Source: Promethearchaeota archaeon Loki_b32 (lineage in GTDB: Archaea; Asgardarchaeota; Lokiarchaeia; Sigyniarchaeales; SOKP01). Taken from it: a stretch of DNA of 64,000 bases. Made by a program: the position numbers and the translations under genes. The stretch lies in contig NJBH01000005.1 of assembly GCA_005223125.1 (NCBI GenBank), forward strand, positions 1 through 64,000. Direction: 5' to 3'. Shown here one piece after another: positions 1 through 64,000 of this stretch. The first letter of the stretch is position 1; every line of letters starts with the position of its first letter. Below the pieces are notes generated by a model. The model saw only the letters and a program-made list of their open reading frames with translations. It searched no databases and was not told the DNA's origin.

Positions 1-641
1 TAAGTGGTTTGAGAAGACATGATGCAAAATATAAAACTCTTGAACTATTGGAAAATTTAGAGTTATTAGAAGCTCGAGACCGCGAAATTGGAAAATACTC
101 AGAAGGAATGAAACAACGGATTGGTATAGCAGCAGCTCTTATACATGAACCGGAGCTTTTAATATTAGACGAACCAACTTCGAATTTAGATCCCATTGGA
201 CGAGCTAAAATTATAAAAGACATAAAGGAATTATCAAAAAAAATCAGTGTTTTTGTTTCAAGTCATATATTATCTGAAATAGAACAAATGTGTGAAATTG
301 TCACTATGATTAACAAAGGCAAAATCGTCCTGACTGATACTATTAAAAATATAAAAAAAATGCATTCAATCAAAAGCGGCGGTAATATTGTTATTTTAGA
401 TACAAATTCAAATGAGAAAATAATTCAACAATTAAAAAGTAAGGATTTTATAACTAATATCTGGATGGATGAGAATGATAATAAAATATATATGATTCCA
501 AAAGATATTGAATCGCTCCAGAAGTCTATTCCAAAAATAATAATTGATAATAATGTAATATTAAGAGAGTTTCATCAAACTGAAACTTCATTACAAGATA
601 TTTTTATTGAAATAATGGAAAACGAGGTGAATATTAAGTGA
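1..641 (+). CDS. ABC transporter ATP-binding protein (5'-truncated by window edge)
   Basis: Signature YSEGMKQR, Walker B LILDEPT and H-loop SSH are present. Walker A is absent and the frame is open to the window start. Confidence 0.93.
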   Translation, partial: SGLRRHDAKYKTLELLENLELLEARDREIGKYSEGMKQRIGIAAALIHEPELLILDEPTSNLDPIGRAKIIKDIKELSKKISVFVSSHILSEIEQMCEIVTMINKGKIVLTDTIKNIKKMHSIKSGGNIVILDTNSNEKIIQQLKSKDFITNIWMDENDNKIYMIPKDIESLQKSIPKIIIDNNVILREFHQTETSLQDIFIEIMENEVNIK

Positions 642-1603
642 ATACTGTAAAATCTAATCCAGTTAAACAAAAATTAGGAGGAATAAAGCCATTTCCAGGA
701 ATAAGTTCAAATCCAACTATTGCACTAATCAAAAAAACATTCATTTTTGATATCTGCACTTTGAAAAGACTTATAATTTCTGTTTTTTTTATGTTATTAG
801 TACCCACATTAATTTTTGCTTTTATGCCTCAGCGTACATTATCTGGAGAAGAGTCACTATTAGAAGCAGGAGGATTAGGATTTGTTACATGGTATTACAG
901 TTTTTCCATAATGTTTCCGATGATTATTATTGGTTCTACAGGTCCTTTAATCTCTGAAGAATTAAAAACAAGAACAATGCTATTTTTAGTAAGTAAACCA
1001 ATTAATAGAACAAGAATAGTTTTAGCTAAGTTTATCGCTCTTTTTCTATTTGGAATGGTTGTGAGTTTTTCTAGTTTATCTTTCATTTGCATTATTGCAG
1101 TAATTAAATATCCATTTACTGACATTTTTGCTTATTTAGGAATGAATTTTCTTTATTCATTAGTTCTCATATTCTTCTTTGGAGGTATGACGATGGGTTT
1201 ATCATCAATATTTAAAAGACCAAGAAATGTTTTACTTCTCCCACTTGCATTAGTAATTTTTTCATTTCTGGTTTTTATGATGTTCAAACCCATGTTAATA
1301 GGATATGGTTATGGAGTAGATAGATATGAAAAATATGCATTATACAATTATGATATAGGTTATCATTTTGCAAATATTTTTATGTGGATTGCAGAATCTT
1401 TTGTTCCTGAAATTTGGGATTATTTGGGAATGATTTTTTATATATTTGGTATTACTAAAGTAGATTATAGTGATCCAGAGTTTGAATATACTATAACTAA
1501 TTATTATCACCCTGTTGCTTCACTTATCTATTTAATCGTTATTGCAGGTTTAATTTTAATCATAGGTATAATCATTTTGAAAAAACGAGATATTTCTGGA
1601 TAA
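638..1603 (+). CDS. ABC-2 type transporter permease
   Basis: About 6 hydrophobic segments, motif ISEELKTRTMLFLVSKPINRTRIVLAKF, and a GTGA overlap with the ATPase gene. Confidence 0.9.
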   Translation: MNTVKSNPVKQKLGGIKPFPGISSNPTIALIKKTFIFDICTLKRLIISVFFMLLVPTLIFAFMPQRTLSGEESLLEAGGLGFVTWYYSFSIMFPMIIIGSTGPLISEELKTRTMLFLVSKPINRTRIVLAKFIALFLFGMVVSFSSLSFICIIAVIKYPFTDIFAYLGMNFLYSLVLIFFFGGMTMGLSSIFKRPRNVLLLPLALVIFSFLVFMMFKPMLIGYGYGVDRYEKYALYNYDIGYHFANIFMWIAESFVPEIWDYLGMIFYIFGITKVDYSDPEFEYTITNYYHPVASLIYLIVIAGLILIIGIIILKKRDISG

Positions 1604-1627
1604 GTTTAATGTGTGGTTTTTTAGAAT

Positions 1628-1928
1628 TTACATTATCATCCCACCATCAACTAGGAGACTTACACCTGTACAGAATTCATTTACCACAAGAAATAATACT
1701 TTTTCCGCAATTTCTTCTGGTGCTCCAAGTCTTCCTATTCTTTGGCATGTAATATATTGTTGTCTGACTTCTTTTTAATCTCCTCCTTTATTTTTAATTC
1801 TTTCTGCTAAGGAGAGCTTATCTGTAGTGCCTGGACATATAGCGTTAACTCTTATCTTCTAGATAGTCCGTAGCCATCGCTCTTGTCATTGAAAACACCA
1901 CTCCCTTTGAGGCTGTATAAGCTGCCCA
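1628..1928 (-). pseudogene. C-terminal remnant of a short-chain dehydrogenase/reductase
   Basis: The minus strand reads AAYTASKG (YxxxK) and IRVNAICPG, then after a frameshift near 1778 IGRLGAPEEIAEKVLFL...CTGVSLLVDGGMIM*. The N-terminal Rossmann half is missing. Confidence 0.85.
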
Positions 1929-2255
1929 CAACCTTTAATACCTCTTCGAGATAATCTAAATATTTTTTATCATATTCCCTTGGTCTGCTATGCTCAATTG
2001 CTTCCCAAGTTACCAAATACCTAAGATAATTAAAACCCCAATGCTTTTAAGTGAAAAATGTTCAACTGCTTCTTTTATAGGAAATGGACGACCAACAAAG
2101 GAAATATTCCTATGATCTGTAAAATCAGTTTTTATATGAGTTGCCCCATTGGGAGAAAAAGGAACTTTTGAGCTTCCACCCAAATTCATACCCCTAAGTA
2201 AAACAGATCTCCCTTCTTCATCGATGAACTCTTCATTCTTTATTTTTAATTTCAT
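1926..2255 (-). pseudogene. N-terminal remnant of a GH5 (endoglycoceramidase/steryl-glucosidase-like) glycoside hydrolase
   Basis: FIDEEGRSVLLRGMNLGGSSKVP...SFVGRPFP, a frameshift near 2050, then KHWGFNYLRYLVTWEAIEHSRPREYDKKYLDYLEEV, running directly into the SDR remnant. Confidence 0.8.
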
Positions 2256-2358
2256 TGTCTTCAAAAAAAAGTCCTTTTAAACAAACTTTCTCTTTCTAAT
2301 TAATTTTAATAATTAATTTTATTTTTTAATTTTAAAGGATTTAATATTCACCAAAAGA

Positions 2359-3969
2359 GTGAGTAGTATTCAAAATATTAATATTATCCCTGAACCTGTA
2401 TTATTGAATATTTCTTCTGGAAAGTTTATATTAACGGAAGGAACAAGAATATATTCAGATCAAGAACTATTAAAATTAAGTGAATGTTTAAAGACCCTTC
2501 TTCTCCCCGCTACAGGATTTAATTTAATTGTAAAAGAAACAAAAGAAAAAATTGGTAATGGTACATCAATAAATCTAAAATTAACTGATACTGATCGCAA
2601 AGGAGAATTAGGATTTGAAGGTTATAATGTTGAAGTAAGTTCTAAAGATATCAATATTACTGCACCTTACCCAGTTGGCATTTTTTATGCTATTCAAACA
2701 CTACGTCAGCTTCTTCCCCCTGATATAGAAAACTGTTCTAGAGTTGAAGAGATAGAATGGCAAATTCCTTGTCTAAAATTGAAAGATTTTCCACGGTTTT
2801 CTTGGCGTGGATATATGCTTGATGAGGCTCGGCATTTTCATGGAAAAAAAATAGTAAAAAAAATGTTAGATTTAATAGCTTTATTAAAATTGAATACATT
2901 TCATTGGCACTTAACAGATGATCAAGGGTGGAGGGTTGAAATAAAAAAGTATCCTAAACTTACTAAAATTGGTTCTAAGAGGGAAGAAACACAAGTTGGT
3001 GGTCTTTTTAGCAAAAAAAGGGACGGAATTCCACATTCAGGTTATTATACTCAAGAAGATATTCAAGATATTATAGATTATGCCGGGGATCGATTTATTA
3101 AAATAGTACCCGAGATAGATATGCCCGGGCACACCAGGGCTGCTTTAGCTTCTTATCCAAATTTAAGTTGCAAAGGTTACCCCTTTAGAGTCTCCACACA
3201 TTGGGGATTTCATAAGGATGTAATGTGTGTAGGAAAGGAGGAAGTATTTGAATTTATTCAAAATGTCTTAAAAGAAATAGTAGATTTATTTCCTTCTAAT
3301 ATTGTACATATAGGAGGTGATGAAGTACTCAAAGAAAGATGGAAAAAGTGTCCAGATTGTCAATTACGGTTAGAAAAGGAAGGATTAAAAAATGAAAAAG
3401 AACTTCAAACCTATTTTACTAACAGGATAATAGCATTTTTGAACAATTATAAACAAAAAATAGTAATATGGAATGATGCTTTAAATAAGAATTTAGATGG
3501 AAAACCGATTTGTCAATATTGGCTTCGAAGAATGAAAGAGGTTCGTGAGTATTTAAAAAAAGGAGGAGATGTGATAATGTCAGATTTTAAATTCACTTAT
3601 CTTGATCATGCATATTCTTTTACTCCACTCAATTTAGCATATAAATTTGAACCAATTCCAAAAAAATTAGAAAAAAAGTATCATAAACATGTGTTAGGGT
3701 TAGAAGCTCCAATGTGGGGGGAATATATCCCAAATATCAAACGTTTAGAATGGCAGACCTTTCCACGCTTGATTGCATTTGCAGAAATTGGATGGACACC
3801 AAAACTTAAAAAGAATTTTAACTCTTTTCAAGAACGCTTGAATATTTTTCTTAAAAGATTTGATATAATTGGAATAAATTATGCAAATTTAAGAGAAGTT
3901 AAAGGTAATGTTCTTAAAAGATCTTTTAAAGTGTTTACTTTATTTATAGAGCAAAGCGGAGGAATTTAA
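2359..3969 (+). CDS. beta-N-acetylhexosaminidase (GH20)
   Basis: DFPRFSWRGYMLDEARHF, HWHLTDDQGWR, PEIDMPGH, catalytic HIGGDE, MWGE. No signal peptide. Confidence 0.95.
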   Translation: MSSIQNINIIPEPVLLNISSGKFILTEGTRIYSDQELLKLSECLKTLLLPATGFNLIVKETKEKIGNGTSINLKLTDTDRKGELGFEGYNVEVSSKDINITAPYPVGIFYAIQTLRQLLPPDIENCSRVEEIEWQIPCLKLKDFPRFSWRGYMLDEARHFHGKKIVKKMLDLIALLKLNTFHWHLTDDQGWRVEIKKYPKLTKIGSKREETQVGGLFSKKRDGIPHSGYYTQEDIQDIIDYAGDRFIKIVPEIDMPGHTRAALASYPNLSCKGYPFRVSTHWGFHKDVMCVGKEEVFEFIQNVLKEIVDLFPSNIVHIGGDEVLKERWKKCPDCQLRLEKEGLKNEKELQTYFTNRIIAFLNNYKQKIVIWNDALNKNLDGKPICQYWLRRMKEVREYLKKGGDVIMSDFKFTYLDHAYSFTPLNLAYKFEPIPKKLEKKYHKHVLGLEAPMWGEYIPNIKRLEWQTFPRLIAFAEIGWTPKLKKNFNSFQERLNIFLKRFDIIGINYANLREVKGNVLKRSFKVFTLFIEQSGGI

Positions 3970-3989
3970 GTTAATTTTATAAAGTCAAT

Positions 3990-5177
3990 TCATACATATT
4001 CTATAGTTGCGGGTGGTTTCGGTGTTACATCAAAATAAACGTTTTTTGTTTGTGTGAATTTAAGTAATTTTTGTGTCAATTCTTTTAACAATTCTATGGG
4101 TAATTCAGTAACCGTCGCAGTTCTTGCATCCTTACTATTAATGGATCTAATAAGAACATCATATTTTCCTTTAGGATTACTTCCTAATTCATATAAAATT
4201 CTTGCATATCCTTCTAATCCAGAAGCTTTTTCAATTAATCTTTTATAATCCCAATCTCCTTTTTCACATAATGGAAGCTCGTAAATTCTTTTCCCATCAA
4301 CTAGTCCTGTAACTCTTCTATTTAGAACATCCTCGCTTATTGCAGCAAAAACTTGAAATGGTTCTTGTTCTCCATCATTGTTAATAATCATGGTTTTCCC
4401 ATATTTTTCTTGGTAATAGTTTTCAACCGATGATTCAATTAAATCATGAACATTTTTCTCAAAAATGAGGTTTTCTTCAGTAACAGGCCCTACAATTCTA
4501 GCTGCGAGCGCAGGACCCGGAAAAGCTTTCCTATAAATAAGTTCCTGTGGCATATTAAAATTCTTAAGGATTTCACGAACTTGATGCTTTGTAAGACTTG
4601 CAACTGGTTGGATGGTTGCCATCACATCATACTCAATTTCAACATTGTGCTGACTTTTTACAAACCCTTCAATATGCTTTTCCATCAACTCTTTTTCCTC
4701 TTCAAGACTCATGGTTTCCTTTAAATCTGTAATTTTTACGCCAAAACTCTCCTCAATATCTGGAAGAATGGTTCCATCTGCAAGTAAATCACAATTTTCT
4801 TCCTGAATTATTTTACTAATAATATCTGAATAAGCGGCTTTGAACAGTTTCCTCTTTTCTTCAGCATCACTTTCACCATATATTTTTGGTAAAAAATCGT
4901 TTCTAATATCTATTACTCTTAAATCAGGAAAGAGTTTTTTTATATATTCTCGTTCCTCCACCCCTTTAATAATTCTCATGAGTCCATGGTCGATAAAAAC
5001 TGGAATTGTATTTATTTTTGCCTTTTTTAACAGCAGATATGTAGCAGAACTATCAATACCTCCTGATAAAGCACAAAAAACTTTCTTATCCTTGGCATGC
5101 TTTTGTAAAAATTGAATAGCTGTTTTAACGAACTTTTCAGGCTTTATTATATCCAAAATTAATCGATGATTTAACAT
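3990..5177 (-). CDS. guaAB: GMP synthase, ATP-pyrophosphatase subunit B
   Basis: PP-loop SGGIDSS, GTILPDIEES, KSQHNV, FPGPALAARI, DVTPKPPATIEY. ATG is at 5177-5175 and TGA at 3992-3990 on the reverse complement, so the ORF track strand label is wrong. Confidence 0.92.
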   Translation of the reverse strand: MLNHRLILDIIKPEKFVKTAIQFLQKHAKDKKVFCALSGGIDSSATYLLLKKAKINTIPVFIDHGLMRIIKGVEEREYIKKLFPDLRVIDIRNDFLPKIYGESDAEEKRKLFKAAYSDIISKIIQEENCDLLADGTILPDIEESFGVKITDLKETMSLEEEKELMEKHIEGFVKSQHNVEIEYDVMATIQPVASLTKHQVREILKNFNMPQELIYRKAFPGPALAARIVGPVTEENLIFEKNVHDLIESSVENYYQEKYGKTMIINNDGEQEPFQVFAAISEDVLNRRVTGLVDGKRIYELPLCEKGDWDYKRLIEKASGLEGYARILYELGSNPKGKYDVLIRSINSKDARTATVTELPIELLKELTQKLLKFTQTKNVYFDVTPKPPATIEYV

Positions 5178-5312
5178 AGAATAGATTAATTCATATCTTA
5201 AATTAAGTGCTGTTATTAATTGGTTATGATTTATGTTTTATTTACACAATTACAAAATAGTCTAGAATTTATAAGGCAAAGAAATAATTGTGGGATTGAG
5301 TTTGAAAATAGT

Positions 5313-6188
5313 ATGGAAAAAATTAGAAAAATCAAGATAATATTAAAGAGTAAACCAACCTTTGAAGGTGCGGGTGTTCGATTAAAACGAGCATTTGGTT
5401 ATGCAGATTCATCTTTAGACCCTTTTTTACTTCTTGATAATTTTCATTCAGACGATCCTAGAGATTATATTGCGGGATTCCCTTGGCATCCTCATCGTGG
5501 TATAGAAACAATTACTTACATGTTACATGGAAATGTTGAACATGGTGATAGTTTGGGTAATGGAGGAGTTATTGAAGCTGGTGATATTCAATGGATGACT
5601 GCGGGATCTGGAATTATACATCAAGAAATGCCTAAAAGGGATAAAAAGGATACTTTACTCTGGGGATTCCAGCTTTGGGCTAATCTTCCTGCTTCACACA
5701 AGATGATGGATCCAAGATATCGAGATATAAAAAAGTCTCAAATTCCAGAAATCTCATTGAATGATAATAAAGTTAAAATTAAGATAATTTCTGGTGAATT
5801 AAATGGAGTTAAAGGACCAATACAAGATATTATCACTGATCCTGAATATTTAGATATTACTATAACCCCCGATTCGGAATTTATCCATCCTATTAGAGAA
5901 GTATATAATGTTTTTGCATACACAATTGAAGGTGAAGGATATTTCGATGAAAAAAAAGAGGAACTAGTGAAAAAAGAAACATTAATAATCTACAGAGATG
6001 GAGAGGTTGTAAAGGTTTCTACTGATAATAAAAAAGTTCGATTTCTATTAGTGTCTGGAAAACCTTTAAAAGAACCTGTTGCTTGGCGTGGGCCTATTGT
6101 AATGAATACTGATGAAGAATTGAGGATAGCTTTCGAAGAGTATCAAAATAGTACATTTATTAAATATCAAAATGAATTAATTGTGTGA
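5313..6188 (+). CDS. Pirin family protein
   Basis: EGAGVRLKR, DPFLLLD, HPHRGIETITY, QWMTAGSGIIHQE, GPIVMNT. ATG 5313 preferred over TTG 5220. Confidence 0.95.
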   Translation: MEKIRKIKIILKSKPTFEGAGVRLKRAFGYADSSLDPFLLLDNFHSDDPRDYIAGFPWHPHRGIETITYMLHGNVEHGDSLGNGGVIEAGDIQWMTAGSGIIHQEMPKRDKKDTLLWGFQLWANLPASHKMMDPRYRDIKKSQIPEISLNDNKVKIKIISGELNGVKGPIQDIITDPEYLDITITPDSEFIHPIREVYNVFAYTIEGEGYFDEKKEELVKKETLIIYRDGEVVKVSTDNKKVRFLLVSGKPLKEPVAWRGPIVMNTDEELRIAFEEYQNSTFIKYQNELIV

Positions 6189-6269
6189 ATTTAGTTTTTA
6201 CTTCTATTATTTGTATAATTTTAAATGGCTTGATTATCATCAGTTATATAAAAATTCAAGTGAGAACCT

Positions 6270-6539
6270 ATGGAAGAAGAAATATCTTCAGAACTACGAG
6301 AGAAAATTCATAAGAATGTTGATAAAGTTTTTGAGAAATGGCTTGAAAAAGTTTCGAAAGATGAATCAATAGAAGGAATAATTAAAGGACTAATGGTTGA
6401 GAAAGTTATGAATATCCTCGGAGCTATGATAAGGAGAACTGTAGTAAAAAAGGTAGCTAAAAGGGCTGTTAAAAAAGCTGTTGATAGATTTTGGGAAAAA
6501 AATCGAGAAAGTATACTAGAAAAAATTAAAGATTTATAA
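6270..6539 (+). CDS. Small helical hypothetical protein (apparent paralog of 52776-53093)
   Basis: 89-aa ORF, amphipathic helical, shares a C-terminal motif with the 52776 ORF. Confidence 0.75.
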   Translation: MEEEISSELREKIHKNVDKVFEKWLEKVSKDESIEGIIKGLMVEKVMNILGAMIRRTVVKKVAKRAVKKAVDRFWEKNRESILEKIKDL

Positions 6540-6626
6540 ATTTATTATTCTTTTTTTAAGAAAATCTTTCTATAATTAAGATTTAATTATTATCTAAATT
6601 TGAAAATTTCATGATTTAATTGGTGT

Positions 6627-7490
6627 ATTATAATCTCAAAAAATGATTTTAAGATTTTTGACGCACACCTTCATTCATATGGTGTTTTTCTTGATCCTAA
6701 TGAAGATATAATTAGTTATATGGATAGGTACAACGTAGAAAAAGCAATCATTACCACAATAAATAGAACTAAATATTATGGTAAACAGAAAGAAGAAGCT
6801 TCAAAGATGAAGGAAGGAGATAAAATGGCAAAATTCCTAGATGATTTTAAAAAGATGCTTCCGAAGAATCAATTGGACCATTCCGATGTAATAGAAATTA
6901 CAAATAAAGCACCTGAGAGATTTTATAAATTCTTTTGGTTTAATCCAAAAATAGCTGCTGATAAAGAAGAATATAACTACAAAATACTGGAAGACCATTT
7001 TAAGAAAGGATTTTGTGGAGTAAAAATTCATCCTGGTTTTAATTTTTTAAAAATCCCAAAGGATACCATAAAATTACTTTCCTTCATGCAAGATTATGAT
7101 AAAAACCTCATATTTTTCATCCATTCAATGCCTAAAACGGGTTTTTTTTCAGGTGTTTTGCCTAAAGACATTGCATATTTGGCAAAAGAGTTTCCAAATT
7201 TAAGAATTATTGCTGGGCATGCTGCTTATTGTATGGAATTTGCTGTAGAGGCAGGATTGACTCTGAAGAAATATAATAATGTGTATTTTGAGACGAGTTG
7301 CTCGGTATCATTTGGTATATTTAATTTATTAAAGACAGTAGGTCATGAAAGAATTTTATTTGGTTCTGATTCACCAACAGCTTCAACACTACCAATTGAA
7401 ATAGATAAAATTCTAACCTTACCTAAAATTTCAAAAGAAGTAAAACAAGATATTTTATACAATAATGTAATGAAATTATTGAAGTTATAA
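6627..7490 (+). CDS. Amidohydrolase_2 family metal-dependent hydrolase
   Basis: KIFDAHLH (6651-6674) lies in frame upstream of the track's ATG 6720. Also GVKIHP, IIAGH, NVYFETS, RILFGSDSP. Start codon uncertain. Confidence 0.88.
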   Translation: MIISKNDFKIFDAHLHSYGVFLDPNEDIISYMDRYNVEKAIITTINRTKYYGKQKEEASKMKEGDKMAKFLDDFKKMLPKNQLDHSDVIEITNKAPERFYKFFWFNPKIAADKEEYNYKILEDHFKKGFCGVKIHPGFNFLKIPKDTIKLLSFMQDYDKNLIFFIHSMPKTGFFSGVLPKDIAYLAKEFPNLRIIAGHAAYCMEFAVEAGLTLKKYNNVYFETSCSVSFGIFNLLKTVGHERILFGSDSPTASTLPIEIDKILTLPKISKEVKQDILYNNVMKLLKL

Positions 7491-7592
7491 TGATAAATAC
7501 ACTATTATTAACCCGTTTATATACAATTGGATTTAATTTTGCACGGTTTTTTTGATTCTTTGAAATTTGTTAAGTTTTGAGCGACAAAATCT

Positions 7593-7618
7593 ATTCAACA
7601 TTTTGTTACATGTTGAAT
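7593..7618. promoter_or_regulatory. Inverted repeat, possible operator
   Basis: ATTCAACAT-N8-ATGTTGAAT, perfect 9-bp arms in intergenic DNA. Confidence 0.35.
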
Positions 7619-7771
7619 TTATTAATGAATTAATTCTTTATTTACTTATTATTAAATTGTGAGATAATTTATCAATATTCTCTTTTTTATTTGTAATTTA
7701 ATAATAAATCAATTAAAAGGAGAATCCTATTTTATTTTAATAACAAATATTAAAAATCTAAAGTTGATTTC

Positions 7772-8344
7772 GTGAGTTATTTAAGGGATAATAAAGTCTG
7801 GGAGGAAGACGACAATATAAATTGGGATGTTATAGAAATTTCAAAAGTAGACGACAAAATTATTAAGAGGTTAATTGAGAATCTAAAGTTAGATAAATCT
7901 GATTTATCGGAGAACTTTTTTATATCTTTTGAAAGTCTTTTAAAACTAGGAAAAAAGATTGAACCTGTACTTGATTTATTCATTAAAGAAACAACTGAAA
8001 TTCATAATTGTAAAGTAGACACATTCAATTTTATTTTGGATTTTGTGAAAAACAACACTCTAAAGCATGTTTTGGTACCTCAATTATATCATCCAGATTT
8101 CATTACTAGAGCCAGAACTGTATTGAAACTTGAACAGGCTGGTGATTTAAGTTATCTAAATTTTATATTACCATTATTAAATGATCCTGATGACTCAGTT
8201 CGTTGGTCGGTAATACGATTTTTGAATACACACATACATCTTTTAAAAAATCCCTTAGTTTATAAGGAAATAAAATGTTATATTGGAAAAGAATTAAATC
8301 CCGTAATTAGAGAAAAAATGAAGAAATTATTTAAAAAGATATAA
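7772..8344 (+). CDS. HEAT-repeat (PBS-lyase-like) protein
   Basis: LVPQLYHPDFITRARTV and ILPLLNDPDDSVRWSVIRFL repeats. Confidence 0.75.
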   Translation: MSYLRDNKVWEEDDNINWDVIEISKVDDKIIKRLIENLKLDKSDLSENFFISFESLLKLGKKIEPVLDLFIKETTEIHNCKVDTFNFILDFVKNNTLKHVLVPQLYHPDFITRARTVLKLEQAGDLSYLNFILPLLNDPDDSVRWSVIRFLNTHIHLLKNPLVYKEIKCYIGKELNPVIREKMKKLFKKI

Positions 8345-8372
8345 AATAGACTCTCATTTACTCCTATTTTTT

Positions 8373-9404
8373 TTATAAAGTGTTAATAAATTTAATAACA
8401 AATTCTTTTAGAATAAAACTCAAATCCTTTTTCCAAGCTAAACCATCTAATTTTCGAGTCTTAATTGTTTTACTAAAAATTGTTATAACATTTAAAACAA
8501 GATATTTAATATTGCCCAAGGTGTTAGCAAGCTTGAGTTTTTCTGTTAACCCTGAAAAAACATCCTCCGCTAAATTTTGAATTAGTAAATCTTTAAAATC
8601 ATCAAAATCATAGAGAGCTCCAAATTTAAAATAGGAGGATAAAAATTGTGCAACAGCATTTTCCATCTCTTTATCCGAGATTTCTCTATTGCTGATACAA
8701 AAAGTTTTAATCAACCTTTCTATCAATAAACCTTCAAATTTACTTTCTGGAACAATTTTATATGTCGTTGTTTTCTTAAACTTAAGTTCTTTCCTGAGTT
8801 TTTCTTCTTTTCTCGCGAAAAGAACATCCTCGTAATCTTTTACAATAATAATTGACAAGCCTGAGCGGAGTATTATAATATTTGTATTTATTTTTTCCGT
8901 TTCATGATGATGTGTAGGAACATTATCAATGTGCCTAGCTAAATTGTCTTGAATATTAAGGTTTTTAGACTCATATGGACTGAAAAATATTTCATAAAGT
9001 GCACTTAAATTATGTTCTCTAATATCCTTTTTAAGCAAATTCCTAATATATTTATCATACTCTAGAAAGAATTTGAAAATACAATCGTCGACAGCCAAAC
9101 TTAAATTATTATTGGCATATTGTGCTCTAATTAGGTACTTTTTGTATTCCAATCGAATTTTTTGAGCTCGAATCCATTCAAAGGCTAAATCTAAAAGTTC
9201 TTTTCCATCTGCTAGCTTATCCCTAAAATATAATAATGTTTCATAAACGTCATTATAATTAGATCCTATTGATTGGTTAATTAAAAATTTAGCTACAATT
9301 TGAGTCGGTCCCGAAGATCTAAATTGCCCTTTAATCCTATCATAATATCGTAACAGTTTGTCTTTCTCAATTTTGTAAATTTCTTCAATGTTTATCTTTT
9401 CCAT
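8373..9404 (-). CDS. Hypothetical protein
   Basis: 343-aa ORF, 9 nt downstream of the 9414 ORF (probable operon). Confidence 0.8.
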   Translation of the reverse strand: MEKINIEEIYKIEKDKLLRYYDRIKGQFRSSGPTQIVAKFLINQSIGSNYNDVYETLLYFRDKLADGKELLDLAFEWIRAQKIRLEYKKYLIRAQYANNNLSLAVDDCIFKFFLEYDKYIRNLLKKDIREHNLSALYEIFFSPYESKNLNIQDNLARHIDNVPTHHHETEKINTNIIILRSGLSIIIVKDYEDVLFARKEEKLRKELKFKKTTTYKIVPESKFEGLLIERLIKTFCISNREISDKEMENAVAQFLSSYFKFGALYDFDDFKDLLIQNLAEDVFSGLTEKLKLANTLGNIKYLVLNVITIFSKTIKTRKLDGLAWKKDLSFILKEFVIKFINTL

Positions 9405-9413
9405 GTTGATATA

Positions 9414-10469
9414 CTACTCATTACTCTGTAATTTATCATTTTTATCAAGGATTAATCCTATTTTATCTAGATCTTCATTTGAAATTGTTCCCCATCTCTC
9501 AGAAACGAAATGTGGATTTATTGAATTAAGAGAGTCTTTTATATCTTTATTTTTATCCAAAATGAGCCTTAAATTTTTTTTAAAATATGATAGTTTTCTA
9601 GTTTCTTCAATTTCGCCATTTTGTTGAACCAGTATAACTCCATAGCTTTTAGAAATTTTATTTTCAAAAATATATTCTTCTAAATATACTACTTTTTTAT
9701 CTCTATATCTTAATCTCATCATCCTAATATTTGGAGATATCCCTTTCTTTTCATAAACCTCTAATGTTTCACTTATAAGGTGTTCGTAATAATCTGGTAA
9801 GATTGACAATACATAATAAGAAGGGATATACTCCAAGTAAAGCTTTCTTAGAGGATCATCCTTACTAAATGTATAAAGGTTTGAGATTCTAATATTTTCT
9901 CCCGTCTTCCTCTCAATTAATCCAACACAGTAATATTTTTGCCCTTCTTCCCAATAAGCCTTCCTAGAAGCACCAAGAGAATATTCAAGAAGATTAAGTC
10001 CCCTTTCTAACTCACTATTTATCATCCGGTTGAAATCAAATCGACTTCCCGAAAGGTTTTCATTCATAATTTTACTTTGGGTAATGCTTGGATGAATATA
10101 ATTAGAAATTTCATCATAAAGTAATTTCACATCTTCGGTATATGGAGTACTTATTAATGCAAAGAGATTTGAAGCACCATCTTGAGTTTCAATAGAAGAG
10201 TTAAGTGTGAAAAATGATTGAAGAACGTCCACCTCATCTACATTAGCACCACGTAAAGAAAGTGAAGCTTCAATAAACTCAATTTGCCAATTTTTTCCAA
10301 TACCAGTAGCAGCTGTTAAAAAAACTGGACCAAGGAATTTATAAGAGAGCATCTTAATATCATTAATCTTCATATCAGTCAAATTATCAGAATATTTAAT
10401 ATTATCAAATACTAAATTATCTTCATCCGCGAAGAAGAGGCCGAGGATTATGTTTTCATGACTTCTCAT
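9414..10469 (-). CDS. Hypothetical alpha/beta protein
   Basis: 351-aa ORF, divergent from a Rab-like GTPase gene. Confidence 0.8.
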   Translation of the reverse strand: MRSHENIILGLFFADEDNLVFDNIKYSDNLTDMKINDIKMLSYKFLGPVFLTAATGIGKNWQIEFIEASLSLRGANVDEVDVLQSFFTLNSSIETQDGASNLFALISTPYTEDVKLLYDEISNYIHPSITQSKIMNENLSGSRFDFNRMINSELERGLNLLEYSLGASRKAYWEEGQKYYCVGLIERKTGENIRISNLYTFSKDDPLRKLYLEYIPSYYVLSILPDYYEHLISETLEVYEKKGISPNIRMMRLRYRDKKVVYLEEYIFENKISKSYGVILVQQNGEIEETRKLSYFKKNLRLILDKNKDIKDSLNSINPHFVSERWGTISNEDLDKIGLILDKNDKLQSNE

Positions 10470-10739
10470 GGTTATTTCTAAAAGCTATAGGGTTTTTTTA
10501 CTCCTAATAATTAATAGCAAATAAAGTTTTAAGTTTAAGTATTTCGAAAATAAGGTAATCTAATTAAAAGAATGTTAAGTTCCAGTTTTGTGAAGTATAA
10601 AAGAATGTATGTACTATAAACTAAAACAAAGAAAATTCATACTATATTTAAAAAGTTGAAATTCATTAAAATATTATTGTAAGGGTATAATAATATAAAT
10701 ACTAAAATTGATTTATTTACCTAATTACTTTAAGGTTTA

Positions 10740-11273
10740 ATGACAATGGCTAGCTACGATTTTACATTTAAAATTTTGCTTTTAGGAGACGCAAGTGTAG
10801 GTAAAACTTCTTTCACAAAACGATATTGTTATAATATTTTCAATCCTAGTGAAAGATTGACTATTGGTGTTGATTTTCATGTTAAAACGATCGAATTAAA
10901 CGACAGGCGAATTAAATTACAATTATGGGACGTTGGAGGTGAGGAAAGATTCAGATTCCTCTTACCAACATATTGTTTGGGGGCGAATGCCGCATTTTTA
11001 CTATATGATATTACGAGACCTTCTACATTGGATAATATTTCGGAATGGATTACTATTGTCAGGCAGAAAGGTGGCCCTATCCCAATTATGCTTGTTGGTT
11101 CTAAATTAGATCTTGAGAAAACTCAACGACAAGTTCAAAGAGATTATGGAATACAAATCGCTGAAAAAAACGACATGGCTAGTTTTGTCGAAATTTCAGC
11201 TAAAGAAAATGCTAATGTAGATGATGCCTTTAAAGTTCTTACAGAACTCACATTAGACCGAATGAGTAAATAG
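10740..11273 (+). CDS. Rab-like small GTPase
   Basis: G1 GDASVGKT, G2 TIGVDF, G3 WDVGGEERF, G4 SKLD, G5 SAK. No C-terminal prenylation Cys. Confidence 0.95.
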   Translation: MTMASYDFTFKILLLGDASVGKTSFTKRYCYNIFNPSERLTIGVDFHVKTIELNDRRIKLQLWDVGGEERFRFLLPTYCLGANAAFLLYDITRPSTLDNISEWITIVRQKGGPIPIMLVGSKLDLEKTQRQVQRDYGIQIAEKNDMASFVEISAKENANVDDAFKVLTELTLDRMSK

Positions 11274-11281
11274 GTGATATA

Positions 11282-12244
11282 ATGGAAGATACCGAATATT
11301 TGCCTCTTAACCAATTGTTCGATTCAATTGGCATCATAGAAAAAGGTATTGAAAGAATGTACCATTATCTCCTATTAAATAAGAGAATAGATAATTTAAA
11401 AGAAGTGTGTGATCAATTCAATCTCTCATTAAAAAGAGGGTATAAAATCTGCTCGGTATTAAGTGATCTAGAACTTGTACAAATTTATGATAGACCAATG
11501 AAAATTCACATTGCTAATCCAATAATGACTTTGTGGCAAAATTTAATCCAAAAACGAATTGAAGACCTTAGAAATCAGTTCAATGAAAAAAGAGATAAGT
11601 GTGAATCTGCAATTGAAGATTTTACTAGAAATTATAAATTAGATCAGCAAGTAGTTCAAGAACCAGTTGAATTTATCAACTATAGTGTTAGTAATTTTGA
11701 TGAATCGTATCATCAGTTCTTAGCCCAAAGTGAATGTAAAATTGCTATAGGTATCAGATATGATAACCCTTTAATTTCCATGATCCATGAGGATCGTTTC
11801 CAAAATATCCCTGATGATATGAGAACTTCTATGCGAGCCGGTATGAGTAGGATTAAAGAAAATCTAAGAAGTATAAGTGTGCAAGTTATCTTCAATTCTG
11901 AGGTTGCTAAAGATCTTTTAAGCAGTAATGAATTTAAACTTCTCACTAATCATGTTGAACCATACAATTTGGAGTTTAAAAAATTAGAGATTCATGTTAC
12001 AGATGAAGCATTTAGTAATTTCAGTTTAACCGATAATGAACTTATTCAACCTAGTTTTGATCCTACAAACATTCTAATCGGTGCTTACATCTCCCGGAAT
12101 AAAAACATTTACCAAATATTCTACGATAAATTTAATGAGATTTTTGAAAAGGGCATACCAATGAATCGATTTATCACTGAACAAAAAGATATTGGTATTG
12201 ATTCACTCTCAGAAACACAATTATTTGTTCTATGTGTAATGTGA
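11282..12244 (+). CDS. TrmB-like transcription regulator (N-terminal wHTH, coiled coil, effector-like domain)
   Basis: N-terminal ...MYHYLL...LKEVCDQFNLSLKRGYKICSVLSDLELVQ...RP pattern. AGGTGA SD overlaps the Rab stop codon. Confidence 0.55.
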   Translation: MEDTEYLPLNQLFDSIGIIEKGIERMYHYLLLNKRIDNLKEVCDQFNLSLKRGYKICSVLSDLELVQIYDRPMKIHIANPIMTLWQNLIQKRIEDLRNQFNEKRDKCESAIEDFTRNYKLDQQVVQEPVEFINYSVSNFDESYHQFLAQSECKIAIGIRYDNPLISMIHEDRFQNIPDDMRTSMRAGMSRIKENLRSISVQVIFNSEVAKDLLSSNEFKLLTNHVEPYNLEFKKLEIHVTDEAFSNFSLTDNELIQPSFDPTNILIGAYISRNKNIYQIFYDKFNEIFEKGIPMNRFITEQKDIGIDSLSETQLFVLCVM

Positions 12245-12286
12245 GCAAGATTTTTATTTTTCAAAATAAAAAATTAAAAAATAAAA

Positions 12287-13822
12287 TTATTCTTTTTTCT
12301 TTTTTTGCATTGCCTTTCTGAATTTTTCAAGCATTTTTCGAGGAGTTACCGTTGGTCTTTCGTATTTTCGTAATTTAGATTTGATTCCAAAAAGATATTT
12401 AGCAATATCCTTAAGCCTTTCAGTATCGTAGCGCATCATCATTGTGATTGTTTCCATAGCGGGACTCCCACCTCCGTGTAACCCAGCTACTTGCATTAAA
12501 CCCCCCAAATCAGAAACTACCATAGCTTCTATCCCCCGAAAACAACGATAAATGTATTCTGGTTTGACTCTAGGGTTTCTTTTCAAATATTTCATTGCAA
12601 GATCTCCCACTTCCTCAGAAAAGAAAGAACCTTCAAATGGTAAAGTAGCAATTAATCCTCCAGACAAATCTGCTAAAATTTTATATTCTTCATAGATATT
12701 TTCTCCAGCTAATCTTCTCCCCGCATTTGTAAGAATTTCATCGGGAATCTGAGTACCAGATGGAGATTTCTCTGAATGCCTTGCACTTGATTCTCCTGCC
12801 GCAAAAACAAGCTCAGCAATTCCTATAATATGGGACAATTTATCTTGAACATGAGAAGCTTTCTCTATTCCATTGTATTCAGCAACTAAGGCAGCAGCAG
12901 AAGCTAAAATTTCTGATACTGCTGGTTTACATCCAGTATATGTATGACGATGATAGTGAGCAAACATTAGAGCTAAGAATCCAGCGTAAGGAGTTTGTCT
13001 AGGGTCTCCATGACCATTTAGAAATATTCGTTCATTTGGTACAAAAACGTCATCAAAAATAATATATGTTTCAGCATCCCCCATTTGTAATCCTGGAGCA
13101 TCCATGTGTTCACTTTTTCTATAATATGCGGGTCTTGTGAGCAATTTGACACCATCCCAATCTCCCGGTAATGCAAATGCTACAGCATAATCTTTATCTT
13201 CTGGACCCATATACCTGCAAGGAACGACAATAAATTCATCAGCATATGGAGTATTGGTAATATTAATTTTACATCCTCTTACAACGATACCATCATCTCT
13301 GGTTTCTATAACTCTCAGATATTGGTCTGGATCTTCTTGTTGGTGTGGTCGTTTTAAACGATCTCCTTTAGCATCAGTTTGAGCACAACTAGCTACTATG
13401 TCTCGATCTTGAAAATATTCTAAATATTTTATAAATCTTTTATAGTGGTCCGTTCCGAGAGCTTGGTCCATCTCATAGGTAATAACAGAAAGAGCATTTA
13501 ATGAATCGATACCCATACATCGCTGAATACAACCTCCAACACGATGACATAATAATCGAGTCATTTTTTGTCTTTTTAATAGATCTTCTTTACTTTGATG
13601 TATATGACAAAAACGATTTATCTTTTTTCCCGTTATATGAGAAGTTACTGTGCATAGATCCTCATATTCTGGGTCGTAAGCACGATCGAACGTCTCTCTA
13701 ATAATATTCATCCCTCCCCGAAGACGAGGGTCATCTCTACCAACTTTTTCTTCGCCAATATATACATTTGGCTTCATCTTCTTTAAATCTTCAACATACT
13801 GTTCAAAAGTACGAATTTTAAT
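12287..13822 (-). CDS. 4-hydroxybutyryl-CoA dehydratase (AbfD/HpaB family) homolog
   Basis: CIQRC and HRHTYTGCK Fe-S ligand motifs, AQTDAKGDR, HGGGS. The family-like N-terminus IRTFEQYVEDLKKM lies in frame upstream of ATG 13777. Confidence 0.9.
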   Translation of the reverse strand: MKIRTFEQYVEDLKKMKPNVYIGEEKVGRDDPRLRGGMNIIRETFDRAYDPEYEDLCTVTSHITGKKINRFCHIHQSKEDLLKRQKMTRLLCHRVGGCIQRCMGIDSLNALSVITYEMDQALGTDHYKRFIKYLEYFQDRDIVASCAQTDAKGDRLKRPHQQEDPDQYLRVIETRDDGIVVRGCKINITNTPYADEFIVVPCRYMGPEDKDYAVAFALPGDWDGVKLLTRPAYYRKSEHMDAPGLQMGDAETYIIFDDVFVPNERIFLNGHGDPRQTPYAGFLALMFAHYHRHTYTGCKPAVSEILASAAALVAEYNGIEKASHVQDKLSHIIGIAELVFAAGESSARHSEKSPSGTQIPDEILTNAGRRLAGENIYEEYKILADLSGGLIATLPFEGSFFSEEVGDLAMKYLKRNPRVKPEYIYRCFRGIEAMVVSDLGGLMQVAGLHGGGSPAMETITMMMRYDTERLKDIAKYLFGIKSKLRKYERPTVTPRKMLEKFRKAMQKKKKE

Positions 13823-13937
13823 CCACTCTTAATTAAAATGTTAAAATTAGAATTAATATATTATAATAAGTAATTGAAAGTCAATTATAAATTAAATGCC
13901 TAAAAAATTAAACTCTTGGTATTATAGTTTCACTTCA

Positions 13938-16001
13938 TTATGCATTTATTTCAGGAGCTTTCTTAATAAAAATCTCATTTATTAATGATTCAAATATAGG
14001 ATGATCTTTTATTTCAATTACTCGATTAGCCTTTAAATATTTGTTCATTGTATCCCGTATAATATCAGAATTTTGTATGCTTTCTACAAATTGTGTTAAT
14101 TTTTGGTTAGCTAGATATGTTTGCCCTTTGAATATATAGCAAATTGAGAAAGAACTAACTGATTGCATTAGTATCGTAAATTCACCAAATTTAGCACGAT
14201 CAAGCCTTTTGGCAAAAATCTCTCCGCTAAAAGAATCAAATGCTGTTAAAAATCCACTTATAAGATCATTTTTGAAAGACCATTCTTTTGTAAAGGGATT
14301 AGAGAATAACGGGAATCCACCTCCTCCAATAATTAAAAGCAATATTGGTGTTTCATGAGTTAATTCAGGTGGTTCTATAGCGCGTTTTCCTTGCATTCTA
14401 TCTATAACTCCTTTAAAAGATGCTAATTTTATGCGTTCTGACATGGGTGCATTTTCTTTTTCTAGATTTTTCCATGTACTTAACTGCTGCAATAATGTAT
14501 CATGTTCGACTGAGATTCTAATAGCTAACAAGTTAAGACCATGGAGTTCAGCTATTTGTTGAGATTGTGTTATTAGTTGTTCTGCTTCCTTGATCTGCAT
14601 TTGAATTAGAGCCAGTTTTGCTTGTAATAATTTAATTTCTGCTAACCATAAATAAGCATTTTGTTTTTCTGCTATCTTGGAAATTTGAGCGATTAATGGA
14701 TTTAATTCATCCAAAACTTCTATGTTATTAGTAAAAGATAATTCTTCCAAAAAAATTTCACATAAGTTCACAAGCGCTAAGAGATTTAATTGAGGAGTGC
14801 TAATTCCTTCCCCAATTATTTGCTTTAGTAATAATTCTGCTTCTGTTCGATTCCGAATCCGATTACTCTGTTTCAAGACAAGTGCTTTTGTTATTGAATG
14901 CACTTGGCTGAATACTTTACTCTCATACTGATTGGTGAATTGCTCTAACCGCGTCAAATATAATTGTGCTTGTTCAAGAGAATTATTATCTAAACTAGTT
15001 AAAATTAAATAAAAAAGTGAAGATGACATTCCGTAAACTGAATTAAATTTTTCTGAAAGTGCCATGCTATGTTGAAGATATTCTATAGCTTTATCAAAAT
15101 CTCCTTTCATCCTATAAGTAGCACCGATTCCCATTAAATTTTCTAGGAACTCATTATTATAACCTTCCTTTTCAGCAAGTTTAACTGCTCGGTTATAATA
15201 ACTTAAAGTTCTGTCTAATTCACCCATTTCTTTATAGATGGCACCTAGAAGATGCAATATGCTGAATTTTGTAACAATACCAATTTCGTCAATATTTAAT
15301 CCTTGTCTACCAGTTTTTAACGCTCTATCAAAATCCCCTTTCATATAGTGACAAAGTCCAATTAAATTAAGACTTGCTCCAATACCTATTTGATTGTTTA
15401 ATTCTTTTTGTATTACCAAACTTTTCATAGCATAACCTAAAGCTTTATCAGGTTCACTCTTAAAAATGTAAATATCCCCCATTTGACAATACATAAGTGC
15501 TATTTCGAGTTTTTCTTTTAAATCTTCTTCTAATGTTAACCATTCTTGAGATAGCTCAATCGCCTTACTGTGTTCAGTTGCATAATGACAAACAATGGAT
15601 TTTATAAATAAAATATCAGCTTTTTGTTTTGAAAATTCTGAGGATGAATCTTTTAAAATAGAATTAATCAATCTTTCAGCTTCTGAAATATATTCTAATG
15701 CTTGGTCTAGTTTTCCGTAAAATATAATATACGCTTTTATAACTAGAGAATCAATTACTTTAGGAATAAGTCCTATTTTTTGACTTAATTGGTAAGCCTT
15801 TTCTCCGACTTCTACAGCCTTTTTATATTGTTCTTTATAGCAATATATTTTACTTTTTAAAATCAATATTGATAACTGTTCTTTAGTCTCGTTTATTTTC
15901 TTCTTCTCGAGATTTGTAACTATCTTAAGCGCGTCCTCAAATTTAGCTTGATACATTATTTGTTCCGCGTAGGTTAACTCTTTAAGTATTGAATCGGACA
16001 A
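13938..16001 (-). CDS. TPR-repeat protein with C-terminal longin-like domain
   Basis: Multiple TPR motifs. The C-terminus LLIIGGGGFPLFS...LISGFLTAFDSFSGEIF...FGEFTILM...CYIFKG has a longin-like pattern. Confidence 0.85.
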   Translation of the reverse strand: MSDSILKELTYAEQIMYQAKFEDALKIVTNLEKKKINETKEQLSILILKSKIYCYKEQYKKAVEVGEKAYQLSQKIGLIPKVIDSLVIKAYIIFYGKLDQALEYISEAERLINSILKDSSSEFSKQKADILFIKSIVCHYATEHSKAIELSQEWLTLEEDLKEKLEIALMYCQMGDIYIFKSEPDKALGYAMKSLVIQKELNNQIGIGASLNLIGLCHYMKGDFDRALKTGRQGLNIDEIGIVTKFSILHLLGAIYKEMGELDRTLSYYNRAVKLAEKEGYNNEFLENLMGIGATYRMKGDFDKAIEYLQHSMALSEKFNSVYGMSSSLFYLILTSLDNNSLEQAQLYLTRLEQFTNQYESKVFSQVHSITKALVLKQSNRIRNRTEAELLLKQIIGEGISTPQLNLLALVNLCEIFLEELSFTNNIEVLDELNPLIAQISKIAEKQNAYLWLAEIKLLQAKLALIQMQIKEAEQLITQSQQIAELHGLNLLAIRISVEHDTLLQQLSTWKNLEKENAPMSERIKLASFKGVIDRMQGKRAIEPPELTHETPILLLIIGGGGFPLFSNPFTKEWSFKNDLISGFLTAFDSFSGEIFAKRLDRAKFGEFTILMQSVSSFSICYIFKGQTYLANQKLTQFVESIQNSDIIRDTMNKYLKANRVIEIKDHPIFESLINEIFIKKAPEINA

Positions 16002-16167
16002 GTGTATTGATCTCTTTTATGGATTTAAAAAACTCAGAATCTTAATATTTATGAAAAAAAAGAAGGATATTAAGCTTAAAAGATTTTGTAATAACCTTGT
16101 TTTAATTTACTTATTTTGATACTCTTATTGAAGGATAGCAATTAACTAGATTATCTATTTAATCTAT

Positions 16168-18417
16168 TCAAAACTCCAGAGGATTAATAGGTCTAAAAAT
16201 AAAATCTTTAACTACACTAAAAGCATAAATTAAATCAGCTGATTTATTTGTAAAAGAATTTCTTTTATACTCACAATATTTTTCAGATGTGAGGGGATAA
16301 GGAAAAAAACATTTTACACAACTTTCTTTTTCTTGACACAGATTACAAATTCTTTTTCCTTCTCTTTCTTTATTCAAGTTTTCGAGTTTTTGTATAATAT
16401 CTGAGATTGAAATTCCAACTTTTCCTATGGAATCTGAAAACCAGCATATTCGAATCGAATCATCATTTTCTATAATAGCTGTTTCTAAAGTTTGACAATT
16501 AGCTTGATTCTTCGTCCATCTACACAATTGTTGAAATTGTGGCAATGGATTGCTATCTAAAAGGTGATTATACATATTCTCTTTTTTAGAAATCTTAATT
16601 AGGATATTGTAAAGTGCTGTTGTGTCAATTGGGGTACGATCTATACTTATTAAATATTGCATATTATTAGCTCCTTTTTCATAATCCTCAAAAACTAAAT
16701 GAGTGTCTTTTGATTTTATTGGTAATCCAAATTCTTCATTATATAATGCCATTCTTCCTGCTTTTAAAATTAATGTATCAGTTGAATTATCCCAAAAATA
16801 GGATTCATAAAATGAAGTTGGTGAAAATTCATTATAAAGAGTTATTTCATTCTTTTCATGGAATTTAAGATATTTGAATTTATCAGAATATATATGAATA
16901 ATAGCACCATTTATCGCTTGATTTTTTTGTATCCATTTTACTATTGAAGGTTTTAAAGTATTAGAATTAATTATTATATTTTCAAAAAATGGTTTCCGTT
17001 CTGAACGTTTCGGAGTTAATGATAAAATTTTAAGAACATCATAGTCAATTACCTCATCATTTTGTATACCCGCACATTTTGGTGCTAATTTAATTTTGTA
17101 TACATCAAAGGGAAAGTCATTCTTGAGAAGAATTTTATTTTTATCTCCCATAGTTTTAATATTGTAGCCAAATCTTTTATAATTTTGATAAATTGGTGTA
17201 CCTCTAAAAATATGGAAAATATTATGAGTATAGAAGTCAATTTCCAATTGATTTATAAAATCAATAGTTTTTTGAGCATCTTGAATTGATTCACCTGGTA
17301 ACCCAATCATTATACTTACAAAGACCTTATTAAATCCAATTTTTTTAGCATATGATGTCATATGTTTTAGTTTTTCGATAAATTCAATTTCCTTTTCAAG
17401 TTGTTCCGAATCCATATTTTCTGGAGGGTTAACTTTTCCAATGGCTCTTAAAATTCTCGGGACAGCGCTTTCTAAAGAAAATCCAATTGAAACAAAACCA
17501 GCTTCTTTCATAAGATACAATAAGTCTTCAGTAATCTTGTCACAACGAGTTGTACATGTTAGTGGAATTTTTATATCATTCTCAATGATAGATTCACATA
17601 TTTTAAATGCCCTGGTTGGTACGATAGTAAAACTATCATCATTAATAGGAACAGGTCCCGAAAACTTTTTATTTTCATTAATATAAACTAATTCTTCTAT
17701 TACTCTTTCTATTGAGTGAAAAAAAATATTTTTTTTACTTAATACAGCACAATTACAGTAAGTACAGTTTTGATTACAACCTCTAGCCGTGATTATTCCT
17801 GTAGGAAAAGCTCTTGATATAGGTATAATTTTTGAAAGGTAGGGAGATGGAAACTTATCTATATAATTTTTAATTGATTTATTTGAAAGAAGGTCATTCC
17901 TTTCTGGATTTATGATTATTTTATTTTCTTTCCGAAAAGTAATACCTTTAATACTAAATAAATCTACCTTTTTTAACTTAAAATTTGTTTTAGATAAATT
18001 CGAGATCAATTCAAGGAGTGTTTCTTCTCCTTCCCTTCTAACACAGATATCAACACTGCTAACACCCTCCAAGACTTCTTTTGATTGTACACTAGGAGTA
18101 GGACCCCCAAAAATTATTATGATGTCGGAATTATAAGCTTTTAATCCATTACTTATTAAAGCACATTGCATAAAATTAGTTTCATAAACAGTAAATCCAA
18201 CAATATGAGGATGGAAATTTGCAATTTCCTTGACACACTCTTTCACATTACAAGATTCATCTGAAATAAATTGTTCAGCATTAAAACCTTGGCCTCTTAA
18301 ATAAGTAATAACATACGCAGAGCCTAAGTGATGTTTAAAATTAGTGAAATATAAATCACCTCCAGAAGGAAAAACCATCAAAACATCTAAGAAAATATTT
18401 TTCATACGTTTAATCAC
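16168..18417 (-). CDS. Cobalamin-binding radical SAM protein with C-terminal SPASM-like Cys cluster
   Basis: B12 domain (HLGSAYV, IVGFT, IFGGPTPS, REGEET), rSAM motif RGCNQNCTYC, C-terminal DSIRICW..IGKV and CNLCx5CVKC...YC. Confidence 0.9.
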   Translation of the reverse strand: MIKRMKNIFLDVLMVFPSGGDLYFTNFKHHLGSAYVITYLRGQGFNAEQFISDESCNVKECVKEIANFHPHIVGFTVYETNFMQCALISNGLKAYNSDIIIIFGGPTPSVQSKEVLEGVSSVDICVRREGEETLLELISNLSKTNFKLKKVDLFSIKGITFRKENKIIINPERNDLLSNKSIKNYIDKFPSPYLSKIIPISRAFPTGIITARGCNQNCTYCNCAVLSKKNIFFHSIERVIEELVYINENKKFSGPVPINDDSFTIVPTRAFKICESIIENDIKIPLTCTTRCDKITEDLLYLMKEAGFVSIGFSLESAVPRILRAIGKVNPPENMDSEQLEKEIEFIEKLKHMTSYAKKIGFNKVFVSIMIGLPGESIQDAQKTIDFINQLEIDFYTHNIFHIFRGTPIYQNYKRFGYNIKTMGDKNKILLKNDFPFDVYKIKLAPKCAGIQNDEVIDYDVLKILSLTPKRSERKPFFENIIINSNTLKPSIVKWIQKNQAINGAIIHIYSDKFKYLKFHEKNEITLYNEFSPTSFYESYFWDNSTDTLILKAGRMALYNEEFGLPIKSKDTHLVFEDYEKGANNMQYLISIDRTPIDTTALYNILIKISKKENMYNHLLDSNPLPQFQQLCRWTKNQANCQTLETAIIENDDSIRICWFSDSIGKVGISISDIIQKLENLNKEREGKRICNLCQEKESCVKCFFPYPLTSEKYCEYKRNSFTNKSADLIYAFSVVKDFIFRPINPLEF

Positions 18418-18559
18418 TATTATAATACTACTTCTCAGACATACTTAACCTTATCATCAAATTTACACTTAAACTATCTTTTTAAATCTCCTATTTTAAA
18501 CAATGTTCTATAAAAGTAAAATTGAAAAAAAAGAAAAATTATTAAATTTAATTGACGTT

Positions 18560-18808
18560 TTAGCCAACGGTTTCCCAAACACACATCAAACTAAATATCT
18601 TATCAATATTTTCATTATTTATTTCATTTGCATCAACTAGATCCTGGAGTCGTCCTTGTATACAATCCCGTAAAGCTGTTCCAGTGTTACCTTCCCTTAT
18701 ACATTCTTGAATTCCTTCAGCAATCCTTCGTCCAATACCTGGACCATATCTTTCAATAAGACGATGTCTTAAGGTTTGATTTAAATCAATTCTCACATTA
18801 TCTGGCAT
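18560..18808 (-). CDS. 82-aa Arg-rich protein; candidate substrate/precursor of the adjacent radical SAM enzyme
   Basis: GAGGTG SD 6 nt before ATG 18808. Sequence MPDNVRIDL...FSLMCVWETVG, co-oriented and directly upstream of the rSAM gene. Confidence 0.75.
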   Translation of the reverse strand: MPDNVRIDLNQTLRHRLIERYGPGIGRRIAEGIQECIREGNTGTALRDCIQGRLQDLVDANEINNENIDKIFSLMCVWETVG

Positions 18809-18855
18809 TCTATACACCTCAAAATTTTTGAATTTCACAATATAATTATTTTTTT

Positions 18856-18889
18856 ATGTAACATATCGGATTTTGTTGTTTTGTTACAT
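18856..18889. promoter_or_regulatory. Inverted repeat upstream of the small protein/rSAM unit
   Basis: ATGTAACA-N18-TGTTACAT. Confidence 0.3.
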
Positions 18890-18982
18890 TATAGTAAAAT
18901 ATTTTTATATGCTTAAAAATATTGTATTTTTGTTTGTCAGATTTCAGTAAAACTACAAAAAAAAAATAATTTCTTTAAAATT

Positions 18983-19237
18983 TTAGTAAACTGCATGGTT
19001 CCTAAAGTGAATCTTATTCTTCACTTTTTCTACAGGAACAGTTTCTTCTAGAAATTTAGCGTTATATTTAGCCTTCTTAATTAATTTTCATAAAACTTTT
19101 TTTTCTGGTTTCTCCTGTTGTGCTATCTCTAGTTCCTCAACTTGCTCCTCTTCCATGGGGAGTTCTTCTAAAATTATAAATTCTTCCAATTCAATGCCTT
19201 GTTCATGTTCTTTTTCCCTTTCTAAAAATTGTACCAT
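18983..19237 (-). pseudogene. Small acidic/basic bipartite ORF interrupted by an in-frame TGA
   Basis: MVQFLEREKEHEQGIELEEFIILEELPMEEEQVEELEIAQQEKPEKKVL*KLIKKAKYNAKFLEETVPVEKVKNKIHFRNHAVY*. TGA at 19090-19088, GGGAGAG upstream of the ATG. Confidence 0.6.
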
Positions 19238-19269
19238 TTCTTATCGCTCTCCCTTTTTATTATTTTTTT

Positions 19270-19503
19270 TTATAAATCCTTTAAACCAAATCCTAAATTT
19301 AATGGATGCATTGAATAATAGCTAAATGTCTGCTTCCATCTTTTCAATTCTCTTTCCTTTTCTATTGAGTCATACTCATCTTTAACAAATGGAATTTGAC
19401 TGCATTCTTTTTTCGGTTGTTCTTGTTTTGAATCTTCTTCTTTATAAAATACATAAAAAAATTCTCTCAAACCAAGTGCTATATCATTCTTACTCTCTGT
19501 CAG
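19270..19503 (-). CDS. Small hypothetical protein
   Basis: The ORF extends in frame to CTG at 19503, which has GAGGTGA (19516-19510) 6 nt upstream. Confidence 0.65.
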   Translation of the reverse strand: MTESKNDIALGLREFFYVFYKEEDSKQEQPKKECSQIPFVKDEYDSIEKERELKRWKQTFSYYSMHPLNLGFGLKDL

Positions 19504-19709
19504 ATTTAATCACCTCTTTTTTCTTTATTTAAACTCCAAATAATTATTAGAATAAGATTACATTTTTAGTTTATCCTATAAAATTGTAATTAGACTCTTA
19601 GATAAAATTTGGACTTGAAGGGAAAAAAAGACTAACCACTAAAAATATAAGATCTTGAAAATGATATTAGAAACTGGATTCTTTATTTAAAATTTTGCTT
19701 AATCAGTTC

Positions 19710-20267
19710 CTATAATTCTGCTGATAATTCTTTATATTTATGGTACAACTTATCTATTATTTCATTAAAAGCTTCAATAACTCCTTGTTCTGTTTTTGCT
19801 GAGGTTATATAATACCCAAGGAAATTTCGTTCATTAACTACTCCTGGAATAATTGAATTATCCAAGCTATTCTCGTCCACTAAATCCACTTTATTTGCAA
19901 ATAAAACTACAGGAATATTGCCACAAAATTGTATGATATTATCATGCCAATTTGCTATATGATTGAAACTCTCCTCACCAAGGTTATTTTCCTCCAAACT
20001 ATATACAATAATAGCACCTCTACTATTCCTAAAAAATGAGGGACGTGCAAAACTGAACTCATCCTGGCCAGCTATGTCCCAGAATAGTAGTCTAATATCA
20101 TTTCCATCAATTTCTTTATCATAAACCGAGAATTGGGCTCCTATTGTCTTAATATAATCCTTTTGAAATGATCCCTTTGTAAATTTTTGAATTAGGGACG
20201 TTTTTCCTACTCTTCCATCCCCTACAATCGTAATTTTAAAATTAAATTTTAACCTTGAGTTCTTCAT
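19710..20267 (-). CDS. Rab-like small GTPase
   Basis: GDGRVGKT, TIGAQF, WDIAGQ, NKVD, TSAK. Confidence 0.95.
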   Translation of the reverse strand: MKNSRLKFNFKITIVGDGRVGKTSLIQKFTKGSFQKDYIKTIGAQFSVYDKEIDGNDIRLLFWDIAGQDEFSFARPSFFRNSRGAIIVYSLEENNLGEESFNHIANWHDNIIQFCGNIPVVLFANKVDLVDENSLDNSIIPGVVNERNFLGYYITSAKTEQGVIEAFNEIIDKLYHKYKELSAEL

Positions 20268-20441
20268 TTTACTGTCCTATAGAAATAACACTGGCGAATT
20301 GTGTCTAAATTAAGATTAGTTTTATATAAATATAAAAGTATGTTTTATTGAAAAAAATAAGAAGAATTGTCAAGATCATTAAAAATATCCAGAGAAAAAG
20401 ATCGATTTCTAACAAACTCGAAAAAGATTTTATAATGAAAT

Positions 20442-20530
20442 AGAGAGCCCGTATTGTCATTTTTTCTTAACAACCGAGCTCTCCCTTAATATTTCGCCAT
20501 CTCTCCCGTTTTTACCTACGCCCTCTACAC
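20442..20530 (-). ncRNA. Candidate structured RNA/5' leader upstream of the Rab gene
   Basis: GC-rich intergenic island. The minus strand folds GAGAGCUCGG-UUGUUA / UGACAA-UACGGGCUCUC with G-U pairs only on this strand. Confidence 0.4.
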
Positions 20531-20701
20531 TTGAAAATATACTTTCAAAATAGAAAGTATTATAATTTTATACATCACTATTACGTATATAGTTTAGATT
20601 GATGAAGTCTAGATGGAGTCTTGGATCAACAATGGAGCATAAAGTATAAATAGATTTTCACCCATTATTCAATTAAGAGTATTGAACTAGGAGTATTAAT
20701 T

Positions 20702-22624
20702 GTGGTTACTACATGTAATTATCCCCCTGAAGAGATAATAAAACCTATTTTTGAAAGGCCTAACTACGAATTTATTATCCTATGGATTTTAAATAATAAT
20801 GAAGTATGCACTTGGGCAAACTTGAAAGTAAAAATTAAACATTCAACATTATCAATCTATTTAAGCCGACTTAAAGATAAAGAATATATTGAAAAAAGTT
20901 CATTTAATCATTATATTATCACCTCTAAAGGTAAGGACAGATATTATGAACTGTCTTTAGCGAGTAAAAAAAAGCGAAAATTAAGTTATCCTCCTAAAGC
21001 TATACGTAGAAGGAGGAATTATGATCACTGGATTCTTTGGATGGTGTATAATAATAATTATTGCAAATGGTCCGATTTTCTTGAACCACCTCTTTCAATC
21101 AATCAATCTTCTTTATCTAAAAACCTAAATTCATTACAAGATAAAGAATTTGTAAGAAAAGAAGAAAAAGAATATAGAATTACTCGATTAGGAAAAACTG
21201 AATATTCAAATATGCTAAGACTATATGATTTAGACAGACAATCAATCTTAGAGGAAGAAGGTAAACGGATTAAAGAAATTACTAAAAGAACAATTAGCTT
21301 CTTTGAAAAATACAAAATAAAAGATAATGATATTAAATTTCGATTTTTAAATAATAAGTTAAAGCTTCCATATGAAAAAGTTAAATCTACTTTAGATAAT
21401 GAAGAAGAATATGATAAAATTTTACTTTACCTCTCCATAAATCATCCTAATCATTTTCCTAAGTATATATCCCCCGAAGAATGTTCTAAAAAGTACAACA
21501 TCAATTTGGTTAAACTTAATTTTATTATTCTTCGAATCGTAGAAGAAAATATCTTTCCAATAAAATTTTTTAAATTAGAATCTGCTGATGGAAAAATTTT
21601 TTATTTTCAAGTGAATGAAAAATTAGAAAGAATGCTAAATGCTATTGTTGAGGATCACATTACAAAATTTTCATATTTGAACAATTTATATGAAGAAACA
21701 CCTGGGGAAACATCGCCATTAACAATGGAAAGCACAGTTACAGCAATCTTGGATGAGATTTGCGATAACCTTTTCAATAATGGTTTAAAGGAATCATTAA
21801 GTGATTTTCTTCCAGTATATATTAATTACTTAGCTTATAAAATCGAAAGGGAGAGAAAATTATTAGATACTTATGATAAATTAGAGGGATTAATTTGGCA
21901 AGAGATTCAAATAAAATTTTTTGATTTAGTTGAAGTTGAATATCCAACTGAAACAAAAGAAGCAAACAAAGCTATTCGAGAAATTGATAAAGCTATTAAA
22001 TTGAATCCTGACAAGCTTGATTTATACTATTCAAAAAGCAAAATTCTAATTGATCTAGGAGAATACAAAGATGTTTTATCGATTTTAGATAAAATGCTTA
22101 TAGATTTCCCTCAAGAAGAGAAAAATATCCAAATAAAAAAAGCATATGTTCAAAAAGAAATGAAAAATATTGAAAAGGGACTAGAAATTATTGCCTCATT
22201 ACTTAAAAAATATCCTGACAACAATGATCTTCTTAATTATAAAGCTTGTTGGTTACAGTATCTTAATCGTAAAGAGGAATCTTTAGAAATTAGTCAAAAA
22301 CTTATAGAGAATGTACCTGATAATGCTACTTATCATGATACATACGGTGAAATTTTAATGTATTTTAATGAACATGAACATGCCATTGAGGAATTTCTGA
22401 AAGCAATTGAAATAAACAGCGATGATTGGTACGTATACCAAACTTATATAAAATTAGGGATTTGTTATAAGGAACTAGAAAATTATGACTTGGCAACTGA
22501 ATATCTTCAAAAAGGAATAGAATCTACAGAAGAGTCATCAGGGGATAACGAGACAAAAAATAAATGGATTGCAATTGCTAATCTATTCGTTGCAGAGATA
22601 GAGCAACTAGAAATAGAATTATGA
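20702..22624 (+). CDS. Tandem winged-HTH plus C-terminal TPR protein (putative regulator)
   Basis: Two internal repeats YPP...ILW...NN..C.W....S.LS..L..L....I.K......IT..GK and a C-terminal TPR array. Paralog of 29217. Confidence 0.85.
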   Translation: MVTTCNYPPEEIIKPIFERPNYEFIILWILNNNEVCTWANLKVKIKHSTLSIYLSRLKDKEYIEKSSFNHYIITSKGKDRYYELSLASKKKRKLSYPPKAIRRRRNYDHWILWMVYNNNYCKWSDFLEPPLSINQSSLSKNLNSLQDKEFVRKEEKEYRITRLGKTEYSNMLRLYDLDRQSILEEEGKRIKEITKRTISFFEKYKIKDNDIKFRFLNNKLKLPYEKVKSTLDNEEEYDKILLYLSINHPNHFPKYISPEECSKKYNINLVKLNFIILRIVEENIFPIKFFKLESADGKIFYFQVNEKLERMLNAIVEDHITKFSYLNNLYEETPGETSPLTMESTVTAILDEICDNLFNNGLKESLSDFLPVYINYLAYKIERERKLLDTYDKLEGLIWQEIQIKFFDLVEVEYPTETKEANKAIREIDKAIKLNPDKLDLYYSKSKILIDLGEYKDVLSILDKMLIDFPQEEKNIQIKKAYVQKEMKNIEKGLEIIASLLKKYPDNNDLLNYKACWLQYLNRKEESLEISQKLIENVPDNATYHDTYGEILMYFNEHEHAIEEFLKAIEINSDDWYVYQTYIKLGICYKELENYDLATEYLQKGIESTEESSGDNETKNKWIAIANLFVAEIEQLEIEL

Positions 22625-22646
22625 AATATAAAAAAAAGAAAAAATG

Positions 22647-24437
22647 TTAATTATCTTCAACTAATTTTTCTAATTCATCAATTTTATCGGAGAGATATTG
22701 AATTCCCTTTTCCCAGAAGGAAGGGTCATTTAAATTAATACCAATTTCAGCCAGCAATTCTTCGGGAGAAAGTGAACTCCCTAGAGATAGTAATTTTAGA
22801 TACTTAGGAACGAATTCCTCTTTCTGTTCAAGATACATTTGGTAGATTGAAATCACCAAAAGGTTTGACATGTTATATGCATAAACGTAGAATGGAACAT
22901 TTATAAAATGTGGAACTACAAAAATATAATTAGCATATTCTTCTCTTAAGTTAGTCATAGAATTCCCAAACATTAATTCCATTTCTTTTATAAAAGCATC
23001 TTTAATTTCTTCTGTTGTTGGTAATTTTTCTTCCATCAATCCATGAATAGCTTTTTCAAATCTATAAAAGGCATTTTGTCTATGTGAAGTTCCAAACTTA
23101 GATTCAATAAAATTACTAAGTAATGAAATCTTTTCATCCTTTGACAAATCAGTATTCATCAAATAATCAGAGATTAAGATTTCATTGAATACTGATGCAA
23201 TTTCAGCAACCACTAGGGAGGTTTCTATATTTACAAAGTTTTGATTTCTTTGAATATAATAGGCATGGAATGCATGACCAAGTTCATGAGCTAAAGCTCT
23301 TACTGAATCAATGGTATCTACAAAATTAACAAAAACGAAGCCATAATGTTTTTGTTTTCCATGTGCACAAAAAGCACCTCTATTTTTTCCTTTTCTTGGA
23401 GTTGCATCGATATGATTAAATTCAACCATTTTCTCTATAATGTCTTTAAACTCAGGAGAAAATTTTTCATCAGATTCCTTTATTAATTCTAAAGCTTCTT
23501 GGTAGGAATATTTTCTTGTTATTTGCCCAACTGGTGCGTACATATCTGACATATGTAATTCTGTAAGGTTTAGGAGCTTTTTCTTTAAATTATAATATTT
23601 TTCAACTAAATGATAACTTTCTGTAGTAACCTTTCCACATATCTCAACACTCTCATCACTTACTTCATTTTCAAGATTTCTTCTTGATATCGGTTTTTTG
23701 AAATTTCTTTTGGAGCATTCTAGATCCCAATCTCTTAGGATATTATTGTAAATATGGGTGAAAATCATCTCATTTTTCTTGTATTCTGCCATCATTGTTT
23801 GTAGCGCTTTGTAGCGAAGGTCTCTATTCTCCTGATACATATAAGCAAAAAGTTCTGCTTCAGTTAATTTCTTCATTTCGCCATCTACTTCAAAATCATA
23901 AGTGAAATTGCTTTTGTATTCACTATAGAGTTTGATAAAGCCCTTTACACCAGTCATATCCTTCATTAAGATAATCTGTTCTTCCTTTTCTGAAAGTTGA
24001 TTTAATTTTTTCTTCCTATTGAATTTAAGAGCATGAGTATAGTGTTCTAATTCCGAAGCTTTTATTAATTCTTCAAATTTATTATCAGAGATTTTGTTTA
24101 ACTCCAAATTAAAGAATAAAAGCTTTTGTTGAATTTTTACTTTAAACTCCTCAATTTTTGAAAAGAATGCTTTTACATCATCATCAAGATTATTTGTTCT
24201 TAATAATAATTCTGCAAACGATTCAAAGTAGAATGTTTTTTCAGACACTTTTTCATACTCTTTAAACCATTCTAGAAGTTGTTTGGGTGTGAGGGAAGGA
24301 TCCTCTAACTTACCCTTAACATTTTGATAAAATTCTTCTGCTAATTTTTCTATATCCTTGATATCTGTTTCAATTAATGGATCATTGATATCTATATAGA
24401 AATCCCTTAAGTCCCATTTAATGATTTCTTGCATCAT
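22647..24437 (-). CDS. pepF: Oligoendopeptidase F (M3B)
   Basis: N-terminal WDL, GKNRGAF, zinc motif HELGH, AEIASVFNE, PHF..PFYVYAY. Confidence 0.93.
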   Translation of the reverse strand: MMQEIIKWDLRDFYIDINDPLIETDIKDIEKLAEEFYQNVKGKLEDPSLTPKQLLEWFKEYEKVSEKTFYFESFAELLLRTNNLDDDVKAFFSKIEEFKVKIQQKLLFFNLELNKISDNKFEELIKASELEHYTHALKFNRKKKLNQLSEKEEQIILMKDMTGVKGFIKLYSEYKSNFTYDFEVDGEMKKLTEAELFAYMYQENRDLRYKALQTMMAEYKKNEMIFTHIYNNILRDWDLECSKRNFKKPISRRNLENEVSDESVEICGKVTTESYHLVEKYYNLKKKLLNLTELHMSDMYAPVGQITRKYSYQEALELIKESDEKFSPEFKDIIEKMVEFNHIDATPRKGKNRGAFCAHGKQKHYGFVFVNFVDTIDSVRALAHELGHAFHAYYIQRNQNFVNIETSLVVAEIASVFNEILISDYLMNTDLSKDEKISLLSNFIESKFGTSHRQNAFYRFEKAIHGLMEEKLPTTEEIKDAFIKEMELMFGNSMTNLREEYANYIFVVPHFINVPFYVYAYNMSNLLVISIYQMYLEQKEEFVPKYLKLLSLGSSLSPEELLAEIGINLNDPSFWEKGIQYLSDKIDELEKLVEDN

Positions 24438-24472
24438 AATGCAGAAAGTAAAGTACTATTATTTGAAGTTTA

Positions 24473-24688
24473 CTAGGATTTATCATTGAATTTGAAATTT
24501 TTAGTCTTCAAGCATTTTTTGTTATTAATCTTAAATACAAATTGAAGAAGTTCATTGGAAAGTAATTTTTGAGGAGAAAGATCGTCTCTTTTTTCTAATT
24601 CCAAAACGATTTGGAAGGCTTCCTTAATTCTGCCTTCTTCCATGAGTTGTCTTGCTTGAATCAATTCTTTAATTTCAGAATGAGACAT
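24473..24688 (-). pseudogene. N-terminal fragment of a TPR-longin family paralog
   Basis: MSHSEIKELIQARQLMEEGRIKEAFQIV matches the N-termini of the 25442 (MSHSELNQITRAEELF) and 13938 (MSDSILKELTYAEQIM) proteins, then ends at 71 aa. Confidence 0.75.
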
Positions 24689-24768
24689 CTAATCAGAAAA
24701 CTTGTTAAACTAGACTATTTTGGATATATTTACTATTATAAGCTAATTTAAGTTTTAAATATAATGTC

Positions 24769-25323
24769 CTATAATTCTGAAGATAATGCTTTATATTTAT
24801 AATATAATTTTTCAATAATTGCATTAAATGCTTCTATTACTCCCTGTCCACTTTTTGCGGAAGTAATATAGTATCCGAGAAAATTATATTCTTTGACATA
24901 TTTTTGAATTTCAAGTTCATTTAAATTATTTTCTTTCACCAAATCAACTTTATTGGCAAACAAAACTACAGGAATATCGCCACAATACTTTTTTAATTCA
25001 TTATACCAATTTTTTATATGTAATAAGCTGTCTTTTCCTAAATCATTTGCTTCAAGGCTACATACAATAATGCACGCTCTACTTTCTTTATAAAATAAAG
25101 GATGTAGAAAATTAAAATCATCTTGACCTGCAATATCCCAAAATATTAAATTAATTACATCCCCATTAATTTCTTTATCATATCTTGAGAATTGGGCACC
25201 TATCGTCTTAACATAATCTTTTTCAAAAGTTCCTATCGTAAATTTTTTTATTAAAGATGTTTTGCCGACCCCTCCATCTCCTATTACGGATATCTTAAAT
25301 CCAAATTCCTTAGAATTAGTCAT
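24769..25323 (-). CDS. Rab-like small GTPase (close paralog of 19710)
   Basis: GDGGVGKT, TIGAQF, WDIAGQ, NKVD, TSAK, and the same SLExNxLG insertion and KYKxLSxEL terminus. Confidence 0.95.
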   Translation of the reverse strand: MTNSKEFGFKISVIGDGGVGKTSLIKKFTIGTFEKDYVKTIGAQFSRYDKEINGDVINLIFWDIAGQDDFNFLHPLFYKESRACIIVCSLEANDLGKDSLLHIKNWYNELKKYCGDIPVVLFANKVDLVKENNLNELEIQKYVKEYNFLGYYITSAKSGQGVIEAFNAIIEKLYYKYKALSSEL

Positions 25324-25441
25324 TAAATCATTAAGTGTTTCTCAAATTATATCATATTTTTAATGTAAAATTAGATATTGTTTAATATAAAATTTTAGCT
25401 AAATGAATTTTGGAAATAATAAAGGTTCTTTGATTTAGAAG

Positions 25442-27397
25442 TCATAATTCACTAAATACCATACTCTTAGTGATAAAAATTTCTGTTATTAAGGATTCAA
25501 GTAAGGGGATATCTTTTAATTTAATAGACTGGCTTACTTGAAAAGATTTAAGTAAATTTTGCCAAATATCCTCTTCTTTTTGGATGTGTTCCATAAAATA
25601 ATTTATCTTCTGGTGAGCATAATAAGAATCACCTTTAAATATGTAAGAAATAAAAAAAGGTGGAATAGATTTCATAAGAAGAGTATATTCACCAAAGGTT
25701 GCTCGGTCTAGTCCTTCAGAGAACATTTCCCTAATAAAATAATCAATAGTGGTTAAAAAACCGCCAAAAAGATGTGATTCAAGAGATTTTTCCTTTACAA
25801 AAGAGTGGGAGAATAAAGCTGAACCTCCTTCAGTTATTATAAAAATTGAGAAAGGTTCCTCATCTGAAAACTCTGGAGTTTCAATCATTCGTTTTTTTAC
25901 TATATTCTCCATTTGCTCGTTCAAACCAGCAAGCTTCCAACGTTCAGATAAAGGTGCTTCTGATTCTTTTAACTTCTCCCACATAGTTATTTGTCTAAGT
26001 AGTTCATCATGTTCATGTGAAATTTTCATTGCTAATCGTTTAATTCCGTATTTTTCAGCTATCTTTTGGGCTTGAGTTAAAAATCGTCTGGCTGCTTTCA
26101 TATCAAAATTTATTAAAGCTAATTTCGCCTGTAATATGAAAATTCTACAAAAATGAATATATGAATGTGTTTTTTCAGCTATAGTTAATAATTTAGCAAT
26201 ATAGTGATTTAATTCATCAAGTACTTCATTACTATTAGTAAAACGATACTCTGAAAGAAGCAATTCACAAAGATGAACAGTTGCTTGTATTGCAAATTGA
26301 CCCCATATAGTTTCTGTGTCTATTATTTTTTTGAATATTTTTTCAGCTTTTGCTTTATCGCGAATTCGCGAACTCCTTTTTAGCATTAAAGCTGTACATA
26401 ATTTGTAGAGTAAAACAATTGTTCCATCTTTTTTTTGATTATACAAATTTTCTAGTCGATTGTAATATTTCTGAGCAAGTTCATTATCACCTATTTCAAG
26501 AGCCACTTCAACTAAATTAGAAAGAGGAAAATCTAATGCCAAAGATAGCTTTTCATGGTATAATAAGCATTCTTCGAAATATTCCAAAGCAAGGTTGAAA
26601 TTACTAAGTTGATAATAGTTTCCACCTATATTATTAAGTACCAATGCAAAAAAATAATTGTTTTTGATTGCTCTAAATATCGCCAAACTTTTCATGTTAT
26701 ATTTCAAGCCAATATCTATCTCGCCTAGAGTTGAATGTAACACCCCTAAATACAATTGACCGAAAGCAATCCAGAAATGATTAAATTTAATTTGTTTTGC
26801 TATCGATAATGCTTTCTTGGCATACTCCCCACCAAGTTCATAGTAACTTTTTCCTTGATACATAAGTCGTGCCTTTAAAAAAGTAGCCCAAACAATTTCA
26901 AATGTATTACCAAGCTTATTGTGTGAATCTAAGACCCAATTTAAACAATTTTCTGCTAAATCTTGATTATTTAACTCCAGATTAATCCATCCTTTTAAAA
27001 CTCTTAGACGAATTTTTCTCTGAAAAAAAACACTTTTAGATATATCAGAAATAAGTCCTAATAACACTTCAGCAATTTCAATTTTTTGATAAGCTTCCTT
27101 AAATTTATCACTTAGACCTAATCCGATGATAATAAAAAATAACCCATCAAACGATTGAAGATTATCATTAAGATCTTGACCTTCTTTAAATAATTGTTCA
27201 CCAAACTCAATAAGTTCATCGCATTTGTTCTGGTGCATTAGAATTAAGCCCTTAAGAAGCTGAAAATAAACTTTTTGCTGAGAATTAAGCCCTTCAAATT
27301 GTACTCTATCGTTTAATATCTCAAGAGCCTCATCAAGTTTACCCGCATCAAAAAGTTCTTCCGCTCTTGTTATTTGATTTAGCTCTGAATGAGACAT
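25442..27397 (-). CDS. TPR-repeat protein with C-terminal longin-like domain
   Basis: Paralog of 13938. Start refined to MSHSE (ATG 27397) by paralog alignment. Confidence 0.85.
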   Translation of the reverse strand: MSHSELNQITRAEELFDAGKLDEALEILNDRVQFEGLNSQQKVYFQLLKGLILMHQNKCDELIEFGEQLFKEGQDLNDNLQSFDGLFFIIIGLGLSDKFKEAYQKIEIAEVLLGLISDISKSVFFQRKIRLRVLKGWINLELNNQDLAENCLNWVLDSHNKLGNTFEIVWATFLKARLMYQGKSYYELGGEYAKKALSIAKQIKFNHFWIAFGQLYLGVLHSTLGEIDIGLKYNMKSLAIFRAIKNNYFFALVLNNIGGNYYQLSNFNLALEYFEECLLYHEKLSLALDFPLSNLVEVALEIGDNELAQKYYNRLENLYNQKKDGTIVLLYKLCTALMLKRSSRIRDKAKAEKIFKKIIDTETIWGQFAIQATVHLCELLLSEYRFTNSNEVLDELNHYIAKLLTIAEKTHSYIHFCRIFILQAKLALINFDMKAARRFLTQAQKIAEKYGIKRLAMKISHEHDELLRQITMWEKLKESEAPLSERWKLAGLNEQMENIVKKRMIETPEFSDEEPFSIFIITEGGSALFSHSFVKEKSLESHLFGGFLTTIDYFIREMFSEGLDRATFGEYTLLMKSIPPFFISYIFKGDSYYAHQKINYFMEHIQKEEDIWQNLLKSFQVSQSIKLKDIPLLESLITEIFITKSMVFSEL

Positions 27398-27574
27398 AAT
27401 TTTAATTAATTTGGATGCAACCTTATGAATAAATAAGCTAATTATAATTTTAAATCTAGCGTTTAAGACCATTAAAAAAAAGATTTTCCATTTCTTAATT
27501 ATTGAGTCGATGAATTAGAAAGGGACTAAAAAAGAAAAAAAAAAATTAATTAGAAATTTTTTCATTTATTGCGT

Positions 27575-27969
27575 TTAGCTTCTCTGTTTGATATAAGAGA
27601 CAATACCAAGCGATAACATTGTCCACATTAAGATTTGATCGATGATCAGTTGAGATATAGTTTGAGGGAGTAATGTTGGGCCATATATAACTGCCACTAC
27701 AAGTTCAACGAGTATTACCGGTATAAACCAACTATACAAAAACATATACGTCAATTTAATCTCTTCCCATTCCTTTTTGCGAAGCATTACAATTGCAAAA
27801 ATAGAACCGAGAAACAAAGTCCCCCAAAGGCTCTTGGATGTAATGGATTAGTCCAACCCTCAGTATTTAAGATTATATCCCATAGAAATACGAGCATGAC
27901 TCCAAAAAGAAAAGGAATAATAGCAACCACTATAAGGGAGATTTTTGTAATTTTTTTAATTTCGGTCAT
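27575..27969 (-). pseudogene. Four-TM membrane protein split by a 1-nt frameshift
   Basis: ...HPRAFGGLC continues as FLGSIFAIVMLRKK in the adjacent frame near 27813. Confidence 0.75.
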
Positions 27970-27984
27970 TTTTTTTTATTCAAC

Positions 27985-28021
27985 TCTTTTCTTTAAAAAT
28001 TTGATTTTATCATCTTTATGA
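27985..28021 (-). repeat. 37-bp upstream element, copy 1
   Basis: 35/37 identical to 29025-29061. Both copies lie just 5' of a minus-strand start codon. Confidence 0.85.
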
Positions 28022-28336
28022 AAATAGAAAAAAATGGATAGATAAAAGAGTAACAAGTTTCAGTAAGAGGGTCTTCTTCAGCAATCCATAACAAAACATG
28101 ATCTCCTGTATTATCATCAGGATAGGTTGATACAGATGACATGTGACTCCAGGACATTTATCATGGATTCGATTCGTATTATAACATTGTGAATTTTCCT
28201 TGCATTTTCAAATTATTATAGATTCCTTTATATTATAATCTAAATGATTGTAGATTAGGAACTGTTTTTTAAAAAAAAAAAAAAAGATTTTAGAATATAT
28301 TTCTTATCTGTTACGATTGATTTAGTGCTATGGGAC

Positions 28337-29023
28337 TCATATTTCTATGGATTTTGTCAAATAGGATATCGGACCAACTGGCAATACCATTGGACCGATC
28401 GGCGTTTCAACTTCCCATATAACTGCAGCAAGGGCCCATCCTCCTTCTGGCAAAATAAAGACTGGAGGATATGTTCCAGGGGGATATGTTCCAGGATCTT
28501 CTAAACAATATTCACCTGTAAAGCTTAGAAACATTAAAATCTGTGCTGATTCGTATTTACCTTCAGTATTTGGCATGGTTATTGGAAGCAAATTTCGAAA
28601 AAATACCACGATATCGCTATCAGTAGTTTTAACCAATCCCTCACCCATGACCCACCAAACGTTAATAAACCAGACATTAAAGATTGGGCAATAAAAATAA
28701 TAATCGGTCTGTAGAAGTAATCCATCTTTAAGCATTCCTTTCATCGCATACACTTTTTCACCTGATTCATCATAGATTTTTTGATGGAAAACTGCTTGCA
28801 CCGATGGGAGCTCACCGCCTCCACCGAATTCAATCTTCCCTAGGATAAAATTAGTAGCTCCAGGGAGATCTAGATCATCTCCTTTTGCCATGATTAAGAG
28901 GCGATTAGAATCAGCAGCCATCACCGGTGTAACAATTGCTATGATACCTATTAAAAATGATACCGCGATCAGTGCCTTAGTCACTTTTGATTTCTTTTTC
29001 ACTATCATATTCTTTTTTATCAC
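28337..29023 (-). CDS. Secreted/membrane-anchored hypothetical protein
   Basis: Basic N-region plus hydrophobic ALIAVSFLIGIIAIVTPVMA (signal-peptide-like), beta-rich body. The start may be ATG 29008. Confidence 0.8.
   Translation of the reverse strand: MIKKNMIVKKKSKVTKALIAVSFLIGIIAIVTPVMAADSNRLLIMAKGDDLDLPGATNFILGKIEFGGGGELPSVQAVFHQKIYDESGEKVYAMKGMLKDGLLLQTDYYFYCPIFNVWFINVWWVMGEGLVKTTDSDIVVFFRNLLPITMPNTEGKYESAQILMFLSFTGEYCLEDPGTYPPGTYPPVFILPEGGWALAAVIWEVETPIGPMVLPVGPISYLTKSIEI
28467..28495 (-). repeat. 15-bp in-frame tandem duplication (PGTYP x2)
   Basis: GGATATGTTCCAGG at 28467 and 28482. Confidence 0.85.
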
Positions 29024-29024
29024 A

Positions 29025-29061
29025 TCTTTTTTTTAAAAATTTGGTTTTATCATCTTTATGA
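29025..29061 (-). repeat. 37-bp upstream element, copy 2
   Basis: 35/37 identical to 27985-28021. Confidence 0.85.
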
Positions 29062-29216
29062 TGATTAATTAAAGGTTGAGATATAGTTACCTTTATAATT
29101 GAGCTTCCGATAGTTCCGTGATAGTTTCGATTCTTTATGGAAGTTCTATGAAATAGATATAAATAGAAAAGAAACCGATCTATAATTTAGAAAATAAAAT
29201 TTAGTTTTTTCAAATT

Positions 29217-31133
29217 ATGGGAATCATAAATTATCCTCCAGAAAAGATCTATAGCCCTTCCAAGTTGAAAAGGCCGGACTATGACCATATTATTCTCTGG
29301 ATGTTGAATAATAATGATTATTGTAAGTGGGCTGACTTTCGTCAAGAAGCGATTGAAATTCCTACAGGTACATTATCTAGGCATTTAGATACATTAAAAC
29401 GTAAGAGCTTTATAGAAAATTTTACTAGAGGGCATTACAGAATTACTTCAGAGGGAAAAAAGAAATTTCATGAACTATCAAGTGCGAAGAAAAAGACACG
29501 TAACCTAAATTATCCTCCTAAAATCATCTTAAAAAGTGGAAGAGAATACGCTCACTGGATTCTTTGGATGGTTTACAATAATAACTATTGCAAAAGGTCT
29601 GACTTCCTTGAAGATCCATTATCTATAAATCAATCTTCATTGTCAAAGAATTTGAGTTTGTTAATAGAAAGGGGATTTATAAAAAAAGAGGATGGGAAAT
29701 ATGTAATTACCCTAGCAGGTAAATCAGAATATTCAAGGATGCTTCAAAATTATGATTTAGATAGACAAACTATTTTAGAAGAGGAAGGTAAACGAATTGA
29801 AGAGATTACTAAAAAAACTATTAAATTTTTCGAGAGATTTAGAATAGAAGAGAAAGATATTCAATTTAGATTTCTCAACAATATATTAAAATTAGATTAT
29901 GAAAAAGTAAAACCATTATTAAAAGATGAGGAGCCTTTTCATAAAATCTTACTTTTTCTTTCAATTAATCATCCGGATCAATATCCAAGCTTTATTTCCT
30001 CTGAAGATTTTTCCAAAATCTATAAAATTAAGAAAACTACGCTTGACTATTATATTGATGAGATTTCAGAAGGCAAAATATATCCATTACGATTTTTTAA
30101 GTTAACACACCCCTCAGGTGAGCTATATTACTTTCAATCAGATGGAAGACTAGAAAGTATACTTCGGGTAATTACAGAGAATCAAATCAATAAAGTCAGT
30201 TATTTGAATAAACTTTTTTCAAAGCCAACAGCAAAAGTGCTAACAATAGATATGAAATCCATTATAAATGATATCACAGATAAGAGTTGTGAATTCTTGT
30301 TTAATAAGGATTTAAACGCGTCATTAAGAGAATTTTTACCAGAATATATTAAATATCTAGCTTATAAAATTGAGACTAAAAAGAAATTAAAAGAAACTTA
30401 TGATAAATTAGAGGGAATTATCTGGCAAAACATAACAGATATTGTTCAATCACAAATCTCTGAAAATTTAGAAAATCAATATGAAGAACAAATAGAAGGG
30501 ATTGATAAAGAAATTGAATTAAACCCAGAAAATCTTAACTTATATTATTCGAAGATTAGAATTCTGATTTATTTTAACCAATACCAAGAAACAATAAAAT
30601 TCTTAGATGAAATGTTTGAAATTTTTCCTGAAAGTGAAAAAGATATTAAAATATTAGAAGCAGCTGTTTTTAGAAGAATGCAAAAATTTAAAGAGGGATT
30701 CGAAATTATCGAGTCTTTAATTGAAAAATATCCTGAAGACAATGATCTTCTTAGTTATAAAGCCTATTGGCTACAATTTTTAGATAAAAAAGAAGAAGCA
30801 ATAGAAATAATTCAAAAACTCACAAAAGATGAACCCGATAATGGAATTTATCATGACACTTTTGGTGAAGTTTTAATGTATTTTGAAGATTATGAAGAAG
30901 CGGCTAAGAAATTTGTAAAGTCAATGGTTTTAGGAGCCCATGAATGGTATATTTTCCAGACTTATATCAAATTAGGAATTTGTTATAAAGCAATTGGGAA
31001 TCTTGATTTAGCAGTCGAAAACCTCAAGAAAGGGATAGAACTAACAAAGAAAAATTTAATCGATACTGAAACAAAACATAAATGGCTTTCGATAGCTAAT
31101 CTTTTTCTTGCTGAAATAGAACAATTTCTCTAA
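29217..31133 (+). CDS. Tandem winged-HTH plus C-terminal TPR protein
   Basis: Full-length paralog of 20702 (shared SINQSSLSKNL, YDLDRQ.ILEEEGKRI, QTYIKLGICYK). Confidence 0.85.
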   Translation: MGIINYPPEKIYSPSKLKRPDYDHIILWMLNNNDYCKWADFRQEAIEIPTGTLSRHLDTLKRKSFIENFTRGHYRITSEGKKKFHELSSAKKKTRNLNYPPKIILKSGREYAHWILWMVYNNNYCKRSDFLEDPLSINQSSLSKNLSLLIERGFIKKEDGKYVITLAGKSEYSRMLQNYDLDRQTILEEEGKRIEEITKKTIKFFERFRIEEKDIQFRFLNNILKLDYEKVKPLLKDEEPFHKILLFLSINHPDQYPSFISSEDFSKIYKIKKTTLDYYIDEISEGKIYPLRFFKLTHPSGELYYFQSDGRLESILRVITENQINKVSYLNKLFSKPTAKVLTIDMKSIINDITDKSCEFLFNKDLNASLREFLPEYIKYLAYKIETKKKLKETYDKLEGIIWQNITDIVQSQISENLENQYEEQIEGIDKEIELNPENLNLYYSKIRILIYFNQYQETIKFLDEMFEIFPESEKDIKILEAAVFRRMQKFKEGFEIIESLIEKYPEDNDLLSYKAYWLQFLDKKEEAIEIIQKLTKDEPDNGIYHDTFGEVLMYFEDYEEAAKKFVKSMVLGAHEWYIFQTYIKLGICYKAIGNLDLAVENLKKGIELTKKNLIDTETKHKWLSIANLFLAEIEQFL

Positions 31134-31224
31134 GTTTTTAATAAAAAATCAGGATTTAATCTTTAAATTTATAGGAATAACTAAAAGAATATTAGAAAGA
31201 ATCACTATTGATTATTTGTAAAAC

Positions 31225-31629
31225 ATGTCAAATAATATAAAATATGCTGAAATTTGGTTCAAACAAGCTAAATATGATTTAGAAGCAGCTCTGGTAAGTA
31301 AAGAAAATGGTAGTTATGAGTGGGCATGTTTTCAAGCACAACAGTCAGCCGAAAAGGCTCTAAAAGCGTTTCTTTTCTTAAATAGAAAAAGAAATGTTAT
31401 TTTACATTCAATAAGAAAACTTATTGAAGAATGTGGGGCAATCAATAAGGAATTTTTTAAATTAAAAAAAGCAAAAGTATTAGATCAATATTATATCCCT
31501 ACACGATATCCAAATGGACTTCCTGATGAAGTTCCTCATGAATTTTATATGTTGGAGGATGCAGATTTATGTGTAAAATATGCTCAGAAGATTATTCAAT
31601 TAGTAGCAACGATATTAAAGAAAGTTTGA
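31225..31629 (+). CDS. HEPN domain protein (toxin of a HEPN-MNT pair)
   Basis: W..QAKYDL..A, YEWACFQAQQSAEKALKA, LDQYYIPTRYP. Confidence 0.92.
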   Translation: MSNNIKYAEIWFKQAKYDLEAALVSKENGSYEWACFQAQQSAEKALKAFLFLNRKRNVILHSIRKLIEECGAINKEFFKLKKAKVLDQYYIPTRYPNGLPDEVPHEFYMLEDADLCVKYAQKIIQLVATILKKV

Positions 31630-31913
31630 AAACTTTTATACACGCAGTGGCAAATGAATTTGAAATAGAGAAAATTATTCTATTTGGAAGTTATGCTAGA
31701 GGAGATTATCATGAAAATAGTGATATAGATTTAATTATTGTAGGCAACTTTGAGGAAAGATTTTTTGATAGAATTGGAAATATTCTTGAATTAGTTCCAA
31801 ATAATCTAAACATTGAACCACTTGTGTATACAAATGAAGAATTTGATAAAATGAGTGAAAATGGAAATCCTTTCCTTTTAACCGTAATTTCTGAAGGATT
31901 GAACTTGTTATAA
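31626..31913 (+). CDS. Minimal nucleotidyltransferase (MNT antitoxin)
   Basis: LFGSYARGDYHENSDIDLIIV (GSx10DxD). TTG 31626 overlaps the HEPN stop (TTGA). Confidence 0.92.
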   Translation: MKTFIHAVANEFEIEKIILFGSYARGDYHENSDIDLIIVGNFEERFFDRIGNILELVPNNLNIEPLVYTNEEFDKMSENGNPFLLTVISEGLNLL

Positions 31914-31984
31914 TAATAATTGATCTTTAGAGTATGGATGCAAGAAATATAGTTAAAATCAGTTGAGTTAAAAATTCTTCTTTC

Positions 31985-33208
31985 CTAGATTCTTTCTACT
32001 AAGATTGAAAGAATATTATTCCCAAATCCTCCAAAGTTGCATGTTATCCCCGTTTCAGCACCATCAACTTGTCTTTTTCCAGCTTCACCTCTTAATTGCC
32101 AAACCAACTCTACAACTTGAGCTACACCCGTAGCGCCTAAAGGGTGACCCCGTGCTTTTAAGCCTCCAGAAGGATTTATTGGGATTTTACCTCCAATTTC
32201 AGTTAAACCTTCATGAGCAGCTTTAGCACCTTCTCCTTTCTTAAAAAATCCAATGTCTTCTGATTGGACGGCTTCGAGAATTTCAAATGCATCATGTAAT
32301 TCAGCAACATCTATGTCGTTTGGAGTTTTCTTCGCCATTTTATATGCTTGCTCTGAGCAAATTCTTAAAGCTTTAAGAATGGTAATATCTTCACGCTCAT
32401 ATACTATGTGAGTATCTGTAGCCTGCCCAATACCTGAAATTAGGATGGGTGCTTCGCTGTATTCCTTCGCTTTATCAGCATTACATAAAATTAAAGCAGC
32501 AGCTCCATCTGAAATTGGGCAAATATGAAAAAGTCTTAAAGGGTCTGCTATTATTGGATTGGTTTTATCATCCTTAAGGAAATCATAAACATCATCCCAA
32601 TTCCCTTTACCTTTTTGAATGGCACTCTTCATAAAATCTTCAATAGTTCTTTGAAAATGCGCTTTTGGATTTAATGCTCCATTATAATGATTTTTAATCG
32701 CAATGTCTGAAATCCATTTTAGTTTCGCATCATATTTTTCAAGATAAGCACGAGTAAGCAAGCCTGCTAATGATGGTAGTGAAACTCCATGGCGTCTTTC
32801 TGCTTCTGGATGAGTTAAAGTAGCTACATTAGAAGTAACATAACCAGGTGTGGTAATATGAGTCATTTTTTCACCTCCGACAACTAATACTAAATCACTC
32901 ATTCCAGAAGTAATTGCTTGAAACCCGGCTTTAACTGCTGATCCACCACTCGCAGGACCATTCTTAATATGATCAGCGGCAGCAGGTAATAAGCTTAATT
33001 TGTCTACAAGAGCACTAGCAATCCCCGAAAGTTGATTAAAAGCTCCTGGACTCATTGCTCCCACATAAACAGAATCGAAATCTTTATTAGTTGTATTAGA
33101 ATCTTCTATAGCTTCTAAAGATGCTTCACACAAGAGATCCATTAAGCCTTTATCGTTTAATCTACCAAATTTTGTATGACCCACTCCAACAATGGCTACT
33201 TTCTTCAT
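31985..33208 (-). CDS. SCP2-type thiolase-fold protein lacking the nucleophilic Cys
   Basis: VAIVGVGHTKFG, PISDGAAA, ELHDAF, NPSGGLKARGHPLGATG. The CxSG motif reads GPASGG. Confidence 0.9.
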   Translation of the reverse strand: MKKVAIVGVGHTKFGRLNDKGLMDLLCEASLEAIEDSNTTNKDFDSVYVGAMSPGAFNQLSGIASALVDKLSLLPAAADHIKNGPASGGSAVKAGFQAITSGMSDLVLVVGGEKMTHITTPGYVTSNVATLTHPEAERRHGVSLPSLAGLLTRAYLEKYDAKLKWISDIAIKNHYNGALNPKAHFQRTIEDFMKSAIQKGKGNWDDVYDFLKDDKTNPIIADPLRLFHICPISDGAAALILCNADKAKEYSEAPILISGIGQATDTHIVYEREDITILKALRICSEQAYKMAKKTPNDIDVAELHDAFEILEAVQSEDIGFFKKGEGAKAAHEGLTEIGGKIPINPSGGLKARGHPLGATGVAQVVELVWQLRGEAGKRQVDGAETGITCNFGGFGNNILSILVERI

Positions 33209-33418
33209 TATAATCTCAATCTTTTATCAATAATAAAAAAAGAATAATAGTAATTTTGGATATTCAATCACTGATTCTTTTATGAATATTCTCTAATACT
33301 GTTTGTTTATAAAACCATATGTAATTTTACTAATTAATTTTATTTATAATTCTAATATGTACATATATGGAACAATTTAAAAATTAACAGAGAAATTAAA
33401 TTAGAGAGGAATAATATC

Positions 33419-34318
33419 TTGCTAAAGGGAATCCATTTTTTATTAACCTATGCCTGTAATTATACATGTGATCATTGTTTTTTATATTGTAACCCAAACT
33501 CAAAAGGAACGTTTACTCTGGCTCAAATAAGAAAGGTTCTTGATGAAGCGAAAAAGATTGGAACAGTTGAATGGATATTTTTTGAAGGAGGTGAACCTTT
33601 TCTCTATTATCCTATAATGGTAGAGGGGCTTAGATTAGCAAATGAATTAGGTTTTAAAACAGGTTTAGTCTCTAATTCATATTGGGCAACAAGTGTGGAA
33701 GATGCGGAAATTTGGCTTAAACCTATTTCTGAAATTGGAATTTCAGATTTTAGCATAAGTAATGATACTTTTCATTACGATGATGAACAATTAAATTTAG
33801 CTAAGAGAGCTGAGAAAGCAGCGAAAAATTTAGATTTGCCTTTATTCTCGATTTGCATTGAAGAGCCAAAGGTAAAAATTGATAAAAAGTATGAAAAGGG
33901 AGAACCCGTAATTGGAGGAGGAGTAAAGTTTAGAGGAAGAGCTGTTGCAACTTTAATTGAAGGTTTACCTCGAAGATCATGGGAGGAAATGAACGAGTGT
34001 CCATATGAAGATTTAGAAGATCTTGGAAGAGTTCATATAGATTCATTTGGGAACGTTCATATTTGCCAAGGATTAAGTCTTGGAAATATGCGGCAAACCC
34101 CTCTCTCAGATTTAATTAAGAAGTATGATGCAAATACTCACCCAATTTGTGGGCCTTTAATTCGAGGTGGGCCTGCTCAATTAATTAAAGAATATGGAGT
34201 AGAGCATGAGGATAAATATGTTGATGAGTGCCATCTTTGTTATCATGCAAGAATTAAGCTTTTAGATAAATTTCCACAATGTCTTGCTCCTAAGCAAGTT
34301 TATGGTTTAGAGGAATAA
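33419..34318 (+). CDS. Radical SAM protein
   Basis: CNYTCDHC, EGGEPF, C-terminal twitch-like IDSFGNVHICQG..LGN, and further CHLC. Confidence 0.92.
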   Translation: MLKGIHFLLTYACNYTCDHCFLYCNPNSKGTFTLAQIRKVLDEAKKIGTVEWIFFEGGEPFLYYPIMVEGLRLANELGFKTGLVSNSYWATSVEDAEIWLKPISEIGISDFSISNDTFHYDDEQLNLAKRAEKAAKNLDLPLFSICIEEPKVKIDKKYEKGEPVIGGGVKFRGRAVATLIEGLPRRSWEEMNECPYEDLEDLGRVHIDSFGNVHICQGLSLGNMRQTPLSDLIKKYDANTHPICGPLIRGGPAQLIKEYGVEHEDKYVDECHLCYHARIKLLDKFPQCLAPKQVYGLEE

Positions 34319-34411
34319 ATAGGAATTATTTTCTAAATTATAGTTCATCCATAGGATATGTTAATATATTAATGGATTAATAGACCAATCATTAAATACA
34401 ACTTATTTTGT

Positions 34412-37400
34412 ATGTATAAATATAAGGGGAAGGCACAATCATATCTTCTCTCTTTTTATCTGAATTTTAAGTGGGTAAAAATGTTTGAGGTAGGGGTATT
34501 TACTGATCCTTTGGAAGAAAAATTTAAATTGATAACAGAAAATGTAAATGAACTAATTTCAATTGTAAATAAAGATTATATCATTGAATTCATAAACATG
34601 GTTCCTCATTTAAATGTGTTAGGTTATAATGAGGAAGATTTAAAAGGAAAATCTTGGTTAAAGTTAGTTCATCCTAAAGATCTTAAAAAAGTTAAAAATA
34701 ATTTGAAATTGGATTCTGAACATATGCATTTAATTAGAGAAATAAGGTTAATTGATAAAAAGGGAAATTTTAAAAAATTTAAATTTGATGTTAGAGCATT
34801 TGTAGATAATAGTAATACTAATAAATTTATAATAATCTTAAGTAATATCACTAAACTTATAGATAAAAGAGAAACAGAGCAACAGTTAAAAGAATCAGAA
34901 GAAAAGTTCAGAACTATTACAGAACAATCATTAATGGGTATTATAATCTTACAGAACAGTAAAATCCAATATATAAATAAAACAGCAGCTCATATGGTTG
35001 ATTATACACCTAATGAAATTTTAAATTTTCCTTCTAGAGGTTATATTAATTTAATATATCATGCAGATAGAAAAATGGTAATAAAACAAGCTAAAAAGAG
35101 GCAAAGGGGAATTAAAACCAAAATTACTGGATATGAATGTCGATGTCTAAAAAAGAATGGAGATCTTATTTGGCTTCAAATTTATTCAAAAACAATAACA
35201 TATCATGGAAAATTCGCAGATTTAATTACAGTAATTGATATTACTGATAAGAAAAAAGCAGAGATCAAATCAAAAGAGTCTGAGCAAACTTTAAGGTATC
35301 TACTTTCATCCAATCCAATTGTAATCTATACATCTCGGATTACTGAAGTTCGGGTGTTCACCTTTGTAAGCGAAAATGTTAGAGATATGACTGGTTACTC
35401 TCCAGAGGATTTCATAAAGAAATCACATTTTTGGAATTTAAAAATCCATCCAGAAGATAAGGATAGGATCCAATCACAATTAAGAAATTTATCTAAAAAA
35501 GATAATTTAGGTCTAGAATATCGATTTAGATTTAAGGATGGGATTTATCATTGGATTCAAGATGAGTTTAAAATTGTAAAAGATAAGAAAGGACTCCTCT
35601 TAGAAACAATTGGCTCTTGGGTAGATGTCTCTGTAAATAAAAATATTGAAGAAAAAGTGAAGTTTCAAGCTAAACTTGTTGAGACAATCTCAGATGCAAT
35701 AATTTCTACAGATTTAAAGTTTAATATTATTACATGGAATAAAGCAGCCGAATCAATTTATGGTTGGAAAGCAGAAGAAGTAAAGAGAAAAAATATTAGT
35801 GATGTTATTCCGATTGAATATCCATACGATGACCAAGATATTGTGTTAAAGGAGTTTTTTGAAATAGGAAAATGGAAAGGGGAGGTAATTCAACCACGGA
35901 AAAATGGTAATTTAATTAATATTTTAACTTCAATTTCCATGATTAAAGGCAATAATGGTAAACCCATTGGAGTTGTAGCAATTAATCGTAACATCACTGA
36001 ACGTAAGAAAGCTGAGCAAGAATTAAAAGAATCGGAAATGAAATATCGAGATTTATTTGAAAATTCTCCAATTGCATTATTTGAACAAGATTTTTCTGAA
36101 TTAAAAACTTATTTAGATGATTTGAGAGCTTCAGGAGTAAGTGATTTTGAAAAATATTTAGACGAGAATCCTGAAGAAATTATGAATTTCACCTCTATGA
36201 TCAAGTTAATTGATATAAATAGAAAAACAGTGGAGCTATACAATGTTAATAGTAAAGATGATTTCATTAAATGGAAATGCAAAATAGAAAAAAGATTATT
36301 TCAAGAAGACATGACTCCAGAAGTACTTTTAACAAATAAGCAAGAGTTATTATCTTTAATCCATGGAGAAACTACGTTCGAATCAGAAGTTGTCACTAAA
36401 ACCTTCACAGGTGAAAAAATTTATGTCTATATGAAAACATTGATTATTCCTGGATATGAAAAAACTTGGTCAAAAGTTATTGTGTCTCTCTTAAATATAA
36501 GCGATCGAATTAAAACGGAGCTAAAGTTAAAAGAATCAGAGGAAAAATTCAGAACAATTGCAGAACAATCTTCATTAGGGATGATTATTCAGCAAGATGG
36601 CTTTATTAAATTTGCGAATTCAGCTGTTTCAGATATTATTGAGTATCCATTGGAAGAAATTCATAAATGGACTGCAGAAGAGACTCTACAATTCGTATAT
36701 AAAGAAGATTTGCCACTAATAATTGATAAATTAAAACAAAGACAGGAGGGTGATTTTGAGTCTATAAATCAATATGAATGCAGAGCAATTACAAAATCAG
36801 GTAAAATTAAATGGATAAACGTCTATACAAAACCTATTATTTATCAAGGGAAGAATGCAGTTTTATCAACATTTATAGATATCACAGAGAAAAAGAAAGT
36901 AGAAGAAGAACTAAAAGATGTAAGTCGATTAAAATCAGATTTAATAAGTAGGACATCTCATGAATTAAAAACACCTTTGGTTTCAATAAAGGGATATGCT
37001 GATTTACTATTAAGCCAACATTATGAAGAACTCGACTTTTATACAATTTCGGTATTACATGAGATTAAACAAGGTTGTTATCGACTAGAATCATTAATAA
37101 AAGATCTTTTAGAGACCTCTGAATTAGAAACTGGAGAGGTAGAATTAAACAAGTTAAAGGATGATCTTGCATTTCTAATCAGGTTTTGTGTGAAAGATTT
37201 AAAGGGATTGATAGAAACGAGAAAACATAATTTAATTTTAGATATACCAGAGAATTTGGTTACATTATTTGAAAAAGAAAGAATCTATGAAGTTGTAATA
37301 AATCTATTAAGCAATGCGATTAAATATACACCGCCAAATGGACGAATCATAATTAACTCTGAAAGTAAGGATAATAACTATATTGTATCGATAAAAGATA

Positions 37401-37624
37401 ATGGAATCGATTTAACAGATGAAGAAAAAGAGAAGATCTTCAAAAAATTTGGAAAGATTGAACGATATGGTAAAGGTTTGGATGTTGTGTCCGAAGGTTC
37501 AGGTCTAGGTCTCTATATTTCAATGAAGATAATAGAACTCCACGGAGGTCATATATGGGTTGAATCAAAAGGGAGAGATAAAGGTGCTACATTTTCCTTC
37601 TCCTTACCAATTTTAAGTGAATGA
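34412..37624 (+). CDS. Cytoplasmic multi-PAS sensor histidine kinase
   Basis: About 6 PAS/PAC repeats (LKESEEKFRT, DITE.KK), H-box SHELKTPL, N-box NLLSNAIKY, DNG, GSGLGL. Exact start uncertain. Confidence 0.93.
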   Translation: MYKYKGKAQSYLLSFYLNFKWVKMFEVGVFTDPLEEKFKLITENVNELISIVNKDYIIEFINMVPHLNVLGYNEEDLKGKSWLKLVHPKDLKKVKNNLKLDSEHMHLIREIRLIDKKGNFKKFKFDVRAFVDNSNTNKFIIILSNITKLIDKRETEQQLKESEEKFRTITEQSLMGIIILQNSKIQYINKTAAHMVDYTPNEILNFPSRGYINLIYHADRKMVIKQAKKRQRGIKTKITGYECRCLKKNGDLIWLQIYSKTITYHGKFADLITVIDITDKKKAEIKSKESEQTLRYLLSSNPIVIYTSRITEVRVFTFVSENVRDMTGYSPEDFIKKSHFWNLKIHPEDKDRIQSQLRNLSKKDNLGLEYRFRFKDGIYHWIQDEFKIVKDKKGLLLETIGSWVDVSVNKNIEEKVKFQAKLVETISDAIISTDLKFNIITWNKAAESIYGWKAEEVKRKNISDVIPIEYPYDDQDIVLKEFFEIGKWKGEVIQPRKNGNLINILTSISMIKGNNGKPIGVVAINRNITERKKAEQELKESEMKYRDLFENSPIALFEQDFSELKTYLDDLRASGVSDFEKYLDENPEEIMNFTSMIKLIDINRKTVELYNVNSKDDFIKWKCKIEKRLFQEDMTPEVLLTNKQELLSLIHGETTFESEVVTKTFTGEKIYVYMKTLIIPGYEKTWSKVIVSLLNISDRIKTELKLKESEEKFRTIAEQSSLGMIIQQDGFIKFANSAVSDIIEYPLEEIHKWTAEETLQFVYKEDLPLIIDKLKQRQEGDFESINQYECRAITKSGKIKWINVYTKPIIYQGKNAVLSTFIDITEKKKVEEELKDVSRLKSDLISRTSHELKTPLVSIKGYADLLLSQHYEELDFYTISVLHEIKQGCYRLESLIKDLLETSELETGEVELNKLKDDLAFLIRFCVKDLKGLIETRKHNLILDIPENLVTLFEKERIYEVVINLLSNAIKYTPPNGRIIINSESKDNNYIVSIKDNGIDLTDEEKEKIFKKFGKIERYGKGLDVVSEGSGLGLYISMKIIELHGGHIWVESKGRDKGATFSFSLPILSE

Positions 37625-37748
37625 ATTAGCTAATTCTTTATATTTTTTATTTAAGCTTTTTCATTTAAAAGAATTCAAATATTCGAACTTTATTCTTATA
37701 ATATAAATTATATAAATTTCATTTGTTCTCTTTTGAAGGTAGATTACA

Positions 37749-38942
37749 ATTACATACATAGATAAGGAAAAATTACGGACTTTATTTAAATGGTATATGC
37801 AAGAAGTAGGTGATTCTTTAGTTTCAGTTCTTGTTGTAGATAGAGAGGGATTGGTTGTTGATATATTAACAATAGATTCTGATAAATCGGATGAAAAAAA
37901 GTTTATTGGAGCTTTTAGTTCTTTAGTTGAATTGGTACTAAAAAAATTGACTCAAGATTTTGATCTTGGAACTTTTGGTGCCGGGACATTTGATACAGAT
38001 AAATACCGATTTATTTTTTGTGAGTCTGGATCTAGCCATGTTTTAGTTTCCATTCTCAATCATACGACGTTAGTTGATGACGTATTTCCATATACTTATT
38101 TAACTGCTGACAAAGTAGCGAGGATTATAGATGGAGAATTACCAGTTAGCCCTGTGATTCCTAAAATAAAAAGAGATACTGAACTTGAAAAAGTAAAGAG
38201 AAAAATGGAATACTATCAAAGCAAACCTCATTCACAAGAATATGTTTATAAACTTTCTCTAATCGGAGATGGAGGCGTTGGTAAAACTAGCATGGCACAA
38301 AGATACGTTCATGGAATATTTAAAGCAGATTACAAAGCAACAATTGGTACATATATTTCTAAGAAAGAATGCAAATTTAAAGAATTGAATACTTTTGTAA
38401 GATTTATGATATGGGATTTAGCAGGACAAAGTCAATTTGAACGATTATGGCCAGATTATTTGACAGATTCCCGTGCAGGAATCATAGTTTTTGATATAAC
38501 AAACCAAGAATCATTTGACCATGTAAAGATGTGGTATGATATTATCAAACGAGTCGCATTACCTAATATTATATTAATTCTTGTAGGAAATAAAGTGGAT
38601 CTAAATACATCCAGAATTATTTCTACAGAACAAGCTTTAGAATTAGCTAAGGAATTAGGAATCTATTATATGGAGACCTCAACAAAAACAAATGAAAATA
38701 TTGATAACGTGTTTAAGTGGATTGCACTTCAAATCATTAATTTGAATATCGAAGAAGTAAAAGATACATTATTTGATAAACAAATCGAAGAGGGCTCAAA
38801 ATTTGTTATTTCAAGCCCACAATTAACAATTTTGAATCAATATTTCGCTAAGCAACTAGACTTCTGTATAGGAAAAAGTGATACTAAAGAAATCATTAAA
38901 TACTTAGACATTTTAAAAGCAATTGGAAAAAATAAATTATAA
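37749..38942 (+). CDS. Roadblock/MglB-domain fused Rab-like GTPase
   Basis: N-terminal VLVVDREGLVV Roadblock pattern, with a first helix in frame upstream of ATG 37797. C-terminal GDGGVGKT, WDLAGQ, NKVD, TSTK. Confidence 0.88.
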   Translation: MTYIDKEKLRTLFKWYMQEVGDSLVSVLVVDREGLVVDILTIDSDKSDEKKFIGAFSSLVELVLKKLTQDFDLGTFGAGTFDTDKYRFIFCESGSSHVLVSILNHTTLVDDVFPYTYLTADKVARIIDGELPVSPVIPKIKRDTELEKVKRKMEYYQSKPHSQEYVYKLSLIGDGGVGKTSMAQRYVHGIFKADYKATIGTYISKKECKFKELNTFVRFMIWDLAGQSQFERLWPDYLTDSRAGIIVFDITNQESFDHVKMWYDIIKRVALPNIILILVGNKVDLNTSRIISTEQALELAKELGIYYMETSTKTNENIDNVFKWIALQIINLNIEEVKDTLFDKQIEEGSKFVISSPQLTILNQYFAKQLDFCIGKSDTKEIIKYLDILKAIGKNKL

Positions 38943-38959
38943 AAAATTCTGGAATTAAA

Positions 38960-41848
38960 TCAAACATCAATATAAAGAGCAGGTTTAAATGGTTTTGCTC
39001 TAATGGCCCTATGTTTGGGATCAAAATCAGAGTTTATTACAATAACAGATTTAACTCGCTTTTCTAGATACGATTTATAATGCTCTAGCAACTTTATCTC
39101 ATCAATTTGTGGTATTTTCTTCTCCCAAATCCGTTCTTTTAATTGAGTTTTAATAAAAGGAATAAGATCTTTATTAGATATTAACTCTATATCTTTTTTC
39201 AAATCAGACATTATTTCAGCAAAATTATCCTTTTTTGATATAATTAGATATGAAACTCGATATTTCCATTTAGGGGCTGTATATAAATGTATTTTATTAA
39301 ATTTCTCTGATTTTATTACTTTTTTTATATTGAAAACATCCTCGATGACATTTGAGATATATTCAAATTCAAGTTCAAGTTTGCTATTAATATATTGTTT
39401 ATTAAAATCTCCCCATACTTGAGTTGATATAAAACTCTCATTTCCAGCAATTTCCCATAATTCTTCACATAAATGTGGCATAGTTAGGGAAAGAATTTTC
39501 AACCAATCAGGATAAATTAGTTTAAAAACTGTTAGGAAATCATTTATATTATCTGTATCCCTTGAAAAATCCTGTATCAGATTAAACGCTTCATAAAAAG
39601 ACGTTTGGAGATATCTTCTTATATTAAATTCTTTTAATGCCGCTTCTGCCTCAACGAACTTCTTGATAATTTTTGATAGCATTGCTTTTGAATAATTAGA
39701 TTTAATATTTTCATATTTTGCTTTTTGTTCCCTTAATTGATTAACTTTATCAGAAAAAAATTCGAAGAACTTGAGGACATGGTTTCTAACGGTCTCAATT
39801 TCTTTCTTGCGGAAATCCATGTATGCACTGAAATCAGCATTGTGGGAGATATAAAATCTAAATAAATCAGCCCCGTAATTCTTTTGGATATCCGCAAGAG
39901 AAATTACATTCCCCTTTGACTTACCCATTTTCTGTCCTTCAATAATTACAGGTTCAATTAACGATATTAATTTTGGCCAATTTTTTTCTGGAAAAATTGC
40001 TACATGGTGGAAAATATAAAAACTTAAGTGGTTAGAGATATGCATTATTGCTGTATGACGATGGTCAACAGGGTACCAATAGAGAAACTCATTTCGTAAT
40101 TCATTAAGGATCTCTTTACTAATATTAATCTCTTTAGAGAATTTGCTTGTAACTCCTTTTTCTAAAAAGACATAATCGAAAAATTCTGGAGTCAATTGTT
40201 CTGGTTTGATTTGATAATCTTTTATTTTATATGAAATTGTATAGAAAGCCATATAAATTGTTGAATCACTCAAAGATTCTATTATCCAATCTTTATTAAA
40301 AGGTAGTTTAGTTCCTATTCCTCTTAATCTAGCACACGGTCTTTTTTCTAGCCAATTAAATATATTCTCAAAGTTTAATCGATATTTTTTTGGTACTATT
40401 TTCATCTTATTAAGGCATTTTAACGATTCTTCTTTCCAATCTCCTGCTTCAAAATTAAGAAACCATTGATCCTTTAGAATAGAAACGATAACTTCTGTAC
40501 CACATCTACATGTAAGATTTTTTGTAACAGGAATATATAATTTGTCTGCTTTATTTTCTTCAATCAAGTCATATGAAACTTGTCTAGCAGCATCACTCAC
40601 TTTCATTCCTTGATATTTTCCACATTTATCATTAAGTACACCATTATAATACTCATCTTTATAATTATCACTAGTTGCTAAATCGAGTTTTTCTGTGTCT
40701 TTTTGGGAATCGACTTCAAACTTGTCACAATAGATTTTTGCTGGAAAGTCTTTAAATCCTTTTAATTCAATTATTTTAATTGGATATATTAATTCTATTT
40801 GTCGTTCATTCAGATCATATCTCTTAATTAGATCTTTATTCTTTTGTAAATCGATTAGGGCAATATAATCATAAGGAGCGTGAGCGGGAACTGAATAAAC
40901 AACACCTGTAGCTGTTGAGGTTTCAACAAAATCTCCTGGTAAAATAGGAATTTCTTTAATCCCATAAAAATCTGCTGCATTTTTTCCAATAATTTCTTTT
41001 CCACTAATCTTATCCACGATCTTAACATCTTTCCCTTGATTCTCTAATAAGAATGTTGCTTCTTCAGAGATAAACCAAACTTCATTGTTCACAGAAGCTT
41101 TTATATAGTTTCCATTAGGATTTATCCAGATATTTGTAACTCCATAAATAGTTTCTGGTCTTAGTGTAGATGCAACAAGAAAACCATCTTCAAATGGGAA
41201 TTTAATACATATATATTCATTAATACTTAGATCCAACTCATCTCCCCGTGAAATATCATCTTCTCCAACGGCATTGTTGTCTTGAGGACAATAAAGAATT
41301 GGATATTCACCCTTTTCAATATAATCTCTCTCTTTTAAACGAAAATATTGCCATTCAATAAATTTATTATAAATTAAATCTCCAGTAGTAAATTCTCTCC
41401 TCCAATCTAAACTCATACCAATAGCCTTAAAATCAATTTTCATTGTTTTCGAAAAATAATTAACAACATTCCAAGGTTCTATAAAGCTTTCTACAATTTT
41501 TTTTACTTCTTGACGATCTTTAGTATGTAGACTAACATATTCTTTCATTCGTTCCTTTGTCAATTGATCCTTTCTTCCTATAGAAGAAGAAATTGCTAAA
41601 ACAGGTGTACCTGTAATATGAAATGCCATAGGATATAAAACCTTATATCCTTGTGCTCTATAATACCTTGCAAATATGTCTCCATTTATAAAACTCCTTC
41701 CATGGCCAATATGTAGAGGACCAGAAGCATATGGATAAGGTGATGTTATAAATATTTTCTCTTTGTTAGGATCTGGATTTGCTTCGAATATCCTTTCTTG
41801 CTCCCATCTATCTTGCCATTTCTTTTCAATTTGTTGTGGATCATACAT
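38960..41848 (-). CDS. leuS: Leucine--tRNA ligase (archaeal/eukaryal type)
   Basis: PYPYASGPLHIGH, MAFHITGTP, editing STLRPET and ATGVVYSVPAHAPYD, IESLSDSTIY, NHL, KMGKS. Confidence 0.96.
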   Translation of the reverse strand: MYDPQQIEKKWQDRWEQERIFEANPDPNKEKIFITSPYPYASGPLHIGHGRSFINGDIFARYYRAQGYKVLYPMAFHITGTPVLAISSSIGRKDQLTKERMKEYVSLHTKDRQEVKKIVESFIEPWNVVNYFSKTMKIDFKAIGMSLDWRREFTTGDLIYNKFIEWQYFRLKERDYIEKGEYPILYCPQDNNAVGEDDISRGDELDLSINEYICIKFPFEDGFLVASTLRPETIYGVTNIWINPNGNYIKASVNNEVWFISEEATFLLENQGKDVKIVDKISGKEIIGKNAADFYGIKEIPILPGDFVETSTATGVVYSVPAHAPYDYIALIDLQKNKDLIKRYDLNERQIELIYPIKIIELKGFKDFPAKIYCDKFEVDSQKDTEKLDLATSDNYKDEYYNGVLNDKCGKYQGMKVSDAARQVSYDLIEENKADKLYIPVTKNLTCRCGTEVIVSILKDQWFLNFEAGDWKEESLKCLNKMKIVPKKYRLNFENIFNWLEKRPCARLRGIGTKLPFNKDWIIESLSDSTIYMAFYTISYKIKDYQIKPEQLTPEFFDYVFLEKGVTSKFSKEINISKEILNELRNEFLYWYPVDHRHTAIMHISNHLSFYIFHHVAIFPEKNWPKLISLIEPVIIEGQKMGKSKGNVISLADIQKNYGADLFRFYISHNADFSAYMDFRKKEIETVRNHVLKFFEFFSDKVNQLREQKAKYENIKSNYSKAMLSKIIKKFVEAEAALKEFNIRRYLQTSFYEAFNLIQDFSRDTDNINDFLTVFKLIYPDWLKILSLTMPHLCEELWEIAGNESFISTQVWGDFNKQYINSKLELEFEYISNVIEDVFNIKKVIKSEKFNKIHLYTAPKWKYRVSYLIISKKDNFAEIMSDLKKDIELISNKDLIPFIKTQLKERIWEKKIPQIDEIKLLEHYKSYLEKRVKSVIVINSDFDPKHRAIRAKPFKPALYIDV

Positions 41849-41944
41849 ATTATTTCACTCTTTTTTGGGTTTTCTCTTCTTTTCTATTTAATTTTTTTTG
41901 GAGTTAAAAACCACCTATAATCTCTTTCAATTAAATTTAAACGC

Positions 41945-42004
41945 TGAGCAAACAAATCCGTAGAAAAATTAAAAGAAAAAGAATATAAGGACTTGTTTCA
42001 CTCA
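41945..42004 (-). promoter_or_regulatory. Stem-loop with U-rich loop in the leuS leader (candidate attenuator)
   Basis: UGAGU(G)AAACAAGUCC pairs with GGAUUUGUUUGCUCA: 15 bp, with two G-U pairs valid only on the minus strand. The 29-nt loop is UUAUAUUCUUUUUCUUUUAAUUUUUCUAC. Confidence 0.7.
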
Positions 42005-42061
42005 AGATAATAATAAAACTGCGAGTAAATTAACTAAGGATAGTACTTCCCTTACTTTCAT
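42002..42061 (-). CDS. Leu-rich leader peptide of leuS (MKVREVLSLVNLLAVLLLS)
   Basis: 19 codons with 7 Leu, including 5 of the last 8 codons (TTA CTC GCA GTT TTA TTA TTA TCT). It ends 153 nt before the leuS ATG. Confidence 0.7.
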   Translation of the reverse strand: MKVREVLSLVNLLAVLLLS

Positions 42062-42087
42062 CTTTGAAGCAGTTTTATTTGAAATCA

Positions 42088-42094
42088 TTATAAA
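42088..42094 (-). promoter_or_regulatory. TATA box for the leuS leader transcript
   Basis: TTTATAA ending 26 nt before the leader ATG. Confidence 0.5.
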
Positions 42095-42294
42095 GAATAT
42101 ACATGTTTTTGTATTAAAATTTTTCTAGATTCTTTATTATTCAAGCACTAAGATTATTGTTAAATTTAATTCTATCGCGATAACTCGTTTTTTTAAATTA
42201 GTGCAAATTGTTAAATATATCCTCTTATTTCATTTTTTAAACCTCTAATTGAAATATTATTAATTATTAAAGAGCATTTGGGGATAGGGATATC

Positions 42295-45200
42295 TTGAAG
42301 GAATCGAAAATAAATAAGGAAATTAACGTAGCAATAAAATCAGAAGAAAATTTTCTCGCAATTCTTAATTCTTTAACCGATCCTATGCATATTATTGATA
42401 GAGAATACAATATCCAATTTTTAAATTCAGCTATGGTACTATGGCTTAATAAATTGAACATAAATTCTGATCTTGTTGGTAAAACTCTTTTTGAAGAGTT
42501 TCCTCTCTTAGAATATGATAAAATCCATAACGAATATGACAAAGTCTTCAAAACTGGCGAACTTTTGATAACAAAAGAAGCAACTAAGCTAACTAAAGGT
42601 ATTATATTTACTGAGACTCTAAAAATTCCAGTTAAAAGTAATGGTAAAGTTGAGCAAGTTATAACGATTATGCGAGACATTACGGAACAAAAGAAAGCAG
42701 AAGAAAAATTAAAAGCATCTGAAGAGAAGTATAAGAATATTATCAGTAACCTTATGGATATAATAATAATATTAGATCTTAAAGGCAATTTCTTATATGT
42801 CAGTCCACAAATCTATGATATTTCTGGATTTAAACAAAAAGAGATAATCGGAAAAAATGGTTTCAAGTTGATGCACCCAGATGATATCAATAAGACTACT
42901 AGTGTATTAAAGGAGGCTATAGAACAGAAGAAGAGAATTTATATCGAATATCGCACATTACATAAGCAAGGTCATTATATAGAGGTATCTGCAAGTGGTA
43001 GGATTGTAAATATAGAAGGAGAAGATCGAATTTTCGCAGTAGTAAGAGACATTTCTGAGCATAAAATTTCTGAGCAAAAATTAAAAGAATCAGAAGAAAA
43101 ATATCGTCTAATTACTGAAAATGCAAATGATATGATTGCTATTTTAAATAACAAAATGGAGTATGAATATGTAAATGAAGCTGCTTTTCTAAATATTATG
43201 GGTAGAACTAAAGATGATTTAATTGGATATAATTCTTTACATTGGGCTCATCCTGATGATATTGAAAAATCTATAAATGCTTTTAAAGATGGTTGGGAGA
43301 AAGGAGAAGCATTTATCCAAGCAAGATTCAGAGATACACAAGAAAAATATCATTCGCTCGAAGTAAGAGGAAAATTAATTATTGATCATAAAGGAGAAAA
43401 AAAGGTTTTAATAGTCTCACGAGATATTTCAGAAAGAAAGGAGGCCGAACAGAAATTAAAAGATTCTGAAGAAAAATATCGATATTTAATTGAAAATTCT
43501 ATTGAGGGTGTTTGGGTAATAGATTCTGAAGCAAAAACAATCCTAGTTAATCCTAGTATGGCACATATTTTAGGTTATACGGTAGAAGAAATGATTGGAA
43601 AATCTTTATTCTCATTTACAAATGAAGAACAGGTAAAAATTACCAAAAATCATTTAGAGAAAAGAAAGAAAGGCATCTCTGAAGAAAGAGACGCCTACTT
43701 GCTTCATAAAGACGGAAATAAGGTTTATCTGAGAATAAGAGCAACCCCTATTTTCGACAGTGAAGGTAATTATGAAGGAACATATGCTTTTTTGGCAGAT
43801 ATAACCCAAAAAATGTTAGCGGAACAGAAATTGAAAGAATCGGAAGAAAGATTTAGAACATTATTTGAAATCGCTCCCGCTTCTATTTCTGTTTTAGATT
43901 TAGATGGGAATATTATCTTAAGCAACCAGAAATTTTGTAATCTTCATGGTGTGAAAAACCCAGAACTATTGGAAGGAAGGAAAATTTTAGAATTCATAGC
44001 AGAAAAAGATTGGTCAAAATTAAAGGAAGCTATGAAAAAGTCTTTTGAAGGATTACCCAGAGGACTTAATCAATATACAATGCTTAAAGATAATGGAACA
44101 GAATTTCCTGCCGAAGCAATTAGTTCAGGTATTAAAAATAAAAAAGGTGAAATTATAGGTCTTATAGGAGTTGCTCAGGATATTACAGAACGTAATATTG
44201 CTGAGCAAAAACTAAAGGAATCTGAAGAAAAATATTCACATCTTTTCAAGAGTTCTCCGTACTCAATCCTAATTGCTAATATGAATGGAAAAGTAATTGA
44301 TTGTAACTTTTTAGAAGATAAAATAACAGGATATTTAAAAGAGGAAATAATCGGTAAAAACATGCTTGATATACCAATGTTTCCGAAAGAGTATCTTCCT
44401 ATAGTGATTAAAGATTTCAAAACTCTACTAAAAGGAAGAATTCCCAAACCTAATGAAATACAGATTCGAAAGAAAAATGGAACTCTGGTGTGGGTACAGC
44501 CGACTGCTTCTATTTTTAAAATCGAAGGTGAATCTTACATGTAGATTATAATGCAAGAGATTACTGAAAGAAAGAATTCTGAAGAAAAATTAAAAGAATC
44601 CGAAGAAAAATTCAGAACTATTGCAGAACAATCTTTCTTAGGTATTGCTATTCTACAAAATGATACTGTTAGTTATGTTAATGAGCAACTTGCTTATAAA
44701 TTTGGTTATACCACAGAGGAAATTATGAAGTGGGGAGTAGGAGGTTTTATGAAAGTTATATATCCCGATGATAGAAAAATGGTTGCTGAGCAAGCTAAGA
44801 AAAAGCAATCGGGTGAACCAGATACTGTTAATCAATATCAATTCAGAGGAATAAAAAAGAATGGAAATATAATATGGTTAGAAATATTTTCAAAAACAAT
44901 TAATTATAAGGGAAAACCAGCTGATTTTGTTACAATTCACGATATAACTGAAGAGAAGCTAGCTGGACAAAAATTAAAAGAATCTGAAGAAAATTTCAGA
45001 ACTATTGCTGAACAAGCTTTTATGGGAACTTTAATAATTCAAAATGATCAAGTGACGTATGTGAATGATGCTTTGCTTCAAATCTTTGAGTTCTCGCAAG
45101 ATGAAGTTAATTATTGGAAGAAAGATAATCTACTCAAACTAATTCATCCTGAAGATTTACATTATCTAAGAGAATATCGCGAACAATTACGAAGTGGTGA

Positions 45201-46075
45201 ATCTGATATAAAGCCGTATTATTCTTATAGAGTTTTCACCAAATATGGTAAGATAAAATGGATCGATCAGTTCTCAAGACCTATTATTTATCGAGGGAAA
45301 CCAGCAGAATTAGTCACCATCATGGATATTACTGAGAAAAAAAAAAGCCGAACAAGAATTAGTAAAACTCAACAGCTTAAAATCGGAGCTTCTTAGAAGA
45401 ACTTCCCATGAGTTAAAAACACCTCTTGTCTCAATTAAGGGATTTTCTGATCTTTTATTAACTGTACATAAAGAAAAATTAGATGATTATGTGTTAGCTA
45501 CTATTCATGAAATAAGACTCGGATGTGAAAGGCTAGAAAGTCTTATCCAAGATATTTTAAAAACATCTGAATTAGAAGCTGAATCAGTTGAGTTAAAAAA
45601 ATCAGAAGAAGATTTATCATTTTTAATAAAATTGTGTATAAAGGAATTACAAGGCTTAATAAGGTTAAGAAATCATGAAACCAGCATAGATATACATGAT
45701 AAGTTAATAACTAGCTTTGAACCAGGCCAAATCCATCTTGTAATTAGCAATTTACTTAATAATGCAATAAAATATACTCCACCTAATGGTAAAATTGAAG
45801 TTAAATCTGCTATAACAGATAATTCTATTTTAATTTCGATCCATGATAATGGAATCGGAATAACCAATGAAGAAAAAAAAAGGTTATTCTCCCAATTTGG
45901 AAAAATTGAACGATACGGACAAGGGCTTGACATAATATCCGATGGTTCTGGTTTAGGATTATATATAACCAAAAGAATTGTAGAATTGCATGGTGGAAAG
46001 ATATGGGTTAAATCTAAAGGAAGAAACAAAGGTTCTACCTTCAATTTTACTCTTCCATTAATTATTGAGAAATAA
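42295..46075 (+). pseudogene. Multi-PAS sensor histidine kinase, interrupted twice
   Basis: About 8 PAS repeats. In-frame TAG at 44542-44544 (YM*IIMQEITERK). An A10 run at 45337-45346 shifts frame before ...LLRRTSHELKTPL. HATPase domain runs to 46075. Confidence 0.88.
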
Positions 46076-46181
46076 AATAAATAAACAAAATCTCAACATT
46101 TTTGTCTAGAACTCTTAAAACTTTTAAACCTTCCATTTACTATATAGAGTTAAATTATATTAATTATAATTGTGAATTCAT

Positions 46182-47636
46182 ATGGTCGAGTTTAATCCAC
46201 AAATTTTAAGTAGAGAGGAATTAAGGGCAATTTCTGCAGGTGTGAATAAAGAAGAATTACTCTTTTTTGATAAACATTGTATAAATGTCTATTATGAACA
46301 AAATGTATTAATTGAAGCGAAAGAACCAGGTTCTCCATGGGTTGTAGTAAGAGATTTTAAAACAGGAGAACAAACTGAAATTTTAGATTGTACATCTCAA
46401 AATTGGACGTTAGCATTAGGTTTTGCTAACCCTGATATTAATTATGCCGTGGCAGAACAGATGAAAAGATTGACTCATATTAAATCGGATGTAGTATCTC
46501 CATCCCGAGCTAAGTTTATAAATAAATTGTCTGAATTGTCTCCAGGTAGATTGAAGGGAGGAAGAGTTCATATAAATAATGAAGGGGGTAGTTTAGCAAT
46601 CGAAGCTGCCATAAAGCTTGCGTTAGTAGCATCTAGAGATGGAGATCATTTTTTAACTTTTAGAGGGGGATATCATGGGAATACATTAGCTATGTTAGCA
46701 GCTTCTCAACCTTTCCATCCAATAACAAGATTTAGAACTTTCGGGGTAGATTTTTTTACACGAGTTCCACAACCATATTGTTATCGATGTCTATGGAACT
46801 ATAAAAACGGTTTATATGGTCAAAAAGATCCTCAGTGCAATATGGAGTGTTTCGATTTAGTTAAAGAATATTTGATGAATTTGACAACAAGAAAGCTCGC
46901 GGGAGTAATTTTAGAACCTTATCAAGCAGCAGGCGGTCATATTCCCTTTCCACCCGATTTTCTTATAAAATTAAGAGAAACATGTGAAGAAGAAAAGATT
47001 TTTATTATATTTGATGAATCTCAGACAGCTGTTTGGAGAACTGGGAGATATTTTACTCTAACTGAAAAATATGAGAAAGAAAATGGATTAGATGTATCTC
47101 CTGATATGATGTGCTTTACTAAAGCTCTTGGGGGAGGTTTCCCATTGGGTGCGATGATAGCCTCTACCAAAATTAAGAAAAGATTTACAGCCGCAGAAGA
47201 TCACACAACCTTTTGTAATACACCGATTGGTTGTACAGCGGGTCTTGCTTCTTTTATGGTTATAGAAAAAGCAAAAATTGGAGAAAATTGCGAAGAAAGA
47301 GGGAAGCAGATAACTAGACGATTAAAAGAACTCCAAGAAAAATATGATATGATAGGTGATATTCGAGGTCCAGGCTTGTTTATAGGAATTGAGCTAGTAA
47401 AAGATCAAAAGTCAAGAGAACCTTTTACAGAACTTATGGAAGATATGCTTCATGAGGGTGTAAGACAGAATATATTCTTTGGACCTAGTATGCCTTATCT
47501 TAGTGGAACAGGTAAATTACTAATGCGAAATTTAATAAAAATAAAGCCCCCATTAAATATTACTGAAAAAGATGCTGAATTTATCTGTGATAAATTTGAA
47601 AGCGTACTAAAAGCATCGATTAATAATTTGAAATAG
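46182..47636 (+). CDS. Class III PLP-dependent aminotransferase
   Basis: GSLAIEAAIKLA, FRGGYHGNT, ILEPYQ, IFDESQT, PLP lysine FTKALGGG, DIRGPGLFIGIE. Confidence 0.93.
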   Translation: MVEFNPQILSREELRAISAGVNKEELLFFDKHCINVYYEQNVLIEAKEPGSPWVVVRDFKTGEQTEILDCTSQNWTLALGFANPDINYAVAEQMKRLTHIKSDVVSPSRAKFINKLSELSPGRLKGGRVHINNEGGSLAIEAAIKLALVASRDGDHFLTFRGGYHGNTLAMLAASQPFHPITRFRTFGVDFFTRVPQPYCYRCLWNYKNGLYGQKDPQCNMECFDLVKEYLMNLTTRKLAGVILEPYQAAGGHIPFPPDFLIKLRETCEEEKIFIIFDESQTAVWRTGRYFTLTEKYEKENGLDVSPDMMCFTKALGGGFPLGAMIASTKIKKRFTAAEDHTTFCNTPIGCTAGLASFMVIEKAKIGENCEERGKQITRRLKELQEKYDMIGDIRGPGLFIGIELVKDQKSREPFTELMEDMLHEGVRQNIFFGPSMPYLSGTGKLLMRNLIKIKPPLNITEKDAEFICDKFESVLKASINNLK

Positions 47637-47904
47637 CTTGAATTAAGAAAATGAATTAAGGTTGCGATGTTTGAATTTAAGATTTTTCTTGTGATATAAA
47701 GCTTAAATACTGAATAGATTTTGGCTTAATGGAAACTTCATTTTTATTATATGGAATTTCAAGGGTCCAATTTTTATTTCTTTCAAATATAATTCTGTCA
47801 TTTCTTTTTCAAAAGGTATAAAAAAGCCAAAGTTTTTTATTTTTGGTCTCTTACCATTTATTAATTCTTTAGAAATTAAAGAATTTTGAAAAAAGTAATA
47901 AAAT

Positions 47905-48177
47905 TTGGTTTTAAAATTGGTAAAAGGAACAGTAAAATGGTTTAACAGCCGTAAAGGCTTCGGATTTATAAATTCTGACGAAGGAGGCGATGTTTTTGTT
48001 CATTACACCGCATTATCTGGCGGAGACGACGAATATAAAACTTTAAATGAAAATGACAAAGTTGAGTTTGATGTTGTCGACGGTCAAAAAGGACCGCAAG
48101 CTAGCAACGTTGTAGTGACTGAAAAAGCCCCTCCTAATCCATATAATAGAGGCAGAGGAAGAAATTTTCGCTTTTAA
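47905..48177 (+). CDS. Cold-shock domain protein with Arg/Gly-rich tail
   Basis: GTVKWFN, RNP1 KGFGFI, RNP2 VFVHY, GQKGPQA, tail [10 protein letters not shown]. Confidence 0.95.
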
Positions 48178-48412
48178 ATTATAAGTCTTTGTAAATCTAC
48201 AAAAAGGGAAATATAATATAAGAAATAAATAATAATTAAAAAAAAGAAAAAAATCTGTTTTTGTAATTGTTATCGAATCTTATCTTTTTTTTTATTTTAT
48301 TTTTAATTGTCATTCTTAAATTGTATCTTCTATTTTATTGAAGAGAATATCATAATAAAGGATATAAATATTATAATAAAGGATATAAACAGTAAAGTAA
48401 AATAAAAATAAA

Positions 48413-50410
48413 TTATTGAAGCTTATCTTTCATCTCCAAGTAGAAATCTAGTGATTCTGGGTTTCTAAGAGCTCCACGGTTAGTCACTTCCATTCCGTGG
48501 ATAATTTTTGTAACGGCAATTTCGACTTTCTTGTTACTAAAGGTATAAGGTATGCCATCTGGGGGGGCTTGAAAGATTAGTTTAGGCACATGTCTTGGGG
48601 AGGTTTTTTTTCGTAGAGTTTGCTTTATTTTCACTTTTAAATCATCGTTTAGATCATATCCTTCATTTACCAATACGAACATTAATATTCTGATATCACC
48701 ACTGAACTTTTGACCAATCACTAAGGAATCTGCTATTTCTGGTAGTTGTTCAACGACATTATAGATTTCTGCAGTTCCTATTCTTACACCACTGGGCTTA
48801 AGTACGGCATCCGAACGTCCCCAAAATGTAATTCCACCAGTATCACTATGAATAACTATATAATCCCCATGCCTCCATATCATTTTTCCTACATCCTTAT
48901 AATAATCAAAATACGCGGCTTTATATTTTGTCATGTTATCATCATCACCCCAGAAATGAGTTGGCATTGAAGGAGCAGGTGCCTCACATACGAGTTCTGC
49001 TTGCTCGTCTTCAATGGGTTCTGCATTTTCGGAATAAGACTCAACTTTCATTGCTAAAGCTCGACCTTGTAATTCTCCAGAATATACCGGAAGAATAGGT
49101 ATTGCTCCCGCAAAACAACCATTTATATCAGTTCCCCCACTTATTGAATTAAAAAACAAGTCTTTCTTAATTTCTCTATATACATACTCGAATCCTTCTG
49201 GAGAAAGTGTAGATGCGGTTTGTGAGATTTCTCTTAGCGTACTTAAGTCATATTTTTCAGCTGGTTTAACCCCAAGACTCATGAGATAATGAATATAAGC
49301 TGCACTTGTACCGAAAATTGTTATTTTATGTTTTTCTATTAATTCAAAGAATCTAAGAGGATCGGGATAGAGGGGATTCCCATCATATAAAAAGATTGTT
49401 GCTCCCACTGCTAGTGCACTAATCAACCAATTCCACATCATCCAACTTGGAGCGGTAATATAATTTATAATATCGCTCCTTTTGCAGTCAGTAGAAAGGA
49501 TTAACTCTTTTAAATGATTGATAAGCACGCCTCCAGCACTCTGTACCATGCATTTTGGCTTCCCAGTTGTTCCCGAGGAAAACATTACATATAATGGATG
49601 ATCAAATGGTAATTGCTCAAATTCTAGTGGGGGATCAGTATCTTTAGAAATAAAATCCTCCCAGTTTACTGCTTTAGGAATACTACTTACATCACACTTT
49701 CCTTCAGTTACATAGGATACTACTATTACTTTTTCTATTGAAGGAATAGCCTCAACAACGGCTTTTACATTTTCTCTTATATCAAACACTTTATCTCTAT
49801 AAAAATATCCGTCCACAGTAAAGAGAATTTTAGGCTCAATTTGACTAAATCTATCGATCACCGCACTTGGTTGAAGTTCACCACCACAAGATGCCCATGT
49901 ACCACCTAAAGCTACAGCTGCGAGCATAGCAACAGGTGTTTCGATTAAGTTTGGAATAAAAGATACCACTCTATCTCCTACATTAACACCGGCTTCCTTT
50001 AGAGATTTAGCTAAGCGAGCCACAGTTTTATTCAATTCAGCATAAGTAATTTGCTTCGATACTTTGGTTTCACCTTGGAAGTCGAAGGCTAATTGATCAT
50101 CCTTATACTTCAAAAGGTTTTCAGCAAAGTTTAATTCCGCTCCAGGAAACCATTTTGTACCAGGAAAAACATTTAAGTCTTCTACTACTTTGTTAAAAGG
50201 TTTAGAAGCAATAATACCCGAAAATTTCCACATAGCATCCCAGAAATCTGGTATCTGTTCTACGGACCATTTGTATAGATCTTTCCCTCCTTTCAAATTC
50301 TGATCGTATTTTTTATTGACAAATTCAATAAAGCGGGTTGCTTCCGCGTTTTTAATCCACTTTTCAGATGGTTCCCATAGTTTTTTTCTTACATCACTCA
50401 TATTTTTCAC
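48413..50410 (-). CDS. Acetoacetyl-CoA synthetase
   Basis: WFPGAELNFAENLL, MFSSGTTGKPKC, WMMWNW, SISGGTDI, WRHGD, GRSD...GVRIGTAEIY, KKVE. Confidence 0.93.
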   Translation of the reverse strand: MKNMSDVRKKLWEPSEKWIKNAEATRFIEFVNKKYDQNLKGGKDLYKWSVEQIPDFWDAMWKFSGIIASKPFNKVVEDLNVFPGTKWFPGAELNFAENLLKYKDDQLAFDFQGETKVSKQITYAELNKTVARLAKSLKEAGVNVGDRVVSFIPNLIETPVAMLAAVALGGTWASCGGELQPSAVIDRFSQIEPKILFTVDGYFYRDKVFDIRENVKAVVEAIPSIEKVIVVSYVTEGKCDVSSIPKAVNWEDFISKDTDPPLEFEQLPFDHPLYVMFSSGTTGKPKCMVQSAGGVLINHLKELILSTDCKRSDIINYITAPSWMMWNWLISALAVGATIFLYDGNPLYPDPLRFFELIEKHKITIFGTSAAYIHYLMSLGVKPAEKYDLSTLREISQTASTLSPEGFEYVYREIKKDLFFNSISGGTDINGCFAGAIPILPVYSGELQGRALAMKVESYSENAEPIEDEQAELVCEAPAPSMPTHFWGDDDNMTKYKAAYFDYYKDVGKMIWRHGDYIVIHSDTGGITFWGRSDAVLKPSGVRIGTAEIYNVVEQLPEIADSLVIGQKFSGDIRILMFVLVNEGYDLNDDLKVKIKQTLRKKTSPRHVPKLIFQAPPDGIPYTFSNKKVEIAVTKIIHGMEVTNRGALRNPESLDFYLEMKDKLQ

Positions 50411-50597
50411 AATATATATCTATTATATCATTTTATAAAATTGAATTAAATAATTATTGAATATTGTGTAATAATGTTATCACATAATAATCGATATAAT
50501 AAGAATTAAACGTTTAGAACTTAGATTATATTGAGATAATCAAAAATGAACTAACAAGAATCAGTCAGATAAATATATTAAACCAGATTGATGATTT

Positions 50598-51017
50598 TTA
50601 TGTTGCTGCTAAAATTTCTGGTGGCTTAATTACTCTGTCAATAATATGAATTATCCCGTTTGAAGTAAAGATATCAGCTATTATTACCTTTGCCTTATTT
50701 ATTATTAAATCCTCGTCAGATTTAATTTCTAAATCCGGACCTAATAAAGTTGTAAGATTTTTCTCTAAAGATAATATTTTCGAATCATGTTCACCAGGAA
50801 CAATATGATAGTGAATAACATCTCTCATGAATTTAGTATCTCCCATTATTTCTGTTAATTTTTCAGAAGGAATTTTACCAAAAGCATCATTATTAGGTAC
50901 AAAAATCGTAATTGGCCCCTTTCCCGATAATTCCTCAAAAACTCCTGTTAATTTTAGCATCTGAACAAATGTATAAAGATTTGTATCTTGCTTTAAAATC
51001 TCAATAATTTTATCCAT
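50598..51017 (-). CDS. Fasciclin (FAS1) domain protein
   Basis: GPITIFVPNNDAF, YHIVPG, DIFTSNGIIHIIDRVI. No signal peptide. Confidence 0.92.
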   Translation of the reverse strand: MDKIIEILKQDTNLYTFVQMLKLTGVFEELSGKGPITIFVPNNDAFGKIPSEKLTEIMGDTKFMRDVIHYHIVPGEHDSKILSLEKNLTTLLGPDLEIKSDEDLIINKAKVIIADIFTSNGIIHIIDRVIKPPEILAAT

Positions 51018-51138
51018 TTTAAATATACCTCCTCATTTCAATTTGCTATATATATGAATTTTTTAATGCCATAAATTCAGATCAAAGATTAATATTTAAA
51101 GATTTCTTTTTACCATTTTATCTATTTAGACTTAGCTA

Positions 51139-52632
51139 TTAGAGAACTTTGTCTAAAACTTTTTGCTTATATTCAACATATTTACAAACTTTTGCTAATG
51201 CATTTACAGGTCTATCCCATAATTTAAAAAGAATAACACCATTCTTTCGAAGTTTTTTAGACCATGGACTATTAAAATTCATAGGGTTAACATAGAAGAT
51301 AGGTACAGAATATTTTTTTGAGTTTTTCATTGTAGGATGGAGTAATTTCTGCGCTAATTTGTCTACAAATTCATCTGGTTGATGTTGAAATTCAGCATAT
51401 TTAGCAATTTGATCAAATTTTAGATATTCATCCAAGACTTCTTGGAATCCCACTACGCCATACTGAATTATCGCATCAATTTCTCCCGATTTCATCAACC
51501 TTTCAGGTAAAGTAATATAAAAATAAGGTAAATCCATATCAAAAGTACAATCTACAGGATTCTTAAAACTCGCAGTTGGGGGTAAATTATTTTTCAATTC
51601 TTTTTGAAGAGACTCTGAAAATTCTGGAACTATTAAACCATGATTTTCAGCGTTATTTGCAACCATTGCTCCCGGACCCCCCGAATTTGTTATAATACCA
51701 AGTCTTTTTCCTTTAGGTATTATTCCTTTTGAAAAAATAAGAGCAATATCTAAAAATTCTTGAACGTAATCAGTTTTTATTATACCTGTGTCTTTAAAGA
51801 CTCCTTCATATATTTTAGAATTTCCTGCGAGAGATCCCGTATGGCTTTGCAATGCTCGATTACCTGCTTTAGAACCACCAACATAAATTGCGATTACAGG
51901 CTTTTTTAGAGTAATTTCTTTTGCTATCGCTAAGAATTTTTTGCCTCTTTTAAGCTCTTCAATATATAAACCTATAATTTCTGTATATTTGTCGTCTTTG
52001 TAATACTCAAGGCAATCTACAATATCTACATTCGCTTCATTGCCTACAGATAAAGATCGACTTAACCCTAGATCTAAATTCTCAGGATCATACCATATAT
52101 GACAGGAAAGAGTACCAGATTGGGATGCAATTGAAAATCTACTCCTCTTGAGATTTTCCCAAATAAAGATATTAAAGGATTTATTTTCTTCTTCTGGGCC
52201 ATACCAATTATTGTAAACACCCAAACAATTTGGACCAATAAATCTTATTCCATATTCATCTGCAATATTTTTGATTTCTTTTGTTAGAGTATTTTTACGC
52301 TCCCCTATTAGTTCACGGAACCCTCCAGATATTAAAACTATTCTTTTCACACCTTTTATTCCGCATTCTCTAAAAATTTGAGGAACAGCTTTAGCAGGAA
52401 GAACAATGACAACAAGATCGGGGATCTCTGGAACCTCAGTAATTGATTTATAAGCTTTAAAACCCATTACCGAATCTAATTTAAGATGAATTGGATACAC
52501 ATTCCCATCGTAGCTTGATTTAATTAAATTCATAATCTGAAGGCCAGCTAAAGAATTGCCTTTATTATTCGCTCCATAAATAGCGACACTTTGGGGGTTC
52601 AAAAATCCATGTAAGAAGTGAGATTCATTCAT
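51139..52632 (-). CDS. Acyl-CoA synthetase (ADP-forming) alpha subunit
   Basis: PQSVAIYGA, IGPNCLG, SQSG, SVGNEA, phospho-His SHTGSLAG, TNSGGPG, NPVD. Confidence 0.92.
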   Translation of the reverse strand: MNESHFLHGFLNPQSVAIYGANNKGNSLAGLQIMNLIKSSYDGNVYPIHLKLDSVMGFKAYKSITEVPEIPDLVVIVLPAKAVPQIFRECGIKGVKRIVLISGGFRELIGERKNTLTKEIKNIADEYGIRFIGPNCLGVYNNWYGPEEENKSFNIFIWENLKRSRFSIASQSGTLSCHIWYDPENLDLGLSRSLSVGNEANVDIVDCLEYYKDDKYTEIIGLYIEELKRGKKFLAIAKEITLKKPVIAIYVGGSKAGNRALQSHTGSLAGNSKIYEGVFKDTGIIKTDYVQEFLDIALIFSKGIIPKGKRLGIITNSGGPGAMVANNAENHGLIVPEFSESLQKELKNNLPPTASFKNPVDCTFDMDLPYFYITLPERLMKSGEIDAIIQYGVVGFQEVLDEYLKFDQIAKYAEFQHQPDEFVDKLAQKLLHPTMKNSKKYSVPIFYVNPMNFNSPWSKKLRKNGVILFKLWDRPVNALAKVCKYVEYKQKVLDKVL

Positions 52633-52775
52633 TTATATTCCCTTATATCAAAAAATATTCCATGATTTTAAAACCTAAATTTTTATACCAAGAATAAAAC
52701 TAATAAGAAAACTGTTTTAATATTTTTTAATAAAAAAAAAATTAATTATTTAATAAGAGAAATATAATTAGGCAG

Positions 52776-53093
52776 TTATTCTTCTTCCGCTGCTTTTTTC
52801 GCTATTTTTTCTTTAATTTTATCCCATGCTTTATCAATTGCTTTTTCAACTGCCTTATCTGTTAATTTTTTTATGATATCATTATCAAGCTGAGGTTCAA
52901 TTTGTTCCATTACTTTCTCATGTATTTTTCCTTTAACCTCATCTTCAATGATTTCACCTAAAGATGCATCTTCATCTTCAGCCAAATGTCCAGCAATTGT
53001 ATCAATCAATTCCTTGACTTTTTCCAAGATTGCAGGATCTAATCCTTTTGGAATTTCAGGTTTCTTTATTTTCGGAACTTTAAACGGACTCAA
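52776..53093 (-). CDS. Small helical hypothetical protein (apparent paralog of 6270)
   Basis: 105-aa ORF containing KKLTDKAVEKAIDKAWDKIKEKI. Confidence 0.75.
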   Translation of the reverse strand: MSPFKVPKIKKPEIPKGLDPAILEKVKELIDTIAGHLAEDEDASLGEIIEDEVKGKIHEKVMEQIEPQLDNDIIKKLTDKAVEKAIDKAWDKIKEKIAKKAAEEE

Positions 53094-53169
53094 ATAAGCT
53101 CACTTATTATTGATTTTAATGATTTGAATTACGGTATAATAAACAAAATAGTAATCTTATTTAAATTTA

Positions 53170-53355
53170 GATATCTCTAAATGGGGCGTTGAAAAAGCTA
53201 CGATCCCTAATCGTCTAATTAATTTTTCGGACACTAAAGGCTCTGTTGATGCATCGAGACCAGAATTCGGCACACATAATGAAGAAATTTACTGCAATTT
53301 ATTAGGTTATAGCCGAGATGAACTTAAGAATTGGAAGCGAAAAAAAATTATATGA
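53170..53355 (+). pseudogene. C-terminal remnant of a CaiB/BaiF (class III) CoA-transferase
   Basis: ...INFSDTKGSVDASRPEFGTHNEEIYCNLLGYSRDELKNWKRKKII* matches the family C-terminus. Nothing upstream. Confidence 0.75.
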
Positions 53356-53444
53356 ACAGAATGAGTAAATAAGAAAAAGAAGTATGGATTTTAATATTTA
53401 GTAAAATTATTTTACATAATTTATTCAAAAAAAAGTGTTATATT

Positions 53445-53741
53445 ATGAGTGAAGAAGGAGAAGAAAAAGAAAATTTCGTAGAAAAATTGAATCAACAATT
53501 TACTGATTTCGTTGGAAGTGTTTTTGGCGAATCTGGAAAGGATTTTATTGAGGAAACTTCTGAAAAAATAAAAGAATTCAGTTCTGGTGCTATTGAAAAA
53601 TTTATGGAATTTAGCGATGATGTAATTGAAAAACTTAACTTAAATGAAAATGAACAAGTAATTAAAGCTCGAGATAGCGTAGAAGACTTGTTAAAACAAG
53701 CAGGACTCTTAAAAGAAAGCGAGGAAGAAGAGGAGTTCTAA
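53445..53741 (+). CDS. Small acidic helical protein
   Basis: 98-aa Glu-rich ORF. Confidence 0.75.
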   Translation: MSEEGEEKENFVEKLNQQFTDFVGSVFGESGKDFIEETSEKIKEFSSGAIEKFMEFSDDVIEKLNLNENEQVIKARDSVEDLLKQAGLLKESEEEEEF

Positions 53742-53818
53742 TAGAAATTTAGAATTTTGGATTTAAATTTTATTTATTTCTTTATTTTAATTTAAAAACT
53801 AATTTTAATTAAAATTAA

Positions 53819-54061
53819 TTACATAACATTAGCGTTTTTTAAGAAAGATTTAATTTCTTCTTGAGTTGCATTAAATAATTCTGATATAACCATTAAGGAT
53901 GTTACCTCATCCATTCCTAAACCAGTATAATCTTGATATAATTTTATCCAAGTTTCCTTTTGAGTATATTTTTCTGGATGCGTGCTCTGGATATGAGCCC
54001 AGTAAGGATGTTCTAGCGCGACACCACAATATGGGCAAAACCTAGACTCTTCTTCACTCAT
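53819..54061 (-). CDS. Small C2H2-type zinc-finger protein
   Basis: CPYC-x10-H-x4-H followed by a short helical domain. Confidence 0.75.
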   Translation of the reverse strand: MSEEESRFCPYCGVALEHPYWAHIQSTHPEKYTQKETWIKLYQDYTGLGMDEVTSLMVISELFNATQEEIKSFLKNANVM

Positions 54062-54200
54062 AAAATTAATCCCTAACCTTATTAATCATTTATATTTTTT
54101 TTTTTTTTTTGAGTAATTGTAATAAACCAATATTAGTATAAAAAATTTTTAATTTCGAAAATTTAAAAAATACGCACTGAGAGTTTTTTGTCATAATCTT

Positions 54201-54716
54201 TTATTCCCATTTATTTTTCAAATCTTTTCTTGTAAGTTTTCTAACTTTAGCTATAGCCCAGACTACATAATGATAGCAATTCTTAGCCCATATTTTGTTT
54301 TTTTGATATTCTTTCATGCCTTCCGGTTTGCTAAAATCATAACCACAGAGTTCTGAGCAAATAACCGTATTAAATTCTTTTTCAAATTCAGTTGCAAATT
54401 TCGCTGCCTTCAGATATGACATTAACATAGTTCCGTTGTCCATCCTTTCGTGTCCTCCCATAATAACTCCTATTGCTGAACATGCCCCGCAAACAGCACC
54501 GCAGGCTCCTTGCCAGCCCTCTTTAGATTTGTAACCACCAAACCCCCCAGCTAGAGGGATTGCAAGGTTATGAAAAATATGGCTATCGATTCCCAAAATA
54601 TCTAGAACACTAGTCAATGTCAGTTCAGCACAATTGGCGCCCACTTTAAGTTTAGGTAATAATTCATTTAATTCTTTAATTTTTTCGTCAAATCTTTTAT
54701 CAATGTTTTGTAACAT
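54201..54716 (-). CDS. C-GCAxxG-C-C family redox protein
   Basis: NCAE, AGGFGG, GACGAVCGA, ICSEL, NC. Confidence 0.88.
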   Translation of the reverse strand: MLQNIDKRFDEKIKELNELLPKLKVGANCAELTLTSVLDILGIDSHIFHNLAIPLAGGFGGYKSKEGWQGACGAVCGACSAIGVIMGGHERMDNGTMLMSYLKAAKFATEFEKEFNTVICSELCGYDFSKPEGMKEYQKNKIWAKNCYHYVVWAIAKVRKLTRKDLKNKWE

Positions 54717-54849
54717 AATTATAACTTAATCTTAGTTTGTTGTTTTTAACGGTATAAATATATAGTCTAAAATTAAATATGAAAATAGCTATTAGTTTCT
54801 TAACAATAATTTTTAGTAATATAATTATAAATCATATTTTTCTGACTCT

Positions 54850-55299
54850 ATGAGGAAGGAACTTTACGAGATAGGTTTTGTATTCCGAGGATTTGTCCTA
54901 GTCAATCATACATTTAAAGAATTACCTGTTCAAAAAGACCATGGAATAAATAAGGATCTTAGAGGGGCATTTATTTCTGCTATTAATACATTTGTAGATA
55001 CCGCTTTTAATAAAAATTCTTTAGAATATTTAGAGTCGGGAAATATCTTATTTATCTTTAAAATATCTGAAGTTCAATCCGTAGACAATCATGTTAAAGA
55101 ACCAATAATATTATATGGGTTAGTCGATAAGAGTAAAAAGAAATCAGATAAACTCGTTAGGAAATTTTTCGAGAAAGTTGATCCCGTGTTACAATTATTT
55201 ATTCAAAGATACAATGGAGTCGATTTCACTCAATTAAACCAATTTGAGTATTTTAATGAAACATTACTGGAGTTTTTTATAAAAAAAACTCAAGAATAA
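54850..55299 (+). CDS. Stand-alone longin-like domain protein
   Basis: EIGFVFRGFVLV...DLRGAFISAINTFV...LEYLESGNILFIF...ILYGLV...LFIQRY...FEYFNETL follows a beta-beta-alpha-beta-beta-beta-alpha-alpha pattern. Confidence 0.65.
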   Translation: MRKELYEIGFVFRGFVLVNHTFKELPVQKDHGINKDLRGAFISAINTFVDTAFNKNSLEYLESGNILFIFKISEVQSVDNHVKEPIILYGLVDKSKKKSDKLVRKFFEKVDPVLQLFIQRYNGVDFTQLNQFEYFNETLLEFFIKKTQE

Positions 55300-56970
55300 T
55301 TATTCAACTAAACTCCAGCCTTTGGGTTTAGCCCTTGAGTATTGAATTTTGCCTTGTTCTTTTAGTATTGCTATTTCTTTTTCAATTTGAGTATTAGAGA
55401 ATCCTTTTTCCTTGATATCACTAATAAATTGAGCTTTTGTAGCTACTACTTTTTGCTCTTTTAAATAAGCGTTAATGACATCTTCCAATGAACCCCCAGC
55501 ACTCACTTTTTCTTTTGGAACTGGCTTCTTAGGTTCACTTCCAAGAGCGGCACGTAATTTTACCTTTTTAGGCTCAACTGATTTTTCAATGACTAATGGT
55601 TGTACTTTAGGTTTTGGTTGCTCTTCAACTTTAACTTCAGCTTTAACCTCTTCAGGCATTTCTTTTTGGATTTCTTCATCAGGTAAACTCCAAACAGGGT
55701 AATTAACCTTTTCATAAACAACTGATTTTTGCGTCTTTAAAAGTGCGAATTCATCTAATATTTCATCTTCAGAATACCCTAATTCTGATAAATCTTTCAT
55801 CAAATCTTTTAGATGTCCCTTTTCTTGCAATATATTGAAAATATGTTCTCTTATATTTGAGGGGATATCCTTTATTTTGGCTATTTCCTTAATTAAATCT
55901 TCTCTTTTGCTTATCTGTATTTCAGGTATTCTTATTTTTTGAGGAATATCAAGTGATTGTTTTTGGCCCCATTCAAAATCAGTAACATTTCTAATTTTAC
56001 GATCATATCCACCAAATACAATCTGTTTTAAATTTTGTTCTTTAACTGTGCAATAGCATACTTTTTTAATTGATGTAGCCACTTTTGTCTTCCATTTTAA
56101 TTCAAAATCTTGAGAATTTAACGAAGGATTATGGAATACCTTTAATGAACCATCAGCGCATCCAGCAACAATTTCCTTAGCATTATCACCATCAATATCT
56201 TCAACTAATAATGAAATAGGGCGTCCTTCATTAGTATCAATCTCTGTTATTAGCTCTCCCTCACTGTTTAGAATTTTAATGGAAGAATCATCTGTACTAA
56301 GAATAACTTCATTAAAGCCATCATTTGTTACATCTCCGACTTTAATATCATTAATTTGAGAGCTAAAATTTTTCTGCCAAACAATATCAACCATGTTATC
56401 CTGAAATTGAATTAGTTGAACTAATCCATTTTTTGTGCCAACTAATAGTCCATAAATAGGATCTTCTACATCAGGTAATTTTAAGTAATTCAAAGTGCAA
56501 GTTGTGACCCAGGAGTCATAGTAAAGGATATATTTTGGCTCCTTAGCCTTTAATTCATCGAAAATTCTAAGGGTCTTATCTTCACTCCCAAATATCAGTT
56601 CAATATCCCCATCTCGAGTAAAATCTCCTGCGATACAGCAATTGATCCTCTTAGATGATTTGTAGCGCATTAATCCTACTAGTTTTTTCTTTTCTAAATT
56701 TAACTTTAAAACCATGAAATTTCCATCTCCAGCCCCAACTAGCACTTCATCACATCCATCTCCATCGAGATCAATAGGATAACAGCACCGACACCATCCA
56801 TCAAAAACCCTTTCATCGATAATATTCTTCTCTTCATCCATTAGATAAAGAGTTTTATCATGTCCACCAAAAATTAGAAAATTATTGTTTTTACAACTCA
56901 AAACTGAACATGTTAACACCGCATCCGGACATTCAAACATCCAATTCAGTTGATAACGTTTTCTTATCAT
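55300..56970 (-). CDS. FG-GAP-like beta-propeller protein with C-terminal wHTH-like domain
   Basis: Repeats DLDGDGCDEVLVG, GDFTRDGDIELIFGSED, GDVTNDGFNEVIL, EDIDGDNAKEIVAG, a Pro/Lys/Glu linker, and terminal L.EQGKIQYS..KPKGW. Confidence 0.8.
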   Translation of the reverse strand: MIRKRYQLNWMFECPDAVLTCSVLSCKNNNFLIFGGHDKTLYLMDEEKNIIDERVFDGWCRCCYPIDLDGDGCDEVLVGAGDGNFMVLKLNLEKKKLVGLMRYKSSKRINCCIAGDFTRDGDIELIFGSEDKTLRIFDELKAKEPKYILYYDSWVTTCTLNYLKLPDVEDPIYGLLVGTKNGLVQLIQFQDNMVDIVWQKNFSSQINDIKVGDVTNDGFNEVILSTDDSSIKILNSEGELITEIDTNEGRPISLLVEDIDGDNAKEIVAGCADGSLKVFHNPSLNSQDFELKWKTKVATSIKKVCYCTVKEQNLKQIVFGGYDRKIRNVTDFEWGQKQSLDIPQKIRIPEIQISKREDLIKEIAKIKDIPSNIREHIFNILQEKGHLKDLMKDLSELGYSEDEILDEFALLKTQKSVVYEKVNYPVWSLPDEEIQKEMPEEVKAEVKVEEQPKPKVQPLVIEKSVEPKKVKLRAALGSEPKKPVPKEKVSAGGSLEDVINAYLKEQKVVATKAQFISDIKEKGFSNTQIEKEIAILKEQGKIQYSRAKPKGWSLVE

Positions 56971-57120
56971 GATTTCTCAAGATTATATATAATAATAGAA
57001 ATTAATGGTACTAATTAAAATAAATTTCATTGTTTATTCATTTAATACTTATCCCTAAGTTTATTAAAGTATTATTGAAAAATATAAAAAATAAAAAAAA
57101 TAAAAAATGTTATTTTAATT

Positions 57121-59304
57121 TTAGAGCGCTAATTGGGCATCAGAAGGACTATATTTACCAGTACCTGTTATTTCATAGGTTATTTCTAAGTGGTCTCCTA
57201 CTTCTAAAACATCAATATCCCATTTTAATGTATCTTGTCCCACTTCATCTGTAATTTCAGGAGTCATGGAATAGGTTCCATATTCAAATGAATCTGGAAC
57301 TTTATCGAGTAGTACAAGATGATGCAATTTAGATTCACCAATATTTTCAAGCGTTAATATAATTCTGTAGTTCCCGAGATCTCCAATAGGTACAACTTCC
57401 TTTCCAATCCTGAATTTTCGTCTGATGTGCATTGCCTCGATTACAGGAACCTCTGGTTTGAATTCTAACTCTTGACTTACTGGAAAAGTATTAGCGAGAT
57501 AAGTAATTTCAGATTCAAAGGTAGATTCACGTGCAGGATTTACGCAATGAATAGGATATTCAAACTCCATTGTTGATTCAGGCTTAAACATACCAGTGCT
57601 ACTGTCTTTTAGATCTCTAAGATCAATTTTGAATTCATTATTCTCAAAACTTACGGCAACATCAGCTACTTCAACTTCTTCTCCATCCCATACTAGTTTA
57701 ATCTCATCTGCTTTTGGTGGTTGATATTCTTCTGAAAAACTCTGCTGAACAAGTGTTACCTCATTTAGAGGAGCCGAACCATTATTGACTAATTTAAGTG
57801 TAGCGACAACATCTTTAGTTCGATAAGTAGGAACTTCAGTCAAGTTATAGGACATTACTCCAGTAATACTACCAATCTCTAAGATAACATCTGAAAGAGC
57901 AATTGTTCCATTTACGATGGTTTGAAAATCAGGCATTACCCTAAATTCTAATTTTTTCCTGAAAGTAGGATATTCTTCACTCTCAAATTCCCATTTCGTT
58001 GAGTGCCATTGTGCGCCACTAGGAAGTAAGGGTACATCATTTGGGTCAATATCTACAAATTTTTTTGACTCATCTTCAGGAGAATATACATCCGCATTGA
58101 AAAGTTGAATAATAAATTCCGAAGAATTATCAAATACAAGTTTACAGTCGAATATTCCTGGTTCTTCATCTCTTTCAACTGTATCTATATAAAATTTATT
58201 TCTTGTATACGCATCAAACTTACCTATATCTAAACCTTCAGCAAAAGAAGATGCGCTTTGGTATGTGACTTCAATTGTTCCTGTTCGTCTTTTAGTTATA
58301 TCATTAACCATGATGTTACAGGTGAATTTCAACATCACAGTGTACTCTGGGGCCAATTTATCAATAGTCCAGACTATTTGATTTCCTTCAATATTAGCTC
58401 TTCCTTCAGTAGTATCTTTGATCATCGGGTTTGTAAAATCATCTGGAATATTTTTTACAACTTTAATATTGGAAACAGGTTTATCAAACATACTTCTAAG
58501 GGCTATAGCGAAGTGAACCACATTTTCTTTATCAATTGAGATTCCGAAAGATTCTAGGCCACTTTCAACAAGAGTTCCTCCATCTCCCCAAGTCTCGCCC
58601 GTTATTGTTTCCTCTTCTTCCTCTTCTTCTTCCTCCTCTTCGGCTTCAGGTTCTTTTGGAGATTTAGCAGGTTTAGCAGGTTTAGCAGGTTTAGAGGGCA
58701 CACCACTTTTTTTATCCTTTAATTTTAATAACTCTTTCTCAATATCATTTATGTTTAATGCATCATCCGCGTTTGGATTTGTATTAATAAACTCTTTCAC
58801 AAGAAGGAGATTTTTAATATCCTTTGTTATTTTAAATTCTCTTGAGTCTACATTATCAGGAGATTCAGTACCTAATTCTCTTATTGATATATCTTTTGAT
58901 TTCAAATCTGTACTTCCAATATTTTCAAGTGAAACATCAATATCCCATAATCTATCAACTTTACTAGAATTCTCAATGTTAAATTTTCCACTATGGGCAA
59001 ACGATTTAATATTAACATCATGATCTTGTTCTACATCAACAGTTTCAATTATTTTCACTAAGGCTAATAGTCCCTCCCTATTACCATTTTTCAAAACGAT
59101 ACTACCTTCGAGTTCTCCAGTGTCTTCATCATATGTTTCAATAATAGGTGTAGATGTATCTCTATCAATTAATTCAACTAGTCCTGTGTCCATGTCTTTT
59201 CTTTTTAATGCCTCAGCAATAATCTCTTCTTCAGCTTCTGTCGCATCATAGCCCATTCGTGTCGATGGTCTCGTTACTTTCTTTTTCTTATCTTTTTTAG
59301 CCAT
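57121..59304 (-). CDS. Acidic multi-beta-sandwich protein, no signal peptide
   Basis: 727 aa with repeated Ig-like patterns (V.L.N.G..PL..V.L, W.I..L), a basic N-terminus and an internal low-complexity loop. Confidence 0.85.
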   Translation of the reverse strand: MAKKDKKKKVTRPSTRMGYDATEAEEEIIAEALKRKDMDTGLVELIDRDTSTPIIETYDEDTGELEGSIVLKNGNREGLLALVKIIETVDVEQDHDVNIKSFAHSGKFNIENSSKVDRLWDIDVSLENIGSTDLKSKDISIRELGTESPDNVDSREFKITKDIKNLLLVKEFINTNPNADDALNINDIEKELLKLKDKKSGVPSKPAKPAKPAKSPKEPEAEEEEEEEEEEETITGETWGDGGTLVESGLESFGISIDKENVVHFAIALRSMFDKPVSNIKVVKNIPDDFTNPMIKDTTEGRANIEGNQIVWTIDKLAPEYTVMLKFTCNIMVNDITKRRTGTIEVTYQSASSFAEGLDIGKFDAYTRNKFYIDTVERDEEPGIFDCKLVFDNSSEFIIQLFNADVYSPEDESKKFVDIDPNDVPLLPSGAQWHSTKWEFESEEYPTFRKKLEFRVMPDFQTIVNGTIALSDVILEIGSITGVMSYNLTEVPTYRTKDVVATLKLVNNGSAPLNEVTLVQQSFSEEYQPPKADEIKLVWDGEEVEVADVAVSFENNEFKIDLRDLKDSSTGMFKPESTMEFEYPIHCVNPARESTFESEITYLANTFPVSQELEFKPEVPVIEAMHIRRKFRIGKEVVPIGDLGNYRIILTLENIGESKLHHLVLLDKVPDSFEYGTYSMTPEITDEVGQDTLKWDIDVLEVGDHLEITYEITGTGKYSPSDAQLAL
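58663..58694 (-). repeat. 9-bp tandem repeat encoding (PAK)x3 next to a poly-Glu tract
   Basis: TTTAGCAGG x3.5, protein PSKPAKPAKPAKSPKEPEAEEEEEEEEEE. Confidence 0.9.
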
Positions 59305-59634
59305 TGTTTTTTACCAAGACTTTATTTTGATTTAATTTGAAAACTATTTACCAATTAATATAAATTAATCGATAAAATAAATTCATCGGCAAACTTTAAA
59401 AAATTTATCAATATAAGAGGTCAGAGAGTTGTGTGTAACAGAAATGAAGTTTTATCCCATTTTACACAAATTTCTTATCATTTTTTTTTGGATAAAATGG
59501 TTTTATGTTAGGATCATTAAATTCATGACCACACATGGGACATTTACTCTTAATATTTCTTGTTTTAATATCTAAATGAAAGCTGAAACCACATAAAGGA
59601 CAAATTATTACTTCACTCATTATTATCACTTTTA

Positions 59635-61086
59635 TTAAGAGCTTTGTATTTTAATTTTTCGTGAAAGGAGAATCAAGATTATATCATTAACATTACATCC
59701 TGTAGGACCTGTAATTAGTTCAACACCTAATTTCTGGAAAAATCTATTTGAATCATTATTTTCTAAGAATTTCTCTGGATCAATTTTCTTAAGAACCATT
59801 TGTTCCAATACGTAATTATCGACAAGAGCCCCCATTGCTTTACTGTTTCCTTCAATACCATCAAGATTCGCACCAATGATTAAAAAATTGTTATCAAAAT
59901 TCTTATTTTTTACATTATTTAGGAAACTTAATAACATCTCTTGATTCCTTCCCCCAATACCAGTTCCTTTAATTGTAACTGTCAATTCACCAGTTCCAAT
60001 TAGCGCAATCTTTTCAATTTTATTCCTATCTAAACTTTCTATTCCATCTTGAGTAGTTATGTTATATACAGTTTTTCCAAATTCTTTAGCTTCACCAATT
60101 ATATTATTAGAGAAAAATTTGACTTCAAATCCCTGTTCAATTAAGAATATTTTAACTTTCTGAGCTGCAAGGGACACACTTCCAATTAAATAATTATGAA
60201 TATTTGTAAAACAAACATCATCGGGTTTTGGATTTTCTAATGTTTTATCTAATAATCCCTTTTCTAAATATTCTTTTACTGAATTTGGGATTTCTTTTAA
60301 GAGCTCATATTTCTTTATTATTTCAAGAGCATCCTCATAAGTACTTCTATCAGGTACGGTAGGTCCAGAAGCAATCGAATCTAAATTATCCCCGACAACA
60401 TCTGAAATGATCAATGAAATCATGGTGGCCCCACTTGAATTATATAATTGCTTTGCTAAATTACCTCCCTTAAAATCGGATAAATGTTTTCTAATAGTAT
60501 TAATTTCGTGAATTGATGCCCCAGAAGATATTAGTAAGGAATTAACTTTTTGTAATTCTTCAAGTTTTATACCTTGTTTTGGCAAAGGAAGTAAAGCAGA
60601 ACCCCCTCCAGAAATTAAACAGAAGAAAAGATCTTTTTCAGTCGAATTCTTAACAATGTCTATCATGGATTTAGTTCCGCTAAGTCCTTTTTCATTTGGG
60701 ATAGGATGTGAAGCAAAATTAATGATTATTTTACTTTCTTTAATATTTTCTGGGATTTCTGAATTCTCTGGTATATTTATAATACCCTCATAATCAATAT
60801 CTTTCATATTTACTAACATTCTTTCAAGTGCCAATGACATTTCTGCTGTTGCCTTTCCCCCACCAATAACATATATCTTTTTAAATTTGTGTAAATCGTA
60901 CTCATCATTTTGAATGAATAATTTACCATTTTGGAATTTAAGTGATTTTTCTATTATGTTTTTAGGTTTTACTGCAGATATTGATATTTCAAGAGCATTT
61001 AGCCCAATTTCTCTTAGAGTTAATATATTGCTGTTTAAACCATCGAAAAGAAGTTGTGAAGCATTTTTAATATACAAAAGCAACAC
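59635..61086 (-). CDS. Glycerate kinase type 2 (DUF4147/MOFRL)
   Basis: IGGGKA, ASHPIP, LISGGGSAL, RKHLSDFKGG, SDVVGD, IASGPT, GGRNQE, TGPTGCNVND. Confidence 0.94.
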   Translation of the reverse strand: MLLLYIKNASQLLFDGLNSNILTLREIGLNALEISISAVKPKNIIEKSLKFQNGKLFIQNDEYDLHKFKKIYVIGGGKATAEMSLALERMLVNMKDIDYEGIINIPENSEIPENIKESKIIINFASHPIPNEKGLSGTKSMIDIVKNSTEKDLFFCLISGGGSALLPLPKQGIKLEELQKVNSLLISSGASIHEINTIRKHLSDFKGGNLAKQLYNSSGATMISLIISDVVGDNLDSIASGPTVPDRSTYEDALEIIKKYELLKEIPNSVKEYLEKGLLDKTLENPKPDDVCFTNIHNYLIGSVSLAAQKVKIFLIEQGFEVKFFSNNIIGEAKEFGKTVYNITTQDGIESLDRNKIEKIALIGTGELTVTIKGTGIGGRNQEMLLSFLNNVKNKNFDNNFLIIGANLDGIEGNSKAMGALVDNYVLEQMVLKKIDPEKFLENNDSNRFFQKLGVELITGPTGCNVNDIILILLSRKIKIQSS

Positions 61087-61640
61087 TTCAATATTTAGAT
61101 TGATAATCTTGTTAATTTTCTGTTATATAATCCTTTCCAATTTAATAAATTATTTATAGAAAAAGGTAGGTATCCATTCTTAAAAAAACAAACTAAAAAG
61201 AGATTAAAAAAATTGAAAATAGCGATATCTTAAACCAGCTTCATAAGCTAAATGGTTGCCAATTTTTCCGTTGCTATATTCAATCTTGGCACTATAACTC
61301 ACCGTTTTTATCACCAGTTTAAAAATTTAAAATATCTCACGGTTTTATGATAATCATGCGTTTCATACCATACTATATTAGGCGCATCGGCTTGGTTTAT
61401 AGAGACATTGATGATTATCTGTGCCTTTATGAACGGTGATGGTTGCATATCTATTTCTCTTTGGAGAAGTGGGTAACCTGCCAATAAATATTTATTCTAG
61501 TGTCAATCTCCTATATCAAATAAAAAATATAACATTGAATAAAGAGAATTTAGAAGTTTAGAAAATAATCAAGCAATTTCGGTTAGGATGCTTATAATTT
61601 ACCATCCATAATCCAACAGAAATAAGGTTCTTTACTCTCT

Positions 61641-61787
61641 TTAAAACGGTAACACGAACAGTATAAGATAGAAAAATACAGAAATAACAATAAAAGCTGC
61701 TAGCCATGAATGAATACTATCTAACCGTTTATTTATCTTCATTAATTCATTAACAATATTATCCTTTGAATCTTGAATTTCACCCAT
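61641..61787 (-). CDS. 48-aa tail-anchored membrane peptide (not in ORF track)
   Basis: AGGAGG SD (61800-61795), MGEIQDSKDNIVNELMKINKRLDSIHSWLAAFIVISVFFYLILFVLPF. Confidence 0.7.
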   Translation of the reverse strand: MGEIQDSKDNIVNELMKINKRLDSIHSWLAAFIVISVFFYLILFVLPF

Positions 61788-61941
61788 TTCAATCCCTCCT
61801 ATCAATTTAATTTATAATTATTATATTTTAGGAAACAAGCTCTTATAAATCTTTTTTTAAAACAATAACACGAAAATAATAAAAAAATTTGTAATATTAG
61901 GAATCCAAACACACATTTATATAAAATTTACTACTTATTGA

Positions 61942-63061
<1,120 letters not shown>

Positions 63062-63166
63062 GTGTTAATTTTATTTAATTTCTAGGAGTTTATCTTCAAA
63101 ATATACTGGAAATGATTAATAATTTCAGTTTTTATTAATAGGAGTTAATGAGAAAAAAATCTAAAC

Positions 63167-64000
63167 TTAACGATTAATATACTTCACTTTAAAGGAACTT
63201 AATTTTCCATCTTTTACTATTATTTCTCTATACCCTCCTGCAGTCTCGGGATGTCTATAACTACCTAATCCTAATGCAGGGGTCTGAACGACAAAAGGTC
63301 CATTCTCCCTAATCTGCTTTGCATTAGTAAACATTTCAGAATATTCATCATAGTATATAGCAGCAGGATTTTCGATTTTTTTTAGTCTAAATGGAGGTGC
63401 ATCATAAACACTGGATTTTGTCTCAGTATCTTCTAATCTAAACTCTTTTGAATCGTGTGTATGACCCGCAAGGGTGAGAATACAATAATTTTTACAGAAT
63501 TCAACAAGTTTTTCCCAATTTGATGAAACTGATCCATATTTCATATTAAATACACCATCAATACGTGCTGCTGATACTGGCTTCCCTAATTTTTTAATTA
63601 ATGATTCTTTAAACTCACTCATCCTTTGTTTAATAAATCGACTTCCTTTTTTTTCAAATATATTAATACTAAATTTTGAGCCTCCTGTGTTTAAAGGTGG
63701 TCCATGTAAAAAAAGGTAAGTGTTAATGTCGTCTTTAATTACGTTATTTATTAGATTTTCTAAATATTTGATTTGTTTATATGAAACACCTGTCACAGAG
63801 GGATGTCCAGTTAACAAATCCCTTAGATTTTTAAAGGAATCCGATCCTGTGTTTAGAATAATAAATAAGTTATCACCTAACATTATAGAGAAATCTAATG
63901 ACGGATTTACTTCTGATAAATACCCTTTTAAGGCAAGTGAAGTTTTAGTTAAAGCAGTAATTGGTGAAGCGGAAAATAATTTATTTAATGCTATTGCTTC
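63167..64000 (-). CDS. Metallophosphoesterase, C-terminal part (5'-truncated by window edge)
   Basis: LNTG, FLHGPP, LAGHTH, TPALG. The frame is open to position 64000. Confidence 0.75.
   Translation of the reverse strand, partial: EAIALNKLFSASPITALTKTSLALKGYLSEVNPSLDFSIMLGDNLFIILNTGSDSFKNLRDLLTGHPSVTGVSYKQIKYLENLINNVIKDDINTYLFLHGPPLNTGGSKFSINIFEKKGSRFIKQRMSEFKESLIKKLGKPVSAARIDGVFNMKYGSVSSNWEKLVEFCKNYCILTLAGHTHDSKEFRLEDTETKSSVYDAPPFRLKKIENPAAIYYDEYSEMFTNAKQIRENGPFVVQTPALGLGSYRHPETAGGYREIIVKDGKLSSFKVKYINR

Follow-up and report, generated by a model that had tools for sequence, protein, structure and literature searches.

The leuL, ilvL, thrL and pheM-pheST leaders are classical bacterial leader-peptide transcription attenuators, while Salmonella mgtA/mgtL and Escherichia coli tnaC are factor-dependent bacterial attenuators. 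Classical attenuators have been predicted upstream of leuS in Streptomyces (PMC1262725), C. glutamicum ilvBNC carries a three-hairpin attenuator (PMC11857589), and mycobacteria contain leaderless poly-Cys sORF attenuators (10.1101/834739). For archaea, no attenuation or antitermination was known as of 2021 (PMC8448881), and Ribo-seq papers mention uORFs only as candidates. In the incompletely covered literature we found no report of an archaeal leader-peptide attenuator, including after the 2021 statement, which agrees with the remark in an earlier note on this DNA that no classical attenuator is known to be described for an archaeal aminoacyl-tRNA synthetase (aaRS) gene. Here, we describe a leader found upstream of leuS in an Asgard genome and in about 50 related genomes. 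By analogy, it looks like a bacterial-style amino-acid gauge in a new domain, unlike the classical kind that works on an intrinsic terminator.

Like classical attenuators, the leuS leader has a short ORF rich in cognate codons, its control codons lie within a helix, its downstream helices exclude each other and its target is an aaRS gene. It differs from them in its archaeal host, its TATA promoter, control codons that abut the stop codon and the lack of a GC hairpin with a U run behind it; its U tract lies in a loop and would itself be switched. As for mgtA/mgtL and tnaC, we propose that the position of the ribosome on the leader ORF sets whether a protein terminator can reach an unstructured loading site, although the putative factor is the nuclease aCPSF1/FttA reading U tracts instead of Rho, and no sequence homology to these systems is claimed. 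The mycobacterial poly-Cys sORFs are similar in being leaderless (predicted for leuS), in their run of cognate codons and in occurring at several independent loci per genome that each answer to an amino acid, but their helix hides a downstream ribosome-binding site, whereas no helix is found at the leuS start. T-box leaders and the actinobacterial LEU element likewise stand for RNA-level control of synthetase or leucine genes. An Rfam scan of our leader gave a best score of 17 bits against a cut-off of 55, with no leader family, T-box or riboswitch; unlike in a T-box, the specificity lies in a conserved open ORF.

The window analysed comprises 64,000 nucleotides of Promethearchaeota archaeon Loki_b32 (contig NJBH01000005.1, positions 1 to 64,000), and all positions without a contig name refer to it. 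The gene downstream of the leader (38960-41848, minus strand, 962 aa) scored above the NCBIfam cut-off with TIGR00395 and PRK12300, which identifies it as an archaeal-type LeuRS, one of two LeuRS genes in the source genome. Its nearest named relatives belong to Promethearchaeota MAGs (87-88% identity), in line with the Asgard leuS named in the earlier note. Divergently from leuS, a multi-PAS histidine kinase is encoded in three ORFs of 749, 281 and 194 aa (42295-46075, plus strand), a split that possibly reflects frameshifts or assembly errors.

A block of conserved columns in alignment A1 contains a BRE and a TATA box (42112-42128, minus strand; TATA 42119-42112). DNA upstream of this block varies among relatives, as does the adjoining gene. 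At the source locus the TATA box is located 31 nt 5' of the uORF start codon, and in most of 48 leaders its 5' end lies about 29-35 nt before the ATG. With normal archaeal spacing between TATA box and transcriptional start site, these distances would leave a 5' leader of 0-5 nt and place transcription initiation at or within about 4 nt of the uORF ATG. Judged by this spacing, the leuS transcript is probably leaderless or nearly so. The sequence TTTATAA at 42094-42088, previously taken for the TATA box, overlaps the uORF ATG (42088-42086) and was rejected as a promoter element in favour of the conserved box further upstream.

The uORF extends over 28 codons (42002-42088, minus strand; MISNKTASKMKVREVLSLVNLLAVLLLS*) and contains seven Leu codons, all within the last 13. 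It had been described as a 19-codon frame starting at ATG 42061, with seven Leu codons, five of them among the last eight, and the end TTA TTA TTA TCT TGA (TGA 42004-42002). The codon content and the stop are as described, but ATG 42061 is not conserved among relatives and was discarded as the start; the frame is open for nine codons further 5', and the ATG at 42088-42086 is invariant in an alignment of 47 sequences.

A Leu-ended uORF with its stop at the stem base was present at all 49 archaeal-type leuS loci from genomes of the source organism's family, which are non-independent samples, and at 37 of 38 loci of an independent metagenome set representing 30 distinct peptides. The RNA covariance model matched 39 of 40 metagenome loci. 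At the 49 genome loci the uORF has 26-32 codons and ends 112-164 nt before leuS (a shorter distance at one truncated locus is unreliable). The other two reading frames are interrupted by stops in 48/48 and 46/48 leaders, most changes fall on third codon positions and length changes keep the frame. Each peptide contains 6-12 Leu, and the last 12 codons of the leuS uORFs comprise 329 Leu versus 3 Ile, 4 Phe and 1 Met in 576 positions. The stop can be TGA, TAA or TAG, yet its place at the foot of the stem is fixed; one exception, L037, has its stop shifted by three codons. SECIS-dependent recoding of UGA was ruled out by the three kinds of stop codon and the lack of a conserved in-frame UGA.

Within a single genome, the Leu run is only moderately unusual. 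At least five Leu in the last eight codons occur in 7 of 1496 intergenic uORFs of the source genome, TTA makes up 50% of its Leu codons, and the whole 222-nt leader folds no better than shuffled sequences (z 0.05). An unbiased genome-wide ranking of uORFs, which recovered the Trp leader described below, left the leuS uORF outside the top 45 because Leu is common. The case therefore rests on conservation. The abundance of TTA and the folding of the whole leader are what would be expected if the features had arisen by chance in AT-rich DNA; this is refuted by the 49/49 and 37/38 loci together with the covariation of two helices (see below), and among control leuS loci a Leu-ended uORF is no more frequent than expected by chance (1/38 in other Asgard families, 2/18 in other archaea). 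We regard a chance origin as practically negligible. On the strength of its conservation the leuS uORF is under selection.

Downstream of the stop codon, a stem of 15 bp with one bulged A starts at the UGA and closes a 29-nt U-rich loop, exactly where the earlier note had placed it. Its fold reaches -15.6 kcal/mol on the leuS strand (z -3.4, 0/200 shuffles as good) compared with -9.6 on the opposite strand, which bears out the proposed strand preference. This stem, helix A, is formed by segment 1 (41989-42004, minus strand, as are all following segments), which begins at the stop codon, and segment 3 (41945-41959). Between them, segment 2 (41960-41988) is the loop, with a U tract consisting of a core (41982-41971) and a second U run (41968-41964). 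Segment 4 (41914-41928) can pair with the U tract and also with the top of segment 1; these pairs make up the core of a second helix, B, whose formation is incompatible with a complete helix A. If the 5' half of segment 1 is free, segment 5 (41901-41913) pairs with it and thereby lengthens helix B.

Both helices are backed by compensatory changes, in tests on A, B and the helix P0 described below that correct only partly for kinship. For helix A, 87.5% of the cells are paired and 10 of 15 pairs show two-sided changes (0/500 shuffles), compared with 32-49% paired cells in slid registers. The core of helix B is paired in 77% of the cells, with two-sided changes in 11 of 15 pairs (0/500 shuffles), and its extension by segment 5 is favoured in cognate over non-cognate combinations (-6.5 versus -5.0). 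An alignment-free comparison of cognate and non-cognate pairings among 48 members with less than 75% identity supported A, the B core and the lower extension of B, while two control pairings showed no difference. Since A and B covary and share strands, they are mutually exclusive; their dependence on the ribosome is modelled. In nearly all members the finished leader folds most stably with helix B (mean -26.9 versus -15.0 kcal/mol for the early fold), suggesting that A forms first and is then replaced by B, and the covarying extension of B into segment 1 argues for an exchange between the two. Helix A and the B core may also coexist as a pseudoknot. A model with a single stem, as originally proposed, is right in that stem A is conserved and covaries, but it missed helix B and P0, which covary as well. 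The uORF, its register with the stem and the covariation of the stem are all conserved in orthologous leaders, where the earlier note had suggested looking for them.

A third helix, P0, lies within the uORF. Its 5' arm (42069-42079, minus strand) covers codons 4-7 and its 3' arm (42012-42022, minus strand) the Ala-Val-Leu-Leu codons, with 6-7 nt left between its end and the stop. The cognate duplex has -12.9 kcal/mol, compared with -8.3 for non-cognate and -6.9 for codon-shuffled duplexes (0/20000 permutations), and Val-rich paralogues possess matching Thr-rich 5' arms. P0 pairing explains the conservation of the N-terminal uORF codons, and two of the Leu codons also serve it. The control codons are therefore located in a helix, which might act as a pause signal.

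This bears on two readings in which the ribosome is not the sensor. According to the first, the product of the uORF is a small hydrophobic peptide with a function of its own, and the RNA structure merely ends or stabilises the uORF transcript, as a basic N-terminus, a hydrophobic C-terminus and a conserved length might indicate. However, the hydrophobic stretch spans only about 10 residues, the middle of the peptide is unconserved, P0 already accounts for the N-terminus, and uORFs before leuS almost lack Ile, Phe and Met, although Ile is dominant in paralogues. As mutually exclusive helices are also left unexplained, we consider a peptide function very improbable. According to the second, the switch is read by a protein, a tRNA or a metabolite, and the ORF with its Leu codons is a by-product of UUA/AAU repeat pairing in P0. 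P0 indeed accounts for two of the Leu codons and for the conservation of the N-terminal ones, and the actinobacterial LEU element is reportedly regulated despite mutations of its Leu codons (PMC1262725). Such an origin does not predict an invariant ATG, length changes that keep the frame or a stop of three kinds in a fixed place; most of the Leu codons have no part in P0 and are written in several synonymous forms, codon identity changes with the downstream gene, and no T-box or riboswitch match exists in Rfam. This explanation also appears very improbable. The leuS leader is, by comparative sequence evidence, a real, conserved, multi-helix element with a cognate-codon uORF, and it very probably contains a leucine sensor that is read by the ribosome.

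How this sensor acts is less certain. Our conserved-sequence data make it likely that the leader is a ribosome-timed attenuator which raises LeuRS expression when charged tRNA-Leu is scarce, and premature termination as its output is about equally likely; that more LeuRS would be made when Leu-tRNA is short is assumed from known attenuators. The 29-nt loop offers a candidate terminator for aCPSF1/FttA. The source genome encodes aCPSF1, whose Lokiarchaeota orthologue cooperates with U tracts and can stand in for the host enzyme in M. maripaludis or T. kodakarensis (PMC8716108). U4 occurs in the loop tract of 80 of 83 members of the leader family, compared with only 18 of 83 within 12 nt after helix B, which rules out helix B as an intrinsic terminator. 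In the helix A loop the U tract is about 0.87 unpaired, and helix A never pairs it. In the FttA structure, a terminator is defined by a U at -23 together with U-rich RNA at positions -30 to -36, counted from the RNA 3' end (PMC11616081). The spacing of U residues in the leader is most compatible with this footprint if the RNA ends at stop+60 to +63, which is weak evidence given how U-rich the loop is, and this is the moment when segment 3 starts to leave the polymerase and A can start zipping.

In the proposed mechanism, a ribosome would load at the leaderless 5' end of the leuS transcript, with P0 serving as a pause or re-initiation lock. When Leu-tRNA is plentiful, it would reach the stop codon at about the time segment 3 exits RNA polymerase and cover the first 8-12 nt of segment 1. 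Helix A could then not zip, U-rich single-stranded RNA would be presented at the exit channel, and aCPSF1/FttA would cleave and terminate about 90 nt or more before leuS. When Leu-tRNA is scarce, the ribosome would be delayed at the Leu codons and leave segment 1 free, so that A and then the full B would tie up the U-rich RNA and allow read-through into leuS. A point against this mechanism is that direct evidence for archaeal transcription-translation coupling has been called scarce (2025 review, PMC13681488).

Within the attenuator reading, this polarity, in which a ribosome at the stop exposes the U tract and causes termination, was already preferred in the earlier note, and our modelling leans towards it. 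The energy of helix A falls from -14.2 kcal/mol with no nucleotide covered from the stop to -12.0 (3 nt), -5.7 (6 nt) and -1.6 kcal/mol (12 nt), and the B core starts at about stop+14. Helix A is thus little changed with 3 nt covered and lost with 12 nt, which favours a ribosome at the stop as the decisive event. In the reverse polarity, a ribosome on the last Leu codons would block A so that B masks the U tract, and quick release would let A display it. The last Leu codons abut the stem (-5.7 kcal/mol with 6 nt covered) and only B hides the U tract, which make this order conceivable, but we consider it the less likely of the two. Equilibrium folding does not separate the two polarities: irrespective of whether segment 1 is covered, the U tract was equally unpaired before segment 4 and equally paired after it. 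The switch must therefore be kinetic.

The same ribosome sensor could have a post-transcriptional output, through endonucleolytic cleavage or stability of the full mRNA or through hand-over of ribosomes to the leuS start. Helix B is most stable in the finished leader and forms only after the polymerase has passed the U tract, and the leaderless mycobacterial sORF attenuators act on translation (10.1101/834739), both of which would suit such an output. On the other hand, no helix reaches the leuS start, whose accessibility is nearly the same in the two states (0.72 versus 0.69), an SD-like motif was present at only 11 of 49 loci, and the spacer 3' of helix B varies freely in length. The accessibility values and the rarity of the motif ruled out sequestration of an SD sequence at leuS. 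We therefore judge a post-transcriptional output unlikely, and favour termination at the U tract.

The leader is not tied to one LeuRS. It is present before three separate LeuRS lineages, and a LeuRS tree keeps the three groups apart and identified no donor for them. About half of 100 family genomes yielded an archaeal-type leuS. The leader also stands before another archaeal LeuRS group, with 33-39% identity to the window type; genes of this divergent group (L051:2166-5018 and L052:3-2069) follow a leader that is almost the same as the one before the window-type gene of a sister genome. Based on these sequences, this suggests that the LeuRS gene was replaced while the leader stayed. In genera where window-type leuS was not found, the leader precedes bacterial-type leuS. 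The source genome also encodes a bacterial-type LeuRS, without a leader (contig C11:12072-14861; L031:3073-5862), which is apparently a family-wide copy free of leader control in the source genus; its C-terminal part scores with archaeal models. Most bacterial-type leuS loci used as controls were selected for their length and for the similarity of their N-termini, with confirmation by HMM or tree for only five. At L107:422-524, a weak and degenerate version of the element (E 0.06) precedes a bacterial-type leuS and is possibly a leader in decay.

A covariance model search revealed further copies of the element before non-leuS genes in related genomes; neither BLAST nor the covariance model found a second copy of the Leu RNA family in the source genome. 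Leaders before a gene for a FrhB-like/TrmB-HTH fusion contain 39% Ile in the tail of the uORF, compared with 1% before archaeal-type leuS. The fusion protein has about 480 aa with 4Fe-4S/FrhB-like and TrmB-type HTH parts, and the element with an Ile/Val/Leu-rich uORF precedes it at L205-L207, L210, L213, L215-L219, L222 and L223, except that no such uORF was found in the L213 element. The fusion protein is possibly a redox regulator that responds to branched-chain amino acids. Its orthologue in the source genome (contig C36:28884-30299) is without a leader. Elements with Val/Leu-rich uORFs are located before acidic ORFs of 33-68 aa (L208, L209, L227, L231-L233, L237-L239), which share a weak LD-x-S...EIE motif; an Atlas query with a small downstream protein gave no named match, only unnamed ones below 0.9. 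Codon sensing predicts such a dependence of the tail residue on the downstream gene, for which neither a peptide function nor base composition offers an easy explanation.

Other amino-acid genes of the source genome, which the earlier note had proposed to scan, carry cognate-rich uORFs as well. An uORF with 7 Ile in the last 10 codons precedes ileS (contig C49, about 49100-49175), one with 4 Trp precedes trpB2 (contig C61, about 57500-57552) and a Phe-rich one precedes pheS (contig C71, about 7680-7775), whereas valS, metG, hisS and several others lacked a cognate-rich uORF in this genome. The match of codons to the downstream gene noted at leuS thus holds across several genes. Of 25 family genomes, 14 have the Trp uORF; conservation of the Ile leader extends to two genomes, as an ileS family search gave one relative. 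RNA structures of the Ile, Trp and Phe leaders did not match the Leu-family covariance model.

Some observations concern the source assembly. An HMGL-like (leuA) gene was not found in the source genome, which is 95.5% complete, and this gene content suggests leucine auxotrophy of the organism. ARAGORN called only 11 tRNAs in the whole assembly, and a tRNA-like sequence just 5' of valS (contig C61, about 34630-34740) was not among them. Adjacent lysS-like and serS-like genes of bacterial sequence style are located on contig C68 (about 11300-14000), which is a possible contaminant, the genome contamination estimate being 4.6%.

Taken as a whole, we are somewhat inclined to assume that Lokiarchaeia possess a family of ribosome-timed attenuators for Leu, Ile, Trp, Phe and mixed branched-chain amino acids, in which a leaderless uORF would gate the CPSF73-like aCPSF1/FttA via alternative helices, with a portable Leu module attached to three LeuRS lineages and other genes. 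If true, the family would be the first case of transcription attenuation to be described in archaea, and it would provide genetic evidence that transcription and translation are functionally coupled in an Asgard lineage. The 190-nt element with its mapped compensatory pairs makes archaeal attenuation and coupling testable. It would also mean that the closest prokaryotic relatives of eukaryotes sense their amino-acid supply by means of a homologue of the eukaryotic 3'-end nuclease.
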